Positions 1 to 40,328 of a DNA stretch of 40,328 nt are shown in pieces (within the stretch, counting starts at the first letter, position 1; each line of letters opens with the position of its first letter). The position numbers and the translations under genes were made by a program. Source of the DNA: a virus (Duplodnaviria > Caudoviricetes). The notes beneath the pieces were generated by a model. It was not told where the DNA came from. It did no database searches and saw only the letters and a program-made list of their open reading frames with translations. The stretch is from positions 1 to 40,328 of the IMG/VR virus record IMGVR_UViG_3300032225_000583; one strand, given 5' to 3'.

Positions 1-123
1 ATCCAGATTCAGCCAACACCGCTTGACCCAATGGTTCACTATCAGGAAAATCTAATGTGCCGTGATCTTTGTGGTATTCCTCTTGATAATCCCAATGATC
101 TTTGCCAATGCAATTACCAATTG
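1..123. repeat. 123-bp direct terminal repeat, copy 1 (circular assembly overlap)
   Basis: Identical to 40206-40328; an ORF reads in frame across the junction. Confidence 0.95.
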
Positions 124-187
124 CACAATTAGAAATTGCTGCTATGTCTACAACAATTCCATTTTCTATTTTTGCAAAATATGCCAT
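1..187 (-). CDS. 5' part of a 100-aa protein spanning the circular junction (continues 40205-40090); partner of Gly-rich fibre protein
   Basis: ATG at 187, MAYFAKIENGIVVDIAAISNCAIGNCIGKDHW...; paralog of 38799..39140; not in the ORF track. Confidence 0.85.
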   Translation of the reverse strand, partial: MAYFAKIENGIVVDIAAISNCAIGNCIGKDHWDYQEEYHKDHGTLDFPDSEPLGQAVLAESG

Positions 188-190
188 TTT

Positions 191-1063
191 TTATCCAATC
201 ACTATAACTGCATAACCTAAACCGCCTGCTCCACCTGAAATATTTAATCCGCTAGTTTGATTTGACGCACCACCACCTGCACCTAAGTTTGCAGTACCAG
301 CAGTTCCATTACCTGTTGTAGCTCCTGCTCCGCCGCCACCAGCAGCACCACCAGCGTATGCATTTCCATTACCAGCACCACCACCACCACCTGCATAAAA
401 AATTGCAGTTCCGGTAATGCTATTTGATAAACCTGTTCCACCAGTACCAGCAGTAGAACCTGCAGCACCAGCACCGCCTCCGCCGCCAGGAATTGAAGAA
501 GCATTATTACCACTAGCACCAGCATTTCCTTGACTCAATTGTGATGCACCACCAGTGCCAGCAAAATATACGCCAAATGCTCCACCGCCACCTGAACCAC
601 CTGTTAAACCAGAAGGAGATTGACCAGAACCACCACCTCCACCGCCTATTGCAATATAATTATCATTTAATGATGATGATACGCCATTTCTTCCACATTG
701 AGCATAAGCATTACCAGATGATGAAACGGCGCCACCTGCTCCTCCTGCTCCAACTGTTACTGTTAAAGTTCCAGTAGGTACAATTATGGATGTGCTGTAA
801 AGGATTCCTCCCGCACCACCACCACCACCACCACCACCGTTATTAGAATTAGAACCGCCTCCGCCACCGCCACCTACCAATAATAATTCACAAGTACCAG
901 CAGTACCAATTGTTATTGAACCACTACCTGTATATTTGATAATTGTTTTACCTGGGCGTGTGGTTGTATCAATAGTAGGTGATCCAGTAGTAGCAGAATA
1001 AGTTGCTTTACCAATTGGATAATAGTTACCGTTGATTGCTCCAGAAAATTTTGTAATTGTCAT
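191..1063 (-). CDS. Glycine-rich domain virion protein (putative fibre/adhesin)
   Basis: Many GGGGG/GGAGG runs, LLVGGGGGGG and YAGGGGG motifs; located in the tail module. Confidence 0.75.
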   Translation of the reverse strand: MTITKFSGAINGNYYPIGKATYSATTGSPTIDTTTRPGKTIIKYTGSGSITIGTAGTCELLLVGGGGGGGSNSNNGGGGGGGGAGGILYSTSIIVPTGTLTVTVGAGGAGGAVSSSGNAYAQCGRNGVSSSLNDNYIAIGGGGGGSGQSPSGLTGGSGGGGAFGVYFAGTGGASQLSQGNAGASGNNASSIPGGGGGAGAAGSTAGTGGTGLSNSITGTAIFYAGGGGGAGNGNAYAGGAAGGGGAGATTGNGTAGTANLGAGGGASNQTSGLNISGGAGGLGYAVIVIG

Positions 1064-1392
1064 TAAGAAATTTCGCTTCCAAATGCTGTAAATGATACGG
1101 TTGCTGAAGAGGCATAAACAGTTAGTACATCTGTTGTAGCCATTGTAATACCTAGTGTTAATGCTGTTGAATCAGACGCGCCGACTGTTACGTCATAAGC
1201 AAGATACATAGCAGCAGTTTGTGCGCCGCCTGCTGGTCTTACTGATAGACGGAATGTAGCAGAAGATGCTGCTTGGTTAGCAATTACAATAGTTGATACT
1301 ACTGCTGATGTTGATGCCGGTACTGTGTATAGAGTTGTTGCTGTTGTTGCTGCTGGGTTGCTTTGTCCCAACACCTTATAAGCGGTTGCCAT
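1063..1392 (-). CDS. Small beta-rich tail-associated protein
   Basis: AAGGAG RBS, coupled to the downstream gene, Ala/Thr-rich. Confidence 0.7.
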   Translation of the reverse strand: MATAYKVLGQSNPAATTATTLYTVPASTSAVVSTIVIANQAASSATFRLSVRPAGGAQTAAMYLAYDVTVGASDSTALTLGITMATTDVLTVYASSATVSFTAFGSEIS

Positions 1393-1412
1393 TTTTTCTC
1401 CTTAGTTGTTGG

Positions 1413-1943
1413 TTAAGCGCCCATTAACATAAATGTATCTGGGAGGGAAGCACCACCTGTTGATGCTGCCCATTTAACTCCTGCTGTTTGTGTTGAATCA
1501 GCAGTAAGAACATATGTATTATTACCTATACCTACTCTTGTTACTGTAGCTGAACCAGTTGCTACTATCAGATCACCTTTAGTAGTTACAGTTGATTTAG
1601 GTATTGCAGCGTTTGCGGTATCTACGCCATCTCTAAAATAAATTAAATCTGCGCTAGTAAGTACGTGTCTTACAGTCGCACCGCTTGCGTGTGCTACACC
1701 AGAGGTACCAGCTTGTGCTCTAGTAATTGTAAAAGTATCACCGGAGTTAGCGGTGACATAGCAAATCTCTTCAGTTTGGGTATCAGGATCAATGGCAATA
1801 GTAAAGATATCACCAGCAGTAAAGCCTGATCCTTGGATTAGTGGTGCTCCACCGCCAGAGGTAACAACCATACTGGTACCTATATTGGTCAAAGCAGAAG
1901 CCAGAGTAGTAGCTACGCTGGTTGAGGAATATACTCTTGCCAT
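1413..1943 (-). CDS. Tail fibre/structural protein
   Basis: TITRAQAGT..AHASGATV and TTKGDLIVATG..VLTADST..GVKW segments typical of phage fibres. Confidence 0.7.
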   Translation of the reverse strand: MARVYSSTSVATTLASALTNIGTSMVVTSGGGAPLIQGSGFTAGDIFTIAIDPDTQTEEICYVTANSGDTFTITRAQAGTSGVAHASGATVRHVLTSADLIYFRDGVDTANAAIPKSTVTTKGDLIVATGSATVTRVGIGNNTYVLTADSTQTAGVKWAASTGGASLPDTFMLMGA

Positions 1944-1952
1944 TTTTCTTCC

Positions 1953-2855
1953 TTACTTGGAGTAGTGAGTTCTGATCGGGAACAGGGATTGCAACTTAAC
2001 AGACTCTTCTTGTAGACGTTGTTGGTATAAAGCAAAAACATACTTAGATGCAGAAGCACCAGATGTTGAAGGTAACTTAGCGTCGGCTAGATCTGCCTCA
2101 GCGCTGGTAAGGTTAATTCTACCGGTGTCAAGATAAGACAGTAATCTGTACGCAGCACCGAGAGTAGTAACATCCCTTGTGGATTCTGGTAATCCCGTAA
2201 CTGTTGTGTAATTATCAGTACTATTAGTGAGGTTATTTGGTAGAGCTGAATAGTAGACTTGTACTGTACGACCAGGCATAATCTTGTCATAGATGTTCAC
2301 CGTCTTTGTTGTATTAAATGTTGCTACGTTAGCCATCTTATCAATACGCCACTTGTTAACAGGTAGCCACTCTTTAGATGGTCCAACAGTTTGCCAAGAT
2401 ATATACAATACATCTCTTGCATCATCTGGTAGATTGTATGCAACTTGTGCTGCATTAAAGGTAAAGGTAGTTGAATAGATACCAAACAGTTTTGGGTAGT
2501 AAGAACTGATTGTATCGTTGATTGCTTGTCTAATAGTTGTTCTAGGAAAAGTAGGGGTCATAGTGATTTGAGCATTAACAGGATGTGGTGCTGGGGTAGT
2601 ACCTTGGTATCCTCTACCAAATCCTGGTATTGCGTTAAGAGTTAAGTTAGTTCTATCAAAGGATGTAATCCAAAGTAACTCATCTTCAATCTCAATAACA
2701 CCTTTAGCAAGGTTCTCTGCTGATCCAATCTGAATAGACAAATCAGTAGCGGTGATGCCACTGGGATTGGCTAGGTTAGTTATGCGATCTTGGCGCAGCG
2801 TATAGCCTGCAAGATTTGATTTAACCTCAGAGATCAATTGACTAAGTGTTGTCAT
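1953..2855 (-). CDS. Putative head-tail adaptor / tail tubular protein A-like
   Basis: Size, MTTLSQLISEV N-terminus, helical C-terminus and position; function inferred. Confidence 0.55.
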   Translation of the reverse strand: MTTLSQLISEVKSNLAGYTLRQDRITNLANPSGITATDLSIQIGSAENLAKGVIEIEDELLWITSFDRTNLTLNAIPGFGRGYQGTTPAPHPVNAQITMTPTFPRTTIRQAINDTISSYYPKLFGIYSTTFTFNAAQVAYNLPDDARDVLYISWQTVGPSKEWLPVNKWRIDKMANVATFNTTKTVNIYDKIMPGRTVQVYYSALPNNLTNSTDNYTTVTGLPESTRDVTTLGAAYRLLSYLDTGRINLTSAEADLADAKLPSTSGASASKYVFALYQQRLQEESVKLQSLFPIRTHYSK

Positions 2856-3906
2856 TACCCACCTTTTCTGTGTAGAATTTTAAATTTGTTTGTAATCTTT
2901 CATCTTCCGGTGTTATCTCTACTGCCTTCTTGCCGTACTCGTATGCCTCTTGCCATTGCTCTAAGTTCCAAGCTGATACTGCAACAAGATCATCTGCCAT
3001 ATGAGTCCAAGCCCAAGCCTCAACCATAAACTCTGTAGCCTTTTCAGTTTTGGTTAAAGCAATCTTTGCTACCTTGTTACATTCTTTCCATTGTTTAGTA
3101 TGGTAGTAATGGTTAGCTAAGGCTAAGACGGATTCTCTGCTTTGATACTCTTCAGTAGATCTTATTAAATACTCTTCAGCATTAGCGGTATCACACTTAG
3201 CCATAATCCGTAAAGCAAATCCTCGCTCTGCTGTAAATGTGCTAATCTCTAAATATTTCTTTAAAGTATCTAATGCTTCAGTAAATCTTTCGTGGTAAAA
3301 ATACTCTCTTCCTAAATAGTATAGGTTTCTACTATCAGGGTTTTCTTTGGCTGCGTTCTCAAGCATAGGTAAGTAATTGCCTCTTGACTTCTCACCATCT
3401 GGTAAATGCCAAGATTCAATATTAAACATCTTAGCTGTTTCTTCTTTTTCACGGTTATATCCTTGCGGTACTTCGTGAATTGGATAGACCCATCTAACAT
3501 TGTTTCTAGTGTGGATTCTAAATCCATCAAACTCTGCCTTGATACTTCCATCAGGATTAAAATCTGTTACAAATCTATAGCGAGGTTTTTCTATACTTTC
3601 AGCGTAAGCCTTCTCTAATTCTTGCCGCCAGCCTGGACGCATAATCTCATCCATATCCATAGCGATACAATAATTAGCATCGGCTGGTACTAAAGCAAGA
3701 CTTGCGTTTCTAGCATCATCAAACCTAAAAGGTTTAACAGAGATCGTATGAACTGCTATGCCAAGTTCTTTAGCAATTTTAACGGTATCATCAGTTGAAC
3801 CGGTATCTGCTATAACGTGGTAATCAGCTTCTCTGGTTGACTCATACCATCTCTTGACGTGCTTCTCTTCATTTAAGGCTATTGCATAGACAGCAACTTT
3901 CATCAC
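2842..3906 (-). CDS. Glycosyltransferase family 2 with C-terminal TPR repeats
   Basis: VYAIALNEE, DTGSTDDT, FDDARNASL, DMDE (DxD), IHE motifs; TPR-like YYLGREY and helical repeats. Confidence 0.88.
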   Translation of the reverse strand: MMKVAVYAIALNEEKHVKRWYESTREADYHVIADTGSTDDTVKIAKELGIAVHTISVKPFRFDDARNASLALVPADANYCIAMDMDEIMRPGWRQELEKAYAESIEKPRYRFVTDFNPDGSIKAEFDGFRIHTRNNVRWVYPIHEVPQGYNREKEETAKMFNIESWHLPDGEKSRGNYLPMLENAAKENPDSRNLYYLGREYFYHERFTEALDTLKKYLEISTFTAERGFALRIMAKCDTANAEEYLIRSTEEYQSRESVLALANHYYHTKQWKECNKVAKIALTKTEKATEFMVEAWAWTHMADDLVAVSAWNLEQWQEAYEYGKKAVEITPEDERLQTNLKFYTEKVGNDNT

Positions 3907-3912
3907 TCTAGT

Positions 3913-4134
3913 CTACATTCCACCTAACATTAAAATATCGGGCAACGCCGTTGCATTAGATCCTGTTGCACCAGTAGGACCCGTTGGTCCCGCTACTGTA
4001 GATGTGGCACCTGTTGGACCGGTAGGTCCTGTAGATCCAGTAGATCCAGTCGGTCCTGTTGGTCCAGTAGGTCCTTGTGCTCCGACAACAGCATTAACCC
4101 AGGCTGACCCATCCCAGTATTTAAGCTGAGCCAT
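3913..4134 (-). CDS. Short collagen-like (Gly-X-Thr) protein
   Basis: LKYWDGSAW followed by GPT/GST/GAT repeats. Confidence 0.8.
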
Positions 4135-4231
4135 TATTCTGTCTCCTCATCTGGAATGTCGATTTCCTCGACAATGTTGTTGTTTGGCTTTGTTTCGTCA
4201 TAGCCGCCTAAGCCGTAAGTTATTGTTTTCA

Positions 4232-4232
<1 letters not shown>
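4134..4232 (-). CDS. 32-aa acidic microprotein ([32 protein letters not shown])
   Basis: Fills the gap exactly, with TAATG overlaps at both ends. Confidence 0.75.
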
Positions 4233-6479
<2,247 letters not shown>

Positions 6480-6483
<4 letters not shown>

Positions 6484-6773
6484 GAAGCCACCTGCGCCAA
6501 TGACGCAGAAGGTTCTAACCCAACAGTTCCAGCTATTGCGTTACAAATTCCTGCTATATCTAAAAACTTTGAACGATCTGTTACGCCATAAATAAGGTTA
6601 AGAACTCCGACAACATCAGTGATACCACTAGCAAGGGATACACCTCTGCGGGTAGCCCAAGCCTGAGCAGCACCTGCTTGATCTTTAAAATCTTGACGGG
6701 GAGGATAGGTGCCACCGTTGGCTAAACGATTTAACTCAGCATTAGTTGTTGAACCAGGATTACCGTAGTACAC
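6480..6773 (-). CDS. Hypothetical virion-region protein
   Basis: GTG start with GAGG RBS; ATGA overlap with the next gene. Confidence 0.7.
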
Positions 6774-6782
6774 CTATCTACC

Positions 6783-6947
6783 TCACTTCTTTTTAGATTT
6801 TTTAGATACTGCAGCGTTATCCACTAAATTTGGATAAGGTCTGCCTGCTGCTTTTGCTTTAGCTTTAGCGCTAGATTTCTGCGCTGGTGTTAATTTCTTA
6901 GATGTTTTCTTAGGATTCTTTGTATCCCAAAATGCTTTCTTTTTCAT
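6783..6947 (-). CDS. 54-aa Lys-rich protein (MKKKAFWDTKNPKK...GRPYPNLVDN...)
   Basis: Translated by hand; ATGA overlap with the upstream gene. Confidence 0.8.
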   Translation of the reverse strand: MKKKAFWDTKNPKKTSKKLTPAQKSSAKAKAKAAGRPYPNLVDNAAVSKKSKKK

Positions 6948-7246
6948 TTCTTACCTTTATTTCTTTTAGAAATACTTGCTGCTTTTTTCTTAGCATCTGC
7001 TTTGCTTGATGCTCCCCAAGCCTGTAAAGAAAGCAACAGTCTTGTAGGTTCACCATTTGGTTTGCGTTCAGGTCCTGGCATATTTCCCATACGAGCCAAG
7101 AAAGATGCTCTGCGTGGATTATCACCAGATTTAACTGGTGGTTTTAAATTACTGCCTTGTGCTTTAGCTGAAGCTCTACCCTTAGCGTTAAGTCCGCCTT
7201 TAGGGTTCTTACCTTCTTTGCGTTGCCACGCCGGACTGCTTGCCAT
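6944..7246 (-). CDS. Basic phage protein (DUF6321-like)
   Basis: AWQRKEGKNPKGGLNAKGRAS and RRASFLARM motifs; start reassigned to ATG 7246. Confidence 0.75.
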   Translation of the reverse strand: MASSPAWQRKEGKNPKGGLNAKGRASAKAQGSNLKPPVKSGDNPRRASFLARMGNMPGPERKPNGEPTRLLLSLQAWGASSKADAKKKAASISKRNKGKK

Positions 7247-7367
7247 ATTCACCGTACTTTCCTAATACTGCCCTAATAGATCCATTTTTATTAAGACGGA
7301 CTACTAAACCATTTTTAATCTGAATTGAATTAAACCCATCGTGGCGCTTGTAGCTACCAGATGACAT
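7209..7367 (-). CDS. 52-aa basic microprotein (MSSGSYKRHDGFNSIQIKNGLVVRL...)
   Basis: TAATG coupling with the upstream gene. Confidence 0.7.
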   Translation of the reverse strand: MSSGSYKRHDGFNSIQIKNGLVVRLNKNGSIRAVLGKYGEYGKQSGVATQRR

Positions 7368-7522
7368 TATTTCTTTTTGGCTTTCTTAGCCTCAGATAAA
7401 GCGATAGCAATTGCTTGCTTACGAGATTTAACTACTGGTCCTTTTTTGCTACCAGAATGTAGAGTTCCTCTTTTGAACTCACCCATTACTTTAGCTTCTT
7501 TTTTTATTGCTTTTTTTGCCAT
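7367..7522 (-). CDS. 51-aa basic protein (DUF6496-like)
   Basis: KVMGEFKRGTLHSGS...VKSRKQAIAIALSEA motif. Confidence 0.8.
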   Translation of the reverse strand: MAKKAIKKEAKVMGEFKRGTLHSGSKKGPVVKSRKQAIAIALSEAKKAKKK

Positions 7523-7706
7523 TAGGTTTCGCCTTAATCTTCTTAATTATCTTTTTATCTATAGCAGTATCTTGATCTTGGTATTTAACTTTGCGGTGTT
7601 TCTTATCTTCCTTCTCAAACGCTGTGCGTTGAGCAGGTGTTAACCGCTTCATTAACTTAGCATCAACTTTCTTATCACCGGCTTCGGTATAAAGTTGACG
7701 AGCCAT
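7491..7706 (-). CDS. Lys-rich small protein
   Basis: ORF track; TAATG coupling. Confidence 0.7.
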   Translation of the reverse strand: MARQLYTEAGDKKVDAKLMKRLTPAQRTAFEKEDKKHRKVKYQDQDTAIDKKIIKKIKAKPNGKKSNKKRS

Positions 7707-7888
7707 TACATACCCTTTTTAGACTTCATCCCTGAAACTTTTTTCAAGCGAGGATTAGCCTTAACTGCCTTAGCAGAAGCCTTACGAGCACCTGCTGCAA
7801 GAATTGCACCAGCACGCTCTTTAGATACACCTTGCTTCTTAGCAATCATTGATGCTGCTTTTTTAAATCCTGGGTGTGCTTTTTTCAT
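7706..7888 (-). CDS. Lys/Ala-rich small protein
   Basis: HPGFKKAASMIAKKQGVSKERAGAILAAG; TAATG coupling. Confidence 0.8.
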   Translation of the reverse strand: MKKAHPGFKKAASMIAKKQGVSKERAGAILAAGARKASAKAVKANPRLKKVSGMKSKKGM

Positions 7889-7998
7889 TATGCTTCTCCG
7901 CCTTCTGTTGCTTCGTTCTCTCCGCCTACTTTTCCAGCAGGTGAACCAGTCTGTAAATCGTCATATGATACGTAACCGCATCCGCAATTAGCACACAT
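7888..7998 (-). CDS. 36-aa acidic peptide with N-terminal MCxxCGC motif
   Basis: MCANCGCGYVSYDDLQTGSPAGKVGGENEATEGGEA; TAATG overlaps on both sides. Confidence 0.75.
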   Translation of the reverse strand: MCANCGCGYVSYDDLQTGSPAGKVGGENEATEGGEA

Positions 7999-8162
7999 TA
8001 TTTGCCTACCTTCTTCTTACCGCCAGCGAATGTTGCCTTGTTACCCTTAGTCTTAGCAGGAGTTCCGCCCATAGTTGATGCTGGAATACCTTTCTTGCTA
8101 CCTGCGCCAAAACTCTTGGCGTTAGTGGACATAGCACCACCAGATGATTTCATCTTTTTCAT
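7998..8162 (-). CDS. 54-aa Lys/Gly-rich microprotein
   Basis: AAGGAG RBS; MKKMKSSGGAMSTNAKSFGAGSKKG... Confidence 0.75.
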   Translation of the reverse strand: MKKMKSSGGAMSTNAKSFGAGSKKGIPASTMGGTPAKTKGNKATFAGGKKKVGK

Positions 8163-8174
8163 AGTTTCTCCTTG

Positions 8175-8447
8175 TTAGATTTTGTTTCCATCGAACGCAA
8201 CGCCTGTTTCATTACTGAACTTAAGTGCTGCGTCAATATCTTTTTGTTTGGTTGATATAGGTTCTACGCCTTGTGCTATAGCGGAGTAATAAGAGGTTAA
8301 TTCTTTTTCATCTTTTTTAATTGCTGAAAGGGATGCTCCAGTCCTAGATGGAGTAGCACCACCAGAGATCATAGGCATATTGGATCTAATACAAGCTCCG
8401 TATGACTCGTGATCTTGGGTCTTACAACTTGATGTACAGTTACTCAT
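8175..8447 (-). CDS. Hypothetical protein with Cys/His N-terminus
   Basis: CTSSCKTQDHESYGAC motif; GAGGAG RBS. Confidence 0.75.
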   Translation of the reverse strand: MSNCTSSCKTQDHESYGACIRSNMPMISGGATPSRTGASLSAIKKDEKELTSYYSAIAQGVEPISTKQKDIDAALKFSNETGVAFDGNKI

Positions 8448-8794
8448 TGCTCCTCATAAATTGGTGTTAAGTAATCGCTATAGCCTTTAGATGCCATAAA
8501 CTGACCTTGCGCTATTGTAATACTATAGACGTGACCACCGAGGAAATAGTAATCAGCATCTGCTAAAGTGTTTTGATAGGGATATAAAGTTTCTTCTACT
8601 TGTCCATCTCTAATAATTAAAGTTTTGCCACGAGCAATATCAGTTAGGAATGGGTTAATAGTTCCCGTTGATGTTCCACCAGTGATTGGTCTACCAGCAA
8701 GACGAGAGTATTTATCAGGCCAAGGTTGACCTGCTCCCCACGTCTGGTATTCCCAAGGTGTATTTATTGAGTAACCAACTAATACTTGTGCCAT
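8444..8794 (-). CDS. Hypothetical protein downstream of major capsid
   Basis: Likely start ATG 8794 after AAAGGAAG; the upstream extension in the track overlaps the capsid gene. Confidence 0.75.
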   Translation of the reverse strand: MAQVLVGYSINTPWEYQTWGAGQPWPDKYSRLAGRPITGGTSTGTINPFLTDIARGKTLIIRDGQVEETLYPYQNTLADADYYFLGGHVYSITIAQGQFMASKGYSDYLTPIYEEQ

Positions 8795-8810
8795 AACTTC
8801 CTTTCTAAGT

Positions 8811-8840
8811 GATGAGAGGCGGTTTGACCCGCCCCCCACC
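8811..8840 (-). terminator. Strong hairpin after the capsid gene (U-tract-less terminator or mRNA stabiliser)
   Basis: GGTGGGGGGCGG-GTCAAA-CCGCCTCTCATC, 12-bp stem with G-U pairs. Confidence 0.6.
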
Positions 8841-8852
8841 GAAACGGATTTA

Positions 8853-9779
8853 TTAGCCGTTTGTTGCAGCAGACTCCACACGGTAGATAGCTGCTTGACG
8901 AAGTAGTGAAAATCCGCCAAAGTAGTACCAACCGATTGTGTGGTATCGACGCAAAGCATCGATTTGAGGTCCGATAATCGTTGAGATATCTTGACCTTGC
9001 GCTTCTGCAAGCGCTTCACGTCCGGCAATAACTGCCTTGTAAACGTTAGTTGTTCCATTTGTTGCGTAAGGAACGCGAGGTGTCTCTACAATGAAAGCAC
9101 CTTCAATTACGCCAACAGCACCAGCGACGAACGGAGTGCGATCTACGTACTTAGTTAGTTCCTGGAATCCACCAGTTCCTGTTTCAGCACGAAGGTCAGC
9201 AGTCTGACGTGGGTGTAGGTATCCTGCATAAAGCTCACCAATACGAGGCAAAGCCTTGCCTGTACGTAGTTCAGTTACAGCCTCACGGATGTCTTGAACA
9301 GTGATCTTTTGTGAAGCAGTGATGCCTGCTGTAGTTGTTGCAGTTCCTGCGTAAACTACGTTGGTGCCGCCTGTTAGAACAGAAGCAACAACAGAGTCAA
9401 TAGAATCTGCAGCGTTGTAAGCGATGATATCAGCAAGTGCTGCATCTACATCGTTAAATGAAGTTAGGTTTAACTTCTTAGTTGTTGTTACGGCTGAGCC
9501 GTACTCTTGAAGTGTTACTGTAACCTGGTTTGGGTTACCTAGAGCAATAGAAGAAACATCTAGTGATTCTGTCAAAGTTGAAGTAGCTTGTGCTAAATCA
9601 GAATAGATTGAGAATACAACTGATGATCCTGGCATTGCCTGTTGAACAGGTTTGACATCTGCAAGCGCTCTCATTACTGGAATGGAACGTAGTGCCATAC
9701 GGACGTATTGATCATACGCGGTCTGGACTAAATTGCTGATTGCCGAGGTACCTGTTAGCGTACCGCCTGGAATTGCCAT
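8853..9779 (-). CDS. Major capsid protein (HK97 fold, N4-gp56-like family)
   Basis: 308 aa after the scaffold; VTVTLQEYG, YLHPRQTADLR, GAVGVIEGAFIVETP, DALRRYHTIGWY motifs. Confidence 0.9.
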   Translation of the reverse strand: MAIPGGTLTGTSAISNLVQTAYDQYVRMALRSIPVMRALADVKPVQQAMPGSSVVFSIYSDLAQATSTLTESLDVSSIALGNPNQVTVTLQEYGSAVTTTKKLNLTSFNDVDAALADIIAYNAADSIDSVVASVLTGGTNVVYAGTATTTAGITASQKITVQDIREAVTELRTGKALPRIGELYAGYLHPRQTADLRAETGTGGFQELTKYVDRTPFVAGAVGVIEGAFIVETPRVPYATNGTTNVYKAVIAGREALAEAQGQDISTIIGPQIDALRRYHTIGWYYFGGFSLLRQAAIYRVESAATNG

Positions 9780-9805
9780 TTAGGGTTTAGCCTTTCGGAT
9801 AGAAG

Positions 9806-10276
9806 TTATAACCCAGATTGGCGTAGAACTTCGTCCAACTCTTCCTTGCTATTGGTATTAAGAATCTTTTTTAGCATATCATCTGATGAATCAGGAGTTA
9901 ATCCGGAATCAACAGCGCTATTCATTTTCTTATACGCAGCCGCTTGAGCTGGGTCTACGATATCTTGGGTTGGTTCAGCAGTTACACCAAATACGTCGCC
10001 GTATTCGTTTAACCACTTAGACAAAGACTCCTCAGTTGGGTCTATGTCCGAAGGAATGAAAGAAGCAATTTTCTTATTCACTCCACGAGCTTCGAGGACA
10101 TCTTTAATAGCTCGTTCTCTTTGTGCTTTGGAAAGTCCGTCAAACTGGGCTTTTAGTTCAGCTAACTCTTTTTCCTTCTGCTTGTTTGCTTTACGCAACT
10201 GTTTAACGAGATCATTATTCTGACTCAGATCCTGTGTAGTATCGTCGTCTTCATCCTCGTAGTCGAAATTGGACAT
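9806..10276 (-). CDS. Capsid scaffolding protein
   Basis: Acidic N-terminus, coiled coil, immediately upstream of the capsid gene. Confidence 0.75.
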   Translation of the reverse strand: MSNFDYEDEDDDTTQDLSQNNDLVKQLRKANKQKEKELAELKAQFDGLSKAQRERAIKDVLEARGVNKKIASFIPSDIDPTEESLSKWLNEYGDVFGVTAEPTQDIVDPAQAAAYKKMNSAVDSGLTPDSSDDMLKKILNTNSKEELDEVLRQSGL

Positions 10277-10305
10277 TGTCCATCTCCCATTCTGTTTGTA
10301 GTTTC

Positions 10306-10391
10306 GTAGACCTCATATAGATTTGGGGATTTCTATATGGCTTCTACTCCTGGGGTTTAGTGTCACTCTAACGGACCAGTCGTCCCGTTAG
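10306..10391 (-). promoter_or_regulatory. Two-hairpin structured leader upstream of the scaffold gene
   Basis: CTAACGG/CCGTTAG stem and nested GTAGA..CATATAGA/TCTATATG..TCTAC stem. Confidence 0.55.
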
Positions 10392-10404
10392 CAGGCCTAG
10401 TTGT

Positions 10405-11628
10405 TTAGTAGGAACCAGCTCCTGGTGTTCCTAACATATATGGACTAAATGCTCTATCCCTACTTAATGCTCCGCCACTTGTACCAGATGAACCGCCAAA
10501 TGTTCCAGTTTCTAGTTGTGATAAACGCTTGCGCTTCTTAGCGGCAGCAGCAGAGTCTGCAAGATTAAATATTTCTTGTTCTGCCTGTGTTTGGGTATAA
10601 GGAGACTCTTGATAAATCTGTGAAAGTTTTTCACCAGTAGGTAGGAACTCTGCAATATTGCTATAACCTTGTTGTGCTTGTGCTTTGGTTACACCGGCAG
10701 CAGCTAATCCTTCAGCAGATGTTTGGCTTGTAGAAAGTCCTTGACCTAACGCTGCTCCGCCAATTTCAGCAGCAGTTACTTTGCGTTTAATATCAGTTAA
10801 TGCTTTAGTTGGATCAAGAGAATAAGCCAGAATATCACCATTGGTAATACCAGGATAAAATTGTTTTAATGCTTGCATAGTTTCTGGGTTAGCATTAACA
10901 ACACGAGATTGCGCAGTCATTACTCTGTCTTCTAACTCTGCTGCGGATACATCATTACCAAGAAGTTGATTAAAACCAGATTGAGTTCCCATAGAATCTT
11001 TAGCATAATAATTAGCAGGTAATCCATAATTACGCATAATGTTTTGATATTGATCTTCAAGGCCAATATATTCAGCAGGGCTTAATGCTCTAAGTCCTTT
11101 AGAAATACGATCTTGATTTGCAGAAAATCTTTGTTTGTAAGCATCAGTATTTTGTAATTCAAGGGCAAATTGAGAAGGTGATATGTTGGATTGAATAAGT
11201 CCTTTTAATGGCTCAACTAAAGAACCTAGTCCATATTTATTAAATTCGTTTAATAGTAAATCATAAGCAGATTGACGATATCCTTGATCTGCTGCAGCTT
11301 GTGATGCTTGTTGCTGTTTAAGTAATAAAGCTTGTTGTGCTGCAAATTGATCTGCTGCTGAAGTACTAGGTGTTACAGCTCCACCAGTGTTTGTATTACT
11401 ACCTACTCCGCTAGCCTGTTTTCTTAATTCTTCTAATTGTTTTGTACTTGAAGCTAATTCAGCTTGTGCATTTGCTAAGTCTTTAAGATCAGTAGCACTT
11501 AATTTAGGTGTAGAAGTTGCTGGTTTAGCAGCAGGTTTTGGTGTTACGGGATTTACGCCAAGTGAAGACAAAGCACTATTTGTTGTATTAGGCTTAGGTG
11601 CTGGATTATATGAATCTTTAATTGCCAT
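10405..11628 (-). CDS. Putative internal virion (ejection) protein
   Basis: 407 aa, Ala/Gln-rich helical, between portal and scaffold. Confidence 0.55.
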   Translation of the reverse strand: MAIKDSYNPAPKPNTTNSALSSLGVNPVTPKPAAKPATSTPKLSATDLKDLANAQAELASSTKQLEELRKQASGVGSNTNTGGAVTPSTSAADQFAAQQALLLKQQQASQAAADQGYRQSAYDLLLNEFNKYGLGSLVEPLKGLIQSNISPSQFALELQNTDAYKQRFSANQDRISKGLRALSPAEYIGLEDQYQNIMRNYGLPANYYAKDSMGTQSGFNQLLGNDVSAAELEDRVMTAQSRVVNANPETMQALKQFYPGITNGDILAYSLDPTKALTDIKRKVTAAEIGGAALGQGLSTSQTSAEGLAAAGVTKAQAQQGYSNIAEFLPTGEKLSQIYQESPYTQTQAEQEIFNLADSAAAAKKRKRLSQLETGTFGGSSGTSGGALSRDRAFSPYMLGTPGAGSY

Positions 11629-11630
11629 TA

Positions 11631-12833
11631 TTACCCCTTAAACCCAAAGTCTTGTAAAACTTTTGTAACCGAATTAGCAACTTCATCTTTAGCATTATTG
11701 GTATATTGCCAACGAGGATCTTTACGTAATGCACGTTGATAATCGTATATAGACATTTCGCCTTCTTTTGTAATAGCACTACGAAGGACTGGATCGTTTA
11801 AAGTAATAGTATCTGGATTTATTTCAAGAACTTTAGACATTGCAGTTTTATAAGGAGAATAAATTGATTCAAGATCTACGCCTTGACCAAGTAATTTTTT
11901 AACACCTTCTGGCTGACCCAATGCTGCTTGATTTCTAAGAATTGATTTAAAGGTTTCAACATTTTCGCCTTTAGCAATTTTAGTAGTCCAGTCAGATATT
12001 TGTTCTGGAGTAAGAGTTACACCATTAGCTGCTGCAGCACTTTGTAATTGTTGGGCAGCAGCACTATTAACACGTTCTTGAATTTTTTTAAATTCATCAG
12101 TGCCTTGTAATTTACTAGTAAGCCATTGGGTTTCATCAAGACCGGTAGTAGTTACTGAAGTCCTAACACCATTAATCATTTTATAAGTAGTCTTAGATGC
12201 ACTACTTGGTTTGTTTTGCTCTTTCTTTAAATCATTTGTGTATTTAGTAAGTTCTTCAGCAGTAGGATCTCTATGTAATAAGTTACGGAAATTAGTAGTA
12301 ATAAAAGATGCTGCTTTAGTTGGGTCATATTCAGTTATTTGAGCATATGGATCATATTGTTGAACACCAACTGTACTTTGAAAACCTTGTTGTTGTAATG
12401 CCTTAGCATAGGCATAAGGATCATTATTAATTGGGTCATTAGCAGCACCGCTAACAATTTGCGCCCATTTACTTAAAAGATTATTTGGGTCTCTTGCTTC
12501 TGCTTTTGTTAATTGACCATATTTTAAAAGATTGCTACGAATTTGTCCAAGATTAGTTACATTTCGGGCTTGATCAATAGCTTCAGTAACTGTCTTTATT
12601 TTTCCATCAATTAAAACTGTTTTATTAGCAGTTGTATCGGAGTATGCTCCGCCAAGATTTTGATTATAAGATGTAGTATTTGATGGATTTGGAGTTTGTT
12701 GAGCAATAGGAGCAGAAGTATCTATTCCTAATTTTTTTGCATCTGACTCATTGACAACTCTTGTAGTATTATCGTCATAAGTGATGACAAATTTACCATT
12801 AGATTGTTTTGTTGCTCCAGTTATTTGTGCCAT
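11631..12833 (-). CDS. Putative internal virion protein
   Basis: 400 aa, position in the operon. Confidence 0.55.
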   Translation of the reverse strand: MAQITGATKQSNGKFVITYDDNTTRVVNESDAKKLGIDTSAPIAQQTPNPSNTTSYNQNLGGAYSDTTANKTVLIDGKIKTVTEAIDQARNVTNLGQIRSNLLKYGQLTKAEARDPNNLLSKWAQIVSGAANDPINNDPYAYAKALQQQGFQSTVGVQQYDPYAQITEYDPTKAASFITTNFRNLLHRDPTAEELTKYTNDLKKEQNKPSSASKTTYKMINGVRTSVTTTGLDETQWLTSKLQGTDEFKKIQERVNSAAAQQLQSAAAANGVTLTPEQISDWTTKIAKGENVETFKSILRNQAALGQPEGVKKLLGQGVDLESIYSPYKTAMSKVLEINPDTITLNDPVLRSAITKEGEMSIYDYQRALRKDPRWQYTNNAKDEVANSVTKVLQDFGFKG

Positions 12834-12834
12834 T

Positions 12835-15800
12835 TTATCCCAACTTCATAAATACGCTGTAGATGATTGTCTTGAGACGAGGTTCTTCTTCAGCGCGAGC
12901 TAGTAGGTAATCTTCCCAGTCTTGCTTATTTTGCTGTGATGCAAAGCCTTGAATATTTAACATTTTAAATTGAGCATTTTGGTTTGCGTATTGATTATAT
13001 CTCTGTAATAAATCTTTAACCAATAAAGCCTGTTCGTGTTTTGGTTGATTTTTGTTTTCTTCTGAAAAAATTGCCTGTAATTGATTAACAGCAACTCCTG
13101 CATTTGTACGTTTTTCTGGACTAGTATAGTCACTGTACCAAAGTGGGTACAAATTTTTCATTTTTTCAATAACGCCTGACCAACGGGTTTTTTCCATAGA
13201 TGTTAAATATGAAATATTAGCAGCTTGCTTTAAATTAGCAACGTGTTCTTTAATTAAAGGACCCATCAACGCATCACCTTGAGAAACATAGAATTGACGC
13301 AGTAACTCTTCTGGACTTCTCTTGATGCGAAGGTGTTGACCTAATAAATCGTTGTAAACCGCTCTATCTGATTCGTTCTTAGAGTTATCTTGTGGGATAA
13401 GATAGAAATATCCAGTAGATACACCTGAGGTTGGGTTAAACGCTTGTTTATTATCTTTAATAAAATCAAGTGTTTCTTGAACATAAGGCACTTTAAATCC
13501 TGGAATAGCTGAATCGGTCTTAGCAATTGTATAGGATACCGCTCTAGTACCGTGATTACCCATAAACTCTTGCAGAGCATCAGCAAAGTTGCCTTTTTGT
13601 TTAACAAGTTTCCAAAACTCGTCACGGAAACCTGAATCTTCTTGGCTAACCTGTGGTGCTAATGGTGATGTTAGGTTTAAAAATGCTTTAATCATTAAGA
13701 TAGAACGAGCATTATTTTTAATTCTATCAATAAAATTTGTACGATCCCAGTCAGATGAATCAGGTCCTGGTACTTGGTTATTATAATAAGCAGATGCTAA
13801 GGCAGATGCTAAAGCATTGTTCATTTGGTTATTAATATCAACTGGTGATAATGCTGATATCGTAGTTTTTAACCAAGCTGCTGGTAATAATGTATCAACA
13901 AAGTCTCTTTGATAAGAGATATCTCCAATAGTTCCTTTAACAGCAGGTTTTAATGCTGGAAACCAATCTGCTAATAAGTTACCAGATACAGCTACAACCG
14001 GTGATACGCCAGGTGTTTGTAACTCTGGAAGAACAGATTTGAGTGATACTAAAGAACCTTTGGCTGTTATAGGCAAGCCGGATATGATTGGAACATTATA
14101 TGCTGCTAAACCACCTTGGATTGCTTTACCAAACTCACCAACAAAAGGTATATTTAAATAACGATTACCATTTTCATCTTCGGTAACAAATGTTGGATCA
14201 GATAAAGCGTGTTCTGATAATTGATAAAAACGCATACCACGAGAGAACAGTGGAGAAACCACACTTGTATCTTTCAAAGCATTAAAAGCACGTTTTAAAG
14301 CTTGCTCTTGTGCAAAGTAAAACGGCATTAAGTTACGAGTAAGTTGAGCAAATTGATTACGAAGGGCAGTATTGTGAATTTGTGGAAGCATTGCATAAGA
14401 TGCTTGTGTTTGAGCAAAGCGTAATGCTTGATCTTCAGTAATCCAACCTTTAGCAACTTGATGAGCCATACGTCCGTAGGCATCGCCAACGTGCATCATA
14501 TATAAAGGCTCACGAGCAAGACCATTAACAATAGGATCAATAACCTTTTTAAAACCTAAGTTAGTTACAAAGGCTAATGGGTTTTTGTTTGGAACATAAG
14601 GTTGAAGTGATGGTCCTGCTACTCCTGCTGGTAAAGATTTTGGATTAGTATTCTTTATTTTAGCAATATAATCTAAATCAGTTTCTTGACCGTTAACAAT
14701 ATTTTTAGCAATATCTCTGTGAACAGTTCCATCTTTACCAATAACTAAACCTAAAGTTGAATCAACTCGGTCACTAGCAAAATCTTGTAAATTGCCATCT
14801 TTCCAACGGCTTAAAACATTACGTTCTTCAGCATACGGTTTATATTGACCTTTGGTTGTAGCAACCATACGAGCATATTCTTTATTAATTAAATCTTGAC
14901 GTAGTGTTTGAAATTCTTCGTGACCCATTGTTTCAGGGTCAATAGCAAGTTTATTTCCTTTGTGTGCTTTTAAAAGATCTAAAGTAATATTTTGATTTGA
15001 CGCTTCTTTAGATGCTTTGTTTAAATTTGTTGTATAACGTGGTACATAATGAATATCAGATGAAGAGTAAGTTGTGTACTCTGGCAGATCTCGGTATAAT
15101 GGACTATTCTTTTGGATTTGATAATAATAATGAGCAGCTTGGTTCATTTGATATGAAGTTGAGGCATCGTATCCGTGACCAGTTTGAACTGCTTCTGATA
15201 AAAAATGTCCATTGTTGGCAAGAACTAAACGGGTTGCCAATTCAAGTTGTTCATCTGGTAGCATTTTTGCAGCAAAGTTAAGGCCTTTGCGTTTTGCTTC
15301 TTGGAAAGCAGGAAACCCCGAAAGCATTACATCAGGTGAAATACCTGTGTGAGCACCAAGACCTACAAGAGCAGCAGATAATATGTTACCTGCTTCTTTA
15401 GGTGCTAAATCATAATTTTGTTTAGCGGCAGCTACTGCTAGTTTTGATTTAAAAGTATTTAATACACCAAAACGAGCAACTGTTGGAATCATTTCTGCTG
15501 CAGCAACTCGAAGACCAAAACCTGCTGTAGCAAGAGCTAAAGGTTTAAAAATTGCATTTGTATAATATTTAGCAACAAAGTCGTCAACTGGACCCATTAC
15601 TTTACCATAGGTTCCAACATCACGCATTGCTCTTTTAATTTTTAAAAAGTCAGGAATATCAAACATATCTTGCGCTTGGTGTTTGGCAAGACCTGCAACT
15701 TTACGACCAGTAGCACTTGCATAGTCACCCAGTGGATTACCTAATACATCTGTTCCATAAATTTGTGTACCAACTAAAGGTTGATCTACTTTTTGAATAT

Positions 15801-17211
15801 CGTCCCAAACGGATTTAACAAACTCTCCGTCATCTGGTAAACCTAATGCTTTAAACGCATCAAATATTGTTTGGTTTTTGATAGAACGAGCAGTTGCTAT
15901 ATCTCCTACTGCTACTGATTCAGCATATTTAGTAGCCCACATTTTTGAGGCTTTATCACCTAAACCAATACGACCAATACGGTATACAACATTTGCTGAA
16001 TCTGGTGAGTTCCAACGAAATTTAGTTAAAGACAATTTTTGAGTTTCAGCATCTACTGAGTAAGGCATATACCCTGAAAAGGTTTTGTAAACTTTACCTG
16101 GTAATGTATCTGAGTTACGTAGATAATCAATTACTCGACTATCTCCTATTTTAGCACGAAGTAAAGTACGTGAAGGAAGAATTGCTTGACCAGCAAGGGT
16201 TCCTTGTAAATCACCAAAATATAACGAAGTCTTTAAAAAGTTGTGAACATCTTCTGCTTTATCAATTTGTCCTAAACGACCAGCAGCAACTGTTCCAAGT
16301 TGTGGATATTTTTGAATAATTTCACCAGCATTAGATTTAGCAATATCTTCAAGAGCGCGGTTATAAGTAGCAGATGTTGTATTTAATAATCCACCACGAT
16401 AAACAGTGTCCATTTGCTCTGATGTTAATGCTACACCTGTACGAGATGTAAGAAAATTCTTAACACCAGGGACTGTATCCATAATTGGATATTTAAGTTC
16501 TAACTCACCGGCATTACCTAATTTAACAAGTTTTCCAGCTTTAGTTAATTGAGCAAAACGAGATACCACATTTAAAGGATCTGAAATAATATCAAAAACT
16601 GTATCTCCGCCACCTGAAAATGCTTTACCTATACCAGCATTAGTATCTTTAAATGCTTTAGATGCAGCTTCTAAACCTACTGCACTTGTTGCTTTAGATA
16701 AGGCATTACTAAAATCTCTACCTGGAGAAACTTTATAATTTTCATCTTCGCTCTTAGCATAAGAATCTGAATAAATGTTTCCTAAGTTACCTACAGTAGA
16801 AAGTTTACGAAGTCCTGTAGCTGCAAGATCTGCACCAATTGCAGTTCCAAGTGGACCACCTACAAAAGTTCCGGCAACGCCACCACCAATAACACCAAGT
16901 GTTACAGCAAATCCTTGAAGGAAACCGTGATCTTGATATACTGCGTGAGTAAATTTATAATCTCTTTGAATTTCTTTAAGTGGTTTACCCAACCAAGATA
17001 AAGCATTAATTGTATTGCCACCAACTTTAGCCCAAAAACTTTGGGTGCCATTACCTTCAACGTGATCGTTAATAGCATCATTAACGGCTACACCTTTATA
17101 GGCATATGAAAGTACGGGTGCTGCCGCATCAGGTTGTTTAGTATTATAAGTATCTAACGCTAAACCTGGATTACGGGCTAGGTCTGGGGTTACCCAGTTA
17201 ACAGAAGACAA
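12835..17211 (-). CDS. Large putative internal virion / DNA-ejection protein
   Basis: 1458 aa, hydrophobic Gly-rich segment near the N-terminus; size and position resemble podovirus ejection proteins. Confidence 0.6.
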   Translation of the reverse strand: MSSVNWVTPDLARNPGLALDTYNTKQPDAAAPVLSYAYKGVAVNDAINDHVEGNGTQSFWAKVGGNTINALSWLGKPLKEIQRDYKFTHAVYQDHGFLQGFAVTLGVIGGGVAGTFVGGPLGTAIGADLAATGLRKLSTVGNLGNIYSDSYAKSEDENYKVSPGRDFSNALSKATSAVGLEAASKAFKDTNAGIGKAFSGGGDTVFDIISDPLNVVSRFAQLTKAGKLVKLGNAGELELKYPIMDTVPGVKNFLTSRTGVALTSEQMDTVYRGGLLNTTSATYNRALEDIAKSNAGEIIQKYPQLGTVAAGRLGQIDKAEDVHNFLKTSLYFGDLQGTLAGQAILPSRTLLRAKIGDSRVIDYLRNSDTLPGKVYKTFSGYMPYSVDAETQKLSLTKFRWNSPDSANVVYRIGRIGLGDKASKMWATKYAESVAVGDIATARSIKNQTIFDAFKALGLPDDGEFVKSVWDDIQKVDQPLVGTQIYGTDVLGNPLGDYASATGRKVAGLAKHQAQDMFDIPDFLKIKRAMRDVGTYGKVMGPVDDFVAKYYTNAIFKPLALATAGFGLRVAAAEMIPTVARFGVLNTFKSKLAVAAAKQNYDLAPKEAGNILSAALVGLGAHTGISPDVMLSGFPAFQEAKRKGLNFAAKMLPDEQLELATRLVLANNGHFLSEAVQTGHGYDASTSYQMNQAAHYYYQIQKNSPLYRDLPEYTTYSSSDIHYVPRYTTNLNKASKEASNQNITLDLLKAHKGNKLAIDPETMGHEEFQTLRQDLINKEYARMVATTKGQYKPYAEERNVLSRWKDGNLQDFASDRVDSTLGLVIGKDGTVHRDIAKNIVNGQETDLDYIAKIKNTNPKSLPAGVAGPSLQPYVPNKNPLAFVTNLGFKKVIDPIVNGLAREPLYMMHVGDAYGRMAHQVAKGWITEDQALRFAQTQASYAMLPQIHNTALRNQFAQLTRNLMPFYFAQEQALKRAFNALKDTSVVSPLFSRGMRFYQLSEHALSDPTFVTEDENGNRYLNIPFVGEFGKAIQGGLAAYNVPIISGLPITAKGSLVSLKSVLPELQTPGVSPVVAVSGNLLADWFPALKPAVKGTIGDISYQRDFVDTLLPAAWLKTTISALSPVDINNQMNNALASALASAYYNNQVPGPDSSDWDRTNFIDRIKNNARSILMIKAFLNLTSPLAPQVSQEDSGFRDEFWKLVKQKGNFADALQEFMGNHGTRAVSYTIAKTDSAIPGFKVPYVQETLDFIKDNKQAFNPTSGVSTGYFYLIPQDNSKNESDRAVYNDLLGQHLRIKRSPEELLRQFYVSQGDALMGPLIKEHVANLKQAANISYLTSMEKTRWSGVIEKMKNLYPLWYSDYTSPEKRTNAGVAVNQLQAIFSEENKNQPKHEQALLVKDLLQRYNQYANQNAQFKMLNIQGFASQQNKQDWEDYLLARAEEEPRLKTIIYSVFMKLG

Positions 17212-17212
17212 A

Positions 17213-17632
17213 TTAATATCCTTGTTTTATACGTTGTGCTAAATACTGCATTGTTGGGGAAGCATTTGGATCACTTGCCCATTGGTTAATCATTTCATAA
17301 GCAGTTGTGTATTGAGCATCTGTTTGTGCTGGCATACTTAAAACATTTGAACCGCCACCAGGACCTACATCTATACCGTGAGTTACTGGTTCACCTGGAC
17401 GTTGAGATGGTGCAAATAATGGAGTTACTGGTGCTTGAGTTGCAGCTTGTTTTACTTCTGATGCTGGTGCTGGGCGAACGTCTGGAGTTCTAGCCAACGG
17501 CGCACCTGATGCTATCTCTGCTGTTTGCTTTTGTTCACCATAAGCATTAGCTGGCATACGATCAATTCTCTTTGCGTACTTACCTGGACCTGATGCTCCT
17601 TTAATTGGATTAACTGAATCTTCAAGCGCCAT
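17213..17632 (-). CDS. Pro/Gly-rich virion-region protein
   Basis: SGPGKYAKR, PSQRPGEPVTHG motifs; GAGGAGG RBS before ATG 17632. Confidence 0.7.
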   Translation of the reverse strand: MALEDSVNPIKGASGPGKYAKRIDRMPANAYGEQKQTAEIASGAPLARTPDVRPAPASEVKQAATQAPVTPLFAPSQRPGEPVTHGIDVGPGGGSNVLSMPAQTDAQYTTAYEMINQWASDPNASPTMQYLAQRIKQGY

Positions 17633-17846
17633 CTTGGTCCTCCTCAATCTTCTCTAAATCGTTAGTAAAGTCTTCCCAAACTTTCTTGACTTTACTTTCT
17701 CTATTTGCATTATAAACTGTTAACTCTAAAAATTCTTCTGTTAGCACTACAAAACTTTGTGCAATGTTATTAAAAAATCCTGCAACTACAACTAATACAT
17801 CTGCGAGATGAATCGGACGCGGTACGAAATCTTTGTTATCGTCCAC
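17622..17846 (-). CDS. Small hypothetical protein
   Basis: GTG start with AGGTGG RBS; overlaps the next gene. Confidence 0.65.
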   Translation of the reverse strand: MDDNKDFVPRPIHLADVLVVVAGFFNNIAQSFVVLTEEFLELTVYNANRESKVKKVWEDFTNDLEKIEEDQDGA

Positions 17847-17871
17847 GCCCGACCACCTATCTAATAATTAA

Positions 17872-18012
17872 TTAACCCTTTTTTACTTTGTTTCCCTTAC
17901 GTGCTGCTGCTGTAAAACCAAACTTTACAGCGCCACCTGCTGGCTTAGAAGTATCCTTCTTGCCCTCAACTGGCTTTGACATAGGAGCTGCTGCTCTTGA
18001 TCCTTTGTTCAT
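17872..18012 (-). CDS. 46-aa basic microprotein (MNKGSRAAAPMSKPVEGKKD...)
   Basis: Translated by hand; GAGGGGG RBS right after the portal gene. Confidence 0.7.
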   Translation of the reverse strand: MNKGSRAAAPMSKPVEGKKDTSKPAGGAVKFGFTAAARKGNKVKKG

Positions 18013-18029
18013 TATTCACCCCCTCTACT

Positions 18030-19781
18030 TTATGCCGCGCCGCCGATTGAGGCGAGCAATGATGCAATATCAGGTTTACCTTGTGGTTGTTGACCAGGAG
18101 CAGGGGCCGCACCGCCAGTTTGAACTGGAGTAGGCTGCGAGGCAGGAGCGGGGGCCGCACCTGCTGCTGGCATCTGAGGCATCCCTTGAGGAGCCTGCGG
18201 TTGTGGTTCAAGCATAAAAGCTTTCTCCACAATATTTTCAATCTGCATACCTTTTTGCCGTCCCTGAATTACTTCGGCAATGCGGCTAATGATCTGTGAA
18301 GGATCTTGGCCTTGTGCTGCTAATGCTGGAATTGCTTGAGCGTATTGAGATACAGCAACTCTTAGTGCATCACGCATTTCTTCAATATCAACTTTTTGTT
18401 CTTCTTGAGTAACGTTAATCTCAACAGGAATCTCACGGCGTACATAGTCACGAGATACAAGTTTGTCTGAACGCATCTGTAGTAATGCAATAACTGCACG
18501 GTTAGGATCTAGTCCTGACATAATTCCGTAGCGAACATCTACAGTGTAATCACCGTTAATAGCACGGGATGGAACATACTTCATTGTGTACGGAGTACCG
18601 TCATCAATTCCGCGAATTTCTTTTACCTTGTTACCAAATAGTTTTTCATCTGCCTCAAAGCACATACTTACTAACTCAGCAAATACTCTAGCAAACTGTG
18701 CTTGTGCTGCTTTAATCTGTGTATCAAAACCTGCTTGTAATGCTTGAACTCCGCGACCTGTTACAACGGATGCGTCTAGCTGACCAGAACGAGACTCTGG
18801 GTAACGAGCACCCATACGAAGTTCACGCTCTAATACACCTGACTCTTGGAATACACCAACAGGTAGTTCTAATGGAACACGGCGAATTGCTTGAGGATTG
18901 GATGAACGCATAATTGCGTCAGGTCCCAAAGCAAGTTCTTGTACATCTTGTGGAATAGCAATAGGTGCTTGAATAGATTTCTCAGCAGCTTGGATTTGTA
19001 GTACTGCAAAGCGAGCACGAGCTAACTGAACTGCTAGTACATCATCAAACTGTCCACGAGCCTCACCATCGATAGATGGACGCATCGCAACGCGAGCCAT
19101 ACATTTTCCAATTGGATTAGGTGTACGGGCTAGAACTAAATCTTTACGTTCTGGTAAGTAGATTACATCTTGATCTTTATCGTGGTAGCGAACTAAAGAA
19201 AGATATGGAGAGCCTGGTGTAAATGTATTTCTATTTAAAATCTGATCTGCATACTCTGGGTACATTGATGCTAATGATTGTGCATCCATACCAACAACTT
19301 GTGTTAGAGATAAACAACGACCAAAGCGGTCAATCTCTGGATAAGAACCAAATGGATTAACAAGTTTAATTGTTGGCTCATTGCCTTCATAATCAAGGTC
19401 AATCATACCAATCATCATTCCGTATGTGTTATACCAATCAGCACCGGTATACATCTGAACACTAAGTTCGGAACGGCCTACATAATAATTTGCAATACGA
19501 GCACGGGTATCTGCTGCTTTACGGGCGGCATCTGAAACCATATTAGAAGCGGAGCAACTAAATGTTGGTAGAGGTGCCATTGCCTCTGCTAGATCACGAG
19601 CAGAAACGTCAATAAGGTTGGCGATGAGAGGCTTTGGATATTCCTCAGAAAACATCGACGGATAAACTTTAGATATATCGCCTTGACGAACTGATAGCAC
19701 ATCACGCATACGTCCATCGCGTTGTGCATACTTAGTTTGTAGACGAGATACTAAAGCAGTGATCTCTCTTATATTTAACAA
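18030..19781 (-). CDS. Portal protein
   Basis: 583 aa following terminase; Pro/Gln-rich tail typical of podovirus portals. Confidence 0.85.
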   Translation of the reverse strand: MLNIREITALVSRLQTKYAQRDGRMRDVLSVRQGDISKVYPSMFSEEYPKPLIANLIDVSARDLAEAMAPLPTFSCSASNMVSDAARKAADTRARIANYYVGRSELSVQMYTGADWYNTYGMMIGMIDLDYEGNEPTIKLVNPFGSYPEIDRFGRCLSLTQVVGMDAQSLASMYPEYADQILNRNTFTPGSPYLSLVRYHDKDQDVIYLPERKDLVLARTPNPIGKCMARVAMRPSIDGEARGQFDDVLAVQLARARFAVLQIQAAEKSIQAPIAIPQDVQELALGPDAIMRSSNPQAIRRVPLELPVGVFQESGVLERELRMGARYPESRSGQLDASVVTGRGVQALQAGFDTQIKAAQAQFARVFAELVSMCFEADEKLFGNKVKEIRGIDDGTPYTMKYVPSRAINGDYTVDVRYGIMSGLDPNRAVIALLQMRSDKLVSRDYVRREIPVEINVTQEEQKVDIEEMRDALRVAVSQYAQAIPALAAQGQDPSQIISRIAEVIQGRQKGMQIENIVEKAFMLEPQPQAPQGMPQMPAAGAAPAPASQPTPVQTGGAAPAPGQQPQGKPDIASLLASIGGAA

Positions 19782-19790
19782 TTAAAGTCC

Positions 19791-19982
19791 TTACATACCT
19801 TGATGGGTTTGACCAGCAACGCTGGTAGGCCATTCAACTTTATCCATAGCGGCTGCTTGAGCTTTGCCTGCTACATACTTAGCATCTGTTGATGGGTTGA
19901 TCTGAGGTGTCATTACTGCACCCTTATCAATGTATTCTTCTTCGCCTTCTTTGTTGGTAATCCAACTTGGTGTTATTGCCAT
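19791..19982 (-). CDS. Small hypothetical protein
   Basis: AAGGAG RBS, between terminase and portal. Confidence 0.7.
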   Translation of the reverse strand: MAITPSWITNKEGEEEYIDKGAVMTPQINPSTDAKYVAGKAQAAAMDKVEWPTSVAGQTHQGM

Positions 19983-19993
19983 TTGTTTTCTCC

Positions 19994-21856
19994 TTAGATG
20001 AACTGTGTATCCTTCTCAGCAAGTAGATCATCAATATTGACGACTACTCGTTTTTGTTTTTCATAACTTGATAGGAACGGATTATTCATATGATGCTTTG
20101 CATACTGTCCGTAGTTAAGCATCTCTCTTGCTCTAATCTCACAGAACCAAAGAGCCATTACCATATCGGTTTTACCCTTGGTGGTCGGAGACCAAGTTAT
20201 CAATTGCTCTATAAGAGCCTTGATGTTCTCAGTTTGATCACTAGGTAAATGTATTAAGTTATCTCGATGGTGCTTGCCATCAGCTAATTGCTTTGTACCA
20301 AATAGAGTTGACATAGATGCCACACCGAAACCAGAGTCCCATTTATTAGAACCGGTATGGTGTTCTTTAAGAGTTACACCGCGAGATGCTAAGTGCATCT
20401 TGATACCTTCGTCTTGGGTTAAGAAAGCTTGGAACGCGTTCTTCTCGACGATCCATTCACTAGGTTTGTAAAGATCCGTCCAGTCAAAAATGAGTTGCCT
20501 AATTTGTGCCGGAGTAGGTCTAGTAATCTTATGAGCGTCCACAATATAACGCTTGTGACTGACGCGATCAATAGCATAACAAATAACAGCAGTGTCACCA
20601 ACCATAGCAGGATCAAGGCCACAAATGAAAGTGAATCCATTAAGGTCTTTAGGATGACCTGGATAACCCGCATTGAGTACTCCTGACTTCCTCATACCAT
20701 CAATAGATCCTCTAACACATACCGGATCAAATATGGCGTCATCTGAAATATCTTGTTGCTGATAAATTAAAGCCCAGGTGGAAGCGTCCATAGATTGACG
20801 TTCGTTAAATAAGTTACGACCATTCCATCTTGGGTATAGGCCGTTCTCATTTTTTTGATCTTCACCTTGACCATCAAATGGTTGATCGGATGCTGGCCAT
20901 AATGTTTCCCATTTCTCGGGGGATTCATCTGTTTGTAAGAGCGCTGGCATAGCTAGGTACTTCCAAGGAACTAAACCGCCTGGATATCTATCGGGGTTCC
21001 GCAATTCTCTGTATAGATCAACGGATGCTACGCGGGTTCCAATTACAATCAACTTACCTGTTGGGTTAAGACGAGAGCGCACATCTTGGGTTAGCCACTT
21101 GATCTGACGTTCAAAGTCGTTGGCATTACTTAAAGTAACTGCGTCGTCGATGATAATCATATCTGCACGTTTACCGTAGATCTGACCACCAATACCGACT
21201 GCTTCTATATTGGGATCTTTCTCAGAGGATTCTCTAAGCTCATCACCGAAGGTAATACGGGTGGCTTGCCACGAAGCGGACTTGCTATTAAAACCTACGC
21301 CAGCAGCATAAGCCTGCTGCAGATTCTCATACATAGGATGAGTTAATCGTTGTTTGATGGCGTATAGAAAGTCTGCTGCAAGACGCTGGGTCTGAGAGAC
21401 GATCAAAACTCTAAAGTTAGGATTACGACATACCTGCCAGGTTACATAGTCAACGGTTATTGTAATTGACTTCGCGTGGTTTGGCGGGATGTTAATTAAA
21501 ATTCTGTTATCGGCTAGACCGGTTTCCCATTTCATAGCGGGGTGTAGCCAAGAAGGTTCCCGACCCTCAATTACATCTACCAGGTTTTGCTGGTGTGGGA
21601 AAGTCTTTTGATTTAGGAACCGCTCACGAAACTCAGCGAAGGAGATATCGTGAACATCACCAGAGGCGAAGACTTTGTCTTTTAAACCTAGGCGGGTGCG
21701 ATCTACTTTATCGGAGAATACTTTGTCGGTGCGACGATAGTACTCATAGGTCTTCATCGACTTACTGGCTGAACCGCAGGCCTGTTCGATAGTCATACCT
21801 TGCGCGACGCAACCTAGGATGATTCGCTTAGCTATATCTGCTGAATTTTCGGACAC
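19994..21856 (-). CDS. terL: Terminase large subunit with N-terminal HTH-like extension
   Basis: INIPPNHAKS (Walker A), IIIDD (Walker B), VIGTR, ICGLDPA nuclease Asp, C-terminal DMVMALWF. Confidence 0.92.
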   Translation of the reverse strand: MSENSADIAKRIILGCVAQGMTIEQACGSASKSMKTYEYYRRTDKVFSDKVDRTRLGLKDKVFASGDVHDISFAEFRERFLNQKTFPHQQNLVDVIEGREPSWLHPAMKWETGLADNRILINIPPNHAKSITITVDYVTWQVCRNPNFRVLIVSQTQRLAADFLYAIKQRLTHPMYENLQQAYAAGVGFNSKSASWQATRITFGDELRESSEKDPNIEAVGIGGQIYGKRADMIIIDDAVTLSNANDFERQIKWLTQDVRSRLNPTGKLIVIGTRVASVDLYRELRNPDRYPGGLVPWKYLAMPALLQTDESPEKWETLWPASDQPFDGQGEDQKNENGLYPRWNGRNLFNERQSMDASTWALIYQQQDISDDAIFDPVCVRGSIDGMRKSGVLNAGYPGHPKDLNGFTFICGLDPAMVGDTAVICYAIDRVSHKRYIVDAHKITRPTPAQIRQLIFDWTDLYKPSEWIVEKNAFQAFLTQDEGIKMHLASRGVTLKEHHTGSNKWDSGFGVASMSTLFGTKQLADGKHHRDNLIHLPSDQTENIKALIEQLITWSPTTKGKTDMVMALWFCEIRAREMLNYGQYAKHHMNNPFLSSYEKQKRVVVNIDDLLAEKDTQFI

Positions 21857-21871
21857 ACTTCTCCTGCCGTT

Positions 21872-21906
21872 TATATGTTAACCGGAGGGAATATATGATA
21901 ACCGGA
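21872..21906. repeat. Tandem 15-bp direct repeat TATATG(T/A)TAACCGGA at 20-bp spacing
   Basis: 21872-21886 and 21892-21906, one mismatch. Confidence 0.8.
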
Positions 21907-22149
21907 TTAGAGACCTATTACACCTGCCGCGAAGTGTATCTCGCTTTACGGGCTTGAGCGCCCGAGCGAGCTACAGCGAAGTGAGGGGTAAGTTGGTAAT
22001 CATCCCTTAGGGATGCTACTAGGAGCGAAGTCTTCGACGTAGCGACTTCTTAGGTCGTAAAACTCATAACAGTCCGTTTTACTCCCCTACTATATATAAG
22101 GCAGGAAATCTGATCGATTTCCCGCTTTTTGGTAAAAAACTTTATATTA

Positions 22150-22165
22150 TGTGACGTAAGTCACT
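22150..22165. promoter_or_regulatory. CRP/GlxR-like palindrome TGTGA-N6-TCACT
   Basis: TGTGACGTAAGTCACT, 9/10 match to TGTGA-N6-TCACA. Confidence 0.5.
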
Positions 22166-22606
22166 ATATATAGCTATATACGACCCAAAATATTGACTTT
22201 AGGAAAAATATTTATTTGGGGAGTATGTGGTGTGTGTCTTTGTTTTTTTAACATATGGGGTAGGGCTTTGCGCTGGTAAGCCTTCCGATTGAGCCTTATC
22301 CCTACGCTCAACCGCTTATAGTTCGCCTATTGGCTCACCTTTGGGGCTAGAATTAAAGGTTCGAGTTGCTACCCTTCTGGCGCATAGTTGGCTCATCTAC
22401 CTAACCGCTAACACCTATCGGCTCCCCCTAATTTAATATCTAACTCTCATCACCGCCTAACTCTCCACCGCTATCTAATCCACCGCCACCGGATCAAGCT
22501 CACCGCGCCACCGATTACGCCGGGCTAATCACTCACCCGCTCACCTACTCACCGGCGCAGCTATTGATCCCGGCCTATCGCCTACCATTCCCGGCGCTGC
22601 CTATTG

Positions 22607-22622
22607 TGTGACCTAACTCACC
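22607..22622. promoter_or_regulatory. CRP/GlxR-like site TGTGA-N6-TCACC
   Basis: TGTGACCTAACTCACC just upstream of the early -35. Confidence 0.45.
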
Positions 22623-22633
22623 CTATCCAATGC

Positions 22634-22663
22634 TTGATTAGATACGGTAGACACCCTTATTAT
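22634..22663 (+). promoter_or_regulatory. SigA-like early promoter
   Basis: TTGATT-N18-TATTAT upstream of the first plus-strand gene. Confidence 0.6.
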
Positions 22664-22707
22664 TTATCTAGTGAGCAGCAGCTCACCCTTAGAGATAGGA
22701 ATATCTA

Positions 22708-22851
22708 ATGAATAGAGCTAAGCAATACACCCGCCTAACCGACACCGTAACCGGTGAGCTTATTGTCAGCGCCGATCTAACGCCGGCAGCAGCTAAGCGG
22801 ATCATCAAGGAATACGCAAGATTTGGTTATGAATTAGCGGTGGCGATCTAA
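22708..22851 (+). CDS. 47-aa early protein (MNRAKQYTRLTDTVTGELIV...)
   Basis: ATAGGA RBS; TAATG overlap with the next gene. Confidence 0.75.
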   Translation: MNRAKQYTRLTDTVTGELIVSADLTPAAAKRIIKEYARFGYELAVAI

Positions 22852-23000
22852 TGCGCTCCCGGAGATATTACCTAACCCGGACAATTATCCGCTGCTTATT
22901 TTGGATCGGTATCGCCGCTTTATTATGGTTTATCAGCTCTAATCTATGGTGGACACCCGGCGGCTATTGCGTCGGTGATCTAGTTAGCTGCAGCGCTTAA
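22851..23000 (+). CDS. 49-aa early membrane microprotein
   Basis: Basic N-terminus, hydrophobic CLFWIGIAALLWFI, C-terminal C-x6-C. Confidence 0.75.
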   Translation: MRSRRYYLTRTIIRCLFWIGIAALLWFISSNLWWTPGGYCVGDLVSCSA

Positions 23001-23009
23001 TTGGTGGCG

Positions 23010-23090
23010 TACTATGCTAGCTTGCCGGTATACGGTAGGCTTGCGTAGTATCCTACTAGCAATAGCGGGAGAGAGTGAGCGAACGCTCAT
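23010..23090 (+). promoter_or_regulatory. Three consecutive RNA hairpins in an early intergenic region
   Basis: 23010-23050 long G-U-containing stem; 23051-23070 GCAA tetraloop; 23075-23090 GTGAGC/GCTCAT. Confidence 0.6.
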
Positions 23091-23114
23091 TTAACTATGG
23101 ATAGGAGAGAGAGT

Positions 23115-23249
23115 ATGAGTAATCAAGAAAGTAAGTCTATTATTTTTGCGTTAGAAAATTACGCACAATTATTAGAGAAAGAAAGATTATATGAAGCTAG
23201 AAATAAAATCTATAATCTTATTTATAAATTAGAAAGAGAGGGTAAGTAA
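23115..23249 (+). CDS. 44-aa early helical microprotein
   Basis: ATAGGAG RBS; MSNQESKSIIFALENY... Confidence 0.7.
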   Translation: MSNQESKSIIFALENYAQLLEKERLYEARNKIYNLIYKLEREGK

Positions 23250-23383
23250 TGGACCAAACCTTATGCGGTGAGTGCTTGATTCCAGTATCAGAGTGCGCTC
23301 ATAAATTATATCTATTAGATGAGTTAGAGAGAGACGCTAACCGTCTAATCCAATTAGCTAAGGAGAGGAAGGTAATGCAATGA
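23249..23383 (+). CDS. 44-aa CxxC-x6-CxH microprotein
   Basis: MDQTLCGECLIPVSECAH...; coupled start/stop. Confidence 0.7.
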   Translation: MDQTLCGECLIPVSECAHKLYLLDELERDANRLIQLAKERKVMQ

Positions 23384-23520
23384 AAACTATCTGCCAATTC
23401 TGCGGGTGGGAGATAACAAAACCAGAGTGGTATAACAGTTACGACCAGGCTTACGCTTGCGACGATTGCTTAATGGATCAAGCGATAGAGAAAGAGAAGG
23501 AGAGGGAGAGCGCAATATGA
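23380..23520 (+). CDS. 46-aa CxxC...CxxC zinc-finger microprotein
   Basis: MKTICQFCGW...ACDDCL; ATGA overlaps. Confidence 0.75.
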   Translation: MKTICQFCGWEITKPEWYNSYDQAYACDDCLMDQAIEKEKERESAI

Positions 23521-23687
23521 GTGAGCCACGCTATTTAGAGGGAGATGAGTTTGCTCTGAGTGGGGGTTACGAGGAGCTAATTAATTGCAATGAGTGTGAT
23601 GTTATGTTTGATCGAGTGGAATATCAATCTGATACCTGCTCAGAGTGCGAGGATAAGAGAGTAATGAGAGAGAAGGAGAGCAAGTGA
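23517..23687 (+). CDS. 56-aa acidic CxxC...CxxC microprotein
   Basis: CNEC...CSEC; start reassigned to ATG 23517. Confidence 0.75.
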   Translation: MSEPRYLEGDEFALSGGYEELINCNECDVMFDRVEYQSDTCSECEDKRVMREKESK

Positions 23688-23950
23688 GTAATGTATTAGA
23701 GCTACGCAATGGCGCATTAAAGAGAGTGATATTTTACGAGGTATCAGACGCTCAAAACTTGGCTATATGGGGCGGAGAAAGCCCGTCAGAGGCCTTAAAA
23801 TGGTACCGGAATAGCCCATTAGATAGTAAAATATGGGTGCAAGAGTGGCTTACTGATGACGAGGACGCGAGAGCGACTTCAGAGCAGATAGAGATCACTT
23901 CCATAGTACTATCTACCATTGCTAATTGTATGGAGAGATGGAGCAAGTGA
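23684..23950 (+). CDS. Early hypothetical protein
   Basis: AAGGAG RBS, GTGA overlap. Confidence 0.75.
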   Translation: MSNVLELRNGALKRVIFYEVSDAQNLAIWGGESPSEALKWYRNSPLDSKIWVQEWLTDDEDARATSEQIEITSIVLSTIANCMERWSK

Positions 23951-24165
23951 AAAATATACATAGAGTAAAAGGTGCTGCAGATCAAGCAGTTCGCCAGCGT
24001 AATTACCGACGAGCGAGGGAGAGAGCGTTGACTAGGTTAGCTAATGACTATCCAAATGTTTATCGCGCTTACTTGGAAGAGGAGAAGATGGCTGATGAAA
24101 AAATGGGTAAGAAATGGCTTGATATTGATGGCAACACTAAGTCTACTGATAGTAGGACAAGATAA
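23947..24165 (+). CDS. Basic helical early protein
   Basis: RQRNYRRARERALTRLA; GTG 23947 overlaps the previous stop. Confidence 0.7.
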   Translation: MKNIHRVKGAADQAVRQRNYRRARERALTRLANDYPNVYRAYLEEEKMADEKMGKKWLDIDGNTKSTDSRTR

Positions 24166-24517
24166 ATTATTTCCTCCACCGGTGGGCAGAGTGCCTGATG
24201 GTGTTATCTCAAACAGGAAGGCAACAAAAGATGAGAAAGATCGCAATAGAAAGCTCGCACAAGATTACGCTCAGGTTGGTTTCGGGTGGCAAGGAAGAGA
24301 GTGGGAGTGCCTACTCACCCTTTGGACCCGTGAGAGCAGGTTTGATAACTATGCGACCAACCAACGAGGTAGTTCAGCTTACGGAATTGCTCAACTGCTT
24401 GGAGAGAAAGATAGCAGAAGCGAATATCAAATCCTTAGAGGTCTTAAATACATATCTAAACGATACGGAACTCCCTGTAAAGCCAACAATTTCTTTTTAA
24501 AAAATAACCACTACTGA
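24095..24517 (+). CDS. Lytic transglycosylase (SLT/lysozyme-like) with N-terminal signal/anchor
   Basis: CLLTLWTRES (catalytic Glu), SSAYGIAQ, QILRGLKYISKRYG. Confidence 0.85.
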   Translation: MKKWVRNGLILMATLSLLIVGQDKLFPPPVGRVPDGVISNRKATKDEKDRNRKLAQDYAQVGFGWQGREWECLLTLWTRESRFDNYATNQRGSSAYGIAQLLGEKDSRSEYQILRGLKYISKRYGTPCKANNFFLKNNHY

Positions 24518-25116
24518 TGAAAATATTATTGGCTTGTGAAGAGAGTCAAGCAGTGACTAAAGAGTTTAGACTATTAGGTCACGAGGCATATTCTTGTGAC
24601 ATACTACCCACATCTGGCAATAATCCAGAGTGGCATTTACAGCAAGATGTAACCTCATTATTAAATAAAAAGTGGGATTTGATTATTGCTTTCCCACCTT
24701 GTACCCATCTAGCATCTTCTGGTGCAGCTTGGTTTGAACAAAAACGTAAAGATGGTAGGCAGCAAGAGGGTATAGATTTTTTTATGTTATTTACAAAATC
24801 TGATTGTCCTAAAATTGTGATTGAAAATCCTGTTGGCATTATGAGTAAAGTTTATCGTAAACCAGATCAAATAATACAGCCTTATATGTTTGGAGATCCT
24901 TATAGTAAAAGAACTTGTTTATGGTTAAAAGGTGTGCCAAAACTAATTGCAACTGATGAGGTTGAACCCGAGGAAAGGGTTTCTTTTTCTAGTGGAAGAA
25001 CTATGCCTAAGTGGTATGCTGATGCTTGGAAACTACCACCTAGTGAAAGATCTAAAATTAGATCTAAAACTTTTCCTGGTATAGCTAAAGCTATGGCTAA
25101 ACAATGGAGTATATGA
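24517..25116 (+). CDS. DNA cytosine-5 methyltransferase-like protein
   Basis: ILLACEESQ, AYSCD, AFPPC (catalytic PC), IENP motifs. Confidence 0.8.
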   Translation: MKILLACEESQAVTKEFRLLGHEAYSCDILPTSGNNPEWHLQQDVTSLLNKKWDLIIAFPPCTHLASSGAAWFEQKRKDGRQQEGIDFFMLFTKSDCPKIVIENPVGIMSKVYRKPDQIIQPYMFGDPYSKRTCLWLKGVPKLIATDEVEPEERVSFSSGRTMPKWYADAWKLPPSERSKIRSKTFPGIAKAMAKQWSI

Positions 25117-25128
25117 TACGATCTAACT

Positions 25129-25196
25129 CTTGACCGGTTAACAGTTTCTCCGGTCTCCTAGGGACAGCCTCGCCACCCTTCCTGGCGGGGCTTTTC
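25129..25196 (+). ncRNA. Candidate sRNA / 3' element ending in an intrinsic terminator
   Basis: TG-A-TACGAT at 25114-25122; GACCGG/CCGGTC hairpin; GCCTCGCCA/TGGCGGGGC-TTTT. Confidence 0.4.
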
Positions 25197-25202
25197 TATT
25201 TC
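25166..25202 (+). terminator. Rho-independent terminator of the early block
   Basis: GCCTCGCCA-CCCTTCC-TGGCGGGGC followed by TTTTCTATTT. Confidence 0.85.
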
Positions 25203-25210
25203 TAAAAGAC

Positions 25211-25241
25211 AAAAACCCCTACGGGATAGGAACCGTAAGGG
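25211..25241 (-). terminator. Rho-independent terminator of the replication block
   Basis: CCCTTACGG-TTCCTATC-CCGTAGGGG-TTTTT on the minus strand. Confidence 0.85.
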
Positions 25242-25280
25242 CTATTGCCAGCACTCAACTAGATATAGGATCTAGCCAGT
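25211..25280 (-). ncRNA. Candidate ~70-nt two-hairpin sRNA with UCCUAU loops
   Basis: Extended -10 TG-A-TATAAT (25295-25287), two stems each exposing UCCUAU, U-tract end. Confidence 0.55.
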
Positions 25281-25297
25281 AAGAAAATTATATCAGA

Positions 25298-25465
25298 TCA
25301 TTTGTCAGTTGTATAGAACCCTTTACCCTTAAATGTTATAGATGGGGCAGACCACAAGCGGGAGGTCAGCTCACTACAACAGACAGGCGTGTGTTCCATA
25401 CCCATAATAGGACGCTCAACGGAGATAACCCCGCTACATACATTACATTTGTATTCGTAGATCAG
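25298..25465 (-). CDS. FmdB-family zinc-ribbon protein (CTG start)
   Basis: IYEYKCNVC...PVCC...ITFKGKGFYTTD; GGAG 7 nt before CTG. Confidence 0.8.
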   Translation of the reverse strand: MIYEYKCNVCSGVISVERPIMGMEHTPVCCSELTSRLWSAPSITFKGKGFYTTDK

Positions 25466-25848
25466 AGCGATACTCCATCACTTACCTTGAGAAAACCTAC
25501 TAACTTGGTGCGACTAGATCTATTACCAAACTCAGTTGTGTTAGGTAGCCACTTATCTTCCCACGCAGGGGCTGGTAATTTGCTTAGATCAAATCCCCAG
25601 ATACCTTCCGGTGTTGCGTTGATATACCAAGGTGCGAGTGAGCGGATACCTGCCGCCTCAACTAATGCTTGATACTTCATCTCTTCAATAAGTAATTCAG
25701 GGTAGTGTGTCTTGCGGGATTTTAATTCTATAAACATCTTATGTTCTAGGGATACGCAATCCCAAGTGTCAAACTCTTCACTCTTCTCAAGGTCTGAGTA
25801 ATGAAACTCTTTTAAGTATTCAAATAACTCAGGCTCTTTTAATTCCAT
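25462..25848 (-). CDS. PD-(D/E)XK nuclease-like protein
   Basis: WDC...FIELKSR motif. Confidence 0.6.
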   Translation of the reverse strand: MELKEPELFEYLKEFHYSDLEKSEEFDTWDCVSLEHKMFIELKSRKTHYPELLIEEMKYQALVEAAGIRSLAPWYINATPEGIWGFDLSKLPAPAWEDKWLPNTTEFGNRSSRTKLVGFLKVSDGVSL

Positions 25849-26288
25849 TAAAAATACCTAGCCCATCTTTGTTTAGGTTCGGTAGGTTGATCAGTTCTAC
25901 GAGGTTTGCCGTCTGTATGTTTCCATTGACCGCCAGATGTAACTGCTTCCATAATCCAACCTGATGCCTTAAGACTTATTCCTGGTTCACTTTCAAGAAT
26001 ATAAGTTTGTATTTTTTTATATCCCATTTCTTTAGCTATACGAGCACAAGCTCCATACAATTTTGAACAAGCATTTTCACTACCATCTGTACATAGGCGG
26101 GAAACTTCTAAAGTAAAGCCATCATCAGATCCTCTAGCTACAGGTCTACCACATATAGCAATGCCTATGTAATCTACATCTTTTACCAAAGCAATACTAA
26201 ATTTATGCCCAACGCTAGGCTTGTGATGCCTATGCCATTGGATAACTATTTCATTAGCTTTCTTTAATGTAATCGGAACTATTTTCAT
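25848..26288 (-). CDS. XF1762-family protein (GNAT/Mom-like)
   Basis: HRHHKP, GRPVAR, LEVSRLCTDG, NACSKLYGA, GISLKASGW. Confidence 0.8.
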   Translation of the reverse strand: MKIVPITLKKANEIVIQWHRHHKPSVGHKFSIALVKDVDYIGIAICGRPVARGSDDGFTLEVSRLCTDGSENACSKLYGACARIAKEMGYKKIQTYILESEPGISLKASGWIMEAVTSGGQWKHTDGKPRRTDQPTEPKQRWARYF

Positions 26289-27037
26289 AATTGATTTATC
26301 CTAAAGTTAATCAAATCACAATATTCTGGACTTATTTCGCTACCTATATAATTGCGTTTAAGTTTTATTGAAGCCAAGGCGGTTGTTCCAGACCCAATGA
26401 ATGGGTCATAAACTAAATCTCCTTCATTACTCCAAGTAGTAATATGATCTGTTATTAAAAACTCTGGGAATACAGCCGGATGATTTGTTTTGTTTTGAGC
26501 AACAGCACAATCCCAAATATTATCTTTATACCTTTCTACATTTAAGATCATTGTCTTAGGTTTCCTAACCTTGCCACTACTAATTTGTTTCATAGTAGAT
26601 CTGTAAGTTTTACCACCTAATTTAGTAGGTTGCATAATAGGATTAAAGGTTTTAGGTTGCCCTTTAGATAGGACAAACATATATTCAAAGACATCAAAGT
26701 ATCTTTTAGTTTTTACTTTGGGCATAGGATTAGTCTTGCGCCAGATCATAGTGTCGTGCAGATTAAAGCCAGCATCTTTCAAACCAAGTGCCTGCCTAAA
26801 AGATGTGCCGGTTTCACTACCTTTTTCGGTAGCATCTCCTACTATCCACACCAATACACCGCCTTCTTTAGTGGTGCGATACAACTCTTTAGATGTAGAT
26901 TCAAAGTTAAATGAGTACCCGTTGTAAACCCTAAGTGAATCATAAGGCGGAGATGTAATGGTTAAGTCTATGGAATTATCATCCATACCTTTCATAGTTT
27001 CTAAACAATCTTCATTGTAGATTTTGTTTAACTCCAA
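26285..27037 (-). CDS. N4-cytosine/N6-adenine DNA methyltransferase, beta class
   Basis: TSPPY catalytic motif precedes HPAVFP and DPFIGSGTT. Confidence 0.92.
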   Translation of the reverse strand: MELNKIYNEDCLETMKGMDDNSIDLTITSPPYDSLRVYNGYSFNFESTSKELYRTTKEGGVLVWIVGDATEKGSETGTSFRQALGLKDAGFNLHDTMIWRKTNPMPKVKTKRYFDVFEYMFVLSKGQPKTFNPIMQPTKLGGKTYRSTMKQISSGKVRKPKTMILNVERYKDNIWDCAVAQNKTNHPAVFPEFLITDHITTWSNEGDLVYDPFIGSGTTALASIKLKRNYIGSEISPEYCDLINFRINQL

Positions 27038-27663
27038 GGTGTATCACCGCCAAGTAGATCTTGTAGCTTACGCATAGCATTAGTGCATCTACGATCAGCA
27101 GTAGAGACAGCCACCTCTAGGTATTGTGCTATCTGATTAAGTGTCCAAGCATCGTGGTATCTAAGCTCTAATATCTTGGCTTCATCAACATCTAACTTCT
27201 CATACGCTTTCTTAATATCAAGGAGGAGAGCAATTAGATTACCACTTTCAGCAGGGGCTGATGGTTTCTTTGGTGTGCCATCGTTGATCATATCTTGTGC
27301 CTGTTGTAAGACAGTGCCGTGTAATACCGATTGAATTACAAAGGGTAGTAGCTGTGCGATAGTGGTGGTCTCATAAAAGGATTCGTCGCTAGTGTGATAG
27401 CCAGCCTTACTTGCCTTCTCCTTGCGGGCGTAGCGTTCTGCCATACGCCTCATTTGGTAGGCAATACGCTTCTCATTACGCTGGCGTTTATTAAGATCAG
27501 GTTCATTTAACTGCTCAAGGAAATGTGCGTTCTTAGATAGAGACCAGGCGTAGCACTCTTGTATTACATCTTTCTTATCTACCCACCCTTTAAACCTGCG
27601 GACTATAACTGTGGCTACGCTAGGCACTAACTCATAGAAAGTCGGGTGTAAATCTTCACTCAT
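27028..27663 (-). CDS. Sigma-factor-like protein (sigma70 region 4 HTH)
   Basis: LDVDEAKILELRYHDAWTLNQIAQYLEVAVSTADRRCTNAMRKL. Confidence 0.75.
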   Translation of the reverse strand: MSEDLHPTFYELVPSVATVIVRRFKGWVDKKDVIQECYAWSLSKNAHFLEQLNEPDLNKRQRNEKRIAYQMRRMAERYARKEKASKAGYHTSDESFYETTTIAQLLPFVIQSVLHGTVLQQAQDMINDGTPKKPSAPAESGNLIALLLDIKKAYEKLDVDEAKILELRYHDAWTLNQIAQYLEVAVSTADRRCTNAMRKLQDLLGGDTPWS

Positions 27664-28193
27664 TGGTTTTCCCATAAAACTTTTGGTTGTTCATTATGGT
27701 TAAAAGTCATAATAACGCTATGAAAATTAGATCCTTCTCTTTTTTTCCAAGTTTTATCATAATAATTTATACGTCTAGTTGGAATATAAATATTAGGATA
27801 ACCATATTGTTGATAAAGTGAATGACGTTTTACCCCACCCAAAGAATCAAGTGGAAGAATAAGAACGGTACGTTTATTAGATTTGTATACTTTTTCAATA
27901 ACTGCATCTTTAATACTGAAAGGTGGATTAGTTATTAAATAATCGTATTCGTAATTATTAGTTAAATAATCTGTAATATTATATATTACTTTATAATTTT
28001 TATTAATTAAAGTTTTAACAAATAAACTATCATTTGAATCGAATGGACACATAACAGTTGAACCATTTATTGGATTTAACAATTCAATACATTTGTCTAC
28101 CGTTGGTTGATCTGTATACCATTCATCACTATAATTATTATTTGTAATATTATTAATAATTTTTTGATTAGTCACTTGGCCACTTGTTTTCAA
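27660..28193 (-). CDS. Small N6-adenine methyltransferase-like protein
   Basis: DEWYT, CPFD, ITNPPFS motifs; very AT-rich; start may be GTG 28175. Confidence 0.75.
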   Translation of the reverse strand: MKTSGQVTNQKIINNITNNNYSDEWYTDQPTVDKCIELLNPINGSTVMCPFDSNDSLFVKTLINKNYKVIYNITDYLTNNYEYDYLITNPPFSIKDAVIEKVYKSNKRTVLILPLDSLGGVKRHSLYQQYGYPNIYIPTRRINYYDKTWKKREGSNFHSVIMTFNHNEQPKVLWENQ

Positions 28194-28572
28194 GAACCAT
28201 AATTGCTATGGCGGAGTAGTTAAGTAGATCAATAAAAGAATCTCTGAGTGATTCGTTCTGTGGGTCAACGCCCTTATCAATTAAGTTATTTATTCTTGCA
28301 ATCTTATCGTGCATACGCACACGCAATCCGTTGATCGGACCACCTGGTGCTTTAGATATATTAGTTGGACCGTAGTCCATTTGTTTTCTTAGAAGTAAAT
28401 TACCTGCTTCATCTAACAGTTCTCTGACTGTATCTATAAACTCTTGACTTACGCCTTGGTTGGTGGCAGTTTGATCAGCAATGTTTCGTTGGCGTAATCT
28501 ACTTTGATTACTAATATCCCGTAGGTCGCCAACCATTTGGCTAGTTCCATCAGGTCTGAGTTGCTCATACAT
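28168..28572 (-). CDS. Nucleotide modification associated domain 1 (DUF1599-like) protein
   Basis: KQMDYG, RMHDKIARINNL, ESLRDSFIDLLNY. Confidence 0.8.
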   Translation of the reverse strand: MYEQLRPDGTSQMVGDLRDISNQSRLRQRNIADQTATNQGVSQEFIDTVRELLDEAGNLLLRKQMDYGPTNISKAPGGPINGLRVRMHDKIARINNLIDKGVDPQNESLRDSFIDLLNYSAIAIMVLENKWPSD

Positions 28573-29212
28573 TTGGAACCCCCAATAGGTGCTTCGTTGC
28601 ATCCGCACCATTAGCTAAGTAATAGTCCGTAATGTCCATATTGGGTGGTAATTGTACTATTGTTCCGTTGATCACCTCCCCTGCGACACGCCGCGAGAAC
28701 TCCGCCCCTGGATTAGTACCATCTTCCTTAACATCATTATCACCAACGATATATACAACATCATATCCGTTAAGTAATTTAGCAAAGTGATCTTTCCAAG
28801 CTGCAACACCAGGAACACCTACTGCTGGCATACCAAGTACACCGGAAACTATTACAGTATCTAACTCACCTTCACAAACTACAATCCTTGATGACAACTT
28901 ACAAATATCAGCAACGTTATATAGGTGTGCCTTCTGACCTAGAGGTGAGCCATACTTAGGCTTGCCCTCATCTAATCTTCTAAACTTAAAGCCAACGCAA
29001 AGACCAAGCGCAGTTATGTATGGTATTGATAACCAACCCTCTTGGTATTCGTGACCTGCTATCGGATCAGTGACTGTGCCTAAAGAATATAAAGCAGCAA
29101 CCTCTTCAGAGATTCCACGTCCGTTTAGATAGGCGAGAGTTTCTGGAGTTATTGCCTGAGCGTATCGGTTCGCCGCTACCAGCAAGGATTTCATCTGCTC
29201 GCTTGACTGCAT
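28565..29212 (-). CDS. DNA primase, catalytic TOPRIM part
   Basis: YLNGRGI, KPKY, VVCEGELD, GVPGV, GDND. Confidence 0.9.
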   Translation of the reverse strand: MQSSEQMKSLLVAANRYAQAITPETLAYLNGRGISEEVAALYSLGTVTDPIAGHEYQEGWLSIPYITALGLCVGFKFRRLDEGKPKYGSPLGQKAHLYNVADICKLSSRIVVCEGELDTVIVSGVLGMPAVGVPGVAAWKDHFAKLLNGYDVVYIVGDNDVKEDGTNPGAEFSRRVAGEVINGTIVQLPPNMDITDYYLANGADATKHLLGVPNV

Positions 29213-29483
29213 CTTTAAACTCCAATCCTTCCTTGTGTGTAATTATATTAACGCCATTACCTGCTACTCCGCAGGTGTGGCAAAAGTAAAGGTTGTTGAC
29301 TGTATCAATTACTGCTGACTTTCTAGTGTCGTTATGAACACAACATCTAACTGATACGTTCTTGCCTTCCCTTACCTCTCCTCCGTAGAACCGAACTATT
29401 ACTCCAATGGGTACTGAGTTCGCAGAGGTTCCGCCAAAACCTTTCCGTTGCTTCCTACTTCTGGACCAGTCTTGTGTTGACAA
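29106..29483 (-). CDS. Primase zinc-binding (CHC2) domain protein
   Basis: CCVHNDTRKSA...YFCHTCG...EGLEFKDAV. Confidence 0.85.
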   Translation of the reverse strand: MSTQDWSRSRKQRKGFGGTSANSVPIGVIVRFYGGEVREGKNVSVRCCVHNDTRKSAVIDTVNNLYFCHTCGVAGNGVNIITHKEGLEFKDAVKRADEILAGSGEPIRSGNNSRNSRLSKRTWNL

Positions 29484-29581
29484 TTACAGCCCTCCTTACA
29501 CTTCTTGTGCATATTAGCAGCGCGTTTGAACTGACCAATCTTATTCAACTCACCACCGGACTTACATAATTCGCAGATCAT
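29399..29581 (-). CDS. Cys/His-rich small protein
   Basis: MICELC...HKKC..GCNCQH; ATGA overlap. Confidence 0.7.
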   Translation of the reverse strand: MICELCKSGGELNKIGQFKRAANMHKKCKEGCNCQHKTGPEVGSNGKVLAEPLRTQYPLE

Positions 29582-29727
29582 TTACACTCCGTACAATAGT
29601 TATCAACTCTTACATTTTCCTCTGCAACATCATACTCTTTAGCGCAGTGATTACAAACAACTCTAATTAACTTAGGTTGTTGTTGCCATATCTCACTACC
29701 AGTTATCTGTCCTTCAGGTGTTGGCAT
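29578..29727 (-). CDS. 49-aa zinc-ribbon microprotein
   Basis: GGAGG RBS; CNHC...CTEC; translated by hand. Confidence 0.7.
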   Translation of the reverse strand: MPTPEGQITGSEIWQQQPKLIRVVCNHCAKEYDVAEENVRVDNYCTECK

Positions 29728-30076
29728 TTTTTTCCTCCAGCCATTGTGTTAGATCTTGGATGACCCACGCCTTGTGGATCCCCGCTCCTCTCCTCTTAAA
29801 TAATACATAAGAGAAAGGCTTATCAATACCACGATGCTTAGCGTAATTACTAGCTTCGTTTTGCGCTTCATCCCAGAACTCCTTTAAGTTTAACTTCTTT
29901 GTATTCTTTAACTCAAAGATGTAAGACTCACCAGCAACGATAACAACTAGATCACCTTCATCTTCCTTACCTGATAAGCGTAGTCGCTCAGCTATAGCAC
30001 CCATCTTGCGAAACCATTTCATTACATCTATCTCAAAGGCTGCACCCTTGCGTCTATTATAGGTTGGGTTAGGCAT
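29714..30076 (-). CDS. Holliday junction resolvase (Hjc-like PD-(D/E)XK)
   Basis: RRKGAAFE, DEGDL, FELKN motifs. Confidence 0.85.
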   Translation of the reverse strand: MPNPTYNRRKGAAFEIDVMKWFRKMGAIAERLRLSGKEDEGDLVVIVAGESYIFELKNTKKLNLKEFWDEAQNEASNYAKHRGIDKPFSYVLFKRRGAGIHKAWVIQDLTQWLEEKNANT

Positions 30077-30230
30077 CTAACTTCACTTTGTTTACCTTAA
30101 ATACTTGTTCGCCTTTTTCCTCAACAACTTCTACCACTCCTGCTTGTATAAGTAAACTGGCGAAAGCAGCAAAGTCAGTCTCTAGTTTTGCAATCTTCTT
30201 CTTTAAGTATGTGATCTCTGTGTTAGCCAA
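30069..30230 (-). CDS. 53-aa coiled-coil microprotein (MANTEITYLKKKIAKLETD...)
   Basis: TTG start; fills the gap with overlaps at both ends. Confidence 0.6.
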   Translation of the reverse strand: MANTEITYLKKKIAKLETDFAAFASLLIQAGVVEVVEEKGEQVFKVNKVKLDA

Positions 30231-31083
30231 ACTTCTTTACCGCCTCTGCTATGCCTTGCTCTAATGTAATCTTTGGAGTGTAGAACTCTAGCATCTTTTT
30301 ATTATCAGAAACTCTATACATACAACCGACAGGCTTATCGGGATTAGTTTTAATCTCTGGCGTGTAGCCAACAGCCTCACTTGTTAGCTTTGCTAACTCC
30401 AAGAATGATGTAGATATACCGGTTCCTAGGTTGGTAGGACCGGTAATGCCCTCTCTTACTGCGGCAAGGACTGCACCAATTACATCTTTCATATGGATAA
30501 AGTCTCGCGTCTGTGTGCCAGGACCCCACACTTCAAAGGGATCGTTGCGTTCTACTGCTCTCTTAATATACATAGGGAAAGGATAAGTTAAATCTTGGTC
30601 CCATCCATACCCAGAAAACGGTCTAAATATATAGACATTTGGTACAAATTGGGCAAGATATTCACCAACTAATTTGCTCCAACCGTAAGTCATATCAGGT
30701 GCGCCTGGATATTTAAGGTTGATATCAAACTCTTTTAACTTTATATTCTTATCACACTGCAAGGAAATCGGATAAGCAGCACTGCTTGAGAAATAAACTA
30801 CTTTACGAGGTTTAGTTTTTAAGCACCACTGAAAGAACTCAGAGTCAATAGATAAGTTATCAGCTACTGCTAATGGTCTGCCCTCAATAGATTCTCTGCC
30901 ACCTACGATAGCGGCAAGGTGAATCACTAGATCGTACTGAGTATCATCTCTCTTAAATAGATCTCTACAATCAATACCATCTTTGATATCAGCACCGGTG
31001 ATATTTACGTTAGGCAGTTCAGATAACTCCTCAGTAAAATACCTACCAACAAATCCTTTATTACCGGTTATTAAGATCTTCAT
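30223..31083 (-). CDS. NAD-dependent nucleotide-sugar epimerase/dehydratase
   Basis: ITGNKGFVG, IHLAA, FSSSAAY, YGWSK (YxxxK), QTRDFIH. Confidence 0.93.
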   Translation of the reverse strand: MKILITGNKGFVGRYFTEELSELPNVNITGADIKDGIDCRDLFKRDDTQYDLVIHLAAIVGGRESIEGRPLAVADNLSIDSEFFQWCLKTKPRKVVYFSSSAAYPISLQCDKNIKLKEFDINLKYPGAPDMTYGWSKLVGEYLAQFVPNVYIFRPFSGYGWDQDLTYPFPMYIKRAVERNDPFEVWGPGTQTRDFIHMKDVIGAVLAAVREGITGPTNLGTGISTSFLELAKLTSEAVGYTPEIKTNPDKPVGCMYRVSDNKKMLEFYTPKITLEQGIAEAVKKFG

Positions 31084-31804
31084 CTGTTCCCCAATCGTAT
31101 ATATATTTAACGTGGCCTGATAGTTCTAGCGACATCTCAAGGTCAGCACGATATACAAAAACATCATTCTCATCTAAGGCTGCTCCAATATGGCAGACGG
31201 TGTTGATCTTCTTTCGTTTGATCTCTGTCTTCTTACTTGGCTCTGGTGCTGGGAAATTGTAATAAGGATCGTGGATTAAACAATTACTTGCTATCTGCGG
31301 ATAGACCTGAGTAGACAAGAACTCTTGATCTTGCATATAAGTATCTTGCAATGGTGCGGCATCTAGTAGTTGCTTAAAGAAACCCATACCTGTTGTCTTG
31401 CAAGCAAACATACCAGCAGAGATACGATAGCCGTGACCTGTTGGGTGATCTCTAATGATGTGAAAATCATAAGGTGAATCTAAAAACTCTTGGTGTGCTT
31501 GCGCTTCTCTAATGCCAAGACGAGCATCACAATCTCTTGATAGAACTACATCTACCTTTGGATCATAGATCGCTCTGAATCTCCATAACCTAGCGGTACT
31601 ATCTTCTCGTTCATCTACCGGTATTATCTCCACATTAGGAAACAAAGCTAAGGTAGAACGACACCAGGTAGGTACAGAATTACCAACATAAAACCGCACA
31701 GTAAAGCCAGGAAAGAATCGCTGTGCTAACTGTGCGTTCTTTATAGCACCAACTAGAAACTTAGCCTGTTGACCATAAAGAGAATAGGAAATTACTTGTT
31801 TCAT
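31061..31804 (-). CDS. Putative GT-A fold glycosyltransferase
   Basis: ISYSLYG, SRDCD (DxD), FHIIRDHP, AGMF, DQEFL. Confidence 0.7.
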   Translation of the reverse strand: MKQVISYSLYGQQAKFLVGAIKNAQLAQRFFPGFTVRFYVGNSVPTWCRSTLALFPNVEIIPVDEREDSTARLWRFRAIYDPKVDVVLSRDCDARLGIREAQAHQEFLDSPYDFHIIRDHPTGHGYRISAGMFACKTTGMGFFKQLLDAAPLQDTYMQDQEFLSTQVYPQIASNCLIHDPYYNFPAPEPSKKTEIKRKKINTVCHIGAALDENDVFVYRADLEMSLELSGHVKYIYDWGTDEDLNNR

Positions 31805-32472
31805 TTGATACCTATTGACTCCTTGAACTTAGCAAGATCTGCTGGATACTCTTCAGCAAGATAACGTTGCAATTCTATTCTGTCTGCATTAGATAACTCT
31901 GGTGCATTAACCTCAAGGTACCCTTCATCGGTCTGTGATTTACCATTTAAGAAATGTAGGTGTTCAATAATTACATCATCAAAATACCAGATAGCATTAA
32001 GATCCATACCAAGTAGCATCCAAAAGTTATCCATAAACAAATGAACTAACTTAGGTGGTGCCATAAAGCCAAAGCTCTTGATGATATTAGTGCTCATCAT
32101 TACCGCTGTGGCTAAATTCTTACCCTGGAATAGATCATTGCCATAAGCAAGACCGTATCCTTTACTCTTAATTGCCTCTGATAAGAAATGATCCCACTGC
32201 AAGGTTTGCGGCAGGTGATCATCACCCATAAAAAATATGGTTTTATATTTATCAGCATACTTATTAGCCACTAAATTAAGTGTGCCATTCATTCTAAGCC
32301 TAGGGTTTACCTCATATATAACATCATCTATGCGTGGGTATAGATCAGCCTGATCATCATCAATAGCTACACAAATATCAGAAATAATGCTGGTCTCTTT
32401 TAAAAACCTAACAGCCCGATCAATAGAATCAGGTCTGCTTCTTGACGGAACAATTACAAGGTTAGTATTCAT
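31801..32472 (-). CDS. Glycosyltransferase family 2-like
   Basis: VIVPSRSRP, FMGDD, HLFMDN, IEHLH. Confidence 0.8.
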   Translation of the reverse strand: MNTNLVIVPSRSRPDSIDRAVRFLKETSIISDICVAIDDDQADLYPRIDDVIYEVNPRLRMNGTLNLVANKYADKYKTIFFMGDDHLPQTLQWDHFLSEAIKSKGYGLAYGNDLFQGKNLATAVMMSTNIIKSFGFMAPPKLVHLFMDNFWMLLGMDLNAIWYFDDVIIEHLHFLNGKSQTDEGYLEVNAPELSNADRIELQRYLAEEYPADLAKFKESIGIK

Positions 32473-32478
32473 AGTGTC

Positions 32479-33315
32479 CTAATGTAGTATGGATTGTTGA
32501 TCAAATTTTTTTGATACAAATGGTGCTGCATTTAGTTCAGTGATCTGACAGTGGGCATAGTTAACCGCCAAAGGTATTGCACCAGATCCATCGGCTGCGT
32601 GTGGTCCAAACCGATTCTTAACAACTGCAACTCTTAAATGTTTATTGTAAGGATCATAACCAAGAGTTAATATCAGGCTTGGAAGTTGTGCCACCTTACC
32701 GTGAATAGCCCTTCTTGCTGGTGGATTCATACCGGAACCATACTCAGTCTGCTCTGAGACGTGGTGTAGAACTAAGACGCAAGCTTCAGTATGACGAGCC
32801 ATATCGTGCAACTCCATCATAATAGCCCGCAGCCCTGCCCACTCATTATCAGTTTCAGCGGCAACGTTCATAAGGTTATCTATAATTATTAGTTCAGGAG
32901 CAGCACCATATAACTCTATGTATGCCTTGATCTCACCCTCAATATCATCTAATGAAGGTGATGAATCAAAAACCCATTGGATGTTTTTCATCTCATCAAA
33001 TTTGTTTTCATACCATCGGCTACTACTATTCAAATTAGACTCAACAGTAAGTTGAGAATGACCTGATAGATGAGATGCTGCTCGCATCATAACTGTTGTT
33101 GTATCTGTATCAGCAGAGAAAAATAAAGTTCGTACTCCAGCTCTCAAAGCATAGATCAAAGCAAACATAGACTTACCTGCATTGGGTGCAGCAGCAACCA
33201 TACAAACTTGTCCACGCCTGAATTTAATTTGAGCACTTCCTAAAGAAGGCCACACATCAGGCAGGGGCGTAGCCTTTGTAGTAACTCCACCCCAGGCTCT
33301 GCTTAAACTAAGCAA
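32479..33315 (-). CDS. DnaB-like (SF4) helicase
   Basis: AAPNAGKS Walker A, IIIDNL Walker B, KNRFGP. Confidence 0.88.
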   Translation of the reverse strand: MLSLSRAWGGVTTKATPLPDVWPSLGSAQIKFRRGQVCMVAAAPNAGKSMFALIYALRAGVRTLFFSADTDTTTVMMRAASHLSGHSQLTVESNLNSSSRWYENKFDEMKNIQWVFDSSPSLDDIEGEIKAYIELYGAAPELIIIDNLMNVAAETDNEWAGLRAIMMELHDMARHTEACVLVLHHVSEQTEYGSGMNPPARRAIHGKVAQLPSLILTLGYDPYNKHLRVAVVKNRFGPHAADGSGAIPLAVNYAHCQITELNAAPFVSKKFDQQSILH

Positions 33316-33562
33316 CTAATTCCTCTCGCAACTTTATCTTTAACTTATTTCGTAATTTCTTACGATCTCTAGGTGAACTTGCTCCCCAGATTCCATATCG
33401 TTCGTTGTGTAATGCCCACTCAAAACATTCAGTAATGTGTGGGCATCTTTTACAAACGTTTTTAGCGGTAGCAGCTTGTGCTTGCTCTCCGTTTTCAGGG
33501 AAGAATAGTTCTGTATCTATCTCAGAACATAACGGGTTCTCAAATTGTGTGGGAACCCGCAT
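33308..33562 (-). CDS. whiB: WhiB-family Fe-S transcription factor
   Basis: C...LFFP...AKNVCKRCP...C, GIWG turn, basic tail. Confidence 0.93.
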   Translation of the reverse strand: MRVPTQFENPLCSEIDTELFFPENGEQAQAATAKNVCKRCPHITECFEWALHNERYGIWGASSPRDRKKLRNKLKIKLREELVA

Positions 33563-33565
33563 AGG

Positions 33566-33928
33566 TTATCTAACCCAGACGGCGTCGCACTTATCTGTTG
33601 CACCCTTTGGAGCGCTACACATCCAAGCACGCCAAGCACCCTTAGCACCTTCTCCTGTGCGGTAGTTCATTGGACCGTGCTTACAAGTTGGAGCATCTCC
33701 ATTAACAGGTGCAGCATTTAATGCTTTAGTTGCATAAGCAACTGCCACATTAGCTGATGCTGATTGGTTCAGTGATGATGACACTGATGAAATTAGCGTA
33801 GATAGATCCTGAATTTGTGTCAGGTGTCCTTCTAGCTCTGTGTTGTTCTTGGCATAGACATTTACAAGTGTTCCATCTTTTAGTTTGAAGTTAACTTGTA
33901 GTGCTGTGTCGCTATTTGAAGCGGCCAT
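33566..33928 (-). CDS. Hypothetical protein with C-terminal Cys/His motif
   Basis: CKHG...WMC...C; GGAGG RBS. Confidence 0.7.
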   Translation of the reverse strand: MAASNSDTALQVNFKLKDGTLVNVYAKNNTELEGHLTQIQDLSTLISSVSSSLNQSASANVAVAYATKALNAAPVNGDAPTCKHGPMNYRTGEGAKGAWRAWMCSAPKGATDKCDAVWVR

Positions 33929-34875
33929 TATTTTCCTCCAGTTGGTTTGACAGAGATACGGGCGGTCTCTTGTCCTTGTTTGTATGGTACGAAACCGAGA
34001 AGTTTTTCTACTTCATCGGAATCGACTTGCTTGCGCCCAGCCACAGATGTCCAAGATATTTGGATACCACTGTGAGTAGTGCCAGCAAATCCTTCTAGTG
34101 ATGTCTTTATTGAATCCCTTGCATTTGTTAGTGTCTTAACTTGTTCATCAAGTTGTAGATATAACAAAGCGTTCTTGTCGGCATCGGGATCATCAATCAC
34201 CACCTCTGCCTCTTTGATACGTTCTTTTTTTAAGCCAACACAGCCCATCTCACCGGTGGCATCATAGTACTTGCAATAAAATTTACAGTAGTTCTCATCC
34301 TTCTCAGGCTCTGGTGCGCTAGGTGATTCTTTAATAGCTGACAACCAGTTCATTGCCTCTTCTGCAATCTTAGGATCATATGGTTCAGAGTGAACCTTTA
34401 CATCACGTTCATCACCATCACGGGCGATGGCTACCAAGTTAACAGTTCGGGGATTCCCCTTACCCGACTTGTCAAGTAGATAGCCATACACCTGCACCTG
34501 CCACCGTTGTTGTTGTGATGGAAAGTAGGAAAGGTTTTTAACCTTAACAGTTTTCCAATCTACAACATCACCAGTTTCAGGAATCCATAGGTCGATGTGT
34601 GCTTTCATTCCGTTGTACTCAACCTCAGTTTCCACCTGATACTTCTTACCAGTTGGATCTGCAATACCTAAAGCCTTCTCAATCTCAGCGTGAATCGCAG
34701 TACCCATAATGGCAGCGAGCTTTAACTCGTTCTCATTAGTTTCAGGTTGGTCATTAAGACGATACCAAACCTTACGGCGGCATCCTCCTAACTCAGACGG
34801 TCCTACCTGTTTCTGTGTACTGCGACTACGGGCCGCATCTTTGTTTCTTAAAATTTCTATTAATAAATCTTTCAT
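33928..34875 (-). CDS. RecB/Cas4-like PD-(D/E)XK exonuclease
   Basis: PSELGGC, GTAIH, HIDL, DWKT, QVQVY, C-terminal Cys cluster; start reassigned to ATG 34875. Confidence 0.85.
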   Translation of the reverse strand: MKDLLIEILRNKDAARSRSTQKQVGPSELGGCRRKVWYRLNDQPETNENELKLAAIMGTAIHAEIEKALGIADPTGKKYQVETEVEYNGMKAHIDLWIPETGDVVDWKTVKVKNLSYFPSQQQRWQVQVYGYLLDKSGKGNPRTVNLVAIARDGDERDVKVHSEPYDPKIAEEAMNWLSAIKESPSAPEPEKDENYCKFYCKYYDATGEMGCVGLKKERIKEAEVVIDDPDADKNALLYLQLDEQVKTLTNARDSIKTSLEGFAGTTHSGIQISWTSVAGRKQVDSDEVEKLLGFVPYKQGQETARISVKPTGGK

Positions 34876-35444
34876 CGCGCCTTCCTTTTCTGCACGGCTA
34901 TTTGTATCGGAGGACAAGTATTTATGTCAAGCAAAGATGCAGTTTCAACTGCTCTCTGTGCTAACTCTGCTGCCTCATCTTGTACTAAGAACTTATCACT
35001 GCGACGAGAGTACATATATCCCAAAGCAAACTGACCACCGGAACCGATACCGTAGTAGTTGCCTTCAGATTGGATGAATGACATATCGGATGCAATGTGG
35101 AATATAAAACCGTTAAAAGCAATTAGATAATCAAAACCAGCATCTTTATCTTTCTCACTATCATTCCAATTGTAACCGTTATCGGTGAAGGTCTTGATGA
35201 TCGACGGGATGACTCGCTTACCCATAAACTGAACTTCATCTTGACCTTTATACGCTGGCGGATTCCAGTTGTAAGTTAAGATATCACCAGGCCGAGTATC
35301 ACCAGTGATCGCAAGAAGGTACTGACCTTTCTCAATTATCTTAGGCGTCTTTAAAGAAATAGTACGCAAGTTATCTTCGGTGATCTGCGAATCAGCAGCT
35401 AATATACAAAATGTTTTTCCTTGTACTCCGACGACAGTTGTCAA
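34872..35444 (-). CDS. Ntn-hydrolase, proteasome beta/HslV-like peptidase
   Basis: AAGGAGG then TTG gives M-TTVVGV (N-terminal Thr); AADSQ, K, GIGSGG. Confidence 0.85.
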   Translation of the reverse strand: MTTVVGVQGKTFCILAADSQITEDNLRTISLKTPKIIEKGQYLLAITGDTRPGDILTYNWNPPAYKGQDEVQFMGKRVIPSIIKTFTDNGYNWNDSEKDKDAGFDYLIAFNGFIFHIASDMSFIQSEGNYYGIGSGGQFALGYMYSRRSDKFLVQDEAAELAQRAVETASLLDINTCPPIQIAVQKRKAR

Positions 35445-35468
35445 AGTTTCCTCCTTTATGTCTTGAGA

Positions 35469-35545
35469 TAAAGGTACCATATAGTGAACTACGACACGCC
35501 GAACTCACCAGTGATCGTTATCGGAGGGGTATGTATGATTATAAT
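35469..35545. promoter_or_regulatory. Divergent promoter region with CGACACGCCG motif
   Basis: Minus-strand TG-G-TACCTT, plus-strand TATAAT 35540-35545, GACAC at 35493-35497. Confidence 0.45.
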
Positions 35546-35604
35546 ATGAGCGTCAGCGAATAAAAACAACAGCCCTTACGGGCTGTGATGAGTAAGGATA
35601 CTGG

Positions 35605-35829
35605 GTGTTCCGTCTACCAACGCTGCGAAAAAACAAAGAAAAACTCCCATCTAAATTTGGCTCTGATCTTCGTTCATTAGGACCGCTTCACATATGCCCT
35701 TGCGGTTCAAGTCTGTTCACTGTGCTAGTTCAATTTGATGATTATGAGATCTGTTGGTATTACCTAGACGCAACCTGTGCTAACTGCGGTAACCTGGTGT
35801 GTGTTCCTTGTCCTGCTGACAAAATGTAG
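35605..35829 (+). CDS. Small Cys-rich zinc-binding protein
   Basis: CPCG...CANCG...CVPCP; AAGGA RBS, GTG start. Confidence 0.75.
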   Translation: MFRLPTLRKNKEKLPSKFGSDLRSLGPLHICPCGSSLFTVLVQFDDYEICWYYLDATCANCGNLVCVPCPADKM

Positions 35830-35833
35830 GCAC

Positions 35834-35866
35834 AAAAAAAGAAGCCGCCCCGTTAAGGGCGGCCTC
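35834..35866 (-). terminator. Rho-independent terminator of the late/lysis operon
   Basis: GCCGCCC/GGGCGGC stem followed by TTCTTTTTTT on the minus strand. Confidence 0.85.
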
Positions 35867-35892
35867 GGTCTTACCTCGCAGTAAACTAAAAG

Positions 35893-36081
35893 TTACTTAG
35901 AACCAACACCAAACTCTGGTGAATTTGGATCCAATGCTTTTAATGCTGGACCTGCGATAGCAGCTAATGCTGCAATTAAAACTGCTTTTAGACTTGTATT
36001 ACCGTTTAGATAAACAGCCATACCTGCTGCTGCTGCTGCACGGAAATAAGACAATGCAATTGCTTTTGCTTTTACGTTCAT
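35893..36081 (-). CDS. Putative holin
   Basis: 62 aa, two hydrophobic helices, follows the endolysin. Confidence 0.7.
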   Translation of the reverse strand: MNVKAKAIALSYFRAAAAAGMAVYLNGNTSLKAVLIAALAAIAGPALKALDPNSPEFGVGSK

Positions 36082-36090
36082 ATTTATCCT

Positions 36091-36543
36091 TTAAGGGCGA
36101 GCTACGCCCATAACCAGGGAGTAGGAACGTTTCTTTAGAAACACACCATCTCCGTTTGATTGACTTCCCTTAGTATCTGCTGAGGTATTACCCTCATAGA
36201 CCATAAGGAAACCTTTACCGTCATTGCTTGCACAAATACCAACGTGATCCGCTTGAGGATCTTTGTCAAACTGAAAGAAAACAATATCACCAGCCTGAGC
36301 CTGTCCAACTGGAACGATCTTGTTATTCTTAGTAAACCATTTAAGTCCCACATCGCAGGAGGCAAAGCCCTTCTTAGTCTGGGCTGCTACTTTAGATACT
36401 AATCCTGCTTGGTCATAACACCAAGATACAAACATCGCACACCAAGGTTGGTTGTTAAGACCAAACCATTTGCCATACATAGTGTCGTTATTGCCGGTCT
36501 CTTTGTAATTTAACTGAGACTTAGCAATATCAACTACATTCAT
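36091..36543 (-). CDS. CHAP-domain endolysin
   Basis: PWCAMFVSW, GDIVFF, DHVGI, EGNT. Confidence 0.92.
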   Translation of the reverse strand: MNVVDIAKSQLNYKETGNNDTMYGKWFGLNNQPWCAMFVSWCYDQAGLVSKVAAQTKKGFASCDVGLKWFTKNNKIVPVGQAQAGDIVFFQFDKDPQADHVGICASNDGKGFLMVYEGNTSADTKGSQSNGDGVFLKKRSYSLVMGVARP

Positions 36544-36764
36544 TTTTCTCCTAATTTAGTTTTAAGAATCAATAATTCTGTTTCAATTCTATCAACTGTA
36601 TCTTTCATTGATTCGCCACCATTGTTATAAAGTTGATACTCAATACGATCAAGGCGTTTATTCATTGTGTAAAAAAATTTAATTCCACCACCAATAATTA
36701 CTATGCTATCCAAAATAGCCCACATAGCACCAAAGAATAAGTTGTTGTTCATTAGGTCCATCAC
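36540..36764 (-). CDS. Single-TM membrane protein of the lysis cassette
   Basis: Hydrophobic helix then NGGESMKD..DRIE. Confidence 0.7.
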   Translation of the reverse strand: MMDLMNNNLFFGAMWAILDSIVIIGGGIKFFYTMNKRLDRIEYQLYNNGGESMKDTVDRIETELLILKTKLGEK

Positions 36765-36767
36765 GGT

Positions 36768-38729
36768 TTATACCTTTCGGATTGTTATAAGAAGCACACC
36801 ACCATAACCGGAGTAACGCTTATCTGTAGGAGTTTTGTTAATAAAGTCTTGCTCTTCGATTAGTCCTAGGTAAGTCTCGCCGGTTCGGAAATCTTGTATC
36901 AATACAGTATCTCCGACATCTTCTATTCGCTCTAGCACTTGTTGACGTGCATAAGCAGCACCGTCATAGCCAGCTTGGTTATTAAACTTATCCATTTCAA
37001 AGTCATAACACATAGCAGGGTATTGGATTAATCTCTGGCGTGGAATAGATGCAAGGGTATTAACTTGGTATCCGGTGAACTTAGGACCCAAAGTAGAATC
37101 ATCTGCATCTCTAGTAAAATCAAATTTAAATCCTAAATACTGCTGAGGTGTAGCAGGATAGGCAACACCAATTACGCCAAGGCTTGAGCCTTGCGGAAAA
37201 GAACCAAGAGTAATTTCAGTGTTATCAGCTTGTACAGAATAGATAGTTATACCACCATAAGTAGTATCAAAACGTGGTGTTAAAGTCTTAAAGATCTTAT
37301 TTTCTAAAGTGTTGTAACGGATAAAACCAGTCTCTAAGGTAGCAGTAGGTACCAAGGTAGTAGCTGATTCAATATAGACAGCGCCAGCAGTAGCCACATA
37401 GTTAGTTGTAAAAGTTAATTGAGTAGTGTTACCGTTAAAGGCACAGGCGGTAGTCAAGCGACCTGTAACACTAGGCTTATATAGATCCCAAGCGTAGGCA
37501 AAGACTAAGTTAGTTCCCACCTGTTGACCTAGATCTACTCTGGTTATGCCAGGGTTACCGTCAACATTGGTGGTACACCAAAGATATCTATCTCTAAACG
37601 CTACATCGTAGACAGCTTGCTCTGATTCAAATAACAAAGGACCATAGGCAAGGGAACCATTAGCATCGGATACGCTTGCTATACGTAAACCTTTAGAGGT
37701 TCCAATAGCCACATAACCTAAGTAATAAGCAACTCTAAATACTTTCTCACCTACTGGTAATTCAGCAGCAGTGATAGCGCTACTTAATGTAGGCATAGCA
37801 CCGGTAGTTTCTAAGGTGAACTTTAAGATATTAGATTGAATACCGCTATAGGCAGCAAGATAGATAGCGGCACCTGATGAGGTGATAGAGGTAAAAATTA
37901 TGTTTGGATTAGGATGTGTATAAACTGGGCTAGGTAATACTGAAGCGGTTGTAGCAATTTCATATACCTTGTTATTGATAGCAGCGACAAGACGCTCTTT
38001 AGTAAACTCAATAACTGCGTTAGTAACTGTAGTACCAACGGTAGTAAACATAAGGGTAGCTGCCGTGCTTGTATCAGCAGTTAATAACTTCTTATAAAGT
38101 GATAAGTTGCCACCAAGAGTTGCGTTGGTTATCCAATAGGCGTAGACGCCATCATCACAGACTGAGAATATAGTTGAATCAGTACCAGACACATTGGTCT
38201 GGAAAGCTGTAGCAGTTCCGCCAACTGAAATCTTACGAATAGTGTAATCATCGTGAAGTAGGATGCCATCAATACTGGACCAACGAATAGATCTGGCGTA
38301 TTGATATGGGCGCAAATTAGTGTTAATAGTTCCAGTGGTTGTATTGCTAGAGGTAACATCTTTAAGTAAGGTTACTTGACCTTTACTCCAGATGTCACAA
38401 CCTTTGGAATATTTATATTGGAAACGAAGTGATTCATCTTGTGCTGGTTCAAAGAACTTAATACCTTGACCTAAGTGAAATGTTGATTGAGAGCGGATCC
38501 ACCAACCGGTAAGAGTCTGCTCACCAGGTTCTCTGGTTGTATCTAATTGTTGCTTGCGATACTGCGCTGTTACTCTGCGGTATGGTGACTCATCACTTGT
38601 CTCTAGGAAGAATGGTTGTCCGCCAATAGCAATATCGTAGGCAACGGTTGATCCGCTATATGATGAATTAACTGGAGGGTTCGAGAGGGTATAGGGAATT
38701 GCCTCGGTAATATCATCGCCATAAGCCAT
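36768..38729 (-). CDS. Putative tail nozzle / tubular protein B-like
   Basis: 653 aa, beta-rich; function inferred from size and position. Confidence 0.55.
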   Translation of the reverse strand: MAYGDDITEAIPYTLSNPPVNSSYSGSTVAYDIAIGGQPFFLETSDESPYRRVTAQYRKQQLDTTREPGEQTLTGWWIRSQSTFHLGQGIKFFEPAQDESLRFQYKYSKGCDIWSKGQVTLLKDVTSSNTTTGTINTNLRPYQYARSIRWSSIDGILLHDDYTIRKISVGGTATAFQTNVSGTDSTIFSVCDDGVYAYWITNATLGGNLSLYKKLLTADTSTAATLMFTTVGTTVTNAVIEFTKERLVAAINNKVYEIATTASVLPSPVYTHPNPNIIFTSITSSGAAIYLAAYSGIQSNILKFTLETTGAMPTLSSAITAAELPVGEKVFRVAYYLGYVAIGTSKGLRIASVSDANGSLAYGPLLFESEQAVYDVAFRDRYLWCTTNVDGNPGITRVDLGQQVGTNLVFAYAWDLYKPSVTGRLTTACAFNGNTTQLTFTTNYVATAGAVYIESATTLVPTATLETGFIRYNTLENKIFKTLTPRFDTTYGGITIYSVQADNTEITLGSFPQGSSLGVIGVAYPATPQQYLGFKFDFTRDADDSTLGPKFTGYQVNTLASIPRQRLIQYPAMCYDFEMDKFNNQAGYDGAAYARQQVLERIEDVGDTVLIQDFRTGETYLGLIEEQDFINKTPTDKRYSGYGGVLLITIRKV

Positions 38730-38798
38730 TAGCTCTCCTTAGATTTGGACACAAAAAAGTAAGCCTTTTAACCTCGGTGCTTAGGAGAAACTAACTAG

Positions 38799-39140
38799 TT
38801 AAAAAGAAGTTGCTTCAACCCAAGAGGTTGTTGCTTCATCCCATTCATAAAATTTATCATCAGTTGGAATAAGTGTAGGTGCTTGCCAATCATAATTACT
38901 ATCTAATATCCAAGATAGATGCGGTTGTGGAGATATAAATACATCTGCATTAGCATCATAAGTATAACCAATACCAGCGTATTGTTTACGGATATTTCCA
39001 TTATATGAAGTTTGAATCCAAGTGCCGCCTAAGCCAAGATCATTAGCTAAGAACTCTGCGCCTCTATCTTCTAATGAATCATCAACTGCTAATACTCTTA
39101 TAACAATATTATTGCTATCTATTTCTGCAAAATTTGCCAT
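38799..39140 (-). CDS. Partner protein of Gly-rich fibre
   Basis: MANFAEID...WIQTSYNGNIRKQYAGIG...WDE..TSW. Confidence 0.75.
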   Translation of the reverse strand: MANFAEIDSNNIVIRVLAVDDSLEDRGAEFLANDLGLGGTWIQTSYNGNIRKQYAGIGYTYDANADVFISPQPHLSWILDSNYDWQAPTLIPTDDKFYEWDEATTSWVEATSF

Positions 39141-40087
39141 TAGAAAGTAATACTCCCAGTTCCTGTAAAGGTATAAATTCTATATCCACCAGTATTTGTT
39201 ACTGTAGGTGAACCTGTTGTTGCACTTGCTGCATTATAAGTATTTGGGTAACGAATAACTACAACACCTAAACCACCTGCGCCACCATCTGAACCAGAAG
39301 CACCGCTTGCATTAGCTCCACCACCACCACCGGTATTAGCAGTTCCTGCAGTTCCAGTGCCATATTGTGCTGCTCCACCGCCACCAGTTCCACCGGTACC
39401 TAGAGGAGTAAAATCAAAAGGAGGGTTATAAGCAGATGCTCCTCCACCGCCACCAGCATAATAAGTTGCAGTTCCTGAAATAGATGTTTGTATTCCTATT
39501 CCACCATTACCACCTGCGCTAGTAGTACCATCAACTCCGACTGCACCAGCACCGCCTCCACCACCACAACCAAGACCACCTGTATTTACTCCAGCACCAC
39601 CTGCATAACCTTGATTAGCAGTTCCTGCACCAGCAGCACGAAGTCCAGCGCCGCCACCGCCTGAACCACCAGTTCCAGCATCTTGAACAACAGGTCTGGA
39701 TGCACCACCGCCACCACCTGCTGTAGATATTGTTGTAAATCCTGAACCTGAAATAGATGAAGTGGAACCATTGGTACCTGTACGTCCAGCACCTGAAGTG
39801 CCAGTACCACCTGCTCCGCCAGCACCAACAGTTACTGTATAAACAACTCCAGGGCTAACTGAAGCAGCAGAAGGTAAAGTACCTCCACCACCAGTTGCTC
39901 CAACAGTGCATTTTAATCCGCCCGCACCACCACCACCACCATATTCTTTTCCACCACCACCGCCACCTGCAATTACAAGGTAATCAATAGTTGGAGTTAC
40001 TGGATTGTAAAAAGCATTTCCCACCAACATATTTACATATCTAGTATTGTTGTTAATAGATGAACGTTTAAAACTGGTAAGTGTCAT
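39140..40087 (-). CDS. Glycine-rich domain virion protein (putative fibre/adhesin)
   Basis: YLVIAGGGGGG, YAGGGGG, ANTGGGGG, VVVIRYP. Confidence 0.75.
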   Translation of the reverse strand: MTLTSFKRSSINNNTRYVNMLVGNAFYNPVTPTIDYLVIAGGGGGGKEYGGGGGAGGLKCTVGATGGGGTLPSAASVSPGVVYTVTVGAGGAGGTGTSGAGRTGTNGSTSSISGSGFTTISTAGGGGGASRPVVQDAGTGGSGGGGAGLRAAGAGTANQGYAGGAGVNTGGLGCGGGGGAGAVGVDGTTSAGGNGGIGIQTSISGTATYYAGGGGGASAYNPPFDFTPLGTGGTGGGGAAQYGTGTAGTANTGGGGGANASGASGSDGGAGGLGVVVIRYPNTYNAASATTGSPTVTNTGGYRIYTFTGTGSITF

Positions 40088-40089
40088 AA

Positions 40090-40328
40090 CTATTCCTCAA
40101 TAATTGTAGGAGTTACGAAATTTGTTCCATCCCATTGATCGCCAATACTTGCATATTGGTTTCTAAATTTGGCGTTGAATGAAGTTTGTAACCATTCGCC
40201 TTCAAATCCAGATTCAGCCAACACCGCTTGACCCAATGGTTCACTATCAGGAAAATCTAATGTGCCGTGATCTTTGTGGTATTCCTCTTGATAATCCCAA
40301 TGATCTTTGCCAATGCAATTACCAATTG
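40090..40328 (-). CDS. 3' part of the junction-spanning protein starting at 187
   Basis: ...GEWLQTSFNAKFRNQYASIGDQWDG...; TAG at 40090. Confidence 0.85.
   Translation of the reverse strand, partial: IGNCIGKDHWDYQEEYHKDHGTLDFPDSEPLGQAVLAESGFEGEWLQTSFNAKFRNQYASIGDQWDGTNFVTPTIIEE
40206..40328. repeat. 123-bp direct terminal repeat, copy 2
   Basis: Identical to 1-123. Confidence 0.95.

What the first reader, a model, noticed from the sequence alone, without database searches (positions are those of the whole stretch)
25211..25295. Candidate phage sRNA with two UCCUAU loops complementary to the early-gene ribosome-binding sites
Seen: on the minus strand a consensus extended -10 (TG-A-TATAAT) precedes ~70 nt with hairpin CUAGAU-CCUAU-AUCUAG and terminator CCCUUACGG-UUCCUAUC-CCGUAGGGG-UUUUU. 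Both hairpins present UCCUAU. The first genes behind the two early leaders use AUAGGA as SD: GATAGGAA at 22694-22701 is an 8-nt perfect complement of the terminator loop, and GGATAGGA at 23099-23106 is also an 8-nt match. The late genes I checked mostly use AAGGAG instead. Inference: a trans-acting anti-SD RNA that shuts off early translation, or targets host mRNAs, similar in logic to C-rich-loop sRNAs of Gram-positive bacteria.
Basis: partly seen in the sequence, partly recalled or inferred. Interest (0 to 1): 0.8.

Follow-up and report, generated by a model that had tools for sequence, protein, structure and literature searches.

The report
Phage RNA mirroring early ribosome tags
A lake-water phage, probably of actinobacteria, and dozens of relatives carry a small optional gene for a predicted hairpin RNA whose fixed loop is the exact mirror of a ribosome-binding tag in front of their early genes, so it likely turns those genes down as a set, and the same loop sits unexplained in cultured mycobacterial phages where this can be tested.

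Summary
Window 25295-25211 (minus strand) is an optional cassette of about 107 bp: an extended -10 promoter plus a predicted RNA of about 70 nt. The promoter motif is kept in 35 of 36 related loci, and both stems covary. Only the terminator loop UCCUAUC is invariant (36 of 36). The first loop is UCCUAU in 5 of 23. Nine relatives keep only the promoter and the terminator hairpin. The loop's complement, GAUAGGA, is the ribosome-binding tag of promoter-proximal early genes from 27 unrelated protein families. It is present in 14 of 17 carriers and 6 of 15 non-carriers. In a distant lineage other loops go with other early tags (6 of 6 vs 1 of 13; 7 of 9 vs 0 of 10; up to 15 nt perfect). The unexplained start-associated sequence of Cluster K mycobacteriophages contains the same GGGATAGGA. 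Its lone reverse copy sits in a CGG-CCUCCUAUCC-CCG hairpin loop where late transcription is reported to begin. Best reading: a trans-acting anti-RBS RNA that represses tagged early genes. No transcript or repression is shown, and host targets were not testable.

The parts
25287..25295 (-). Extended -10 promoter motif TGATATAAT (TGnTAnnnT); weak -35 TATACA at 25315-25310 inside the upstream gene's end
   Evidence: TGnTAnnnT lies 28-31 nt upstream of GAGTGC in 35 of 36 related loci, the exception being truncated
25211..25281 (-). Predicted small RNA of about 70 nt (start inferred at 25281/25280)
   Evidence: Fold; family alignment; start site inferred from -10 spacing, not measured
25252..25281 (-). 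Hairpin 1: bulged stem with many compensatory changes, variable loop (CCUAU here); dispensable
   Evidence: Forms in 23 of 23 rows, loop CCUAU in 5, CCGAU in 5, other in 13; absent from 9 minimal variants
25245..25256 (-). Conserved linker GAGUGCUGGCAA (GAGUG closes hairpin 1; GGCAA can pair with the UUGUC tail)
   Evidence: it was the search anchor, so its invariance there is by construction; similar UUGAGC/UUGUAGC-GGCAA in lineage B
25225..25232 (-). Invariant terminator loop UUCCUAUC, the predicted seed (complement GAUAGGAA)
   Evidence: UCCUAUC in 36 of 36 loci found with a pattern that left the loop free
25211..25243 (-). Intrinsic terminator stem and U-tract
   Evidence: 11 pairs, 100% paired in 21 distinct rows, 2 pairs changed on both sides, covariation score above 500 of 500 shuffles
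25195..25301 (.). Approximate limits of the optional cassette
   Evidence: Present at 15 and absent at 50 of 65 visible junctions; a contig skips 25194 to 25302
25166..25196 (+). Terminator of the early (+) strand, shared by phages with and without the cassette
22694..22701 (+). Predicted target 1: GATAGGAA, RBS of the first early gene (ORF 22708-22851, 47 aa, no family)
   Evidence: predicted to lie in a small hairpin with loop GGAA
23099..23106 (+). Predicted target 2: GGATAGGA, RBS of the first gene behind the second early leader (ORF 23115-23249, 44 aa, no family)
   Evidence: predicted single-stranded
25298..25465 (-). Last late-strand gene (small zinc-ribbon-like ORF; start not fixed) directly upstream of the promoter
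   Evidence: Weak Zn_ribbon_8 match, E 0.0008, below Pfam's cut-off; sequence

Best explanation
The cassette has a conserved promoter motif and a terminator hairpin whose fixed loop is the exact complement of the GAUAGGA tag before the phage's promoter-proximal early genes; it likely makes a stable small RNA that would pair in trans with those ribosome-binding sites and lower translation of the tagged early genes as infection proceeds. Shown: the sequence, the conservation, the stem covariation, the optional insertion, the complementarity and the loop-to-tag matching across lineages. Inferred: transcription from the promoter by the host housekeeping sigma factor, pairing of 7-9 nt without a chaperone, competition with the 16S tail (the loop pairs 8 nt where the ordinary anti-SD pairs about 4-5), repression as the outcome, and its timing. 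The tag would work as an address label: genes change, the label stays.
For: Promoter motif and spacing kept in 35 of 36 loci with several different -10 sequences. G-U pairs and the U-tract favour the minus strand; both stems covary. The loop is invariant in 36 of 36 loci found without using it. Nine loci keep only promoter plus this hairpin, about 35 nt (z -5.1). The two best loop partners among 62 window start regions are the two early leaders. GATAGGA is the commonest 7-mer ending in AGGA at early starts of carriers (25 sites in 17 phages) but sixth in non-carriers (8 in 15); 14 of 17 vs 6 of 15 phages have it (Fisher p 0.027). The 37 GATAGGA-led ORFs fall into 27 BLASTP families. In lineage B the RNA lies on the other strand of the junction, so it is not a cis-antisense, and its loops track its own tags: CCUUCCA with TGGAAGG-led starts in 6 of 6 carriers vs 1 of 13 others; UAGUCCUUUC with GAAAGGACTA in 7 of 9 vs 0 of 10 others and 0 of 32 lineage-A regions; perfect matches of 15, 14 and 13 nt ending at or just before the start codon (flank randomisation 0, 1 and 1 of 4000). 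Cluster K mycobacteriophages tag non-structural genes with GGGATAGGAGCCC and K1 phages hold one reverse copy (PMC3203893, passages); in Adephagia, Anaya, Peanam and SgtBeansprout that copy is an unpaired loop CCUCCUAUCC in a long stem, between the genes where late transcription is reported to start (PMC11373665, section 19). C-rich loops pair with mRNA without chaperones in actinobacteria (6C RNA, PMC6486639, abstract).
Against: No transcript is shown. 3 of 17 lineage-A carriers (L105, L240, L090) have no GATAGGA in their early region, and 6 of 15 non-carriers have it. The cassette is missing at 50 of 65 junctions, so it is not essential. The rows are related: the cassette label is clustered on a transglycosylase tree (7 changes, 4 of 500 shuffles as low), so the Fisher p values overstate the evidence. 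In lineage B, UCCUAUC loops meet GATAGGA starts in only 2 of 5 carriers (p 0.27), the AGUCCGUCCUUUCG loop has only 7-8-nt self matches, and L441 and L440 lack the long match. TGGAAGG also leads ORFs in 10 of 32 lineage-A regions where no CCUUCCA loop was seen. Any UCCU loop matches many RBSs in part. In DarthP and SirPhilip the same K-phage stem has other loops, and no UCCUAUC was found in the last 4.2-4.4 kb of Kratio, Aminay, TM4 or Pixie, which have 3-5 GATAGGA sites there.
Confidence: 0.6

Rival explanations
1. The same pairing mainly serves competition: RNA built up in an infected cell silences the first genes of a later-arriving related phage (RNA-based superinfection exclusion), and self-repression is a side effect.
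For: The cassette is optional and patchy on the tree. It persists in 3 of 17 carriers without an own GATAGGA site, while 6 of 15 non-carriers have sites. Single-letter variants of the tag (GATCGGAG, GATAAGGA, AATAGGAG) occur in homologous leaders. Lineage B RNAs carry two different loops. Antisense exclusion with escape mutants is described for STnc6030 of BTP1 (PMC12197685, part 2 read).
Against: Tags are commoner in carriers than in non-carriers, and the longest matches are to the carrier's own genes, the opposite of what self-escape predicts.
Confidence: 0.15
2. The loop targets host mRNAs with GAUAGGA at their start, or acts as a broad mimic of the 16S tail, and the match to phage genes is secondary.
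For: UCCUAUC recurs in distant phages. It differs by one letter from UCCUUUC, which lineage B loops show and which, as recalled and not tested here, is the actinobacterial 16S end.
Against: Loops change together with phage tags. Pope et al. report no exact copy of the 13-bp K-phage tag in M. smegmatis.
Confidence: 0.08
3. Tag and loop are sites for a protein, and the RNA is a decoy or co-factor rather than a base-pairing repressor.
For: The closing pairs CGG...CCG around the loop are the same in lineage A, in L156 and in K1 phages. Both papers on the K-phage tag leave a protein open.
Against: A decoy would show the tag itself, not its complement. Loop length and flanks vary freely in lineage B while complementarity grows to 15 nt.
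Confidence: 0.07
4. The pairing is real but activates or acts on transcription, for example by opening the leader hairpin of gene 1.
For: Target 1 is predicted to sit in a small hairpin.
Against: The pairing covers the AGGA core itself; target 2 is predicted open.
Confidence: 0.04
5. It is only an extra terminator that arose from an inverted copy of an RBS and has no trans function.
For: It lies at a convergent junction and has a U-tract.
Against: Non-carriers do with the shared terminator alone. The promoter motif is kept even in the minimal form. The loop is fixed while the stem changes, whereas neighbouring terminator loops vary.
Confidence: 0.06

Closest known systems
Start-associated sequences (SAS) of Cluster K mycobacteriophages and their lone reverse copy (PMC3203893, passages; PMC11373665, passages and section 19; PMC12699233, passages)
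   Same: Same core GGGATAGGA at the RBS of unrelated non-structural genes; one reverse copy per genome, which and one search show in a hairpin loop closed by CGG...CCG, as here.
   Different: SAS is 13 nt with 11-19 copies; here 7-8 nt with 1-3 copies. The K1 hairpin has no U-tract in the folded window and may be the 5' part of the late transcript. No sequence likeness outside the loop (one search found no match in the phage collection). The passages read give SAS no function and name no RNA partner.
c4 antisense RNA of phages P1/P7 (Rfam RF01695, listed in PMC2864571; mechanism recalled)
   Same: Small phage RNA recalled to pair in trans through short exposed stretches with sites near a ribosome-binding site.
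   Different: No Rfam match. c4 is recalled as a processed RNA of temperate proteobacterial phages that controls one antirepressor operon; here one loop addresses several unrelated early genes, and no integrase or repressor was found among 48 scanned ORFs.
P22 sar, lambda OOP and aQ, BTP1 STnc6030 (review PMC12197685, part 2 of 6 read)
   Same: Phage RNAs that block translation of, or destabilise, phage mRNAs; STnc6030 excludes superinfection.
   Different: They are described as antisense RNAs with one named target each; this RNA lies 2.1-2.5 kb from its predicted targets and matches only 7-9 nt.
6C RNA of actinobacteria (PMC6486639, abstract)
   Same: Pyrimidine-rich hairpin loops as pairing seeds, no chaperone needed, actinobacterial setting.
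   Different: Chromosomal, runs of six C, host targets; no Rfam match here.

Membership tests
Any Rfam family (c4 RF01695, 6C and others) | Score at or above the family's gathering threshold | tested here: not met
   0 matches in the window; best near the element E 0.49, 21 of 50 bits
Cluster K SAS | 13-bp GGGATAGGAGCCC with at most 2 mismatches | tested here: not met
   Window sites read AGAGATAGGAATAT and ATGGATAGGAGAGA: 7-9 nt of the core only
Cluster K SAS | Placed at the RBS, a few bases before start codons of unrelated non-structural genes | tested here: met
Cluster K SAS | One reverse-oriented copy away from gene starts | tested here: met
   The loop at 25225-25232 reads as the mirror copy on its own RNA; K1 counterpart
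Cluster K SAS | Upstream 17-bp inverted repeats (ESAS) at about half of the sites | not tested
   Early leaders show a short 6-bp hairpin; no search for 17-bp repeats was run
Trans-acting base-pairing sRNA | Own promoter and intrinsic terminator, conserved structure | tested here: met
   (by sequence only)
Trans-acting base-pairing sRNA | Conserved exposed seed complementary to target start regions | tested here: met
   with the exceptions listed
Trans-acting base-pairing sRNA | Discrete transcript | not testable with these tools
   Needs raw strand-specific RNA reads of an infection
Trans-acting base-pairing sRNA | Pairing-dependent change of target expression | not testable with these tools
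   Needs a reporter with compensatory mutations
cis-antisense phage RNA (sar, OOP type) | Overlaps its target on the opposite strand | tested here: not met
   Predicted targets lie 2.1 and 2.5 kb away; lineage B has the RNA on the other strand

The most novel reading that the evidence does not exclude
Actinophages run an address-label system: a private extended RBS marks early genes, a tiny mobile hairpin RNA of 35-170 nt carries the mirror loop, and loops and labels are swapped between lineages like keys and locks, both to time the phage's own early proteins and to silence rival phages that share the label. The unexplained SAS of Cluster K mycobacteriophages is the same system, with its lone reverse copy as the late-made repressor.
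Probability: 0.35. Interest if true: 0.9.

Novelty: new variant of a known kind. Interest (0 to 1): 0.75.

Why it matters
It gives a concrete, testable partner for phage start-site tags whose function has been open since 2011 and was still called ill-defined in 2024 and unverified in 2025 (PMC3203893, PMC11373665, PMC12699233; passages). It would add a translational early-to-late switch, run by one very small RNA over many unrelated genes, to phages of the most abundant freshwater bacteria, and a natural orthogonal RBS/repressor pair of about 35 nt for use in actinobacteria. The lake phages are uncultured, but the matching loop in Adephagia can be tested in M. smegmatis.

Tried and rejected
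Expression: no RNA holder listed; the single run laid is probably DNA and held as contigs, so it says nothing on expression. Host targets and the host 16S end: no Nanopelagicales genome could be obtained (the one genome scan, with phage WhiB, gave 2 unrelated weak hits), so both stay open. Avoidance of the tag in late genes: not significant (GATAGGA 0 observed, 0.95 expected; ATAGGA 2 vs 4.2). ATAGGA hits before 'MRKIAIES' in many relatives were rejected: that ORF is a second frame inside the transglycosylase gene. The model and the count used a mis-set structure string and were not used; one search is the valid count. tRNA or T-loop mimic: no tRNA called, and the loop lacks the T-loop purines and tolerates indels. 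CIRCE/HrcA half-site for GAGTGCT (motif recalled): no partner half-site at 9-bp spacing by eye. Plus-strand RNA with AGGA loops: G-U pairs, promoter and U-tract fit only the minus strand. The cultured Planktophila phages F5 and E7 have no TCCTATC at the junction and no GATAGGA in the early region (F5 junction read). Literature searches with no paper on this RNA: 0 papers; listings only unless stated; subscription journals and the supplements of the cited papers were not seen and may bear on novelty.

Full report
Setting. The window is a complete 40,328-bp virus record with direct terminal repeats and 41% G+C. It encodes WhiB, a sigma factor, DnaB, primase, RusA, terminase, portal and capsid proteins on the minus strand, and a short plus-strand block of small unknown ORFs, a transglycosylase and a methyltransferase. 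Its terminase is closest (46%) to the cultured Planktophila phages F5 and E7, which share the WhiB, sigma and glycosyltransferase set (PMC10202952, part 1 of 2 read). A Nanopelagicales host is therefore likely but inferred. 'Early' for the plus-strand block is also inferred, from gene size, content and position.

Observation. All stated features are at the stated places. Of 62 start regions, the two early leaders are the best partners of the terminator loop by more than 2 kcal/mol. Rfam has no match, nor has the annotated phage collection.

The family in close relatives (lineage A). A pattern that left the loop free found 38 viral loci, 36 of them real (two of these are pieces of one contig). 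All 36 have UCCUAUC in the terminator loop, with only a one-base insertion or loss on its 5' side. 35 of 36 have TGnTAnnnT 28-31 nt upstream of GAGTGC. I aligned 23 of the 25 distinct sequences (two near-duplicates left out). The terminator stem is fully paired in all 21 distinct rows, with two pairs changed on both sides; slid controls give 28-68%. Hairpin 1 forms in 23 of 23 rows with several pair types at each position, but its loop is CCUAU in 5, CCGAU in 5 and unrelated in 13. Of 80 loci fetched by a neighbouring gene, 65 show the junction: 15 have the cassette and 50 go straight from the last late gene to the shared terminator. A contig in a public run skips window 25194-25302. Nine further loci keep only the promoter and the loop hairpin, about 35 nt. 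The loop is therefore the part that is kept.

The tag. GATAGGA stands about 5-10 nt before the start of promoter-proximal plus-strand genes across the family. The 37 ORFs it leads fall into 27 BLASTP families; none of the 27 scanned has a Pfam match. Among loci with a whole early region I compared 17 carriers and 15 non-carriers (4 with unseen junction and 1 near-duplicate dropped): 14 vs 6 have the tag (p 0.027). Three carriers have none. The cassette label needs 7 changes on a transglycosylase tree, at least 3 forced, and is clustered, so gains or losses recurred but the rows are not independent.

A distant lineage (B). A loop search found one distant actinophage (L156/L169) with the same CGG-UUCCUAUC-CCG hairpin at the same junction but on the other strand. 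Its 27 relatives show a set of promoter-plus-hairpin RNAs with different loops, and four lack any. I used the 19 with at least 4.3 kb upstream (6 too short, 1 near-duplicate and 1 without downstream DNA dropped). Phages with a CCUUCCA loop have TGGAAGG-led early starts in 6 of 6 cases against 1 of 13. Phages with the UAGUCCUUUC loop have GAAAGGACTA-led starts in 7 of 9 against 0 of 10, with perfect matches of 15, 14 and 13 nt. Against: UCCUAUC loops in this lineage meet GATAGGA starts in 2 of 5 only; the AGUCCGUCCUUUCG loop matches its own genome no better than randomised flanks; TGGAAGG also occurs at starts in 10 of 32 lineage-A regions. The motif pairs were chosen after seeing the data, so the p values are descriptive.

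Link to cultured phages. Earlier notes of this scan pointed to Cluster K start-associated sequences; these are leads, not evidence, and I checked the link myself. Pope et al. describe GGGATAGGAGCCC before 11-19 non-structural genes, leave open an RNA or protein partner, and note a single reverse copy in four K1 phages. In Adephagia 20,000-59,646 I found 16 forward sites and one reverse site, at about 58,682-58,694 between genes 92 and 93; on the plus strand it folds as the loop CCUCCUAUCC of GCGCGG...CCGCGC on a long stem. 131 phage records match this stretch. Of five further hits fetched, three keep the loop unpaired with changed outer stems, and two have other loops. The right-hand 4.2-4.4 kb of four other subclusters show no UCCUAUC. 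The Adephagia study reports late transcription starting between genes 92 and 93; whether the loop lies inside that transcript is not stated in the section read.

Mechanism. Shown: optional cassette, promoter motif, covarying stems, fixed loop, complementarity, matching of loop and tag across lineages. Inferred: transcription, trans pairing, repression and timing. I put 0.6 on repression of the phage's own tagged early genes, 0.15 on exclusion of rival phages as the main role (the two are compatible), and the rest on host targets, a protein partner, activation or a plain terminator.

Novelty. Phage antisense RNAs and C-rich-loop sRNAs are known kinds. One short loop addressing a private RBS tag on many unrelated early genes, in a swappable cassette, did not appear in my searches; these cover open-access papers only, and supplements were not read. 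The scan has noted the same layout in many other phages (85 findings for the words), so the layout is not unique to this window. What this case adds is the minimal form, three loop-tag pairs, and the identity of the loop core with the K-phage reverse copy. Verdict: real feature, new variant of a known kind, interest 0.75.

Noticed in passing
window 22671-22686 and 23075-23090 (+): Both early leaders carry a GUGAGC-N4-GCUCAY hairpin 8-9 nt before the GATAGGA tag; similar hairpins stand in relatives' leaders.
   Followed up: partly
L011, L092, L241 and others, upstream of the RNA: The promoter motif TGTGCTACA is doubled about 20 bp apart around an ACATTT...AAATGT inverted repeat, possibly an operator or a tandem promoter.
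   Followed up: no
L156 about 570-680 (-); L169 6649-6666: A tRNA-like stretch with a GTTCGACTC T-loop lies back to back with the RNA gene; ARAGORN does not call it, and Rfam gives only an 18-nt T-arm match.
   Followed up: partly
window 24198-24500 (+): A second open frame of about 100 aa runs inside the transglycosylase gene and stays open (96-128 aa) in many relatives; it may be a by-product of codon use.
   Followed up: no
window 25120-25165: A further hairpin (GACCGG...CCGGTC) lies between the methyltransferase stop and the plus-strand terminator, and GACCGG-like sequence recurs there in relatives.
   Followed up: no
L443 about 10300-10400; L433 second hairpin: Lineage B second loops ACCCCAA and UCCGUG have no target assigned here.
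   Followed up: no
window 24517-28193: Three DNA methyltransferase-like genes and a Mom-like modification gene cluster around the junction.
   Followed up: no
[not shown]
   Followed up: no
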